Of a stretch of DNA of 41,802 bases, positions 1-41,802 are shown piece by piece. Position 1 is the first letter of the stretch. Each line of letters opens with the position of its first letter. The DNA comes from a bacterium (GTDB taxonomy: Bacteria > Armatimonadota > Chthonomonadetes > Chthonomonadales > CAJBBX01). A program made the position numbers and the translations under genes. The stretch is taken from positions 1 through 41,802 of the forward strand of contig VFKD01000084.1 of the NCBI GenBank assembly GCA_009885735.1. Reading direction: 5' to 3'. The notes below the pieces were generated by a model. It was not told where the DNA came from, searched no databases, and worked only from the letters and a program-made list of their open reading frames with translations.

Positions 1-1648
1 GCAAGACGAACCAGGCTTGGACTCACTGTCACCTTCATGGGTCACCGTCACCGTGCCACCACAGTTGTCGGAGGCCGTGACCGCGGTGATGTCCGGTGCA
101 GGCACTAGGTTGTAACATTGCACCTCGGTACCTGCAGGACAGCTGATCATCGGCTTTGTCGTGTCGTTCACAGTGATCAATTGGGTCACCGCCACCGCTG
201 GGTTCCCGCAAGCGTCACTCACATTCCAACTTCGCAGGATCGTGTAGTTGCATGGATAGCTGCCTACCGGTGCCCCGTCGGTCGCTGTGGCCGTCAGAGA
301 CCCGCTGCAGTTGTCGGTCGCAGAGAGCGTGCCGGCTGTCGGAATCTCACTTTCGCACTGGACCGTGACTGGAGCGGGAGCCGGGGCGATCACAGGTGCG
401 ATAGTGTCCTGAATCGTGAACGTCGCGGTTGTGAATGCAGAGTAGCCGCCACCATCGGTTGCAGTGAACTTCACCGTGGCAGCGCCGGTCGCACCACAGA
501 GGTCCGAGAGGCCGGTATAGTTGTTGCTCCAGGTCACGGCGGTGCAGTCGGTGGCACTCGCCCCTCCGTTTGTCGACAGCCACATATTGAGGGCAGCGGA
601 GTTACCCGAGCCGTCACATTCAACCGTCATGTTCGCCGCCGGCGTAACAATCGTAGGCGGAGTAACGTCCTTGACCGTTACAATGAACGAGCAAGTAGCA
701 ACTGGCGACACGCCGTTCGTCGCGGTTGCCGTCACGGTCGTCATGCCGACCGAGAACGTGTGGGGCGACGTAATCGTAGTTGCGCCGATCTTGTACGTAA
801 TCGTTGGTGTCGGCGTCCCGGTTGCCGTTGCCGCGAATAACACTGAAGCGCTGCATGTTCCGGATGGCGCTGGCACCATGATATCGCTGGGACAACTGAT
901 CATAGGAGCGACATTGCACGTCGCTACCTTCAGCAATGCTGAGGCCGTCCTAGTGGTGCCATCGCTATCAACACCTTGCACTGTAAACGGGTACGTGCCT
1001 GCCGCAAGTGAACCCGGGATAGTCAGCGTCAAGTTGGAAGTGTCGGTAGTGTCTGTTGAGAACGTGAGCGTGCTAGGATTGAAGGATGCCACAACACCCA
1101 TTGGCAAACCAATAGCCGTTAAGCTGACGGTTGTCGTGCTATTGCTTCCGTTCGTAGCCACTGTAACGAGATAGTCGGCAGTAGATCCGGCGCAGGCTGG
1201 GTCTGGCCATTGGGTGTTGATGCTTACTGTCTTCAGCTTTACAGAGTCCGTAAACGTCGTCTCTGCGTACAGATGCTCAGGATCGGGCCCGGGGTGCTCG
1301 CAGTCCGCGGTCAGGAGGAAGAGTGCGCCTCCCGAGTCATCCGGGTTCACGAACCATGATGAGGAGAAGTTGCCCTCGGCGTCCGTCATCACATTCCACT
1401 CGTCGTGGCCCTCGCCGCCCTCAATGCCACCGGAGATGTGCGTAATGTGAAGGGTTACTGTCTCATTCGCATGCCAGCCGGAGCCGGTGATGATCGCGGT
1501 CTCGCCGGGGGGCGTAGTCCGCCTTGTCCGTGGTGACGGTGGGCGAGAACTGCCCGCGCCCTGCATTTGCCGTCGAGAATACTCCGAGCAGGGCGGCCAC
1601 GGCGCACAACATTAAGGCGCGCGTGAGCCACAGGTAACCGTTTTTCAT
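1..1648 (-). pseudogene. Large secreted Cys/Thr-rich protein with HYR/Ig-like repeats; 5' part only, with a +1 frameshift in a C6 run at 1507-1512
   Basis: ATG at 1648 with GAGGAG RBS; signal peptide MKNGYLWLTRALMLCAVAALLGVFSTANA, then TVTTDKADYAP. Removing one C gives APGETAIITGSGW, and this frame stays open to base 1 with HYR-like repeats (VKDVTPPTI, IQDTIAPVI, VNDTTKPMISCP, ATDNCSG, ASDNCGG). Confidence 0.8.
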
Positions 1649-1767
1649 TCTGATCTCTCCTCGTTCAATTTGCACTTCTTGATATTGGATGAAGCTGGTT
1701 CGAACTCATTGCGTCGCCGCGCTGGGACCGACACGTCGGCGATCTTGAGTGCGTCAAATAGGTCTCT

Positions 1768-1783
1768 TGCATATTGCGTGCCA
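1768..1783 (-). promoter_or_regulatory. Putative sigma54 (-24/-12) promoter
   Basis: Minus strand TGGCACGCAATATGCA: TGGCAC plus GG-N10-GC, about 120 bp upstream of the ATG at 1648. Confidence 0.6.
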
Positions 1784-1850
1784 ATTGTTGCAGATCGACC
1801 CTGGTAAAAATACCGGTTTATTGAACGGGAGACAGGAGACCGGGGACGGG

Positions 1851-2050
1851 CAACAACGGCATTGAACCGCGAACGACGCGAAACATGCGAAAACGGCAAG
1901 GGCAAGGCTCAGATTGAACCGCGGCGGACGGAGAGAACGCAGAGGAACGGCAACAACGGCACTGAACCACGAATGACGCGAAACATGCGAAAAGGTCAAG
2001 GTCAAGGGCCAGATCGAACCGCGGAGGACGGGGAGAACGCAGAGGAACGG
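1851..2050. repeat. Two tandem imperfect 100-bp repeats
   Basis: caacaacggc starts at both 1851 and 1951; agaggaacgg ends at both 1950 and 2050; internal blocks gacgcgaaacatgcgaaa and gaaccgcgg..ggacgg.gagaacgcagagg are shared. Confidence 0.9.
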
Positions 2051-2323
2051 CTCTTGAATCTTGAGGTGCGCTAAACACGCGAAAACGGCACTGCCTCGGC
2101 CGTTGACCTTCTCCGCGCCTCTGTGTCTCTAGCGGAGCGGGTGGATCAACTGCCCTTGACCCTCTTCGGGACCGGCAAGGCCGCGGCGGTTCCGGTTACA
2201 GCGTGTGTGCGAGCCATTCCTGCAGATGCGTTATACTGTTCGCAAGAGCGGCTGGCGGTTGTGGAATAACCTGGGGGTATTGCGAGCGCCCACGAGCCGG
2301 TGACCACGACAAGGGGAATCCTT

Positions 2324-3979
2324 ATGTTACGAAGATTTATCGCAATGGCGATGTGTGTCCTGTTTCCATTCTGCGCTGCCGTCGCGCTTGCCGCGGACGC
2401 GCGCAAGGCGCCGCCGATCCCCAGGGAGATAGCCGCGACGGATCGCGTGAACCTCACTCGCGCGGCGATCATGATTTCGGACGGAAAGTTCGACCTGGCC
2501 GGGGAAGCACTGAAGTCGCAGCTCCTTCCTTCGTCGTGCGGAGTCTACTTCTCGTGGGGAACGGTTCCCGCTGCCCAGCAGGCGGAGTATCTCTCGGCCG
2601 CGCAGAGCGCCCTGGATAGCTGGAGTCGGGCGCTTGGCGGGCTGACGAGCTTCAAGGTGGCTCAAGCCGAGGCAGACGCGGATGTTGTGGTTCGCTTCGT
2701 CTCCCGGATTACCAAGGTAGTGGACGGCGAGCAGAAGACCCTGTGCATCGACCCAGCGAGCGCATCTCAGCCTGCAGCGCCTCTGCAGATGCGGCGTGGC
2801 GCTCGAGTCGATATTGCGCACAGCGTGCCCAGCCAGAGCAAGGTTCACACGGCAGGGTCGATTACTCATCTCGTCGGGCAGGCCATCGGCGGCTATCTGG
2901 GGCTGGCCCAAACTGCGGTACCTGCTGACCTAATGGGCCCCGATTTGCACGATGGCGCCACAGTCCTTTTGCCGACTGCCGGTGAGGTGAAGTTGGTCAA
3001 GGACCTGCAGCGCCTAAGGCTGCAGTTTCTGGACCTCGCACGGAAGCGCGTGGCCGCCTACACTCCGCGACCGATTATCAAGTTCGATACCGCAGTGGTA
3101 GATGCTGGAGACGTGTGGAAAGGGGACAATGCCCACTTTTCCGTGGTTGTGAGGAACACGGGCGACGCGCCGCTCGAGATTGTTGCAAAGCCGTCGTGCG
3201 GATGCACAGTTGCGAACTACGACAAGGTTATCCCACCGGGCGGAATGGGCAAGGTGGAGGCAGACATGCGAACTGCGTCCTTCCAGGGTCGCACCATCAA
3301 GGTGATCCACATAACATCCAATGACCTGAGCGCTGCAAGCGCTGACGTGAGGCTCTCCGTCAACGTGAAGCCGATTCTGGTGATAACCCCGGCTCCAACG
3401 CAGACTCTCGCGCTGCAATCCGATGGGCCCACGGTCCAGAAGTTCAGGATTACGACCGACGGGCCGGACCCGGTTACAGTTTCACATGTGGCCTCCAGCG
3501 CGCCTTTCGCCGATGTTAAGATCGAGCCGGACGGACCCTCGGCCTACAACATCACTCTCACCGTTAGCCAGGCCGCCCCAATGGGCCGGACCAACCTCGC
3601 CATCACGGCGTTCTCGAACTCCAAGAGGGAGCCGCAGGCGCGAATAACCGTGCTGTGCGACAAGGGAATCGTGACGACTCCGGTGAGCCTCTACTTCGGC
3701 GCCATTGGTCCGCAGCACCAGGTTCCAATGACCCAGATTGTCACCGTCTCCAAGCGCGACGGAACGTTTCGCGTCAAGAGTGCAACTTGTGACGACCGCA
3801 ACCTCGAAATTCGCCAAGAGGCGGTACGCGAGGGATCGCAATATCGACTCGTGATCATCTACCGAGGAGGCTGGCCGGAGGGCTTGGTTAAGCGAACCAT
3901 TCAGATTGAGACAGACGATCCCAAGCAGCCGACCATTGCGGTCATGCTTCAGGCCACGGTCCTTCCGGGAGGCAAGTAA
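2324..3979 (+). CDS. Secreted DUF1573-domain protein with a degenerate matrixin-like N-terminal region and further Ig-like domains
   Basis: Signal peptide; DUF1573 signature NTGDAPLEI..PSCGCT...IPPG; the segment ALDSWSRAL..ADADVVVRF..HLVGQAIGGYLGL resembles an M10 protease lacking HExxH. Start chosen at the ATG after AAGGGG. Confidence 0.7.
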   Translation: MLRRFIAMAMCVLFPFCAAVALAADARKAPPIPREIAATDRVNLTRAAIMISDGKFDLAGEALKSQLLPSSCGVYFSWGTVPAAQQAEYLSAAQSALDSWSRALGGLTSFKVAQAEADADVVVRFVSRITKVVDGEQKTLCIDPASASQPAAPLQMRRGARVDIAHSVPSQSKVHTAGSITHLVGQAIGGYLGLAQTAVPADLMGPDLHDGATVLLPTAGEVKLVKDLQRLRLQFLDLARKRVAAYTPRPIIKFDTAVVDAGDVWKGDNAHFSVVVRNTGDAPLEIVAKPSCGCTVANYDKVIPPGGMGKVEADMRTASFQGRTIKVIHITSNDLSAASADVRLSVNVKPILVITPAPTQTLALQSDGPTVQKFRITTDGPDPVTVSHVASSAPFADVKIEPDGPSAYNITLTVSQAAPMGRTNLAITAFSNSKREPQARITVLCDKGIVTTPVSLYFGAIGPQHQVPMTQIVTVSKRDGTFRVKSATCDDRNLEIRQEAVREGSQYRLVIIYRGGWPEGLVKRTIQIETDDPKQPTIAVMLQATVLPGGK

Positions 3980-3987
3980 TCCGGCTT

Positions 3988-5307
3988 ATGACGCGCTTAC
4001 TCCTGGCAGTCCTTATCCTGCCGGCGCTCGCGCTGGCTGCAAGCACGGGCTTGCGGTCCGGTCCCAAGCCTGCCGATGGGCTCACGGTGACGTTCAGCAC
4101 CGAGCAGAACGGTTATCTCACGCCATGCGGCTGCACGAAGCCGATGCTGGGCGGCATTCCCCGAAGAGCAGCCTTCCTCAAGAAACAAGCTGGAAGCGGC
4201 AGTCAGATTCGCCTGGACAATGGCGACCTCACTCAAGGCGCCGGACGGCAGGACGAGATGAAGGCGGAAGCGCTTGTGGACATGCTGGGCTCGCTGGAGT
4301 ACGATGCGGTCAACATCGGGGAGAAGGACCTGCAGTTCGGCCTGCCCTTCCTAGAGGCGCTTCAGAGCAGATTCAAGGGTGCGATGCTGTGCGCAAACCT
4401 CCGCCGCGCCGACGGCTCACCGGTATTCAAGGAGTGGTCGGTCCTATCGCGCGCTCTTGGCGGCAAGGGCGCAAAAGTCGTGGTGACGGGCCTGCTTTCG
4501 GAGCAGTTCGCCGATGCAGTGGCTGCCGCGGATCCGGATTGCAAGCTGGAGCCTCCGGCGCAGCGCCTCGAGCAGATGGACGCTGCACTGGTCGCTGCTG
4601 GAGAACTGCGGATCCTCCTTTATCATGGTCCGCTGGCCGAGGCGGAGGCGCTCGCCACGAGGTTTCCTCACTTCAGGCTGGTGATAGCTGCTCACGAGGG
4701 AGACCACCCCACGGACGCGCTTCACGCGGGCGGCGCCGCGCTTGTGTGCAGCGGGCAGGACGGTAAGCACGTGGGGCAGGCAACGTTCGCCTCGACCACG
4801 GCAAAGCCCAATGTTGAGTACACTTCGCTCGGGCCTGAGTTCACGGATGATCCGGCGATCCTGCGGATGAAGGCAGCCTACCTTGGCCGCGTAACCGCGG
4901 AGGACCTGCTGGGCAAGGTTCCGAAGCTTCCTGCCGCGAATGGCGACACTTTCGCGGGCACAAAGTCTTGTGCACCGTGCCATTCGTCGGCGCAGAAGGC
5001 GTGGAGCGCGTCCGGCCACGCACGCGCGCACGCCACGCTGGTCGCCGAGAAGCACGACTTAGATCCGGAGTGCATGTCTTGCCACGTGGTGGGACTGGAT
5101 CGCACGAGTGGATTCACGAGCATGGCGAAGACGCCTCACCTTAAGGACGTAGGCTGCGAAAGCTGCCACGGACCCGCCGCTCGGCATGTGAAGAACCCGA
5201 AGACGCCCCTGCAGAAGGTGGGAAGCGACGGGTGCATCTCGTGCCACAACCCCGAAAACTCTCCGAAGTTCGACTTCGCGAAGTATTGGGCGAGGGTGAA
5301 GCACTAG
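3988..5307 (+). CDS. Secreted UshA/5'-nucleotidase-like metallophosphoesterase domain fused to a tetraheme c554-like cytochrome
   Basis: Signal peptide; GYLTPCGC, GGIPRR, LDNGD, YDAVNIGEKD and ANL motifs; four CxxCH sites (CAPCH, CMSCH, CESCH, CISCH). Confidence 0.85.
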   Translation: MTRLLLAVLILPALALAASTGLRSGPKPADGLTVTFSTEQNGYLTPCGCTKPMLGGIPRRAAFLKKQAGSGSQIRLDNGDLTQGAGRQDEMKAEALVDMLGSLEYDAVNIGEKDLQFGLPFLEALQSRFKGAMLCANLRRADGSPVFKEWSVLSRALGGKGAKVVVTGLLSEQFADAVAAADPDCKLEPPAQRLEQMDAALVAAGELRILLYHGPLAEAEALATRFPHFRLVIAAHEGDHPTDALHAGGAALVCSGQDGKHVGQATFASTTAKPNVEYTSLGPEFTDDPAILRMKAAYLGRVTAEDLLGKVPKLPAANGDTFAGTKSCAPCHSSAQKAWSASGHARAHATLVAEKHDLDPECMSCHVVGLDRTSGFTSMAKTPHLKDVGCESCHGPAARHVKNPKTPLQKVGSDGCISCHNPENSPKFDFAKYWARVKH

Positions 5308-5686
5308 GGCTTGAAGGTCGGGTTACGGCGCAGCACGAGCGACCAGTACGTTTACAGTGGCACGTGCGTCCTGCCCGCCACGGCAAGGGATATTTACAAC
5401 GGCTGCGACGACGCCGCGGCCCTACACGGTCACTACGCCGCGACCCAGCTACATCGCGACCTAAAGTAGGGTGCAGGCCCCGTCCTGCGCCGTTCCGTGA
5501 TTGCGCGCCGAGCGCCGAGAACGCACTGTACACATTGAGCGCAGCTAAGCTCGCACGCCGTCTCAGAGTCGAAGGACCACCCCTTGCACGCCCCACCTCG
5601 CTTCCAGGCACTTCTCCGCCAGGGAGGAGATCGCTGCGCCTTGCCGCTGCTCTTCGTTCGCGCTGAGCTTGACACCAGACTCTTTG

Positions 5687-6319
5687 CTAGCGCCAGCGCT
5701 CCGGACGCCTGAGAATGTAGCCGTCCGGTTTTGCGATGGCGTCGGGCAATTGGCTGTCGCGCAGCCGAGATCGGGCAATGACGAAACTCCCAGATGAAGC
5801 GCGCTCCAGCTCGATAGAGTGGCGTTTCGGTGGGAATGCGACCACAACGCGCTTGCCCGGAAAGCGATGTCGAATGTGCCGAACCGGAGGCGTAAGGTCG
5901 CTGTCGCCCGAAACCAGCATCGCCGTGTCGAAACGGTCATCGAAGGCATCTGCCATCATCTCCACGGCGATGTTCACGTCCGTCATCTTCTCTTTGGGTA
6001 TGCGGGTCTCGCCGCCACAGTGCGAGCAATGTGTCAGTTCCGGTTGGTATTTGCCAAAGACCGTCTTGCACGCCGTCGCGGCCTGAAGCGCCTCTAGATA
6101 GGTGTTCTGTCGGACCCGCTTGCCTTCCGGCGCATCAACGCGCGCAGTGAAATACTTAACGTCCAGGAGCGAAGAACCAGGTGGCAGGATATTAGCTACA
6201 AGAGCATGGATATCGAGCCAGTAGTAGCGCCGCCAGCCGCTCTCCTTCAGCCCGAAGTAGAGGTTGAACCCGTCCACATAGGCTATCACGCGGTTTGCAA
6301 TCGACTGCGAGTCACGCAT
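5687..6319 (-). CDS. NYN/LabA (DUF88) PIN-fold domain protein
   Basis: YVDGFNLY, EKMTDVNIA and LVSGDSDL motifs; CxxC insert (CSHCG). Confidence 0.9.
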   Translation of the reverse strand: MRDSQSIANRVIAYVDGFNLYFGLKESGWRRYYWLDIHALVANILPPGSSLLDVKYFTARVDAPEGKRVRQNTYLEALQAATACKTVFGKYQPELTHCSHCGGETRIPKEKMTDVNIAVEMMADAFDDRFDTAMLVSGDSDLTPPVRHIRHRFPGKRVVVAFPPKRHSIELERASSGSFVIARSRLRDSQLPDAIAKPDGYILRRPERWR

Positions 6320-6500
6320 TGCTGCCTCACGCCCTTGACAGCATGCCAAGGGAACCCTATAATAAGCCCAACACCGCAAGCGATAGCATCGCTTGCCCGA
6401 CGCCCTCGCCGCAAGGCGGGGGCGTTATTATGTCCTCTACTGTTGACGTGCAACTCATAACCCAACCAACCCCGCCACCAAGCTATCAATCTTCCCCGTG

Positions 6501-6615
6501 CATCCTGAGCGCTCGTCAGCCCACCAACCCGCTCACCCCGTACGCGGCAATTCCGCTTATCCTGAGCCTGCCACGGCCCCACCGTGGCAGCGTCGAAGGA
6601 CCGTAGTCGAAGGGG
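6501..6615. repeat. REP-like element(s) of the ATCCTGAGC...GTCGAAGG family
   Basis: catcctgagc, and atcctgagc-[ctgccacgg cccca ccgtggcag]-cgtcgaagga; reverse complement of the units at 37744-37987. Confidence 0.7.
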
Positions 6616-6692
6616 TGATGGACCACTCCTCTCGCTCCAGTCCTCGCAAATGCTGAAAGAGAGGCGCCGACCTGTGCCGCCCCAGGCGCTTC

Positions 6693-7060
6693 CTACCTCG
6701 CCCCACACGCTTGCAGGCATGCTTGCATATGCCCCTTAGCTTCTGCCGCGATGGTGCATACCTGCTCCAGCTTATACTCCTTCGCGCCGATGACCTCGAG
6801 GTTCAGCGGGCCGTCGTAACCGTTCTCGTGCAAAACTCGGATGTAGCCCACGAGGTCGATGTCGCCCCGGCCGTTTGCCTGGTCTTCCGGCTTTCCGGGT
6901 CCCTGCTGGCGGCCCTTGCAGTCGCGGATGTGCACGTGTTTGACCCGCGAGATCACGGCGGCGATGGCCTCCACCGGGTTCTCGTTCGCGCGGTAGATGT
7001 GCGAGGGGTCCATGTCGATGCCGAATGAGGGAGACGAGATGGCGGTCATTGCGCGCAGCG
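6693..7060 (-). pseudogene. Orphan 3' portion (about 122 codons) of the sugar phosphate isomerase/epimerase gene at 8091-8888
   Basis: Colinear with 8091-8458 (offset 1398). About 35 substitutions by manual count, only 3 non-synonymous. The 5' half is missing. Confidence 0.9.
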
Positions 7061-7077
7061 GGCGCAATTGTCCTGAC

Positions 7078-7845
7078 CTACGGTCCGATCGCTTGCGGCT
7101 CTCCGAAGATGAAGTCGTCCATCACGGCCACATCCACTGTGGCGCTCTCATCCGGGCCAAGTGCTTGGTTGCCATACACGATCCGCACGCGCGCCACGAC
7201 GGCGGTGGGGAAAGAGACGCCGAGGAACGACAAGCCATTGTTGTTCGCCGGAATCGTAAAGCGGCCCAGCGACACGCCGTCCTTATCGAAATACTCGAAG
7301 GAAGCGCTTCCAACGTCTACGTCGGTGTACACTGCACCGAAGCCACGAACGACTGCGGGCGTCGACGTGCCGGGCACGGTGAACGTCATGTCTACGACGT
7401 TGCTGTCGATAGGGGAGAAGAGCCTCTCGGCGCTGAAGGTGGTGAAGCTGCTGGCGTACGCTGCGTTGAGATTCCCGAATCGCGGTGCGGCGCTCGCCGG
7501 ATTTGCGCTGTCGGCGCTGACCTGAACCCCGGTTCCTCCTGGCGCGGTGAAGAGTGCGCCGCGAGGGCGAAAGAAGTCCCCAGGAAGGAAGTTGGGGGAG
7601 GCCTTATCATCCGGGACTCCATCCCAGTTAATCTCGCGCCGACCCGAAGTCAGAGGGCCGGACGTGCTGCCATTGTTTGGCTCTCCCAGAGCGGACCGGT
7701 ATTCATTCACCCGGGCCGTAATGTCACCAGTGGCCGAGAAGACGCTGGCGATCCTATTAGACTTGCTGCTGCCGCAACCAGAGGTTACGCTCGCAATAAC
7801 CAGCGCCGAGGCTCCAACTAGCACAGGAATCCATCGATTGCTCAT
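7078..7845 (-). CDS. Putative lipoprotein of unknown function (RREINWDGVPD family)
   Basis: AAGGA RBS; hydrophobic leader ending in lipobox TSG-C; 255-aa ORF with normal composition. Confidence 0.75.
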   Translation of the reverse strand: MSNRWIPVLVGASALVIASVTSGCGSSKSNRIASVFSATGDITARVNEYRSALGEPNNGSTSGPLTSGRREINWDGVPDDKASPNFLPGDFFRPRGALFTAPGGTGVQVSADSANPASAAPRFGNLNAAYASSFTTFSAERLFSPIDSNVVDMTFTVPGTSTPAVVRGFGAVYTDVDVGSASFEYFDKDGVSLGRFTIPANNNGLSFLGVSFPTAVVARVRIVYGNQALGPDESATVDVAVMDDFIFGEPQAIGP

Positions 7846-8090
7846 TGTTCCGTCCTTTCATTCGCTAATAGTTCCGTCCAACCCCCGACGCCCACCTCGA
7901 TTTGGCATGCGGTCGAGGATGCATACTCTGTCATTCGTTCTTCGTTCTATTGCATCAACTTTCTGCTCGATGCAGCCGTGGCGCGGCTGAAGCTACGCAC
8001 GAGCCGGCTGATCTGGCCCGTGCTGCTCCGATCCAGCGTTGCGAACCGCACTATCAGCGGATCGATGTACGGATATCCACGGAGCGGGAG

Positions 8091-8888
8091 CTACCTCGCC
8101 CCGCACGCTTGCAGGCAGGCCTGCATGTGCCCCTTAGCTTCTGCCGCGATGGTGCATACCTGCTCCACCTTGTACTCTTTCGCGCCGATGACCTCGAGGT
8201 TCAGCGGACCGTCGTAGCCGTTCTCGTGCAGCACGCGAATGTAGCCCACAAGGTCGATGTCGCCGCGTCCGTTGGCCTGGTCTTCCGGCTTGCCTGGTCC
8301 CTGCTGGCGGCCTTTGCAGTCGCGAATGTGGACGTGCTTGACGCGCGAAATGACCGCAGCAATCGCCTCCACCGGGTTCTCGTTCGCGCGGTAGATGTGC
8401 GAGGGGTCCATGTCGATGCCGAATGCGGGCGACGAGATGGCGGCCATTGCACGGAGCGTGGTGGGCGTGTTGTAGACGCTCTGGCCCACGTGCGCCTTCA
8501 CGCAGAGCGTGACGCCATACTTGGCGGCCATGTCCGCAAGCTTGCCCAGGGAGTCGATAGACTGAACCAGGCTCTCTTCGTCGTCCGACTTGCCGCCTGG
8601 GCCGCAGTTGACGATGGGAATGCCAATCTCGACAGCCGCCTGGAACGCTGCTTCCATCTTCGCTGGGTCCTGCGAGGGCTGCTCCATGGCCAGCAGCGGA
8701 AGCTCGTATTCGGCAGAGAGCCTCTTGATCTCGGGGCCGACCTCTCGCCAGCGGTCGATGACCAAGTGCTCGCTCATGCCGTCGATGGCGGAAAGCTCGA
8801 TGCCGTCATAGCCGGCCATCGCAATGCATCGGAACGCGGTCTCCATATCGTATCCGCCAAACAGAACCGAATTGGCGCCCAGCTTCAT
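8091..8888 (-). CDS. Sugar phosphate isomerase/epimerase (xylose isomerase-like TIM barrel)
   Basis: GYDGIEL, DMDPSH, HVHIRD, GRGDIDL and GYDGPLNLE motifs; AGGAG RBS. Confidence 0.9.
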   Translation of the reverse strand: MKLGANSVLFGGYDMETAFRCIAMAGYDGIELSAIDGMSEHLVIDRWREVGPEIKRLSAEYELPLLAMEQPSQDPAKMEAAFQAAVEIGIPIVNCGPGGKSDDEESLVQSIDSLGKLADMAAKYGVTLCVKAHVGQSVYNTPTTLRAMAAISSPAFGIDMDPSHIYRANENPVEAIAAVISRVKHVHIRDCKGRQQGPGKPEDQANGRGDIDLVGYIRVLHENGYDGPLNLEVIGAKEYKVEQVCTIAAEAKGHMQACLQACGAR

Positions 8889-8915
8889 GGTGGTGTTGCT
8901 CCTTTTGTGGGTTTC

Positions 8916-10889
8916 TTAGTCTTGCAGAACGACCATTGCGTGGCCGTTCACAACGGGTACATGAACGTCGACGTGTTCTCCGTCGAGTTGAAACTTAATC
9001 TCCGTGCCCCCGGGCTCAAGGGTGACGCGGCTCGGCGGGGGCGTACGAAACCGAACCATCACATTATGCAGTGGAATCACGTCTTCCACGGTGTCGCAGT
9101 CCAAAGTCTTGCGCTCCGGAATGTAATGGAGAAGGTGCGCCACTGTCCGATTCTGCCTCGGCTGGCGGTTCAGGGTAATGAGCAGGCTCGACGGCGCTTC
9201 GCACTGTACGAGCGGATCCGGCAAGAGCCGACGGATGGCGCCCAGGACGAGGTCCTTGTAGGCAGCCATGCCATGCGCCGCGTACATGCCGAAGAGAGGG
9301 TGAGCGCAATAGATCACCGGTCCCATTTCGACGATGGCGGAGTCTGCGCTCACGCCCGCGGGCGGCGTGTGATGGTGGCTGCAGAAGTGCGCATACGTCC
9401 GCTCAAAGTACGGTTCGCGGATGGAGGCGAGTGTCTCGGTCTCACCCTTCGGCCGGACGCGCAAACCTCGCTCGTAGGCGACCACCGGTGTGTCGGTCCA
9501 CTGCGTTGCGAGCCCGTCCGTTGCCACGATAAAATCCGGCTTGAATGGGAGTTCTCCTGCTGCAGTCAGTGGCAGGCAACGCGCTGCGAACTCGGTCTTG
9601 GCCCAGTTGAGTCCGGATTCGAAGGTGGCGAGTAGGCTGCCTCCTTGGGCAACGTAGGCATCCAGCTTCGCGGCAAGCGGCTCGTCCAGCAGCACCTTGT
9701 CCGGCAGAATGATGAGTCGATAGGCGGTCCAGTCCGACTCCTGGTCCACATAGTCAAACTGGTATCTGCCCGCCGTGAGCATGCGCATCGCGCCGAGCGC
9801 CGCAGGGTCTACGCGGCCCTCCTCGCGGCCAATCGCCTCGATGTTGAAGACGCCGATCTCGGTGATGGGCGCTGCGTCCTCGCACCAGGGCTCCTTCGCC
9901 TCCACCTGAGCATAGACCTTGCCGATCTGCTCGTAGGTGTACCGGTCCAGCCTTCCGCCGGGGTGAAGCTGGTCACCAATGCTGCACTTTGCGCCCAGCG
10001 CGAGCATGTGGAAGCACTCGTACTCCAGCGCGGCCGTGGGCCGATAGCTGTTGAAATGCCCCCAAGTCTTGGCGAACTTGCCCGTCATCCCCAGGCAGTC
10101 GTGTCCGAGCGTGCGAGCGTAGCGCATCGCCGTGGGGAAGTGGGCATAGCCCCAGCCGCCGGTGGGCAGCGACTCGATCTCGAGATGGCTGTAGGTGTGC
10201 AGCACGGGTCGCCAGTTTGGGTAGACGTGTCCGGAGTTGTGGAAAATGGTCGCGTCGGGCCGCCTCTTGCGTACTACTGCGGTGATGCGCTCCTTGTAGC
10301 GGTCCAGAAGTATGCGCTCAAGCTCCTTTTGGTGGCGTGGGTCCGCAGGGTCCATACCCAGCCGCTTGTACTCCGCCATGCACCATGTGCTGTGGCCCGC
10401 CCACTCGTGGATGATGTCGAAGAAGAAGCCGTCCACCTCGTCGCCGAGCATCTCAAGCACCTCTTCGGTCTGCTCGATCACATAGTCGATATACGGCGAG
10501 GCAAAGCAAAGCGTCCGCCAGCCGGCTTTGAGCGGTCCGGGTCCGTGGCACTTGCCGGTCTCGTCGATTTGCAGCCACTCCGGGTGGGTTCGCGCGATGT
10601 ATTCGTCCCAGCCAACCGTGACGTAGATCGGGCACCTGATGTCGCGCTTGTGGCAGGCCTCGACTTGGAGCGGAAGGAGGTTGCAGGTGAGGTGCGGGTG
10701 CTTCGCCGGGAACCGAGTGTCGTGGTAGATCATCCCGTGGTGGCAGCGGCTGAAGAGGGTGACGGAGTTGACGTGCGCGCGCTCTAGCGTCTCGCCGAAC
10801 TCATCCGCGTTGAACTCAGAGCCTATGCCTGGGATCTGTTCAGAGGTGTGGTAGTCGAGGTGTACCTGGCGGAATCTGAGCGGAGTCAT
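8916..10889 (-). CDS. GH151-like alpha-L-fucosidase / beta-galactosidase trimerisation domain glycoside hydrolase
   Basis: N-terminus RFRQVHLDYHTSE, then FSRCHHG, DGFFFDI, EIESLPTGGWGY and GDQLHP. Start at MTPLRF. Confidence 0.8.
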   Translation of the reverse strand: MTPLRFRQVHLDYHTSEQIPGIGSEFNADEFGETLERAHVNSVTLFSRCHHGMIYHDTRFPAKHPHLTCNLLPLQVEACHKRDIRCPIYVTVGWDEYIARTHPEWLQIDETGKCHGPGPLKAGWRTLCFASPYIDYVIEQTEEVLEMLGDEVDGFFFDIIHEWAGHSTWCMAEYKRLGMDPADPRHQKELERILLDRYKERITAVVRKRRPDATIFHNSGHVYPNWRPVLHTYSHLEIESLPTGGWGYAHFPTAMRYARTLGHDCLGMTGKFAKTWGHFNSYRPTAALEYECFHMLALGAKCSIGDQLHPGGRLDRYTYEQIGKVYAQVEAKEPWCEDAAPITEIGVFNIEAIGREEGRVDPAALGAMRMLTAGRYQFDYVDQESDWTAYRLIILPDKVLLDEPLAAKLDAYVAQGGSLLATFESGLNWAKTEFAARCLPLTAAGELPFKPDFIVATDGLATQWTDTPVVAYERGLRVRPKGETETLASIREPYFERTYAHFCSHHHTPPAGVSADSAIVEMGPVIYCAHPLFGMYAAHGMAAYKDLVLGAIRRLLPDPLVQCEAPSSLLITLNRQPRQNRTVAHLLHYIPERKTLDCDTVEDVIPLHNVMVRFRTPPPSRVTLEPGGTEIKFQLDGEHVDVHVPVVNGHAMVVLQD

Positions 10890-11407
10890 AGCTGCGGGCC
10901 TCGGGCGGGATGCAGTTAACCGTACAAGAGTGTATTCACGTCTGGAGGACCAGAATCCTGTGAACGGATGTGCGCGGAGGATGTTGCCGTCGAAGCCGAA
11001 CGCATGGCTACTCTGGACGGCAGAGTCATCGAAGTAAGTCTTCAGCCCTCGCGATGTCCAGCGCACTTCGGCGGTGGACCCGGCTGACCCAAGCGCCACC
11101 AAAAGGCGGCCTGTGGCAATCCCGCCCATTATGTGGCCGGCAGAGGCAGAATTGGCGCGTGAGTAAACGCAGCGGGGCCGAAGGCACGACCAACGCCATG
11201 TGAGACATCAATGCCGCTGATCGACTTATGATTCGCGGCATCAATTGGTCATGCAAGCCCCTGCGAGGTTAAGTTACAGTGATCCTGACCGTGTTCGGCT
11301 CGCATTCGAGGATCGAGAAGGCGGAACGCTGGTTCGTTCCGCGTTGAATTCCTGCAAGCTGCCATGCACGCATCACACAGAATGGCTGTCACCGCTTCGA
11401 AACGTTC

Positions 11408-11452
11408 GATCCTATGCCAATTCGAACCAAGGGGTCGGACTGGCATAGGATC
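11408..11452. terminator. Stem-loop just downstream of the S8 protease gene
   Basis: GATCCTATGCCA...TGGCATAGGATC 12-bp perfect stem with further internal pairing; no clear U-tract. Confidence 0.5.
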
Positions 11453-11462
11453 ACTTCACTAC

Positions 11463-13634
11463 TTACCGTGGCTTTGCCGATGCCTGGCTAGAGTAGGCGC
11501 TCTCCTGCCCGCTGCTTCTCACTGCCGTCACTCTGTAGTAGTAGGTCACGCCCGAGGTGACGCTCGTGTCGATGAACGACGTCCCGGCAGTGATCGTCGC
11601 CCGGAGTGTGTACCCACTGCCTGTGGTGGTGGACCGGTATATCCGGTTCTGCGTCACCCCGGAGCTGACAGACTGTATCCACTTGAGTGTCACCTTCGCC
11701 TTCGCCGCCGTGGCGGTCAGCTTCGTTGGCGCTGCGAGTGGAGGCGGTGCGGTGGGAGTGGCGCTCACCTCGCTGGAGTTGGGGCTCACTCCCCCTAAGC
11801 TTACGGCGGCGACCACGTAGTAGTAGGTGACTCCGTTCGTCAGGCCGGTATCGGTGAAGCCTGTCCCAACCACCTGGCCCACGATCAGATAGGGTCCGCC
11901 GGGCACCGTGGCCCGCTGCACGTTGTAGTAGTCGGCCGAGGCGCTCGCACTCCACGAGAGCGACACCTGCGCGTTGCTCGCCGTGGCGGTCAGATTGGTC
12001 GGAGCAGCAGGGGGTGGTGGGATGCCGCCCTCCGCCGCCACAACGGCTGCGTATGCGTCTACCAGTCCGCGCCCGAACGTGGTATCGTACCCTACAGCGC
12101 CCAGGTCCCTGGCGGTAGTGAAAAGGCAGTTCTCCACCGCAGTATTGGACAGGGACGGATTCGCCGACCAAGCCAGCGCGAGCGCCCCGGTAACGTGCGG
12201 CGCTGCCATGGATGTACCGGAGTAGATGTCCCATGCGATAGGCCATGCCCGTACGGTTGTGCTCGAGCCTGCCTGACCAAGAAGAATCGCGCCGTCCGTG
12301 TCGGACACTGATACGGAGGGTATCCAATACGGCAAAGTGCCCTCCAAAACCCCTTCGAAGTTCCCAGGAGCGTTGTTGTACATGACAACGGCCGTAGCGC
12401 CGGCGTTCATGGCGTTCGTCACTTTATCCACGAAGGTGGCGTCGCCCCGCTGGATGAGCGCTATATTCCCGGCAACGGCAGGTGGAAACTGCCCCGCAAA
12501 CCCTCGCCCGCAGTCCACGATTATTCCCGTGATTCCTTGGGTGGTCGACGCACCCCAAAAGGAGATGGACGAGAACGTCTGCGTGGTCCGTACATAACTC
12601 TCGATCATCCCCCAGGTGTCAGGAACCGAAGACAGAACGCTCACTCCCGGCGCCGAAATGTCGAGCCCCGTTCCAGTGTTGGACCACGACGCATGGGCGT
12701 TGTTGGCGTCCACCGCCCCCACAGCAATATTCGTTGGGTAACCGGCCGGATAGATGAGAGCTGCGCCTCCGTCATTCCCCGCGGCGCAAACGATCAAGGC
12801 TCCTTTGCTGCGCATCTCCTCAAAGAAGAGCTGCTCGGTGGTAGAAGGAGCCGCGCCCCCTAGACTGAGATTGACTACCTTGCAGTTAGCCTCCTCCACG
12901 AGCCATCGCACTCCGGCCATAACCGTTTCGACGGTTCCACCCCACATATCCAGTACGCGGGCGTGATAGAGGTTCGCCGAATAGGCGGCGCCCAGAACTC
13001 CCCTTGTGTTGTTTGCAGCGAGGATCGTCCCCGCGACATGCGTGCCGTGCGTCTCCGTCACCCACTCATTCCAATCTTCGTCAAAGGCGAACTCGAAGAT
13101 GGGATCGTTGTCGCCCCAAATCGTATCGATACCGCCGCGATAGTTGGGCGCGATGTCCGGATGGTTGTAGTCTACGCCGGTGTCCGCAACGCCCACATTG
13201 ATTCCAGCCCCAGTAATCCCTCGGGAGTGGGTCTCTGTGGCGCGCGTGGTGATGAGCCCGTACAGTCCGTTGTTCAGGGCGGGGACGAGCTGCTCGTCTT
13301 CCAAACCGAGAGTGTATCTCATCGGTACGCGCTCCACGTATGCTACGCGCGGATTCCGGGCTATCGCCTGAGCGACCGCGTTACTCGCCCCTTTAATGGC
13401 CACTGCTTTTACTCCCGGAAACCTTGATTTCAGTTGCGCTCCCAGACGTCGTATGGCGGCAATATTCTCGTGGGAGACTCCAGCGCGGAATCCAACAAAG
13501 TACTCCCCGGGAGAGAAGTCGGGACGCATCCGTGAATTGGCGATTCCTCTTCCTCCCTGGGCTTGCGCGGAAACAACGGCAGGGCCTAGTGCGGCCAATG
13601 CCATCACGAACAGAATCAGAAATCGATGTTTCAT
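11463..13634 (-). CDS. Secreted S8 subtilisin-like serine protease with propeptide, PA domain and two fibronectin type III domains
   Basis: Signal peptide MKHRFLILF; triad motifs DTG, HGTHVAG, GTSMAAPHV; PA domain (IALIQRG..FVDKV.NA..AGA); two FN3 repeats (APTNLTAT..VSLSW..YYYVV). Confidence 0.95.
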   Translation of the reverse strand: MKHRFLILFVMALAALGPAVVSAQAQGGRGIANSRMRPDFSPGEYFVGFRAGVSHENIAAIRRLGAQLKSRFPGVKAVAIKGASNAVAQAIARNPRVAYVERVPMRYTLGLEDEQLVPALNNGLYGLITTRATETHSRGITGAGINVGVADTGVDYNHPDIAPNYRGGIDTIWGDNDPIFEFAFDEDWNEWVTETHGTHVAGTILAANNTRGVLGAAYSANLYHARVLDMWGGTVETVMAGVRWLVEEANCKVVNLSLGGAAPSTTEQLFFEEMRSKGALIVCAAGNDGGAALIYPAGYPTNIAVGAVDANNAHASWSNTGTGLDISAPGVSVLSSVPDTWGMIESYVRTTQTFSSISFWGASTTQGITGIIVDCGRGFAGQFPPAVAGNIALIQRGDATFVDKVTNAMNAGATAVVMYNNAPGNFEGVLEGTLPYWIPSVSVSDTDGAILLGQAGSSTTVRAWPIAWDIYSGTSMAAPHVTGALALAWSANPSLSNTAVENCLFTTARDLGAVGYDTTFGRGLVDAYAAVVAAEGGIPPPPAAPTNLTATASNAQVSLSWSASASADYYNVQRATVPGGPYLIVGQVVGTGFTDTGLTNGVTYYYVVAAVSLGGVSPNSSEVSATPTAPPPLAAPTKLTATAAKAKVTLKWIQSVSSGVTQNRIYRSTTTGSGYTLRATITAGTSFIDTSVTSGVTYYYRVTAVRSSGQESAYSSQASAKPR

Positions 13635-13841
13635 GGTAGTCCTCGTTTTCTTGTGGTGTGCTTCAGGGCGCAACTGATAGCGGCTCTCGACAGGCAAACT
13701 ATATCGGAACCCAGAAATTGTTTGGCAGCCTCTCGCCTAAGACGTCGACCAGAGAATCCGATCGGCCACCGGGGTCGTATCCGGAATGCCCGCCCGGAAC
13801 CTCGCGAAGTGTTCCGGACGGGAGACTTTGGAGGCATTGCG

Positions 13842-14318
13842 CTACGGAGCCGGCTGGTCGATCCGCCTCGTTGCGCCCCTCGGAAGAATCTGGAAAGCGA
13901 CCAGCTCCAAGTTTGTGGCTCCTTCGTTGCGGACGATGTGCCCACCTTCACCATCATCCACGAAGCAAGTGCCCGCAGGGTGGACATTCGGCGTGCTGGG
14001 ATCATCGCTGTGATACTCGGTTGCCGTGCCGGATTTGACCGAGATGATGGACGGGCCAGGGTGAGAGTGCCAGCCGGTGTGCCCACCCGGTACGAGAGTG
14101 TTGTACACCACATATACGTCCGAAGAGCCTTTGGTCTTGATTTCGACATTGTTGATGTCGCTCTTGCTGTGGCTGTGGATTTCCTCCAACCGCGTCGGCC
14201 CCGCGATGATAGTGGTGCTGAGCCCCAGGCTGGGCGTCGCCCAGGCGACCCTCAATGCGATTAGTCCGACTACACTGGCGACGACGGTTCCTGCCAACAT
14301 CAGCTTAAATCTGCTCAT
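13842..14318 (-). CDS. Secreted cupin-domain protein
   Basis: GAGGAG RBS; signal peptide; PGGHTGWHSHPG...AG.CF...HIVRN cupin motifs. Confidence 0.85.
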   Translation of the reverse strand: MSRFKLMLAGTVVASVVGLIALRVAWATPSLGLSTTIIAGPTRLEEIHSHSKSDINNVEIKTKGSSDVYVVYNTLVPGGHTGWHSHPGPSIISVKSGTATEYHSDDPSTPNVHPAGTCFVDDGEGGHIVRNEGATNLELVAFQILPRGATRRIDQPAP

Positions 14319-14372
14319 GGTCTCTCTCCTCTTGTTTCCACCTCGCGGGATTGCGGGGTAGGTGTTGGAGAG

Positions 14373-14405
14373 AGTTTAGCGAGCAACCCTGACGGAACCC
14401 TGAAA
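14373..14405 (-). promoter_or_regulatory. SARP-type direct-repeat operator and -10 box upstream of the cupin
   Basis: TTTCAGGGTTCCGTCAGGG-N8-TAAACT; TCAGGG repeats at an 11-bp period; identical 19-mer at 18418-18436. Confidence 0.75.
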
Positions 14406-14431
14406 TGGATGCTCCGGCCAAAAAAAGAGTC

Positions 14432-14473
14432 AAAAAAGTACGGGTAGGAGGCGACATACCTGCTGCCCGTACT
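14432..14473 (-). terminator. Rho-independent terminator of the regulator gene
   Basis: AGTACGGGCAG...CTACCCGTACT stem followed by T tracts on the minus strand. Confidence 0.75.
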
Positions 14474-14491
14474 ACCACCACCGCTCACTTG

Positions 14492-17400
14492 TCACTCGAG
14501 CGCGTACTCTACAGCCTCTTCCCAGCTCATAGCTCGGCCCTGTGTCCACGCCGCAGTGTATGATTCTTCGTCCATCGCTTCGCGTAAACTCACCGCCGCC
14601 TGTGTCAGTTTCTCACGTTCAATCGGCGGAATCGGCGCTCCCAGATGCTCGCGGAGCGCCTCCGCTGCGCCAAATAGTCGCGCAGCAGACTGGGAGTCCT
14701 GTTGCGCAAGTGATAGCCTGGCGACCGACTCGAGAGCCCCGACTCCGACTAGTCTGTCTCCCACTTCGCGCAAGAGGCGAAGGCAATCAACCAGGAGGAA
14801 CCGTGCATGACCGTAGTCTGCTTGATCCAGGGCGAGACATCCGAGGTGAAGCAAGCATATACCGATGCCCGGTTTTTCGGCAAGATCGCGTTTGATGGCC
14901 AAGCTCTGTTCAAACAACGTACGTGCTCTGGCGTATTCCCCCTGAGCTTTGGCGATCAATCCGAGGTTGTTGAGATTGACCGACTGCGAGATTCTGCTAC
15001 CGGTCTCCAGGTCCAGCGCAAGACCTTCTTCGAGAAACACGCGTGCCTCGCCAAGCTCACCTTGCTCGATTGCAGTCATACCAAGGTTGGTCAAGACACT
15101 CGACTGCCACGGACGATTACCGATCTCCCGCATGAAGGCCAAACTTTCTTCGAACAGCGTGCGCGCTCGCGAAGACTGGCCTTGCTCCAGTGCGAGTATT
15201 CCTAGATTGTTGAGCGTGCCGCACGCATTTTCACGGTCACCAAGCTCCCTTCGGATCTGTAGGTTCTCTTCGTGGTAAACCTGTGCCTGCGCATAGTCTC
15301 CCTGTACGTCGGCCGCCAACCCTAGATTGTTCAGGACGAGCGCCTGTATCTCCCGGTCGCCCACTTCCCGCGCAATTATCAGGCTCTCGTCAAAAAGTGC
15401 ATAGGCTTGCACGAAGTCTCCCTGCATTCGAGACGCTGCACCGAGAAAGTTGAGCGACGTGGCAACGCCTTCCCTGTCCCCGAGATTTCGCCAGACGGTC
15501 AGTGCTTGTTCATGCAGCTCTCGGGCCTCTGCAAATTCACCCTGCTCGAAAGCTAGAATGCCCGCTCCGTGGAACGTATGGCCCCGCGCTCGGTCAAACT
15601 CGATCGTTTGATCAGCCAACTCTCCGCTTGCATTGGATTGCTTATGAGCGATTTCTCCCAGTCGCAAAGCGCCAGCGCACCATTCTCGTCCCTCTCTGAA
15701 GTAACCGCGAATTCGCCAGAACCGCGCGAGAGCCCCGGCGAGAAGCATACAGGAAATGGCATCCGCTCCGCCGGAAGAGGACCACGCCAGCGCCGCCCGA
15801 AGATTATCGTTCTCGGAGTCAAGGGTCTCCAAAAAACGCTTCTGTTCCTTACCGTGCAAGATTTCGCGGTTAGGCTTTGTGAGCTTGAGATAGTAGGAGA
15901 GGTGCCGGTCGTTGATGGCCTCTCCCTCTCTCAGAGCAGCAAGCCGCTCTTGACCGTACTGGCGCAGCGTTTCCAACATCCGGAATCGGAACGCCCCGGC
16001 TTCCGTCTCGCTAGACAGTACTAGCGAGCACTCCCGTAGTTGCTCCAGATAGTCTAAGGCGAGCGGCTCCTCGCACACCTGCGCAGCCGCCTCAATGCTC
16101 CAGCCTCCACGGAAGACCGATAAGCGCGAGAAAAAGCGCTGGAGCTCGGGTGGCAGAAGCCGATAGCTCCACTCCACCGCACCGCGCAGGGTCCTCTGCC
16201 GTTCGGAGACATCTCTCTTGCGGGTAGCCAGAAAGTCGAACCGGTGCGAGAGCTGCGCAAGCATCTGAGTTGGAGTGAGGACCTGTACTCTGGCAGCTGC
16301 GAGCTCTATAGCGAGCGGGATACCCTCGAGTCCGCCCACCAGAGCCGCAACGGCCGCCGCATTGGCGTTGTTGACCTGGAAGTAGGGGATAACCTGCTGC
16401 GCCCGGTCGATAAATAGCTGCACGCTGTCATACAGCGAGAGCTCTTCGGGAGTCTCCTCCGTTCCCGGCACCGGCAGCGGTGGGAGAGAGAATCCGCGCT
16501 CGGCCGAGAGACCTAGAAGCTGCCGCGAAGTGGTGAGTACCTTTAGCTCAGGAACGCCGGAAAGGAGCGTCCGCACCACGTCGGTCCCGCCCTCCAGCAG
16601 ATGCTCAAGGTTATCCAGTACGAGAAGCGTCGGCTTCTCCGAGAGCGCTTCCACTGCCTGCTCCAGAGGCTCTTTCTGTGGGGAACGGACGACGTCCAGG
16701 CTATCTAGAATCGCTCCGGCAATGTGGGCCGGGTCACGAAGGTCCGCGAGCGGCACGAAATAGACGGCGCCGGCAAACGAGTCCGCCAGCTGCTCCGCCA
16801 CTTCCACTGAGAGTCGCGACTTTCCGTTCCCTGCGGGGCCCGTTATGGTGACGAGCCGAACGGAATACGAGCGAAGCATCTCTCGCAGCTGCGCTATCTC
16901 TTCGAGTCGACCGAAAAAGCGCGTAAATCGTGGAGGCACGTTCGGCCTGTGTCCCGAATCCGCGGCAAGCGGACCAAAATCCGTTTGAGGCATTCCTGGA
17001 TACTCAACCTGAAACAGCCTCCGAGCCTCTGGTATATCCCGCAGCCGCCAGACCCCCAGATCCACAAGCCGAATTCCACCCTCGTTCCGACCGGATGCGA
17101 GGGAAGTCGTGGAATCAGAGGCAATGATCTGGCCCCCATGCGCCGCGGTGAGCATTCGGGTTGCTTGCTGTAGCGCGATTCCGTGATACCGACCTTCTTC
17201 GCCCGATTGGCTGACGTCTCCGGAGTGCAGCACCATGCGGACTCTTATAGAAGCCACTCCATCGGGCCAGGTCTCTGACGCCAGCGCCTGCTGGGCCGCG
17301 ACTGCACAAGAGAGTGCGCTGCTGGCGGTGGTAAACGCCATCACAAAGCCATCTCCCGTTTCCTGTACCTCCTGACCGCCCTGCCGCAAGACCTCTTGCC

Positions 17401-18337
17401 GAATCAGCAGGTGGTGGCGTTCCCTGGCCGCCAAGTACTCCTCCGGGGCGGTTTGGAACAGTCGCTTGCTGCCCTCTATGTCGGTCATGAGGAAGGTGAT
17501 GGTTGCCGGCCTGCGGCTCAGAAGTGGTGAACCGGCTGACTTGCGGGCGCGTTTTCTGGGAGGTTCCCCGGAATCCGGCGCGGCAGTCCCTGATCTGCTC
17601 TCGATCTGGCTGACCAGCGACCGAAGCCTTGGAGAAGGCTCCCCGCCCACCTCCTCGGCCAGCAGCCGTTGGGACTCCTTGTAGTGACGGAGCGCGGCTC
17701 CGGATTGGCCATCCGCGTCCAGAAGGCGGATCAGAATCTCCTGGCTCTCTTCTCTAAGCGGATCGATAGATGCCGCGTGACGGGCATGTGTGAGCGCTGA
17801 GTGCGTGTCGCCGATTTCCTCAAGGTGGTTCACCAACGCGAGGACGGAATCGAAGAACAGCCCATTCAACCGTTCTTGTTCGACCGAAATCCAATCCTCG
17901 TAAAAACCGGGCAGTAGCGGCCCCTGGTAGAGTTCCACCGCTTTGCTCAGGTACTGTGCGCGTTCCAAAGTACTCCCGGCCTTCGCGGACGCCTTGATCG
18001 CCGTTTCGAATTCCGCGACATCGGTGGTGACGGTGGAAGGATTCAGACCCACACTAAAGCGGTCCGCCCGGATCACGGTTCCCTGCGGCACCCCAGGCGG
18101 CTCGAACTGATTGCGGAGGCTGGAGAGGGCGACTGAGAGGCTGTTGCGCAGCGTGAGCGCGTCGCTCTCGGGCCACAGCATCTCGATGAGAATCTCGCGG
18201 GAATGAGCGTGACGCAGGTGGAAGGCCAAGTAGGAGAAGAGAGATGCGACCTTCTGGCTCTTGAAACGGGTGAATGCCTTCTCCCCGCACCGGGCCTCAA
18301 GACTGCCAAGCAATGTTACGCGCCAGAGGTTATTCAT
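14492..18337 (-). CDS. AfsR/SARP-family STAND regulator: wHTH-BTAD, class III cyclase-like domain, NB-ARC ATPase, TPR repeats
   Basis: LLGSL..SREILIEMLWP..LRNSLS (wHTH); AVELYQGPLL..DPLRE (BTAD); TFLMTDIEGS and GDGF (cyclase); GPAGNGKS, LLVLDNLEH, TTSR, GIPLAIELAA (NB-ARC); many LNNLG TPR units. Start at the ATG after AGGAG. Confidence 0.92.
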   Translation of the reverse strand: MNNLWRVTLLGSLEARCGEKAFTRFKSQKVASLFSYLAFHLRHAHSREILIEMLWPESDALTLRNSLSVALSSLRNQFEPPGVPQGTVIRADRFSVGLNPSTVTTDVAEFETAIKASAKAGSTLERAQYLSKAVELYQGPLLPGFYEDWISVEQERLNGLFFDSVLALVNHLEEIGDTHSALTHARHAASIDPLREESQEILIRLLDADGQSGAALRHYKESQRLLAEEVGGEPSPRLRSLVSQIESRSGTAAPDSGEPPRKRARKSAGSPLLSRRPATITFLMTDIEGSKRLFQTAPEEYLAARERHHLLIRQEVLRQGGQEVQETGDGFVMAFTTASSALSCAVAAQQALASETWPDGVASIRVRMVLHSGDVSQSGEEGRYHGIALQQATRMLTAAHGGQIIASDSTTSLASGRNEGGIRLVDLGVWRLRDIPEARRLFQVEYPGMPQTDFGPLAADSGHRPNVPPRFTRFFGRLEEIAQLREMLRSYSVRLVTITGPAGNGKSRLSVEVAEQLADSFAGAVYFVPLADLRDPAHIAGAILDSLDVVRSPQKEPLEQAVEALSEKPTLLVLDNLEHLLEGGTDVVRTLLSGVPELKVLTTSRQLLGLSAERGFSLPPLPVPGTEETPEELSLYDSVQLFIDRAQQVIPYFQVNNANAAAVAALVGGLEGIPLAIELAAARVQVLTPTQMLAQLSHRFDFLATRKRDVSERQRTLRGAVEWSYRLLPPELQRFFSRLSVFRGGWSIEAAAQVCEEPLALDYLEQLRECSLVLSSETEAGAFRFRMLETLRQYGQERLAALREGEAINDRHLSYYLKLTKPNREILHGKEQKRFLETLDSENDNLRAALAWSSSGGADAISCMLLAGALARFWRIRGYFREGREWCAGALRLGEIAHKQSNASGELADQTIEFDRARGHTFHGAGILAFEQGEFAEARELHEQALTVWRNLGDREGVATSLNFLGAASRMQGDFVQAYALFDESLIIAREVGDREIQALVLNNLGLAADVQGDYAQAQVYHEENLQIRRELGDRENACGTLNNLGILALEQGQSSRARTLFEESLAFMREIGNRPWQSSVLTNLGMTAIEQGELGEARVFLEEGLALDLETGSRISQSVNLNNLGLIAKAQGEYARARTLFEQSLAIKRDLAEKPGIGICLLHLGCLALDQADYGHARFLLVDCLRLLREVGDRLVGVGALESVARLSLAQQDSQSAARLFGAAEALREHLGAPIPPIEREKLTQAAVSLREAMDEESYTAAWTQGRAMSWEEAVEYALE

Positions 18338-18403
18338 TCCGACTCCTGGAAACGGCACGTTAACGCAGATCGGTTTGACCCTGCTGCGCGCTGATCCACT
18401 CCC

Positions 18404-18436
18404 ATCGTAATGTCACGCCCTGACGGAACCCTGAAA
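18404..18436 (-). promoter_or_regulatory. SARP-type direct-repeat operator and -10 box upstream of the regulator
   Basis: TTTCAGGGTTCCGTCAGGG-N8-TACGAT; same geometry as at 14373-14405. Confidence 0.75.
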
Positions 18437-18792
18437 CGACAGGCCGCCAATCTCGGGTGTTTTGCCGCCGCAAACTCTAGGTGCTTAACGGTTGCGAACA
18501 TGGAGTGATTCTATCTGAGTGTTGAAACCCCTCCTGCGGCGACATGGCGAACGAAAAAAGCTGCTCGGTCTGGTGCCCGAGCGGCTTGAGTGCGAGCCAC
18601 TACGATGCTGAGCCGCAACTACACTGACCGACTTCGGCTGCCGTTCGAAGTTCGAAAAGACGGATCGCTGCTTCGTCCCTGATTGGCAAGCCGAAACCTC
18701 TTGTGCCGATCGGGTGAGAAACCGCTGCGTCGTCAACAGGTGGCGGCGCCGGCTCCAGCACCATGTGTCGCCTGGGCTGCTCGAATGCGCCA

Positions 18793-19644
18793 TCATCGGC
18801 GATCTGTCGCACGCCCGTCCCCGAGGAAGGCTTCAGCAGCATTGGCCGAAGCCGCATCGTATACCGGTGAGAGCGCGTCCACAAGCGTCTCCTCGGCGCG
18901 CCAGAACGGGAACCGGCCAAGTCGCTTTAGGAGGGGCGCGGTGACCGGGGGCTTTCGCACGTCACCATACGGACTTGCCACTCCTGGTGCGGTTGGAACC
19001 CCGTTCCAGTAAACCGCCGGATTCGCAGGCAGCGGCTCCGGCGGCGCGGTGACAGATTCGTTTTCCGGGTCAGTTTCTGTGAGGCCCTCCAACAACTCAG
19101 CGCGCTCCATGCCTCGCAGGCGGAATATGAGGAACGGATCTCGGTCGAATTCTTCGCCCAGGAGGATATAGACGGCTGCGACGTGCTTGCACGGATTCGA
19201 CCAGTCCGGGCACGAGCAATCGGTCCGAAGGTCATTCGCTGTCTTCGGGAACAACGTTGAGCCTGCGTCCTGAAACACGTTCTCGATCTCCTGCGGCATC
19301 TCGTCGGCGAGCAGCTTGGCGGCCAGGATGGGCTGTTCGCGGATCGCCTCCCGCACGTGGTCCCATTCGTCAGCAGACAGGATGCGCACGTCAACGCTCA
19401 CCGCGTAGGGCTTTGAGCGAGAGCCCTGCACCTTCGCCTTTACCTTGCCGGCCGCCACCTCAATGCTCGTCACCTTCCCCTGCCTCGCGTAGGTGCGGCC
19501 GCGGCTGAGACGTGCGCCAAGACCGAACGAGTCGAGCGTATCAATCCACCGCTTTCCCCACCAAGTAGCGCCGCGTACATTCTGCGCTTTGATCCCGCCC
19601 TTCACGGCCCTTGGCCGAGACGGCTCGTACTCCCTCCATCCCAT
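18793..19644 (-). CDS. SWIM zinc finger protein (partner of SNF2 helicase)
   Basis: WWGKRW, RLSRGRTYARQG, CSCPDWSNPCKH and DPFLIFRLRG motifs; GGAGG RBS. Confidence 0.92.
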   Translation of the reverse strand: MGWREYEPSRPRAVKGGIKAQNVRGATWWGKRWIDTLDSFGLGARLSRGRTYARQGKVTSIEVAAGKVKAKVQGSRSKPYAVSVDVRILSADEWDHVREAIREQPILAAKLLADEMPQEIENVFQDAGSTLFPKTANDLRTDCSCPDWSNPCKHVAAVYILLGEEFDRDPFLIFRLRGMERAELLEGLTETDPENESVTAPPEPLPANPAVYWNGVPTAPGVASPYGDVRKPPVTAPLLKRLGRFPFWRAEETLVDALSPVYDAASANAAEAFLGDGRATDRR

Positions 19645-19664
19645 ACATAACCTCCAACTGCCGT

Positions 19665-22600
19665 CTATTCCGCAACAGCTTCATGGCTCAGCGTGAAGAG
19701 CTCCCTAAGCTGTGCTGTGGACAGATTAGTGATCCAGTTCTCACCGGTTCCGACGACGCGCTCCGCGAGCTCCTTCTTGGCCTCGATCATCGCGTCGATT
19801 TTCTCCTCCAGCGTGCCGGCACAGACAAACTTGTGTACCTGAACGTTCCTCGTTTGGCCGATTCGGTACGCCCTGTCAGTGGCCTGGTTTTCCACGGCGG
19901 GATTCCACCAGCGGTCGAAGTGGAAGACGTGGTTAGCCGCCGTAAGGTTCAAACCCACGCCTCCTGCTTTCAGCGAAAGGATAAAGAAGGGCGTCTGCTG
20001 CCCGTCTCCCTGGAAGCGCTCCACCATCCACTCCCTCTCTTTGCGCACAACACCGCCATGCAGGAAGAGCGCCTCCCGGCCGAACACATCCTCGAGGTGG
20101 CGACGGATGATCTGGCCCATCTCGGCGAACTGCGAAAAGATGAGAGCCTTCTCACCGGCCGCTAGGACCTCCTCCATCATCTCTGTCAGCCGCGCGAGCT
20201 TTCCGGAGCGGCCCGGAATCTGAGAATTATCCTTCAGGAACTGGGCGGGATGGTTGCAGACCTGCTTCAGCTTCGAAAGAGTCGCCAGAATTACGCCCTT
20301 TCGCTGAATGCCGTCCGCCCCATCAATGTCCTTCGTTGCCTCGTTCACGACCGCCTCGTAGAGCGATGCCTGCTCGCGGGTGAGTGTGCAGAAAGTCTTC
20401 ATCTCCATCTTCTCCGGCAGGTCGGCGATGATGGTTCGATCGGTCTTCAGCCGGCGGAGAATGAAGGGGCCGGTGAGCCGATGAAGCTGCTCAATGGCTT
20501 GCTGGTCCCGGTTGGCCTGGATGGGCACAAAGAATCGGCGCCGGAACTCCGTCTGGCCGCCCAGGATACCGGGGTTGAGGAACTCCATGATCGCCCAGAG
20601 ATCGCCCACGTGATTCTCGACGGGTGTGCCGGTGAGGGCGATGCGCCAGCCGGCCCGGAGGCTCCGCGCGGCCTTCGACTGCTTGGTCTCTGGATTCTTG
20701 ATGTTCTGCGCCTCGTCCAGCACTATTCCGGACCACGGCACGCGCGCGAGCGCTTCTTGATCACGGTGCAGGAGCGCGAAGCTGCAGATGACCATGCCAG
20801 CCTGCCCTGCCTCCTGGACGAACTCGTCGCCTCGCTTGCGAACGAGACCGTGGTGAACCAGCACGGGCAGGTCCGGCGCAAACTTCCGCGCCTCTTTGTG
20901 CCAGTTGCCCACCACCGAGGTCGGACAGACGACGAGAACAGGTCCGCCGGAGTCGCGCTGAGATTCGATGAGCGCCAGCGTCTGCGGAGTCTTGCCCAGA
21001 CCCATGTCGTCCGCCAGGCAGGCGCCCAGGCCCATTCGGCCCAGGAACCGCAGCCAGGAGAATCCGCGGCGCTGATAGGGGCGCAGCGTCCCCATGAACC
21101 CGGCTGGCTCGGGCTCTTCTTCTATCCAGGCGCTATCCTGCATTCTCTCCAGCGTGTCCCGCATCCACCCCGTGGCTTCTACGGACTCCAATTCGAACCC
21201 GGTCGGTCCCGTGCCGCCGCCGAGAGCTAAGGACAACGCATCGCGCGCCGTCATCTCGACTGGACCGCGCTTTCTCCAGAATGCGATGGCCCGCTCGATC
21301 TCCGCCGAATCCACCTGCACCCACTGCCCGCGCCAGCGGACGAGCGATGCTTTGTGCCGGGCCAGCTCCTTCAGCTCGGTCAGCGTCAGCGGCTCTCCGC
21401 CCAGTGCTACCTCCCAGTCGACCTGGACAATGGACTCCATCGATAGGCCAGCGCTTGCCTGCATCTTCGGCGATTTGATTGCGGCTCTCGCGCCGAGCTT
21501 GAGCGTGGTGCCGCGCTTTGTCCACCAGGACGGGAGCAGCACGCCGAATCCCTCCTGTTCCAGCATCCAGGCGCGCTCCGCTAGAAACTGGTGGGCGCCG
21601 ACGGTGTTGAGCGTGAATCCGGCGGGACCGGCCGACCGCAGGCTCTCTTCTACCTCTGGGCAGATGCGCGCCACGTGGCCGAGCGCAGTAAGCATGAACT
21701 CTGCGGGCCTAAAGCCTTCACGCTGCAGGACGGACGCCTTCGATGATTTGCCTTTCCATGCCAAGTCGGCGGGAATGAGAAGACTGGGATCCTGAACGGA
21801 TCTAAGAAGATAGCGTACGTACCACGCATTCTCGTCGCTCTCAAGAGAGGGCTCCTCCAGTCGGAAGCAGAGGCGGAACGGAGCATCCTGCGACCAGACG
21901 AGCGGCCGACGCCACTCGGCCACCTGCCGGGCGAACGCATTGATATCTGGAGCCGGGCCACTGAGAACGGCCCCGGACTCCGGCGCCCTGAGCGCGCGCA
22001 GCCACTGGTCGTGCAGGCTGCCGGAGTCCCGCGACTTCTTGCGGCCGGACCCGACAATTGGCGACGGACCGGCAGGCGAGCGCGCAAGGCGGTCTGTGAT
22101 TAGCGAGAGGAACGCGGCGAGTACGGTGGCGGCTGCCGCCTCCGGCGGCACGGTAGGGGCGGTGGTAACCGCGCGGCAGGCGGCCGGCATTGCGCGTGCC
22201 AGGGCCTCGGCACGTTCCGCGTCCGCGCCGAGGAGGGCCGGCTCCCAGCAGGCACGCCAGCCATCCGAATCGTTTCTTAATGAAGGCAGGAACTGTTCGC
22301 GCGCCACCAGGGCCGCCGCGAGTCGAAACGCGGAAGCCCAGTAGGTTAGGGTCGAGCCGACGACGACGCCGTGCGCAAGAAGATCGCGCTCTACACAGGT
22401 GCAAAGCAGGTCGACCGCTTGTTGAGAAGTGATCGGAAGCGTGAAGACCTTCCAAGGAGCGATCGTATGGTCCATGGAGGGTCCCTGCTCGGCGACAAGT
22501 GGCGAGGAGGGGATGGGCTTTCCGTTCGCCACCGGCGCCCAGAGGAATGCCGGTTGGATGGTGCCGCTCCCCTTTTCCGACGCGATCCCGGCTGCTTCCA

Positions 22601-22763
22601 GGGCACTTCGCAGAGCTGAAATGCCAGGATCGTAGGGGAATGGAGGTTCGTCGGGAACGGCCGCCCGCGAACGCCTCCGGCCACGTAACGGCACGGCGTC
22701 TGTAGGCGCCTCGCCCCAGAGGTGCATCTGTCCATCAACAAAACTGGCATGCAGCAAAATCAT
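19665..22763 (-). CDS. SNF2-family helicase/ATPase (DUF3670-type N-terminal region)
   Basis: LRPYQ, LADDMGLGKT, DEAQ, TGTPVEN, LRRLK, AGGVGLNLT, WNPAVENQATDRAYRIGQ. Family-typical start MILLHA. Confidence 0.95.
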   Translation of the reverse strand: MILLHASFVDGQMHLWGEAPTDAVPLRGRRRSRAAVPDEPPFPYDPGISALRSALEAAGIASEKGSGTIQPAFLWAPVANGKPIPSSPLVAEQGPSMDHTIAPWKVFTLPITSQQAVDLLCTCVERDLLAHGVVVGSTLTYWASAFRLAAALVAREQFLPSLRNDSDGWRACWEPALLGADAERAEALARAMPAACRAVTTAPTVPPEAAAATVLAAFLSLITDRLARSPAGPSPIVGSGRKKSRDSGSLHDQWLRALRAPESGAVLSGPAPDINAFARQVAEWRRPLVWSQDAPFRLCFRLEEPSLESDENAWYVRYLLRSVQDPSLLIPADLAWKGKSSKASVLQREGFRPAEFMLTALGHVARICPEVEESLRSAGPAGFTLNTVGAHQFLAERAWMLEQEGFGVLLPSWWTKRGTTLKLGARAAIKSPKMQASAGLSMESIVQVDWEVALGGEPLTLTELKELARHKASLVRWRGQWVQVDSAEIERAIAFWRKRGPVEMTARDALSLALGGGTGPTGFELESVEATGWMRDTLERMQDSAWIEEEPEPAGFMGTLRPYQRRGFSWLRFLGRMGLGACLADDMGLGKTPQTLALIESQRDSGGPVLVVCPTSVVGNWHKEARKFAPDLPVLVHHGLVRKRGDEFVQEAGQAGMVICSFALLHRDQEALARVPWSGIVLDEAQNIKNPETKQSKAARSLRAGWRIALTGTPVENHVGDLWAIMEFLNPGILGGQTEFRRRFFVPIQANRDQQAIEQLHRLTGPFILRRLKTDRTIIADLPEKMEMKTFCTLTREQASLYEAVVNEATKDIDGADGIQRKGVILATLSKLKQVCNHPAQFLKDNSQIPGRSGKLARLTEMMEEVLAAGEKALIFSQFAEMGQIIRRHLEDVFGREALFLHGGVVRKEREWMVERFQGDGQQTPFFILSLKAGGVGLNLTAANHVFHFDRWWNPAVENQATDRAYRIGQTRNVQVHKFVCAGTLEEKIDAMIEAKKELAERVVGTGENWITNLSTAQLRELFTLSHEAVAE

Positions 22764-23041
22764 GGAATCATGATACTTCGTGCCATCGCGCGAACGTACA
22801 CTCCAGGCAACTCTGGCGCAGAATTGTGATGACGAATGGATACTGCGGATGTGCGTACCCTGTCGAGGCCGTAGTTCCTCGACGGCGCCAGTCGCTGGGC
22901 GCACACGCCGCAATCGCATCCGAGGTTCAACGTGGGTCAAGTCTCGAACCCTGTTAGCCACGTCACCTGATGCGTTCTGGGCCAAGATCAGCGACGGCAA
23001 CGCCGGTTTGCTCGATTCGAGCCAGGCAGTGGACACAACCG

Positions 23042-23079
23042 AAAACGAGGCCGCGAATCGGGAGTGATTCGCGGCCTCG
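23042..23079 (-). terminator. Rho-independent terminator directly after a tRNA-like GCTCCCA end
   Basis: 14-bp perfect stem CGAGGCCGCGAATC/GATTCGCGGCCTCG with a 6-nt loop, then TTTT on the minus strand. Confidence 0.75.
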
Positions 23080-23220
23080 GAATTGGGAGCCCCTACGATG
23101 TTAAGTTACAACCACTCGAATAGGATCAGACTACCGTTTGAAGTTCGCCGAGGAGGGAAACTGCTGCGAAGTTCGTCGGACTGTCGAAATCCTGCTTGCG
23201 AATGAGCTATAACCGTTGTC

Positions 23221-23277
23221 GTGCCTGGTTCGGCGTGCCTGGTTCGGCGTGCCTCTAGGTGAAGTGCCTGGTTCGGC
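23221..23277. repeat. 14-bp repeat GTGCCTGGTTCGGC, three full copies and one partial
   Basis: Copies at 23221, 23235 and 23264; partial at 23249. Confidence 0.85.
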
Positions 23278-23339
23278 GTCCGGTCCCATGCCCGTTGCGA
23301 TCGCTAACGGTTCGCCACGTATCGGTTCTCTGTGGTCAG

Positions 23340-26162
23340 TTATTCCTTCGCTGCCTGTCGGGTGACGATCGGGACATACCCGAACTCCAGTCCTTTCGGC
23401 GGGTTGACGAGCACCGCCGGGTCGAGGTCGGCCAGCCTACCGACGGTGGGCGGCGGCAAGTATTCGCGGTCTTTTGTCCAACTCTTGTGCAGCATCTCCA
23501 CGCGCTTCTGAAGCGCCTCCCGCTCGGCGTCGGTCAGGTCGGCGTTCAGCATGGCGGGCTGGTCGGCGAAGCGATACCAGTAGTACGTGGCCACGCTGCC
23601 GTCCCCGAGCTTCGCCTTGAACGGCCCGGCCGCCGGCCCTGGCTTCTTCCAACAACTGTCCGCCTCGTTGGGAGTGACGTAGGGCTGCGGTTTAGCGGTG
23701 CGCCGCGGTGGAAATTCCACTTTGGCCAGTCCGGTCTCTGCTGGGACATCTTTCGCGCTCACCACCACCCACCGCTCCTTGTCCTTCTTGTCCTTCTCCA
23801 AGCGGAAATACTCGGGCAGGGTGATGAGGTCGCCGGCCTTCGTCACTGCATCCTTCGCCCACTTGTACCCGTACGTGGTGTCGTCCAGCGCGATGGGGGT
23901 GGCGAACGAACTCCAGGCTACCGGCACCTTCTTCTCGCGGGGGGTGTTCGGCGGATAGATCTGCCACGTCGCCCCGCCGCCGCCTTTGAACGTGTGAACG
24001 CCGGCCGCCTTCGCGTCGATAGCGCCGGTCGCTGCTTTGCCGCCGTCGAACCACGCCTGCACGCTGTCCCACAGCGCCGCCTTGTTGTACGCGGTGATGC
24101 GGTGGATGAGCGGGGCCTCGCCGTCCGCCTTCGCGGGGAACTGCGTGGGGGCAATGCGGGCGTAAGTGTCGCCTTTCGCATCGGTGGCGATGTACGCCGG
24201 GACATGCTGCGTTTCCATCTGCACGGCCTTGTTCGGCTCCGACGGGCGAGTGTCGATGAACAGCCCGCCCAGCTTCGGGTTGTCGATGGTCGGCCGCGAC
24301 CAGAAGTACGGGGTGAAGAAGGCCACCGGCCCTTTGAAGTTGCCGGTGTTCAGGAACAACGTCCAGCAGTGGTCGCCGGTTGGCACGTCCTTGCCAGCGG
24401 TCGTCTTCTTGGGGGCGGTCAGCGGGAGCGGCAGGTAACCGTACCCGAACAATTTGCCGCTCGTGCCCTGCTTCAGGTTCAGGCCGTCGGGCGGCCAGAG
24501 CACCCATGGACGGAGTTGGGCGACGGCGTAGTGGCCGGCCGGATTCTTCCAGTCTCGGCCCTTGCCGGCGCCGGGCCCGTTCGCCCACTCGACGAAGTTC
24601 AGGGCTACCCCACCCATGATGAACTTCGGCGTCTCGGTGGCGAAGCGGGTGTCCCGCCACCAGCCGAGGCCGCCCTCAATGTCCGAGTACGCATTCTCCG
24701 GCACCGGCCCGTCGTACTGGGCGAACATCCAAGTGCCGAACAGCCCGCTCTGGAAGTCCTGCCCGGGGTAGTTCTTGAGTAGCGGCCACGCGGCTACGTA
24801 GGTCGAGAATCCGCCATTGTACTGCCTGTCTACTTTCTCGTGCGGTACGAGCAGGTAGCCGGCCATTTCCGCTGGCTTCGGCGGGTCGGCAAGCGGTTTC
24901 GCGGGCGGCTTCTCCGCCTTCGCCGGTTCGAGCAGCGCCTCAGCGAACGCCTTTCCGATGGGGGCCATGATCTTTGCAGCACCAAGGTAGTGGTAGCCGC
25001 CGTTCGACACGCCCGTCTTCAGTCGCTTCAACTCGTCCGGTTTGAATTCCTCGTCCAGGGCCTTCTTGCGGGCGGCCTCCTTCTCCGGCTCGGTGGGCTT
25101 CGGATTCGCCTCGCGGAACCCCTGCTCCAGTTTGTCGTACACCCGCTGCTTCCGCTCGATGAACACCTCCAGGTCGTCGTCCCAGAACGGTGCCGTCTCG
25201 ACCGCAATGACATTCCCCTTGAACTCGTCGAGGGTGGTCGGTTTCCGCTGGGCTTCGCGGAAGTGCATCATCGACCCCTTCTTATCGCCCTTCAGGCCAT
25301 CGATACCCATGACGCCGATGACGAACGGCAGCTTCGGGGCCGACAGGTCTTTCCGCACGTCGCGGATGAAGTGGCCGAGCAGGTCGGCGTACAGGTCGTA
25401 CCCGCCGACCTTGCCCTGATTGGGGTACACACCGCCGTCGACGAGGTCGTTAAACCCCTGAAACCAGACGAACCCGGCCAACTCGTACCCCTGCTTCTCG
25501 TCGTAGTCGGGCACCACCCGCTTGACGTCCTTGAGCACCTTCTGCACGTGCGCGATCATCTCGCGGTAGTAAACGCCCGTGGCGGCGGCTTTTTCAGAAT
25601 AAAATTTCGGCCGATCCTCTGCTTTAGGAATACCGTGGGCACCCTTGGGATGCTTGTCCCAAAGTTCCTGAGTTTCCTTTGCCAGGACGAAAGGTCCCCC
25701 ACTAGGCGGTCGGAAATCCGTATGCAGGCTGCGACCGCCCCAAGAGGTCTTGATGATGAGCACCGGCTCCTTCAGCCGGTCTTCCATCGTGAGGCCGAAA
25801 GTGAACTCCGGGCCGATCTTCTTCTCGGGGGCACCAAACCCGGCCGTCAGCTTGCCCTTTGCCTCCCTCAGGTCGTCGTAGGCGTTGCCGAGGCACCCGA
25901 CCGACGTGATCCACACCCTGTCGCACACCTTCGGCTTGCCGTCCTTGTCCCGCATGTCCTTCAGTAGCGGGGCGGTCTTGGGGTCGTCGGCCATCGAGTC
26001 GAATGTGGAGACGGCCGCGTGCCCCTGCATGTTCGACTGCCCGGCCAGGATGAACACCTTTAACGGCCTGTCCGCAGCTGACGCCCCCGACGCTACTATT
26101 GCCAGCACCAGCAAACAGAAACCGATTGCTGGAGCGTTGGTCGATCTCTGTACTGAATTCAT
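23340..26162 (-). CDS. Secreted sialate O-acetylesterase-like (SASA/SGNH) domain fused to an uncharacterised ~500-aa domain
   Basis: Signal peptide; VFILAGQSNM, IGPEFTFG, IIKTSWGG.SL, GFVWFQG and GYHY motifs; Pro/Lys linker; Trp/Gly/Tyr-rich C-terminal half. Confidence 0.85.
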   Translation of the reverse strand: MNSVQRSTNAPAIGFCLLVLAIVASGASAADRPLKVFILAGQSNMQGHAAVSTFDSMADDPKTAPLLKDMRDKDGKPKVCDRVWITSVGCLGNAYDDLREAKGKLTAGFGAPEKKIGPEFTFGLTMEDRLKEPVLIIKTSWGGRSLHTDFRPPSGGPFVLAKETQELWDKHPKGAHGIPKAEDRPKFYSEKAAATGVYYREMIAHVQKVLKDVKRVVPDYDEKQGYELAGFVWFQGFNDLVDGGVYPNQGKVGGYDLYADLLGHFIRDVRKDLSAPKLPFVIGVMGIDGLKGDKKGSMMHFREAQRKPTTLDEFKGNVIAVETAPFWDDDLEVFIERKQRVYDKLEQGFREANPKPTEPEKEAARKKALDEEFKPDELKRLKTGVSNGGYHYLGAAKIMAPIGKAFAEALLEPAKAEKPPAKPLADPPKPAEMAGYLLVPHEKVDRQYNGGFSTYVAAWPLLKNYPGQDFQSGLFGTWMFAQYDGPVPENAYSDIEGGLGWWRDTRFATETPKFIMGGVALNFVEWANGPGAGKGRDWKNPAGHYAVAQLRPWVLWPPDGLNLKQGTSGKLFGYGYLPLPLTAPKKTTAGKDVPTGDHCWTLFLNTGNFKGPVAFFTPYFWSRPTIDNPKLGGLFIDTRPSEPNKAVQMETQHVPAYIATDAKGDTYARIAPTQFPAKADGEAPLIHRITAYNKAALWDSVQAWFDGGKAATGAIDAKAAGVHTFKGGGGATWQIYPPNTPREKKVPVAWSSFATPIALDDTTYGYKWAKDAVTKAGDLITLPEYFRLEKDKKDKERWVVVSAKDVPAETGLAKVEFPPRRTAKPQPYVTPNEADSCWKKPGPAAGPFKAKLGDGSVATYYWYRFADQPAMLNADLTDAEREALQKRVEMLHKSWTKDREYLPPPTVGRLADLDPAVLVNPPKGLEFGYVPIVTRQAAKE

Positions 26163-26227
26163 TCCCACCCCTCCGGACTGTGTGAATCAATTGAACATCG
26201 AGAGTAGAGCATGGACCACAAGGGCGT

Positions 26228-26433
26228 CTAACCGCATAGAAAGACCGATGAGACGGCACCACCCATTCGAGATCCAGGGCTCTCGCACCCGGATTCAGGT
26301 TCAACGCCTCAGCCAACCATTCCGTCATCCACAGCGCGTTGGTCCCGCCTCTGACGCTGGCGGTGGTCCAGTCCGGATTGTATCCGGATGTGCGGGGAAA
26401 CCGGTCAAAGCGCAATCGTTCGACTGAACTCAT
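26228..26433 (-). pseudogene. Truncated, frameshifted SAM-dependent methyltransferase remnant
   Basis: FPRTSGYNPDW..GGTNALWMTEWLAEALNLNPGARALDL, then GGAVSSVFL in another frame (motif I LDLGCG disrupted), followed by TAG. Confidence 0.65.
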
Positions 26434-26700
26434 CGGGTTCCACTCAGCCTAACCTGGAACATCAGGAACGAGTTTCCTCGGTTATACCCGCTCAGTGTTC
26501 AGAAGGAGATGTTCAACGTTCGCCAGGAGCATTGCAACTGGAAATGACACTGAATAAAACTCGGTTGCCATTGATTTTGCAACCATGCGCCCGACTAGAC
26601 TGAGACAGGTTTTGGAGGGAAGAGACGTTCGAGATACGTCATCAACGAAGAAGCGGGTTGCTGAAGGAGTGAGGGGGTGTTCGGATGCCTAAAGTGACGC

Positions 26701-26731
26701 AAAAGCCGCTCGGTCGCAGGGACCGAGCGGC
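26701..26731 (-). terminator. Terminator of tRNA-Met copy 1
   Basis: GCCGCTCGGTC/GACCGAGCGGC stem then TTTT, 5 nt after CCA. Confidence 0.8.
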
Positions 26732-26736
26732 CAGAG

Positions 26737-26813
<77 letters not shown>

Positions 26814-26824
26814 TCATCACATAC

Positions 26825-26852
26825 ATTATACCATCAATCCTGAGTCTGTCAA
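26825..26852 (-). promoter_or_regulatory. Sigma70-type promoter of tRNA copy 1
   Basis: TTGACA-N16-TATAAT with TG extension. Confidence 0.85.
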
Positions 26853-27148
26853 TAGCCAGTCTTTCTGGAATCAGAGATCTCCGGGGATCTGGGGAGGAGG
26901 GGAGAGGGCGCGGTCGCGCTGGAAGAGGCCAATTTCGACGGCGTGGCGACTTGGGCAAGCAAAGCCTTTCGAGCAGGCGGTGGAGTTGGAACGGCGGTAG
27001 AGAGGTTTCTTGGGAGGCCGGGTTGTAGAGGGTAAGTAGAGAGTGTGGTGTTAGAGTGACCGCGTTCTCGAGTGACAATCGAGTCGTTTCAGTGTTCTTA
27101 CCTTAAGAGAAACGAATGGACCTCAGGACCTGCGCCGACCCCAATCCA

Positions 27149-27871
27149 TCACCGTTTGGGAGCAGGCGAGAGTCCACGTTGCGGACTGATCTTATAGTCC
27201 TTCGGAACGACAAATGCCTCTGCGGGCAGGGCCTGCCCTTCCGATCTTTTTGAAAGCTCTACAGTGCGCCGAATCTGATCGGCGGTACCAATGCCAGACG
27301 GGGAACTGCGCTGACCCATCTTCGTTATGATTTCCATTCTTAACGGCGATGCCGCCGTCTTGCCCTGCGGCATCCAAATCTTAACCGTGCTGGGAGTGCC
27401 CCCCGCGACCTGCGCTACCCAGACTTCACACGCGATTCCCCGCACTACTTCGGAGCCGAACTTCTTTGCGCTCGGCCAGATGGTCTTCACATCGCAAGGA
27501 GTAGCCAAAGCGAATGGCGAGCCGTGTGCTATCATCGAGCGAAACATTGGCTTGGTCAGCACCGCTTTGGTCCCACGCTTCGTGGAAGGCATCAATGTGT
27601 AGAGGGCCGACGGAGTGAGTATCTGAAACCGATCGCGTTTCTCACCCATCTTTACTTCTAATCTTATGGAGGCCCCTGCTTTCCACATCCGGCCAAGGAT
27701 CTCGCTTGGGAACATGGAACGGCGGTTGTCCATCTCTTCCAGGCCGCCGTGCTCCGGCATCTGGACCCGCATCGAGAACTCGTAACTCGTACACTTTGAA
27801 GTCGAGCCGGCCGGGCTGGCGGGCAACTGCAGACCGACAAGAAAAAGTGCAAGTCCACTCAATAGGATCAT
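27149..27871 (-). CDS. Secreted hypothetical protein (possibly LolA-like/DUF4412-type fold)
   Basis: Signal peptide; GSEVVRGIACEVW and AFVVPKDYK resemble that family; ATGA overlap with the upstream gene. Confidence 0.6.
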   Translation of the reverse strand: MILLSGLALFLVGLQLPASPAGSTSKCTSYEFSMRVQMPEHGGLEEMDNRRSMFPSEILGRMWKAGASIRLEVKMGEKRDRFQILTPSALYTLMPSTKRGTKAVLTKPMFRSMIAHGSPFALATPCDVKTIWPSAKKFGSEVVRGIACEVWVAQVAGGTPSTVKIWMPQGKTAASPLRMEIITKMGQRSSPSGIGTADQIRRTVELSKRSEGQALPAEAFVVPKDYKISPQRGLSPAPKR

Positions 27872-29661
27872 TTTCGCACAACTTTTCCGATTGCCAATTT
27901 ACAATCTTTCTCTTTCACGACAACCGACGTATCCATCGATATGTCCAAAGACTCCAGTGCGCCGCACGGCCACCGCACATCTGCACGGGCGGAGCGGGCA
28001 GTTCCAATGCCGAACAAGAGTCTTCGGTCATGGTCCGAAAGATAACTGCCGCCGGAGTGTACGGTCTGCATCTCTTTCGCAGCGTTCGCATTGACGGTGA
28101 CCAATGTGCCGAGCGCATCGCGATTACACCCATTGCCGACCATCGTCAAACGAACCCAATGATTGGATGTCTGCGTGCTGTTGCTGAGCAGAATAGCGCG
28201 GCCGTTGTTACTGGCAATCAGCACATCGGGTTTTCCGTCGTTATTAAAGTCGCCCACTGCAAGTCCGCGCGCGACTTGCTCTTGAGTGAAAAACGGACCC
28301 GAACCGCCGGAAACATCGCTGAAGGCACCATTTCCGTCGTTTCGCAGTACCTGGCACGCCTGCGAGTACCCCTGGGGCTTGCCGTTCTCATCCGCTCGAT
28401 CGTCCACGTGTCCGTTTGCAATGAAGATGTCCTGCCAGCCGTCCAGGTCGAAATCCGTGAACTTGCATCCCCACTTCAGATACTCCAGCGTCGGGTTTCC
28501 CACGCCGGATGGAAAGCTTTCCTCGGTAAACGATCCGTCGCCATTGTTGCGATACAGAGCGGCCGGCTCATTCTCGAAGTTGGTCACCAAAACGCCAAAT
28601 TGCCCATCATGATGGTAGTCAGCCGCGTCCGTTCCCATTCCAGCTCTTGCTATGCCCGCTTCACCGTAAGCCACCCCGGCCATCGCGCCCTGCTCGCTAA
28701 AAGTCCCGTTGCCCTTGTTAATAAAGAGGTAGTTTGGCGAGAGGTCGTTGGCTACAAAGATATCCGTAAGACCATCTCGATTGAAATCCGCACACGCAAT
28801 TCCGAGCGAGCGCCCGGTTTGTGTGCCGATGCCGGATTTCTTGCTCAGATCCGAAAATGTGCCGTCGCCGTTATTGCGGAAGAGCATGCACTGGGTTCCG
28901 GGATAGACATTGGGGGAGCAATAAGCATCACGCTGTCGGAAATCTTTGCACCTGGGATTTGTCTTTACGTCATAGTCCATATACCGGCAGACAAAGAGGT
29001 CGAGCTTGCCATCGCCATCGTAATCCAGCCATGCCGCGCTGGTAGACATGTCTTTTGCAGAGACACGAGCCCTGGCAGTCACGTCACGGAAGAAAGGCGC
29101 CTGCGTCTTCGGGTTCGGGCCAGGGCTATTGGGCGAGTCGGCAGCCACCGATCCATCGACCCCACGACCCATCGACCCACTCTCATTGTGAAACAGTCGG
29201 TTTCCGCCGAGCGCGGTTATGTAGATGTCGGGTCTGCCGTCGTTGTCGTAGTCTCCGACGGCGATTCCCATGGCGTACATGGAAGTGTCCAGCCCGCTGC
29301 CTTTCGTAACATCGGTAAAGGTGCCGTCACGGTTGTTTCGGTAGAGGGCGCTCCGCAGTGGTTTAGCAGCTGTAAATCCAGGCAAGGCGGCGCCCTGAGT
29401 CAGAAGCGCGTCCTGCCATCCGTCGCCGTCGTAGTCCAGAACGGCGCAGCCTGCACTCATGGTCTCTACATAGAAGTGAGCGCCGCTGCCTCCATTGCAG
29501 TGAGTAAAGCGAATGCCGGTAGCGTCGGTAACATCCGTGAAGCGAATACCGCCTGCTGCCGGACTCGGTTCGGGATGTCCTCCGGCGGGCCTGGTAATCG
29601 CCAACCGCGCTGCGGCGAGGGCCGCCACACATGCGACGACTAAGATGCACAGCCTTTTCAC
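27868..29661 (-). CDS. CRTAC1-family protein (FG-GAP/VCBS repeats plus ASPIC/UnbV domain)
   Basis: Repeated DYDGDG/DYDNDG/DFNRDG and NNGDGTF motifs; C-terminal NRDALG..GGSYLS..LLFGIG..VRWP. Confidence 0.92.
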   Translation of the reverse strand: MKRLCILVVACVAALAAARLAITRPAGGHPEPSPAAGGIRFTDVTDATGIRFTHCNGGSGAHFYVETMSAGCAVLDYDGDGWQDALLTQGAALPGFTAAKPLRSALYRNNRDGTFTDVTKGSGLDTSMYAMGIAVGDYDNDGRPDIYITALGGNRLFHNESGSMGRGVDGSVAADSPNSPGPNPKTQAPFFRDVTARARVSAKDMSTSAAWLDYDGDGKLDLFVCRYMDYDVKTNPRCKDFRQRDAYCSPNVYPGTQCMLFRNNGDGTFSDLSKKSGIGTQTGRSLGIACADFNRDGLTDIFVANDLSPNYLFINKGNGTFSEQGAMAGVAYGEAGIARAGMGTDAADYHHDGQFGVLVTNFENEPAALYRNNGDGSFTEESFPSGVGNPTLEYLKWGCKFTDFDLDGWQDIFIANGHVDDRADENGKPQGYSQACQVLRNDGNGAFSDVSGGSGPFFTQEQVARGLAVGDFNNDGKPDVLIASNNGRAILLSNSTQTSNHWVRLTMVGNGCNRDALGTLVTVNANAAKEMQTVHSGGSYLSDHDRRLLFGIGTARSARADVRWPCGALESLDISMDTSVVVKEKDCKLAIGKVVRK

Positions 29662-30716
29662 CTGCCTTGCCCTCGGCGAGTGTCCAGGGCGTCCGCCAAC
29701 TTCAGGGTCGCCCGTTTCTCATTATCTCGTTTCAAAAAGTGATAGGCCTTAGCAAGGTTCCGTAGGCTATAAACGTCGGTCGGTTCCGATTTGAGATACC
29801 CGGTGTACGCCGAAACTGCCTGATCCGGCTCGCGGACCCGCATGTAGAGGTCGCCCAGCTCGCGCATGGGCGCAGTATCGGACGGGTTGAGGCTCAATTT
29901 AGTCCTTATGTACTGAATCCGCCGCCGGCTCGCATTCAACTCCTGAAATCTTGCCATCATGCGCTCTGCTTCGGTGGTTTTCCCTTGTTTCCGCAGAACG
30001 GACGCAAGGCCCTGATACGTCCCATCGTCGTTCGGAAATGCTTTCAGCACCTGTCGATATTCGTTCTCCGCTTCGGCGGGCCTGCCCATTCGCGATAGAC
30101 ATTCGGCATGTTGATAGCGGGCGCTTGTATTGTCCGGGTCCAGCGCGAGGCTGCGGACGAAGCACTCATCTGCCGTTTGCAACGCCTGGCTGCCTTTATC
30201 TCTGTAGAAATGCACTATTCCCTGATAGTAAGCGACTTCCGAGGAAGTTCTCCAGCGCGGCACGACTTCTTTTTTCAAAACCCGGTCGGCGTCATCGAAC
30301 CGCCCCATCTTGCAATAGCTGGCGAGCAGCTTCATGTAGTCTTCCTCTTTCGGCGGCCGAAGGAGGAGCGCCTTCTCCTGCTCCAGTGCGGCCTGCACCG
30401 GCAGATTCAGACTGTGATAAAGAGCAGCGATGCGGAGATGCACATTGGGGTCATTCGGAGCGGCCTTGCTCGCGAGCCCAAGTTCTTTGGCGCTCAGCGT
30501 AAAGTCACCTTTCTTCTGCGCCTCAACGGCAGCTGAATAGTGACGTTGAACGTCGGCCACGCCGCGTCCGTCGCGCACCCACATTACGTGTCGCGTGATC
30601 CCGGCGGCAAGAAGCAGAATCATCGGCGGCAGCAAAATGTCCAGCCAATGCGATCGAATCCAGCGCCAAGGGCCGAAGCCGGGCTTGATGTCAGTGGGTG
30701 TCGGGGTAGTTGCCAT
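29658..30716 (-). CDS. Membrane-anchored tetratricopeptide repeat protein
   Basis: N-terminal hydrophobic helix; TPR-like units (APNDPNVH, LALDPDNTSARY, FPNDDGTY, LNPSDTAP); GTGA overlap with the CRTAC1 gene. Confidence 0.85.
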   Translation of the reverse strand: MATTPTPTDIKPGFGPWRWIRSHWLDILLPPMILLLAAGITRHVMWVRDGRGVADVQRHYSAAVEAQKKGDFTLSAKELGLASKAAPNDPNVHLRIAALYHSLNLPVQAALEQEKALLLRPPKEEDYMKLLASYCKMGRFDDADRVLKKEVVPRWRTSSEVAYYQGIVHFYRDKGSQALQTADECFVRSLALDPDNTSARYQHAECLSRMGRPAEAENEYRQVLKAFPNDDGTYQGLASVLRKQGKTTEAERMMARFQELNASRRRIQYIRTKLSLNPSDTAPMRELGDLYMRVREPDQAVSAYTGYLKSEPTDVYSLRNLAKAYHFLKRDNEKRATLKLADALDTRRGQGR

Positions 30717-30742
30717 CGAAATAGTTGCTTGCGCAAATTAAT

Positions 30743-30783
30743 AAAAAGTCCGGCAGAGGACAAGAAGTAGCCTCTGCCGGACT
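30743..30783 (-). terminator. Rho-independent terminator
   Basis: AGTCCGGCAGAGG/CCTCTGCCGGACT 13-bp stem followed by TTTT on the minus strand. Confidence 0.8.
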
Positions 30784-30800
30784 GAGATTTGTAAACGCCC

Positions 30801-31496
30801 TTAGTTCTTGATCTTGCTGAACCGGCCGTTCTGGACGACGGCGATCTGGCTCCAGTCCGAATTAACGGGGCCGCTGACGGTCGGCAACGTGCCGGATCCG
30901 CCTTCCGTCACCTCGATGTTTACCGTGCCGGACGGGGAGTATCCGAACTTCCCTACACTGCGGAAGCGGCTCATGCCGCCCGTCTGCTGATTCTTTACAA
31001 TCGTCGTGTGGACTCCAGTTACGATGTCGACCGGGTTGGACAGCGACGAATTGCCGTGGAGGGTGACCGCTCCCAAGTCGGTGGTCTCCCAAGTGGTGAA
31101 GTCGACGGATGCTTCCCTCCCACTCGCGGTTGCGTCGCAAGTGGCAGTGCCTGCAATGGCGTGGTTGACCCCCGTGTACGAGCCGGTAAAGTCATTATAG
31201 CCCTGCGTGGAGGCGTAATGTGAGTGGTCCGGATAGGCTGTCTCGGACGAGATCCAAGCCTTTTGGATGGGCGTCGGCTTGCCTCCACCACCGTTGTCAC
31301 CGACGATGCAGGTTACTTCACCGTAAAGTGAATTACCGTCGGCGTCCGTGCCAAACAATACGGCGGACGTTTGCTGGCCTCTGAAGGTGAAGATGGTGGT
31401 GATGTCTGCGGCTGTGCGCACTCCGGTGTAGCCCGCCAACAAGCACATGGCGCCGACCACCAGAACACGCGGCCGACTTAGTTTAAACGCTTTCAT
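30801..31496 (-). CDS. Secreted Thr/Gly-rich hypothetical protein
   Basis: GGAG RBS; signal peptide MKAFKLSRPRVLVVGAMCLLAGY; followed by its own terminator. Confidence 0.7.
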   Translation of the reverse strand: MKAFKLSRPRVLVVGAMCLLAGYTGVRTAADITTIFTFRGQQTSAVLFGTDADGNSLYGEVTCIVGDNGGGGKPTPIQKAWISSETAYPDHSHYASTQGYNDFTGSYTGVNHAIAGTATCDATASGREASVDFTTWETTDLGAVTLHGNSSLSNPVDIVTGVHTTIVKNQQTGGMSRFRSVGKFGYSPSGTVNIEVTEGGSGTLPTVSGPVNSDWSQIAVVQNGRFSKIKN

Positions 31497-32015
31497 AGAG
31501 TTTCTCCGTTGGTTGGTCATGACCAACCCGAAATGGTTGAACTTCAGTTTGTGATGCCTGTGTTGCCGTAATTATGGGCGTAGTCACATAATAGGATCGG
31601 TCGCCAACCTGCCCGATAAACCGAAGAAGTGCGCATCCGCCCTCTTTCTGTCTATACCCTAAAGCGTCACCTCCTTTTGGATTACGCTGGATCGAAAGTG
31701 TTGTATGAAAGAGACTGGCTACCTAACTAAACCGCGCGAGTTAGTAACCAGGTTTCATCCGGAAACCATACCGTTGACCAGAACCGCATTCGCTAGTCGA
31801 GTCCCTCGTCCAAGTGACGGAGCGAGTGTTTCATCGCCAGCAGTAGCTGCGGATGAAAACGGGGACAACTGACGGTGAGACTGCAAACGCGCCAGGCAAT
31901 CGGAAACACGTACACTGCGTACTGCAAAATCTTAATCGAGCACCACAAGGAGCAACGGGCGACGCCGCGTTAGCGTCGCAAGCTCCCGTTCACTGGTTGG
32001 TACTTAACTCTCATA

Positions 32016-32097
<82 letters not shown>

Positions 32098-32104
32098 GGT
32101 TAGC

Positions 32105-32133
32105 ATTATAGGCTCGAAAACCGCGGAAGTCAA
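32105..32133 (-). promoter_or_regulatory. Sigma70-type promoter of tRNA copy 2
   Basis: TTGACT-N17-TATAAT. Confidence 0.85.
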
Positions 32134-32187
32134 TGGCTTCACGAAGGTTTTCTTTTGGGAGTATGTCGCTATGACTGCGTCAGAGTC

Positions 32188-33120
32188 TCATAGGCGCGAC
32201 TTCCGAGCCATCGCCAGGACAGTTTGAAACTCCGGCGCCTCCACTGAGCGGTCGACTACTGACACATATGCATCCTTGAAGCCGGCTGTTTCCATCAGCT
32301 TCGTCATCTCCACCCTCGAGAAGCCAAGCCAGACGTCGGCGTAGAGCTCGCGGGCCGCTTCGACCTCGTGCTTGAGCAGATCAAGTACCGTAATGGATCC
32401 TCCCGAACGGAGGACGCGATGGGCCTCCGAGAGCGCTCGGTCCGGGTGGAGGGCGTGGTGCAGCGACTGGTGGAACAGGGCAAGGTCGACCGACCCAGAT
32501 TCGATAGGGAGGCTCTCCATGTCGCCGGTGCGATACTCGACGTTTGACAGGCCGTGGCGCGCCACAAGCTCGCGCCCAAATTCCGCCATCTTCTCCGATG
32601 CATCGACGGCGATGATGCGCTCGGCGCTTTGGGCCAGCATGAGCGCCAAAGTGGCCTCGCCGGCGCCGATGTCCGCAATCACCATGGGTGGAAGCAGCCG
32701 TATCAGCATCTCGGAGAGCGCCTTCCAGCTTCTCCCCGGCACGTAGCTGCGGCCAAACCGTCCGGCAAGCTCGTCGAAATGACTGCGAAGTAGGTCCTTG
32801 CGGCGGTTCACGACCAGCGCAAGAGCCTCGTCATCCCTGCCGCACTCGGGCAGCTCCTCGCTGCTTCTGCTGAGGACCTCGCGGACCAGAGCCTCGGCGT
32901 TCGGGGCAATGAGGGCGCGATAGATGCTCTTCTGGCCGGACTTCGTAGATTCGACCAGCCCTGCGGCTCGAAGCTGCGTGAGCTGCATAGAGATGCGGCT
33001 CTGGCCCATTTCGAGTATCTCCTGCAGCTCGGCCACGCTCAGGTCTTCCTGCGAGAGCAGGCGAAGAATGCGCACTCGCGGTTTGTCCGCCAGCACGCGA
33101 AGCAGCTTCAGTGTGTCCAT
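32188..33120 (-). CDS. sahR: ArsR-HTH plus SAM-binding methyltransferase-fold regulator (SahR-like)
   Basis: [31 protein letters not shown]; [12 protein letters not shown] and SLHH methyltransferase fold; divergent from ahcY. Confidence 0.8.
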
Positions 33121-33126
33121 GTACAG

Positions 33127-33170
33127 ATTGTAGCATCAATATATCACTATGTGTTGATGTATGGTATAAT
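33127..33170. promoter_or_regulatory. Divergent sahR/ahcY promoters with a palindromic operator
   Basis: Minus-strand TGcTACAAT (33127-33132) 6 nt before the sahR ATG; ATATCA-N8-TGATGT at 33141-33160; plus-strand TGgTATAAT at 33162-33170. Confidence 0.7.
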
Positions 33171-33191
33171 GCGCATGGAAGGAGACCCACA

Positions 33192-34622
33192 ATGTCCACT
33201 ACACTCGTTGAAAATGAAGTAATGTCGCACAAAGTCGCCGATCTGTCGCTTGCAGATTGGGGCCGCAAAGAGATCGAGATTGCCGAGCAAGAGATGCCCG
33301 GCCTAATGTCCATTCGTCGCAAGTATGCCGCCGAGAAGCCTCTGGACGGCGTCCGCGTGATGGGCTCGCTCCATATGACCATCCAGACGGCCGTGCTCAT
33401 CGAGACGCTGGCCGATCTTGGCGCCGAGGTTCGCTGGGCAAGCTGCAATATCTTCTCTACCCAGGACCACGCTGCTGCAGCCATCGCGGTTACCGGAGTG
33501 CCTGTGTTCGCCTGGAAGGGCGAGACCCTCGAGGAGTACTGGTGGTGTACCTACGAGGCGATGAGTTTTGCAAAGGGCAAGGGCCCCGAGCTCATCGTGG
33601 ATGACGGCGGAGACGCCACCCTGCTGATCCACAAGGGCTACGAGCTCGAGAACGGCAGCGACTGGGTCAACACGCCGTCCGAGAGCCATGAAGAGAGCGT
33701 CATCAAGGACTTGCTGAAGAAGGTCCACGCAGAGAGCCCGCGCCGCTGGCACGAGATGGTGGCGGACTGGCGAGGCGTGTCGGAGGAGACAACGACCGGC
33801 GTTCACCGCCTCTACAAGATGCAGGAGACCGGTTCGCTCCTGGTGCCCGCAATCAACGTGAACGACTCCGTGACCAAGTCAAAATTCGACAACCTCTACG
33901 GCTGCCGAGAGTCGCTGGTGGACGGCATCAAGCGGGCCACGGACGTGATGCTCTCGGGCAAAGTCGCGGTCGTTTGCGGTTATGGAGACGTGGGCAAGGG
34001 CTCAGCGCAGTCTCTCAGCCATAACGGCGCTAGAGTGATTGTTACCGAGGTGGACCCCATCAATGCTCTGCAGGCTGCCATGGCAGGCTACCAAGTTGCT
34101 CCCATTGAGGACACGCTTGGGACGGCAGACATCTACGTCACCTGTACGGGCAACGTCGACATCATCACGCTTGAGCACATGTCGAAGATGAAGGACCAGG
34201 CGATCGTCTGCAACATCGGCCACTTCGACAACGAGATTCAAGTGGACCTGCTGAACAACGCTCCGGGCGTTGTCCGGACGAATATCAAGCCGCAGGTCGA
34301 CAAGTACACCTTCCCGGCAGGGCAGAGCATCTTCCTGCTGGCCGAGGGCCGCTTGGTGAACCTGGGCTGCGCGACGGGCCACCCAAGCTTCGTGATGTCG
34401 AACAGCTTCTCGAACCAGACCCTTGCTCAGATCGACCTCTGGAACAACCGCGACAAGTACGAGGTGGGCGTCTACACGCTTCCGAAGAAGCTCGACGAGG
34501 AAGTGGCGCGTCTGCACCTCGAGAAGATCGGAGCCAAGCTCACTACGCTGAGCGCGAAGCAGGCCGACTACATCGGAGTGCCGGTGGAAGGTCCATATAA
34601 GCCGGAGAGCTACCGGTACTAG
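33192..34622 (+). CDS. ahcY: Adenosylhomocysteinase (SAH hydrolase)
   Basis: [58 protein letters not shown]; AAGGAG RBS. Confidence 0.98.
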
Positions 34623-34651
34623 GCCGGGGCTAAGTCGTGGTGCGTGAGTAA

Positions 34652-34686
34652 CGGCCCTGCGGCTCCGACAGGGAGTCGCGGGGCCG
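34652..34686. terminator. GC-rich hairpin downstream of ahcY
   Basis: CGGCCCTGCGGCTCC/GGAGTCGCGGGGCCG stem; homologous hairpins at 35613-35645 and about 36497-36530. Confidence 0.6.
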
Positions 34687-34748
34687 ACCCATGTCGCTTA
34701 CGTCCCGGTTTGCTTTAGATACTCGATCCTGACCAACGTGTACCGTGG

Positions 34749-35087
34749 TCAGCCGGCTTTAACCACTATCGATCCGGTCCGGTGGTCTCCTGCAGGTTCG
34801 ATCGTGATACGAACGTCCAAGTCCAGCGCGTTGACGTAGCGGATGAGCCGTCCAAGCGAGAATGATGAGACCTTGCCGCGAACAAGCTGGGAGACCTTTG
34901 CCTGGTCTGTGCCGAGCCGCCTTGCGGCCTCAGTTTGAGTGAGACAGAGAGCATCTATACGGCGCCGTATCGAGTGCGCAAGCTCTGCTTTTGCCAGTTC
35001 CTCGTCGGCGTTTGGCAGACCCAGATCGGCGAAGACATTGCCGGAGGATGCGACAAATTCACTCTCACCAATTGAATGGTTGCTCAA
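34749..35087 (-). CDS. XRE/HigA-like HTH antitoxin
   Basis: SSGNVFADLGL..LTQTEAARRLGTDQAKVSQL..FSLGRL; TTG start overlapping the toxin stop. Confidence 0.9.
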   Translation of the reverse strand: MSNHSIGESEFVASSGNVFADLGLPNADEELAKAELAHSIRRRIDALCLTQTEAARRLGTDQAKVSQLVRGKVSSFSLGRLIRYVNALDLDVRITIEPAGDHRTGSIVVKAG

Positions 35088-35524
35088 GTCCGTTTCTCCT
35101 TTCGGTTCTTGCCGGACGCCTGTTCCGGCGATGCTGGCACGTTTGAGTCCTCGGGATACGCTGAAGCGTAGTCAGTCCTAGCCCGAGTTAGTCGAGCGTA
35201 GACGATATCAATGTCCTTCGTCGGAGTTGCGATCCCGCTCTTGCTCTTCTTCTCGAAAACGTGCAGCACGTATACCGCCTTGGCAAACTTGGCCGCGTAG
35301 ACGCATCGAAAGGTTCGCCGGTCACGCCGCTCCGTGAGCTTCATGACCTCATTCGCGTGCGAGAGCTCGAACGGGGAGGCATTCTCAGGCGTTATGCCGT
35401 TCTGAATCTCCCAGAGCTGGTGCCCGAAAGCTGTCCGCACGGCGGGAGGCATCTCGCGAAGGTCACTCAGCGCGTTTCCCTGAAAGCGCAACTGCCTTGT
35501 CGTCGTAGAATCGTCGCCTTCCAT
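35084..35524 (-). CDS. RelE/ParE-family (Gp49/DUF891-like) toxin
   Basis: ALSDLREMP..R.AFGHQL..IQ.G, FRCVY..F..AVYVLHVFEKKSK.GIATP; start inferred from the promoter position. Confidence 0.88.
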   Translation of the reverse strand: MEGDDSTTTRQLRFQGNALSDLREMPPAVRTAFGHQLWEIQNGITPENASPFELSHANEVMKLTERRDRRTFRCVYAAKFAKAVYVLHVFEKKSKSGIATPTKDIDIVYARLTRARTDYASAYPEDSNVPASPEQASGKNRKEKRT

Positions 35525-35530
35525 ACAGAG

Positions 35531-35559
35531 ATTATGCCATTGTTGGCATAGTGTGTCAA
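35531..35559 (-). promoter_or_regulatory. TA promoter with palindromic operator
   Basis: TTGACA-N17-CATAAT-N6-ATG, with TATGCCA-N4-TGGCATA (35533-35550) overlapping the spacer and -10. Confidence 0.8.
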
Positions 35560-35585
35560 GGCTAAACTCTATTCCGCTGTCGGCC

Positions 35586-35645
35586 GAGGGTCCTGTAAGC
35601 GGCAGCGCATGTCGGCGCGCGATTCCGAAATGGAATCGCGGGGCC
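35586..35645 (+). repeat. Decayed remnant of the ahcY 3' end and its downstream hairpin
   Basis: GAGGGTCC-TGTAAGCGGCAGCGC versus ahcY GAAGGTCCATATAAGCCGGAGAGC (18/24), then the hairpin CGCGATTCC..GGAATCGCGGGGCC. Confidence 0.55.
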
Positions 35646-35737
35646 ATTCGCATGTCACCGATGCTCACTTGGCCTTGCACGAGAACGCATAAAGGCTGTA
35701 CAATAACGATTGAGTTGCTCGACATAGGGAGACAGTG

Positions 35738-35977
35738 ATGACAAAGGTGCTGGAGGCGGTGTATCAAGATGGCGTCCTGCGGCCCACTGCGCCACTCGAT
35801 CTACCGGATGGCACGCTCGTCGATCTCTTCGTCGTGCGGTCGGCCAAGCAGTCCTTGTCTGCCGGCCGACTGCGTCCAGACGAGATATTGGAAGCCATTG
35901 CGAGCCTCCCAGTAGAAGATGGGCCGGAGTTCTGCGCACGCGACCATGACCGCATACTATATGGCGCAGACAGATAA
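35738..35977 (+). CDS. DUF104/AF2212-like antitoxin
   Basis: EAVYQDGVLRP..PLDLPDGT.V signature; 1-nt overlap with the PIN gene; upstream TTGCAC-N18-TACAAT. Confidence 0.85.
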   Translation: MTKVLEAVYQDGVLRPTAPLDLPDGTLVDLFVVRSAKQSLSAGRLRPDEILEAIASLPVEDGPEFCARDHDRILYGADR

Positions 35978-36396
35978 TGCCTCGAAATCTTGTGTTCGTG
36001 GATACAAGCGGGTGGTTCGCCTCGCTCGTTCCGTCGGATTCAGACCATGTCGCTGCCCAGAGCTGGCTCAGGGCCAATCGTCGCGCGGTCTTCACGACCG
36101 ACTTTGTGCTTGATGAGACCCTTACACTTCTCCGGGCAAGGGGACAATCCAACCGTGCCCTTGCATTCGGGCACGCCCTGCTAGACGGCTCCCTCGCACA
36201 ACTGTATTTCCTTGCAGAGGACGACATTCGTGAGGCGTGGACTTTGTTCAGCACGTATGGTGACAAGCAATGGAGTTTCACCGACTGCACGAGCTTTGCT
36301 ATCATGTCTCGACTGAGCATCCCAACCGCGCTCGCGTTCGACCACCACTTCGGTCAGATTGGCACCGTGATTGTAGTGCCGGGCTTACCACTCTAA
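35977..36396 (+). CDS. vapC: PIN-domain (VapC-family) toxin
   Basis: VFVDTSGW, TTDFVLDET, SFTDCTSF and AFDHHF motifs. Confidence 0.92.
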   Translation: MPRNLVFVDTSGWFASLVPSDSDHVAAQSWLRANRRAVFTTDFVLDETLTLLRARGQSNRALAFGHALLDGSLAQLYFLAEDDIREAWTLFSTYGDKQWSFTDCTSFAIMSRLSIPTALAFDHHFGQIGTVIVVPGLPL

Positions 36397-36530
36397 GCGC
36401 GAAGCAGGCCGACTAAATCGGGGTGCCGGTGGAAGGGCCGTATAAGCCGGAGACCCATCGGTACTAGGCTGGGGCTAAGTCGTGATGGTTGAGATTCGGC
36501 CCCGCGATACCTGAGTGGAATCGCGGGGCC
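36384..36530 (+). pseudogene. Orphan copy of the last 28 codons of ahcY plus downstream region and hairpin
   Basis: Colinear without indels with 34539-34685 (offset 1845): [26 protein letters not shown] versus [27 protein letters not shown]. Confidence 0.9.
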
Positions 36531-36611
36531 AATTTCTGTGAAGCGGTGCGCCGCCCCACACACGATGTTATGTTTGCGTCTAGACGGAAGCCGGCGCCGC
36601 AGTTGCTGCGA

Positions 36612-37040
36612 TCACTCCCCAACGAGCGTAATGTTGACCAGCCATTGATGAGCGTCGGTCGCCTGCCCACGAACCGAGGTGCGAGCCATCGCGACCGCTG
36701 TGGCGGGGCCAGGGGCGAAGTCTTCGTTGCCTTGTGCCGATGCGCCGACCTGCCACTGCTGCATGGCTCCCGTGCCCACAAGGAACGCCCGCCCTTCGGC
36801 CACCGCGCCAGTGGAGCGCTGGGTCACCATCACCCGCAGCTCGGTTCGCTCCCCTGCATCACTTGCGATCGGTCCGGTCACAGTGATCTGGCGGCCGTTG
36901 CCGGCCACCGATCCGATCGGATCGATTGTATTGTAGGCGATTCTCGCGAACGCAGTCCGCGCGATGAAGGTACCTGCGGCCGCCAGGAGTATTGCGGCGA
37001 CCGAGACGCCTAGTTTCACCTGGTTCCGATTGAACGGCAC
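36612..37040 (-). CDS. Small secreted hypothetical protein
   Basis: GGAGG-N8-GTG start; signal peptide ending AFA; beta-strand-like mature region. Confidence 0.7.
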   Translation of the reverse strand: MPFNRNQVKLGVSVAAILLAAAGTFIARTAFARIAYNTIDPIGSVAGNGRQITVTGPIASDAGERTELRVMVTQRSTGAVAEGRAFLVGTGAMQQWQVGASAQGNEDFAPGPATAVAMARTSVRGQATDAHQWLVNITLVGE

Positions 37041-37122
37041 AACGAGTGCCTCCATTCCATTTACGTGCAGGACATCTTTGCAGCGCTCTGTCGAGGACTG
37101 ATCGCCTGCAGCATTTGGTTTG

Positions 37123-37151
37123 ATAGTAACACAGAAAAGTCGCTTCCGCAA
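37123..37151 (-). promoter_or_regulatory. Putative sigma70 promoter
   Basis: TTGCGG-N17-TACTAT with TG extension. Confidence 0.5.
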
Positions 37152-37644
37152 GGGGGATGTTCTGCACGGCTTCTCGGCGAAACAGGTTCGGAGCCCCATT
37201 GCTAGCGAGGCTTTGCCTCAGACCGACGAGTTGTACTCGGTCTCGAAGCGGTCACACTCCGTATTGCTGCCTCTCCTCAGGCTTCCAGGACACATTATGT
37301 TTGTTGGCGACGCTCGCCGCAACCGTTAATTCCGCAGGACGCTTGGCCGTAGGCCGCCCAGCCGGGTCCTTCAGGGCTCGGACACATTGGAGTTTCGTCC
37401 GTTGCGGTGCCGCGAACGACCCCGCTGTTTGGCGTTGAGCCGACCGTCCTGCGGACGGGAAGGCACCCAGACTGGGGCGTCGTCACGCTCATGTGAGCCG
37501 GTTGTGCATTAGGAGCCGCGCATTGCGGCTCGCGGCGTTGCAAGCAAGAAACTACGGCGTGCATGAATGTAGTTTCTTAAGAGACTCCATGAACTCCGTT
37601 CACAACCAGGCATGAAAACCAGGGCTTCGGAGGCGGTCACATAC

Positions 37645-37987
37645 TGTCACCCTGAGCCCTCGACGATACGGTCCTGCGTTCCTGTTAACCCCGTTTAGGG
37701 GTGCAACGGGGCAGGGTCATGCAGAAATGACGAGCCACGGTGAGGTCCTTCGACCCTTCGACTGCGGCACGGAAAGGCTGTGCCGCGCTCAGGATGAGCG
37801 GATCATGCGTCAGGCTGACAAACGATGGAGCTTTGATGCGGTCCTTCGACCCTTCGACTGCGCCACGATACGGCTGTGGCGCGCTCAGGGTGAGCGGGTT
37901 GGGGCTCAGGATCAGCGGAAAAGACGGGCTCAGGATGAGCGGATTTGCCGCGCTCAGGATGCTCGGGTTGGCAGGCTCAGGGTGAGA
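37645..37987. repeat. Cluster of REP-like repeats (CCTTCGACTGCG...GCTCAGGRTGAGCGG)
   Basis: Two long units at 37744 and 37840; GCTCAGG at 37787, 37883, 37904, 37928, 37952 and 37975; inverted TGTCACCCTGAGC at 37645. Confidence 0.85.
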
Positions 37988-38023
37988 GCATGTGGCCACG
38001 GAACGGCTGCGGCCGCAGCTGCG

Positions 38024-38725
38024 TCAACGCCCCATCATCTGCTGGATCAGCCCAAAAACCTCCGGCCTCTTGTCGTCCCAGAGCCACTGTATATCAATGG
38101 TGAAGTCTGGAACCACTTCACTTGAGAGCGCGCCGGTCGATATCACCTGCTCCTCATAGCCCTCGTCGCGTCTGCTCAATACGCGGACGTGCCTGTTCTT
38201 CGGGTCGATAAACCATATCTCGTGAACACCGAGGGTTCGATACTCCGCCTCAAGGGCGGTGAGATCGGACGGACGATCTCCTGGCGAGCGTATCTCAACC
38301 ACGAGGTCGGGCTCAGCGTAGATTCCCCGCTGCCTCATAATATCGTCTCGTCCAGCACGTACGAACACAATGTCCGGAAGCCGACCGCCAAACTCGGTGA
38401 TTCTGACCGCGGTACGGGAGCCAAGCACCTCGCCAAGACCGCGTTCGCCCACAAACACATTGAGCAAGGTCAACAACCACACACACAGCCGTTCATGTTC
38501 AAGTTGAGCTGCCATCATCTCCACCATTGATCCGTTGACGAGTTCATAAAGCTCCCTTCCGCCGCGATCCACCCACTGCTCGAACGTAATGGGGCGGTCG
38601 GAGACAAGCATGCGTCGCTCCTCGATCGAGAGGGTTGCGGTCAACTTCGGTTGGGAAGCACGGCTTCGGCCTGCGCGTGAGGGCGTTGGGCCGCCGGCTC
38701 TTCCTTCGATTGTCGTCTGACTCAT
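38024..38725 (-). CDS. Uma2/DUF820 family PD-(D/E)XK endonuclease
   Basis: [24 protein letters not shown] and Y..LGV.EIWFIDP motifs; GAGGAG RBS. Confidence 0.92.
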
Positions 38726-38927
38726 TGCGGTGGCTCCTCGCACTCAACTTCGCGGGTCACTTGAGCACAATCTATGGTTCTATTATGCCGCATGTCGCAC
38801 ACAGCGAGCGACCTCCAACGCGGCAATATTGGATGTAGTCTGGCTTGCCCGCAGGAATGAGCGAGGTTTCGGCGAAGTTCATCTGGTGCGTTCACGTTTG
38901 CACACCCCGAAGGAGCCTGCCCGCCCC

Positions 38928-40106
38928 ATGAAGATCGTCGGAATCGAAACGCACGTCTGCAACGCCCGCATGCGCAACTGGATCTTTGTGAAGGTCGTCA
39001 CGGATCAGCCCGGCCTCCACGGCTGGGGAGAGGCCACGCTGGAGTGGCACACTCGGTCCGTCATCGGCGCGATAGAAGACCTCTCGTCCCTGCTGATTGG
39101 CGAGGACCCTACCCGTATCGAGCATCTCTGGCAGATGATGTATCGTCAGCACTTCTGGCACGGCAACGGCATTGTTCGCGGCACAGCAATCAGCGGCATC
39201 GACCTTGCGCTGTGGGACATCCTCGGAAAGGTTCACGGCGTACCGTGCCACAAGCTGTGGGGCGGACCTGTTCGCGACTATGTGCGGCTCTATTCCCACC
39301 TGGGCGGCGGCAAGATGGAGGAGTTCTACGAGACCTCTCCAGCAGACGCGAGCCGATTCGCCGACCTCGCCTTGGCTTCGGTGGCGGATGGGTTCACTGC
39401 ATTCAAGACGATGGCGGTGCCGGAGACAGGTCCCCTTGAAGGGCTCAAGCCTATCCGGTACGCAGAGAAGTGCGTTGCGGCGATGCGCGAGGCGGTGGGA
39501 GACGAGATCGACATCATGGTGGACTGCCACGCGCGTCCATCGCCCAGAATGGGCATGCTCTTTGCCAAGGCGCTCGAGCCCTACGGACTCTACTGGTTCG
39601 AGGAGCCCTGCTGGCCGGAGGCCGTGGACGACATTGCGGCCATCCAGCGCGCGGTGGGCACCCCGATTGCCACGGGAGAGCGACTGGTCTCGCAGCATCA
39701 GGTTCGCGAATACCTCGAGAAGCGGGCCTGCAGCGTGATTCAGACCGACATCACGCACGTGGGAGGACTGAGCGAGGCTCGACGAGTGGCGGCCATGTGC
39801 GAGGCCTATCGTGTGGCCATGGCGCCGCACAATCCGCAAGGGCCGGTGAGCACTGCGGCCAGCCTGGAGTTCGGATTTGCCACGCCTTGCTACATCATCT
39901 GCGAATCGGTCCACCTCGACGTGCCCTGGCGACAGGATGTCTGCACTGAATGTTTCGAGGTTGAGAACAAGGGCAGGCTCGTCCGGCCGGGCACTCGGCC
40001 GGGCCTGGGAATCGAGATCAACGAGGCGGAGGTCGCGAAGCATCCGTTTGAGCAGGAGCTGCCGCAGAGATCGTTCTATGCAGACGGCAGCGTGGGGGAC
40101 TGGTAG
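38928..40106 (+). CDS. dgoD: Galactonate dehydratase-like enzyme (mandelate racemase subgroup, enolase superfamily)
   Basis: [44 protein letters not shown] motifs; exact substrate not certain. Confidence 0.8.
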
Positions 40107-40108
40107 GC

Positions 40109-40894
40109 ATGGGCGAACTAACCGGCAGAGTGGCGGCGATTTCGGGCGGATTGGGCGACATTGGGCGTGCAGTCGCGCTCGAGCTGGCTGGTCGCGGCGC
40201 AAGCATCTCGGTGTGCGACCTGCTGCCCGTGGGCGCGTCCTCCGGCCTGGGCACCGCCGTGCGGGCGCTGGGAGTGCCGTTTCACTATGCCCAGACCGAT
40301 GTGTCCGACCATGCGGACGTCTCGAGTTGGCTCGCGGATGCTTCCAGCGCGCTCGGCACGCCAGACCTGATTATCCCAAATGCGGCAGTGGTGACCATCA
40401 CTCGGCTGATGAACCTCACGGCAAACCAGTGGCGACGAGAGCTGCAAATCAACTTGGACGGCGCGTTTCACCTTTCGCACGAAGGCGCTCGCAGGCTCAT
40501 TGCCGAGGGCAAGCCGGGGTGGATGGTCTTCGTGGGAAGCTGGGTCGCTCACGCGCCAAGGCCGCACATCCCGGCCTACTGCGTGAGCAAGGCGGGCCTG
40601 AGGATGCTGATGAAACTGATGGCGCTGGAGCTTGCTCCGCACAAGATCATGGTGAACGAAGTGGCTCCCGGCAACGTGGACGGTGGCCTCAGCGCCAAGG
40701 TCTTCGCCGAGAGGCCGGAGCTTCGGGAAGGACACATTCAGATGGTTCCGATTAAGAGGCTGCAGGAGCCGGCAGAGATTGCACTGCAAGTGGCTCACCT
40801 CTGCAGCCCCACCAATACTCAAATGACCGGCAGTACACTCCTGGTGGACGGCGGCCTGAGCCTCCTCACCGATGCGCCGCACGACGATGTCTAG
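40109..40894 (+). CDS. Short-chain dehydrogenase/reductase
   Basis: SGGLGDIG, NAA, YCVSK, VNEVAPG, TGSTLLVDGG. Confidence 0.93.
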   Translation: MGELTGRVAAISGGLGDIGRAVALELAGRGASISVCDLLPVGASSGLGTAVRALGVPFHYAQTDVSDHADVSSWLADASSALGTPDLIIPNAAVVTITRLMNLTANQWRRELQINLDGAFHLSHEGARRLIAEGKPGWMVFVGSWVAHAPRPHIPAYCVSKAGLRMLMKLMALELAPHKIMVNEVAPGNVDGGLSAKVFAERPELREGHIQMVPIKRLQEPAEIALQVAHLCSPTNTQMTGSTLLVDGGLSLLTDAPHDDV

Positions 40895-41802
40895 CGCGCC
40901 AACGGTCGTGAACGCCTCGACGTTTCGCGGACTGGCAGGAGCGGCAAGCGCGGACATCACTCCGCCTGCGGGCATTTTTGCGCGCAACTGGGGAGCGGCG
41001 CTGCACGACGCCGCGGAGGGAATTCACCGACCACTGTACGCGCGGGCTCTCGCGCTCCTGGCGAATGACGAGAGACAACTACCGCTCGTTCTCGTCGCCT
41101 ACGACTTGGCATGGTGGCGAACCGTTGAGGACGAGTGGGCGCTCCGATCTGCCGTGCTGACAGCGCTTGACCTGCCCGAGGAGAGACTCATCCTGTCGCC
41201 CTCGCACACGCATTCCGGTCCGTGCGTGTGCCGCGAGGATGCGGACAAGCCCGGAGGCGAGTTCATCGGACCGTACCTCGACCTCATGGCTGAGCGGGTC
41301 ATCTCGGCCTGTTGTGAGGCAATTGATGAGATGCAGCCGGCCACGCTGGACTGGCGATACGGAGTGTGCGACGTTGCGCGAAACAGGGACATGCAGGACC
41401 CTGCCGCGGACCGAATGCTGTGCGGGTTTAACCCCGAGAGTCCCGCCGACAACACGCTGCTGGTTGGTCGTGTCACTTCGGTCGGGAGCGGCACGGCGAT
41501 TGCCACGATAGTGACCTACGCCTGTCATCCAGTCACTCTAGCATGGGACAACAAGCTTATCTCGCCGGACTTTATCGGAGAGCTTTGCAGCACGGTGTCG
41601 GAGCAAACCGGCGGCGCACCCTGCCTGTTCCTGCAGGGAGCGTCGGGTGAGCTGGCCCCGTCTGAGGTCTACACGGCAGACACCGCCGTGGCTGATCGCC
41701 ACGGACGAGCCATTGGGTTTGCCGCGCTCAGCACTTTGGCGGCAATGTCGCCTCCTGGGCAGAGTCTTCAGTACCAAGGTCCGGTCGAGTCCGGCGCGCC
41801 CC
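40887..41802 (+). CDS. Neutral/alkaline ceramidase N-terminal-like metallohydrolase (partial, runs off the right edge)
   Basis: Translated by hand from ATG 40887: DITPP, GIHRPLYARAL, SHTHSGP, YACHP, SPDFIG, FLQGASGE; overlaps the SDR stop. Confidence 0.8.
   Translation, partial: MSSAPTVVNASTFRGLAGAASADITPPAGIFARNWGAALHDAAEGIHRPLYARALALLANDERQLPLVLVAYDLAWWRTVEDEWALRSAVLTALDLPEERLILSPSHTHSGPCVCREDADKPGGEFIGPYLDLMAERVISACCEAIDEMQPATLDWRYGVCDVARNRDMQDPAADRMLCGFNPESPADNTLLVGRVTSVGSGTAIATIVTYACHPVTLAWDNKLISPDFIGELCSTVSEQTGGAPCLFLQGASGELAPSEVYTADTAVADRHGRAIGFAALSTLAAMSPPGQSLQYQGPVESGAP

Follow-up and report, generated by a model that had tools for sequence, protein, structure and literature searches.

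A candidate SARP-type operator shared by a STAND/TPR regulator and an exported cupin in a Chthonomonadales genome

In the passages cited here, reviews describe SARPs as confined to actinomycetes, or mostly found there, and as tied to antibiotic clusters (PMC10972967, PMC10936776). According to the cited part of PMC10936776, the 3' repeat of SARP promoters lies 8 bp from the -10 box, the repeats are 11 or 22 bp apart, and the protein dimer replaces the -35 contact. AfsR-type large SARPs also display an F/Y-HD (MHD-like) activation-switch motif (bioRxiv 10.64898/2026.09.02.748808). The SARP-LAL regulators of Streptomyces –PimR, SanG, FilR, and PolR– have operators made of heptamer direct repeats with 4-bp spacers (PMC5930380 and PMC10972967, in the parts cited). 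PimR binds such heptamers, and the cited part of PMC5930380 reports that its main operator does not overlap the -35. Automated annotation already names SARP-type proteins in other phyla, and our literature search for a study of a SARP-type regulator outside actinomycetes found none.

Here we analyzed a stretch of 41,802 nucleotides (the window) from a soil and sediment bacterium unrelated to Streptomyces. The nearest named RpoB relatives of the host belong to Chthonomonadales/Armatimonadota (79–82%), and the AdoHcyase in the window is 83–89% identical to that of genomes of the same family and order. We found no biosynthetic genes in the window. Thus, the combination of actinobacterial host and secondary-metabolite cluster by which reviews define SARPs does not apply to this locus.

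At the promoter level, the window contains two copies of one 19-mer, TTTCAGGGTTCCGTCAGGG, both on the minus strand. Operator 1 (18418..18436) lies 5' of a regulator gene and operator 2 (14387..14405) 5' of a cupin gene, and both read TTCAGGG-TTCC-GTCAGGG at their heptamers, with a spacer of 4 bp and a period of 11 bp. On the regulator side, the 19-mer is followed by the 8 bp CGTGACAT and the -10 box TACGAT (18404..18409), with the regulator ATG at 18337. On the cupin side, it is followed by the 8 bp TTGCTCGC and the -10 box TAAACT (14373..14378), with the cupin ATG at 14318; this box is kept in the paralogous site C29, in the metagenome contig L080, and in related sites. No TTGACA-like hexamer was found 17 bp 5' of either -10 box, where the repeats take its place. 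Reading the bases confirmed at both sites what an earlier sequence-only reading had described: an identical 19-mer before both genes, 8 bp ahead of a TAnnnT box and without a -35.

That reading also proposed a genome scan, and its result agreed. The only two exact TCAGGG-N5-TCAGGG pairs of the genome (4,990,694 bases, 741 contigs) are the window sites, each 8 bp before a TAnnnT box, and the reversed control pattern matched once. Within the window, a search tolerating up to 3 mismatches gave these two copies alone, and none of 100 shuffled sequences had a match. The possibility that the 19-mer is a dispersed repeat, raised by the same reading, is ruled out by the genome-wide scans (exact, up to 1 mismatch, and half-site).

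Beside related regulators, we found the repeat again, with its 8-bp distance to a (T/C)AnACT box: in a paralogous module of this genome, in the orthologous module of a second genome, and on four metagenome contigs. In this genome, 15 matches had at most 1 mismatch in 12 core positions. Among them, C29 presents the same build as the window sites (TTTCAGGGTTCTGTCAGGT, 8 bp, and TAAACT), and it is flanked by paralogs of the regulator (58% identity) and of the cupin (53%). When surveying 19 cupin loci of other genomes, both a regulator ortholog (56% identity) and sites were found in a single one, L008. One of its two sites precedes the cupin-regulator pair and the other lies just past the stop codon of the regulator, ahead of a gene for an exported HAF-repeat protein. 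The other 18 of the 19 loci have neither regulator nor site. The cupin was present in only 2 of the 41 close-relative genomes searched (G000 and a weak match, E 1.5e-4), so synteny was drawn from metagenomes. There, the scan of the 18-mer gave 75 matches on 73 loci. Eight of them, representing 6 distinct sites on 5 contigs, had a (T/C)AnnnT box at +8, always of the form (T/C)AnACT; the remaining 67 lacked it and look like chance matches. In the three contigs holding upstream sequence (L045, L066, and L080), the site comes directly after the C-terminus of a P0001-like regulator. An alignment of 8 full sites showed conservation of the repeats and of the -10 box, and variation in the 8-bp spacer and flanks. 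The pattern was further detected in 5 of 400 other genomes of the phylum vs. 1 for the reversed control. One of the five is the L008 genome, the L147 and L148 sites precede genes with signal-peptide-like starts, and L150 and L152 may be chance matches. Finally, cupin loci of Planctomycetota MAGs presented a different conserved upstream sequence and no regulator. The survey of regulator-cupin synteny suggested by the sequence-only reading found a site that travels with the regulator.

These comparisons bear on an unlikely alternative, in which another factor binds the 19-mer, or the 19-mer is what a promoter duplication passively left behind, and the regulator acts elsewhere. Two exact copies 4 kb apart could stem from a recent local duplication, and the link between protein and DNA is one of sequence, not a physical one. 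However, the 19-mer is exact while the flanks and 8-bp spacers of the two copies have nothing in common, and the site follows regulator orthologs even where gene order and cargo genes differ. Where a cupin gene has no such regulator, the site is missing as well, and the geometry is the one published for SARPs (PMC10936776, in the part cited). All of this argues for an operator of the adjacent regulator.

The regulator gene (14492..18337, minus strand) encodes 1281 aa from the ATG at 18337, within an open frame starting at GTG 18358, and a protein of 1281 aa is also what is called among its relatives. Its SARP part (17603-18337) was identified by domain and phmmer searches, in which the SARP domain of AfsR (8hvr, E 8.8e-10) aligned to residues 8-245 and EmbR (2fez) to residues 35-246. 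The BTAD is clear (PF03704, 78.7 bits vs. a cut-off of 22.1, residues 112-252), and the Pfam Trans_reg_C model for the wHTH, taken alone, stayed below its cut-off (18.8 vs. 26.2 bits). Thus, the family features of SARPs are present: an OmpR-type wHTH, a BTAD, and the promoter geometry, the last as geometry of the sequence alone. The P-loop STAND NTPase (about 16520-16921) scored 38.6 bits against AAA_16 (cut-off 32.6) and 19.2 against NB-ARC, below the cut-off of 23.5, and its translation shows the Walker motifs A (GPAGNGKS) and B (LLVLDN). Residues 470-900 had zero matches at E ≤0.01 against solved chains, AfsR included. The C-terminal TPR region (about 14639-15643) reached 159.5 bits with TPR_12 across 5 stretches, and the match to the NCBIfam AfsR model was confined to residues 906-1126. 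Among the features of AfsR-type large SARPs, the regulator has the C-terminal TPR, and an AfsR-homologous NB-ARC NOD was not found.

Between the SARP and NTPase parts lies a class III cyclase-homology domain (about 17003-17503, residues about 267-453), with 25.7 bits against PF00211 (cut-off 21.9) and matches to Ma1120 (PDB 4wp9, E 4e-13), LipJ (1ybt), and the NCBIfam LipJ model. The catalytic positions of these cyclases are two metal-binding Asp, a Lys specifying the substrate (adenine), and a transition-state Asn (GxxVNxA(A/S)R) and Arg. The domain retains the Asp (D293 and D336) and the Arg (R401), and has Gln332 at the Lys position and Gln397 at the Asn position. The corresponding columns in the 120 listed of 949 regulator relatives hold D in 111, D in 93, K in 81, H in 94 (Asn column), and R in 107. 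Judged by these motif positions, the domain does not qualify as an active class III nucleotidyl cyclase and appears degenerate. Mycobacterial multidomain proteins of the cyclase-ATPase type and the Ma1120 and LipJ cyclase domains are thereby close to our regulator, which differs in holding the domain between SARP and NTPase and in the two Gln.

Two further close systems are SARPs themselves. Like AfsR of Streptomyces coelicolor (8hvr, 8k60, and 8jke), the regulator joins a SARP domain to a STAND NTPase and TPR sensor part, and its sites have two 11-bp-phased repeats, the 3' one 8 bp from the -10, in place of a poor -35 (PMC10936776, in the part cited). Unlike AfsR, it has the extra cyclase-homology domain, an NTPase without a detectable sequence match to that of AfsR, an identical site before its own gene, and a secreted cupin as putative target instead of afsS. 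The extra domain makes it more similar to the SARP-LAL regulators than to AfsR proper. It presents SARP, PF00211 domain, and AAA_16 NTPase, together with heptamers with 4-bp spacers, when compared to PimR by description. It differs from this group in its Chthonomonadales host, in a cyclase-homology domain that is still recognizable, in the long TPR repeats, and in its presumed targets, which are exported proteins and not a pathway regulator in a biosynthetic cluster. Besides, the window sites obey the rule of 8 bp and -35 overlap, whereas the main operator of PimR reportedly lies off the -35 in the part of the source cited above. The earlier description of a SARP/STAND regulator with a TPR sensor agrees with the SARP alignment and the TPR; it had missed the cyclase-homology domain and the non-actinomycete host.

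The cupin gene (13842..14318, minus strand) encodes a small exported protein of 158 aa with a signal peptide ending in AWA/TP. His84, His86, and His127 are invariant among 18 aligned sequences. Pfam Cupin_2 gave 23.2 bits, under the cut-off of 27.2; the AlphaFold model (mean pLDDT 83.8) found the Mn cupin TM1459 and DddK as best Foldseek matches (probability 1.00, E 3e-7). The modeled double-stranded beta-helix and the His-rich metal motifs place it in the cupin superfamily. The Foldseek matches were generic small cupins alone and gave no clue to the substrate.

Hairpins (all on the minus strand) delimit the module. A terminator-like 6-pair stem with a T-run (18563..18582, tail AGCTTTTTTC) lies 5' of the regulator promoter, and it would insulate the module from the neighboring SWIM and SNF2 genes. 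In the stretch that separates the regulator stop from the cupin promoter (14432..14473), we found a hairpin at 14437-14473 followed by T6 at 14432-14437 and a second T-run. A terminator had been claimed here; the hairpin and T-runs are present, but the folding energy is no better than that of shuffles (z -0.35), and the simple terminator scan missed it. We consider it a likely intrinsic terminator. In the window, CUCUCC and the Shine-Dalgarno GGAGAG can pair in a leader hairpin that folds well (z -3.18); neither C29 nor L008 is predicted to fold in this way, so we do not claim it.

Taken together, the geometry recurring beside related regulators, the alignment of the SARP part with AfsR, and the lack of biosynthetic genes support the central proposal of the sequence-only reading, namely that an autoregulated STAND/TPR regulator acts through a SARP-type operator on an exported cupin and not on an antibiotic cluster. 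The 19-mer is probably the operator of the adjacent regulator and would drive both the regulator's own gene and the cupin gene. Site geometry, uniqueness in the genome, conservation beside related regulators, and domain content were observed directly.

Regarding the mechanism, we infer the binding, activation, feedback, sensor role, and transcription starts as follows. The regulator consists of an OmpR-type wHTH with BTAD, a class III cyclase-homology domain in degenerate form, the P-loop STAND NTPase, and the TPR repeats. The heptamers TTCAGGG and GTCAGGG would be occupied by two SARP domains lying side by side on one DNA face. With the 3' heptamer ending 8 bp before TAnnnT, these domains would substitute for the -35 contact in recruiting RNA polymerase, as in the 'sigma adaptation' mode that was solved for AfsR. 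From operator 1 this would drive the regulator's own gene, resulting in positive feedback; from operator 2, behind the terminator, it would drive the exported metal-type cupin. Activation would be licensed by a sensor, formed by the STAND/TPR part and perhaps also by the cyclase-like domain. A repressor released by a signal is very improbable: although a protein at this site overlaps the -35 position and could block polymerase, there is no -35 to block, and the BTAD and 8-bp rule are activator features in every studied SARP covered by the cited parts of PMC10936776, PMC5930380, and PMC10972967.

Downstream of the cupin, on the same strand, lies an exported S8 subtilase (11463..13634, ATG at 13634) with a PA domain and two C-terminal fn3 domains. 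PF00082 gave 169.1 bits, and the triad motifs DTGVD, HGTHVAG, and GTSMAAPH in the translation place it among the subtilases. The suggestion that a protease about 200 bp downstream may be co-induced was accurate on the distance (207 bp from cupin stop to protease ATG), and what precedes the gene is a decayed half-site with non-canonical geometry. It is possible, though rather doubtful, that the three genes form one regulon in which the regulator also activates the subtilase, by read-through from the cupin promoter or through this half-site. Read-through would fit a GC-rich hairpin past the cupin stop (13789..13822, minus strand) that has no T-run, but the gap holds a hairpin of -25 kcal/mol. 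The decayed operator (TTTCTGGGTTCCG followed by TATAGT, 13698..13717, minus strand) repeats, at 13705-13717, the first 13 nt of the operator with 1 mismatch, and 4 of the 5 such matches in the genome fall inside the two modules. However, its second (3') repeat is lost and reads ATATAG, and the downstream repeat matters most for AfsR activation (PMC10936776, in the part cited). Neither does the spacing follow the rule, since no TAnnnT box lies 8 bp past the half-site and TATAGT comes 6 bp after the first heptamer. Relatives point both ways. L008 encodes a protein that has a related fn3 tail and comes with a full operator. The C29 module keeps a protease-tail remnant in the same order, which suggests that the three genes were duplicated as a unit, but reduction to a remnant also indicates that the module can dispense with the protease.

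Other SARP-STAND genes of the genome have heptamer pairs of their own with the same geometry, mostly just past the stop and before genes for exported proteins. Sites were found upstream of 4 of 24 and downstream of 5 of 20 paralogs, where 0.019 and 0.015 were expected per region, an enrichment that is optimistic because the strict scan rule was fixed after examples had been seen. In a sample of 40 large BTAD genes taken from elsewhere in the phylum, independent of this genome, downstream sites occurred in 6 of 39 (about 1 expected), and upstream sites were not enriched (2 of 40 vs. 1.3 expected). None of 36 of these genes shared a word of at least 14 bases between its upstream and downstream regions. 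From these results, autoregulation through identical sites appears special to this subfamily (C33 and C181; 2 of 11 in the genome). Like heptamers go with like recognition helices: C33 and L008 have RNSLSVALSSLR in common, C283 and C709 share HNLxNALSSLR, and C552 and L119 share LNVxLSR. This agreement may reflect only the common descent of whole modules.

Tentatively, and with slightly less than even confidence, we propose that the genome holds about 25 SARP-STAND-TPR receptors, many with a private heptamer operator behind their own stop and before a private gene whose product is exported (cupin, HAF-repeat, PKD, beta-propeller, TTHB210-like, or unknown). This would be an NLR-like array of 'one sensor, one promoter, one secreted product'. 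If true, RNA polymerase in a phylum far from Actinobacteria also accepts the SARP replacement of the -35 contact, and the SARP mode governs a secretome instead of antibiotics.

For the family, the full SARP promoter grammar can be read in a genome of the Armatimonadota, where the regulator adjoins its own promoter and a presumed target. With two 60-bp promoters and one DNA-binding domain, this compact system asks whether SARP sigma adaptation works outside Actinobacteria. The operators of the individual paralogs offer natural specificity swaps between recognition helix and heptamer. Moreover, a readable output paired with a STAND/TPR/cyclase-like putative sensor would make the ligand search for bacterial NLR-like transcription factors approachable.

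At the promoter level, the paired sites described by the sequence-only reading were confirmed. The 19-mer TTTCAGGGTTCCGTCAGGG lies on the minus strand before both the cupin gene (14387-14405) and the regulator gene (18418-18436); it is followed at the former by TTGCTCGC, TAAACT, 54 nt and the ATG at 14318, and at the latter by CGTGACAT, TACGAT, 66 nt and the ATG at 18337. By base reading, the gap from the 3′ heptamer to the TAnnnT box is exactly 8 bp at both sites, and both lack a -35, its place being taken by the repeats. Further matches occurred neither in the window at ≤3 mismatches nor in 100 shuffles, and TCAGGG-N5-TCAGGG was confined to these two places across the entire assembly of 4.99 Mb (741 contigs, 97% complete). 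Where a terminator had been placed between the two genes, a hairpin with a T-run was seen after the regulator stop, and the regulator promoter is itself preceded by another terminator-like site.

The 11-bp repeats at 8 bp from the -10, already read as AfsR/SARP-type, match to the base the SARP promoter rule as excerpted from PMC10936776: the 3′ repeat stands 8 bp from the -10, repeats recur every 11 or 22 bp, and the SARP dimer stands in for the -35 contact. On comparative grounds, we consider it likely that the sites represent an autoregulated SARP-type operator that would drive the regulator and an exported cupin, with three corrections to the first reading: a cyclase-like domain, the host phylum and a weak case for the protease. 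In the cupin leader (14319-14372, minus strand), the predicted fold (-19 kcal/mol, z -3.18) pairs the Shine-Dalgarno GGAGAG with CUCUCC at the 5′ end; different folds are predicted for the cupin leaders of C29, a contig of the same genome with a paralogous module, and L008, a locus from another genome.

The regulator (1281 aa from the ATG at 18337) carries the SARP, STAND and TPR domains claimed previously, together with a class III cyclase-homology domain that had been overlooked. Its BTAD scored 78.7 bits, and residues 8-245 aligned with the solved AfsR SARP domain (E 8.8e-10) and also with EmbR. The cyclase-homology domain (PF00211, 25.7 bits; cut-off 21.9) matched PDB Ma1120 (E 4e-13) and LipJ, with an NCBIfam LipJ match too. 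The P-loop STAND NTPase scored 38.6 bits for AAA_16, with NB-ARC under its cut-off, and found no match among solved chains, AfsR included; TPR repeats are present. In the cyclase-like domain, the two metal Asp and the Arg are retained. Since it has Gln at what we take to be the substrate-Lys and catalytic-Asn positions, and His occupies the Asn column in 94 of the 120 listed relatives, the domain is probably not a canonical cyclase. Among the matches listed, the closest named relative of the regulator was Armatimonas sp. (68%). The domain order is closer to SARP-LAL, in the excerpted descriptions a SARP plus a guanylate-cyclase/LAL-like half (PMC5930380, PMC10972967), than to AfsR, whose SARP domain is alignable and whose NOD is not detectably related.

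The host is assigned to Chthonomonadales/Armatimonadota. The closest named relatives of the RpoB of this genome were Chthonomonadales and Armatimonadota MAGs (79-82%), and the window's AdoHcyase is 83-89% identical to five same-family or same-order genomes, so the contig is of that lineage. The start of the AdoHcyase gene (33111-34622, plus strand) is overlapped on the opposite strand by an ArsR-type HTH fused to a SAM-dependent methyltransferase (32188-33120), and 1.7 kb downstream of the gene lies a 30-residue copy of its C-terminus (36375-36464, plus strand; 83% identity, one stop).

Regarding the targets, the 158-aa cupin begins with a signal peptide that ends AWA/TP, and three of its His are invariant. 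Its predicted structure (pLDDT 83.8) matched generic small metal cupins only, and 1520 relatives were found in metagenomes. No biosynthetic cluster is present elsewhere in the window, in line with the proposal of an exported target rather than an antibiotic cluster. The protease is complete, an S8 subtilase that also carries a PA domain and two fn3 domains; on C29, all that is left after the cupin (6528-6752, locus L103) is the final ~75 residues of a protease-like fn3 tail, with 60% identity to residues 672-744. Co-induction of the protease fared poorly. Upstream of it, TTTCTGGGTTCCG differs at one position from the operator's first 13 nt; such part-operator matches number only five genome-wide, four of them inside the window and C29 modules, and we read TTTCTGGGTTCCG as a decayed operator. 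The second heptamer is missing, no box stands 8 bp on, and between cupin and protease there is a strong hairpin that lacks a T-run. Co-induction by read-through is possible, though unsupported and rather doubtful.

The C29 module comprises, in order, a regulator (58% identity), TTTCAGGGTTCTGTCAGGT with 8 bp and TAAACT, a cupin (53%) and a protease-tail remnant. Compared with the window site, the spacer is wholly different and the repeats and box are retained. It seems that all three genes were duplicated as a unit and that the C29 protease was lost afterwards. Regulator-cupin synteny bore out the association: among 19 cupin loci from other genomes, the site was present only at L008, the single locus that has a regulator ortholog (56% identity), and the other 18 had neither regulator nor site but another conserved upstream sequence. 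L008 carries two sites, one before the cupin and one directly after the regulator stop, before a gene for an exported HAF-repeat protein. Because the first site stands ahead of the cupin and the regulator follows the cupin after 86 bp, the two genes probably share a transcript, with the regulator again activating itself. The L008 record (SYMT01000570.1) is titled 'Actinomycetota bacterium', a taxon that looks wrong since the identical site and module occur in a genome of the window's phylum (G097:C537). Cupin orthologs from Planctomycetota MAGs without the regulator (L007, L009, L013, L015-L018) share an upstream block, GGCACCGCCCCGGCGCTCGGT.CGCGCGCC ... GATGTCTCTCC, behind a hairpin, which looks like a different promoter or control element.

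An 18-mer scan of metagenome contigs gave 75 matches on 73 loci. Of the matches, 67 lack a box. The remaining eight represent six distinct sites on five contigs, all with (T/C)AnACT exactly 8 bp on. Three contigs extend far enough upstream to show what precedes the site. In each it comes straight after a C-terminus like that of the window's regulator, and the cargo differs: an unknown 205-aa protein, a 692-aa protein, or a small membrane protein and then a membrane adenylate cyclase. The last arrangement (L080, 3271-4611, minus strand; class III, PF00211, 197 bits) is a possible link of this regulator family to cyclic-nucleotide signalling. The full pattern was found in 5 of 400 other phylum genomes, against one for the reversed control; one is that of L008, in two it stands before genes whose starts resemble signal peptides, and the other two are unclear. 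Across the aligned sites, the repeats and -10 are conserved and the spacer is free, a classic footprint.

At the family level, the window's genome had 25 BTAD matches, the highest among 121 phylum genomes sampled, 77 of which had at least one. Several paralogs have private heptamer pairs in the same geometry: GGGAGAG-TTTT-GGGAGAG-8-TAGACT at C671; GGGAGAA/GGGATAA upstream and GGGATTT/GGGATGT downstream at C709; the 17-mer CTTTCAGACTTTGGTCA common to both regions at C181; GGAAGAG twice behind each of two regulators at C520; and further such pairs at C552, C283 and C203. Under a strict rule (≥5/7 heptamer matches, 11-bp period, 8 bp, TAnnnT), this genome gave 4/24 upstream (0.019 expected per region) and 5/20 downstream (0.015 expected per region). 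As the rule was fixed after examples had been seen, 40 large BTAD genes from other genomes were tested: 6/39 downstream, plus one in a short flank, vs. ~1 expected, and 2/40 upstream vs. 1.3. Thus, a putative target promoter directly behind the regulator gene is recurrent in the phylum, yet far from universal. Identical upstream and downstream sites occurred in 2/11 cases in this genome and 0/36 in the phylum sample, so the predicted identical autoregulatory site is special to the subfamily of C33 (the window's module) and C181. The cargo genes that were examined code for proteins of TTHB210-like, DUF3466/HAF, strictosidine-synthase-like, PKD and cupin type and for unknown ones; judged by eye, they have signal peptides. 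Like heptamers go with like recognition helices, which would fit the operator assignment, and common descent alone may be the cause. A possible three-repeat version of this operator type, TCAGTG-N5-TCAGGG-N5-TCAGGT in phase, was seen on C190 near 9082 of the minus strand. It precedes by ~190 nt a gene of ~190 aa whose product has a hydrophobic N-terminus and which runs convergently to a SARP paralog.

Reviews define SARPs, in the excerpt of PMC10972967, as 'exclusively found in actinobacteria', and a 2026 preprint describes, in its excerpted part, a survey of AfsR-like proteins restricted to Actinomycetota. The window's host and targets both fall outside the definition in those excerpts, and automatic database labels already give such proteins outside actinobacteria. 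We thus regard this kind of system as already known and the module in this window as a new variant, with an unusually legible circuit.
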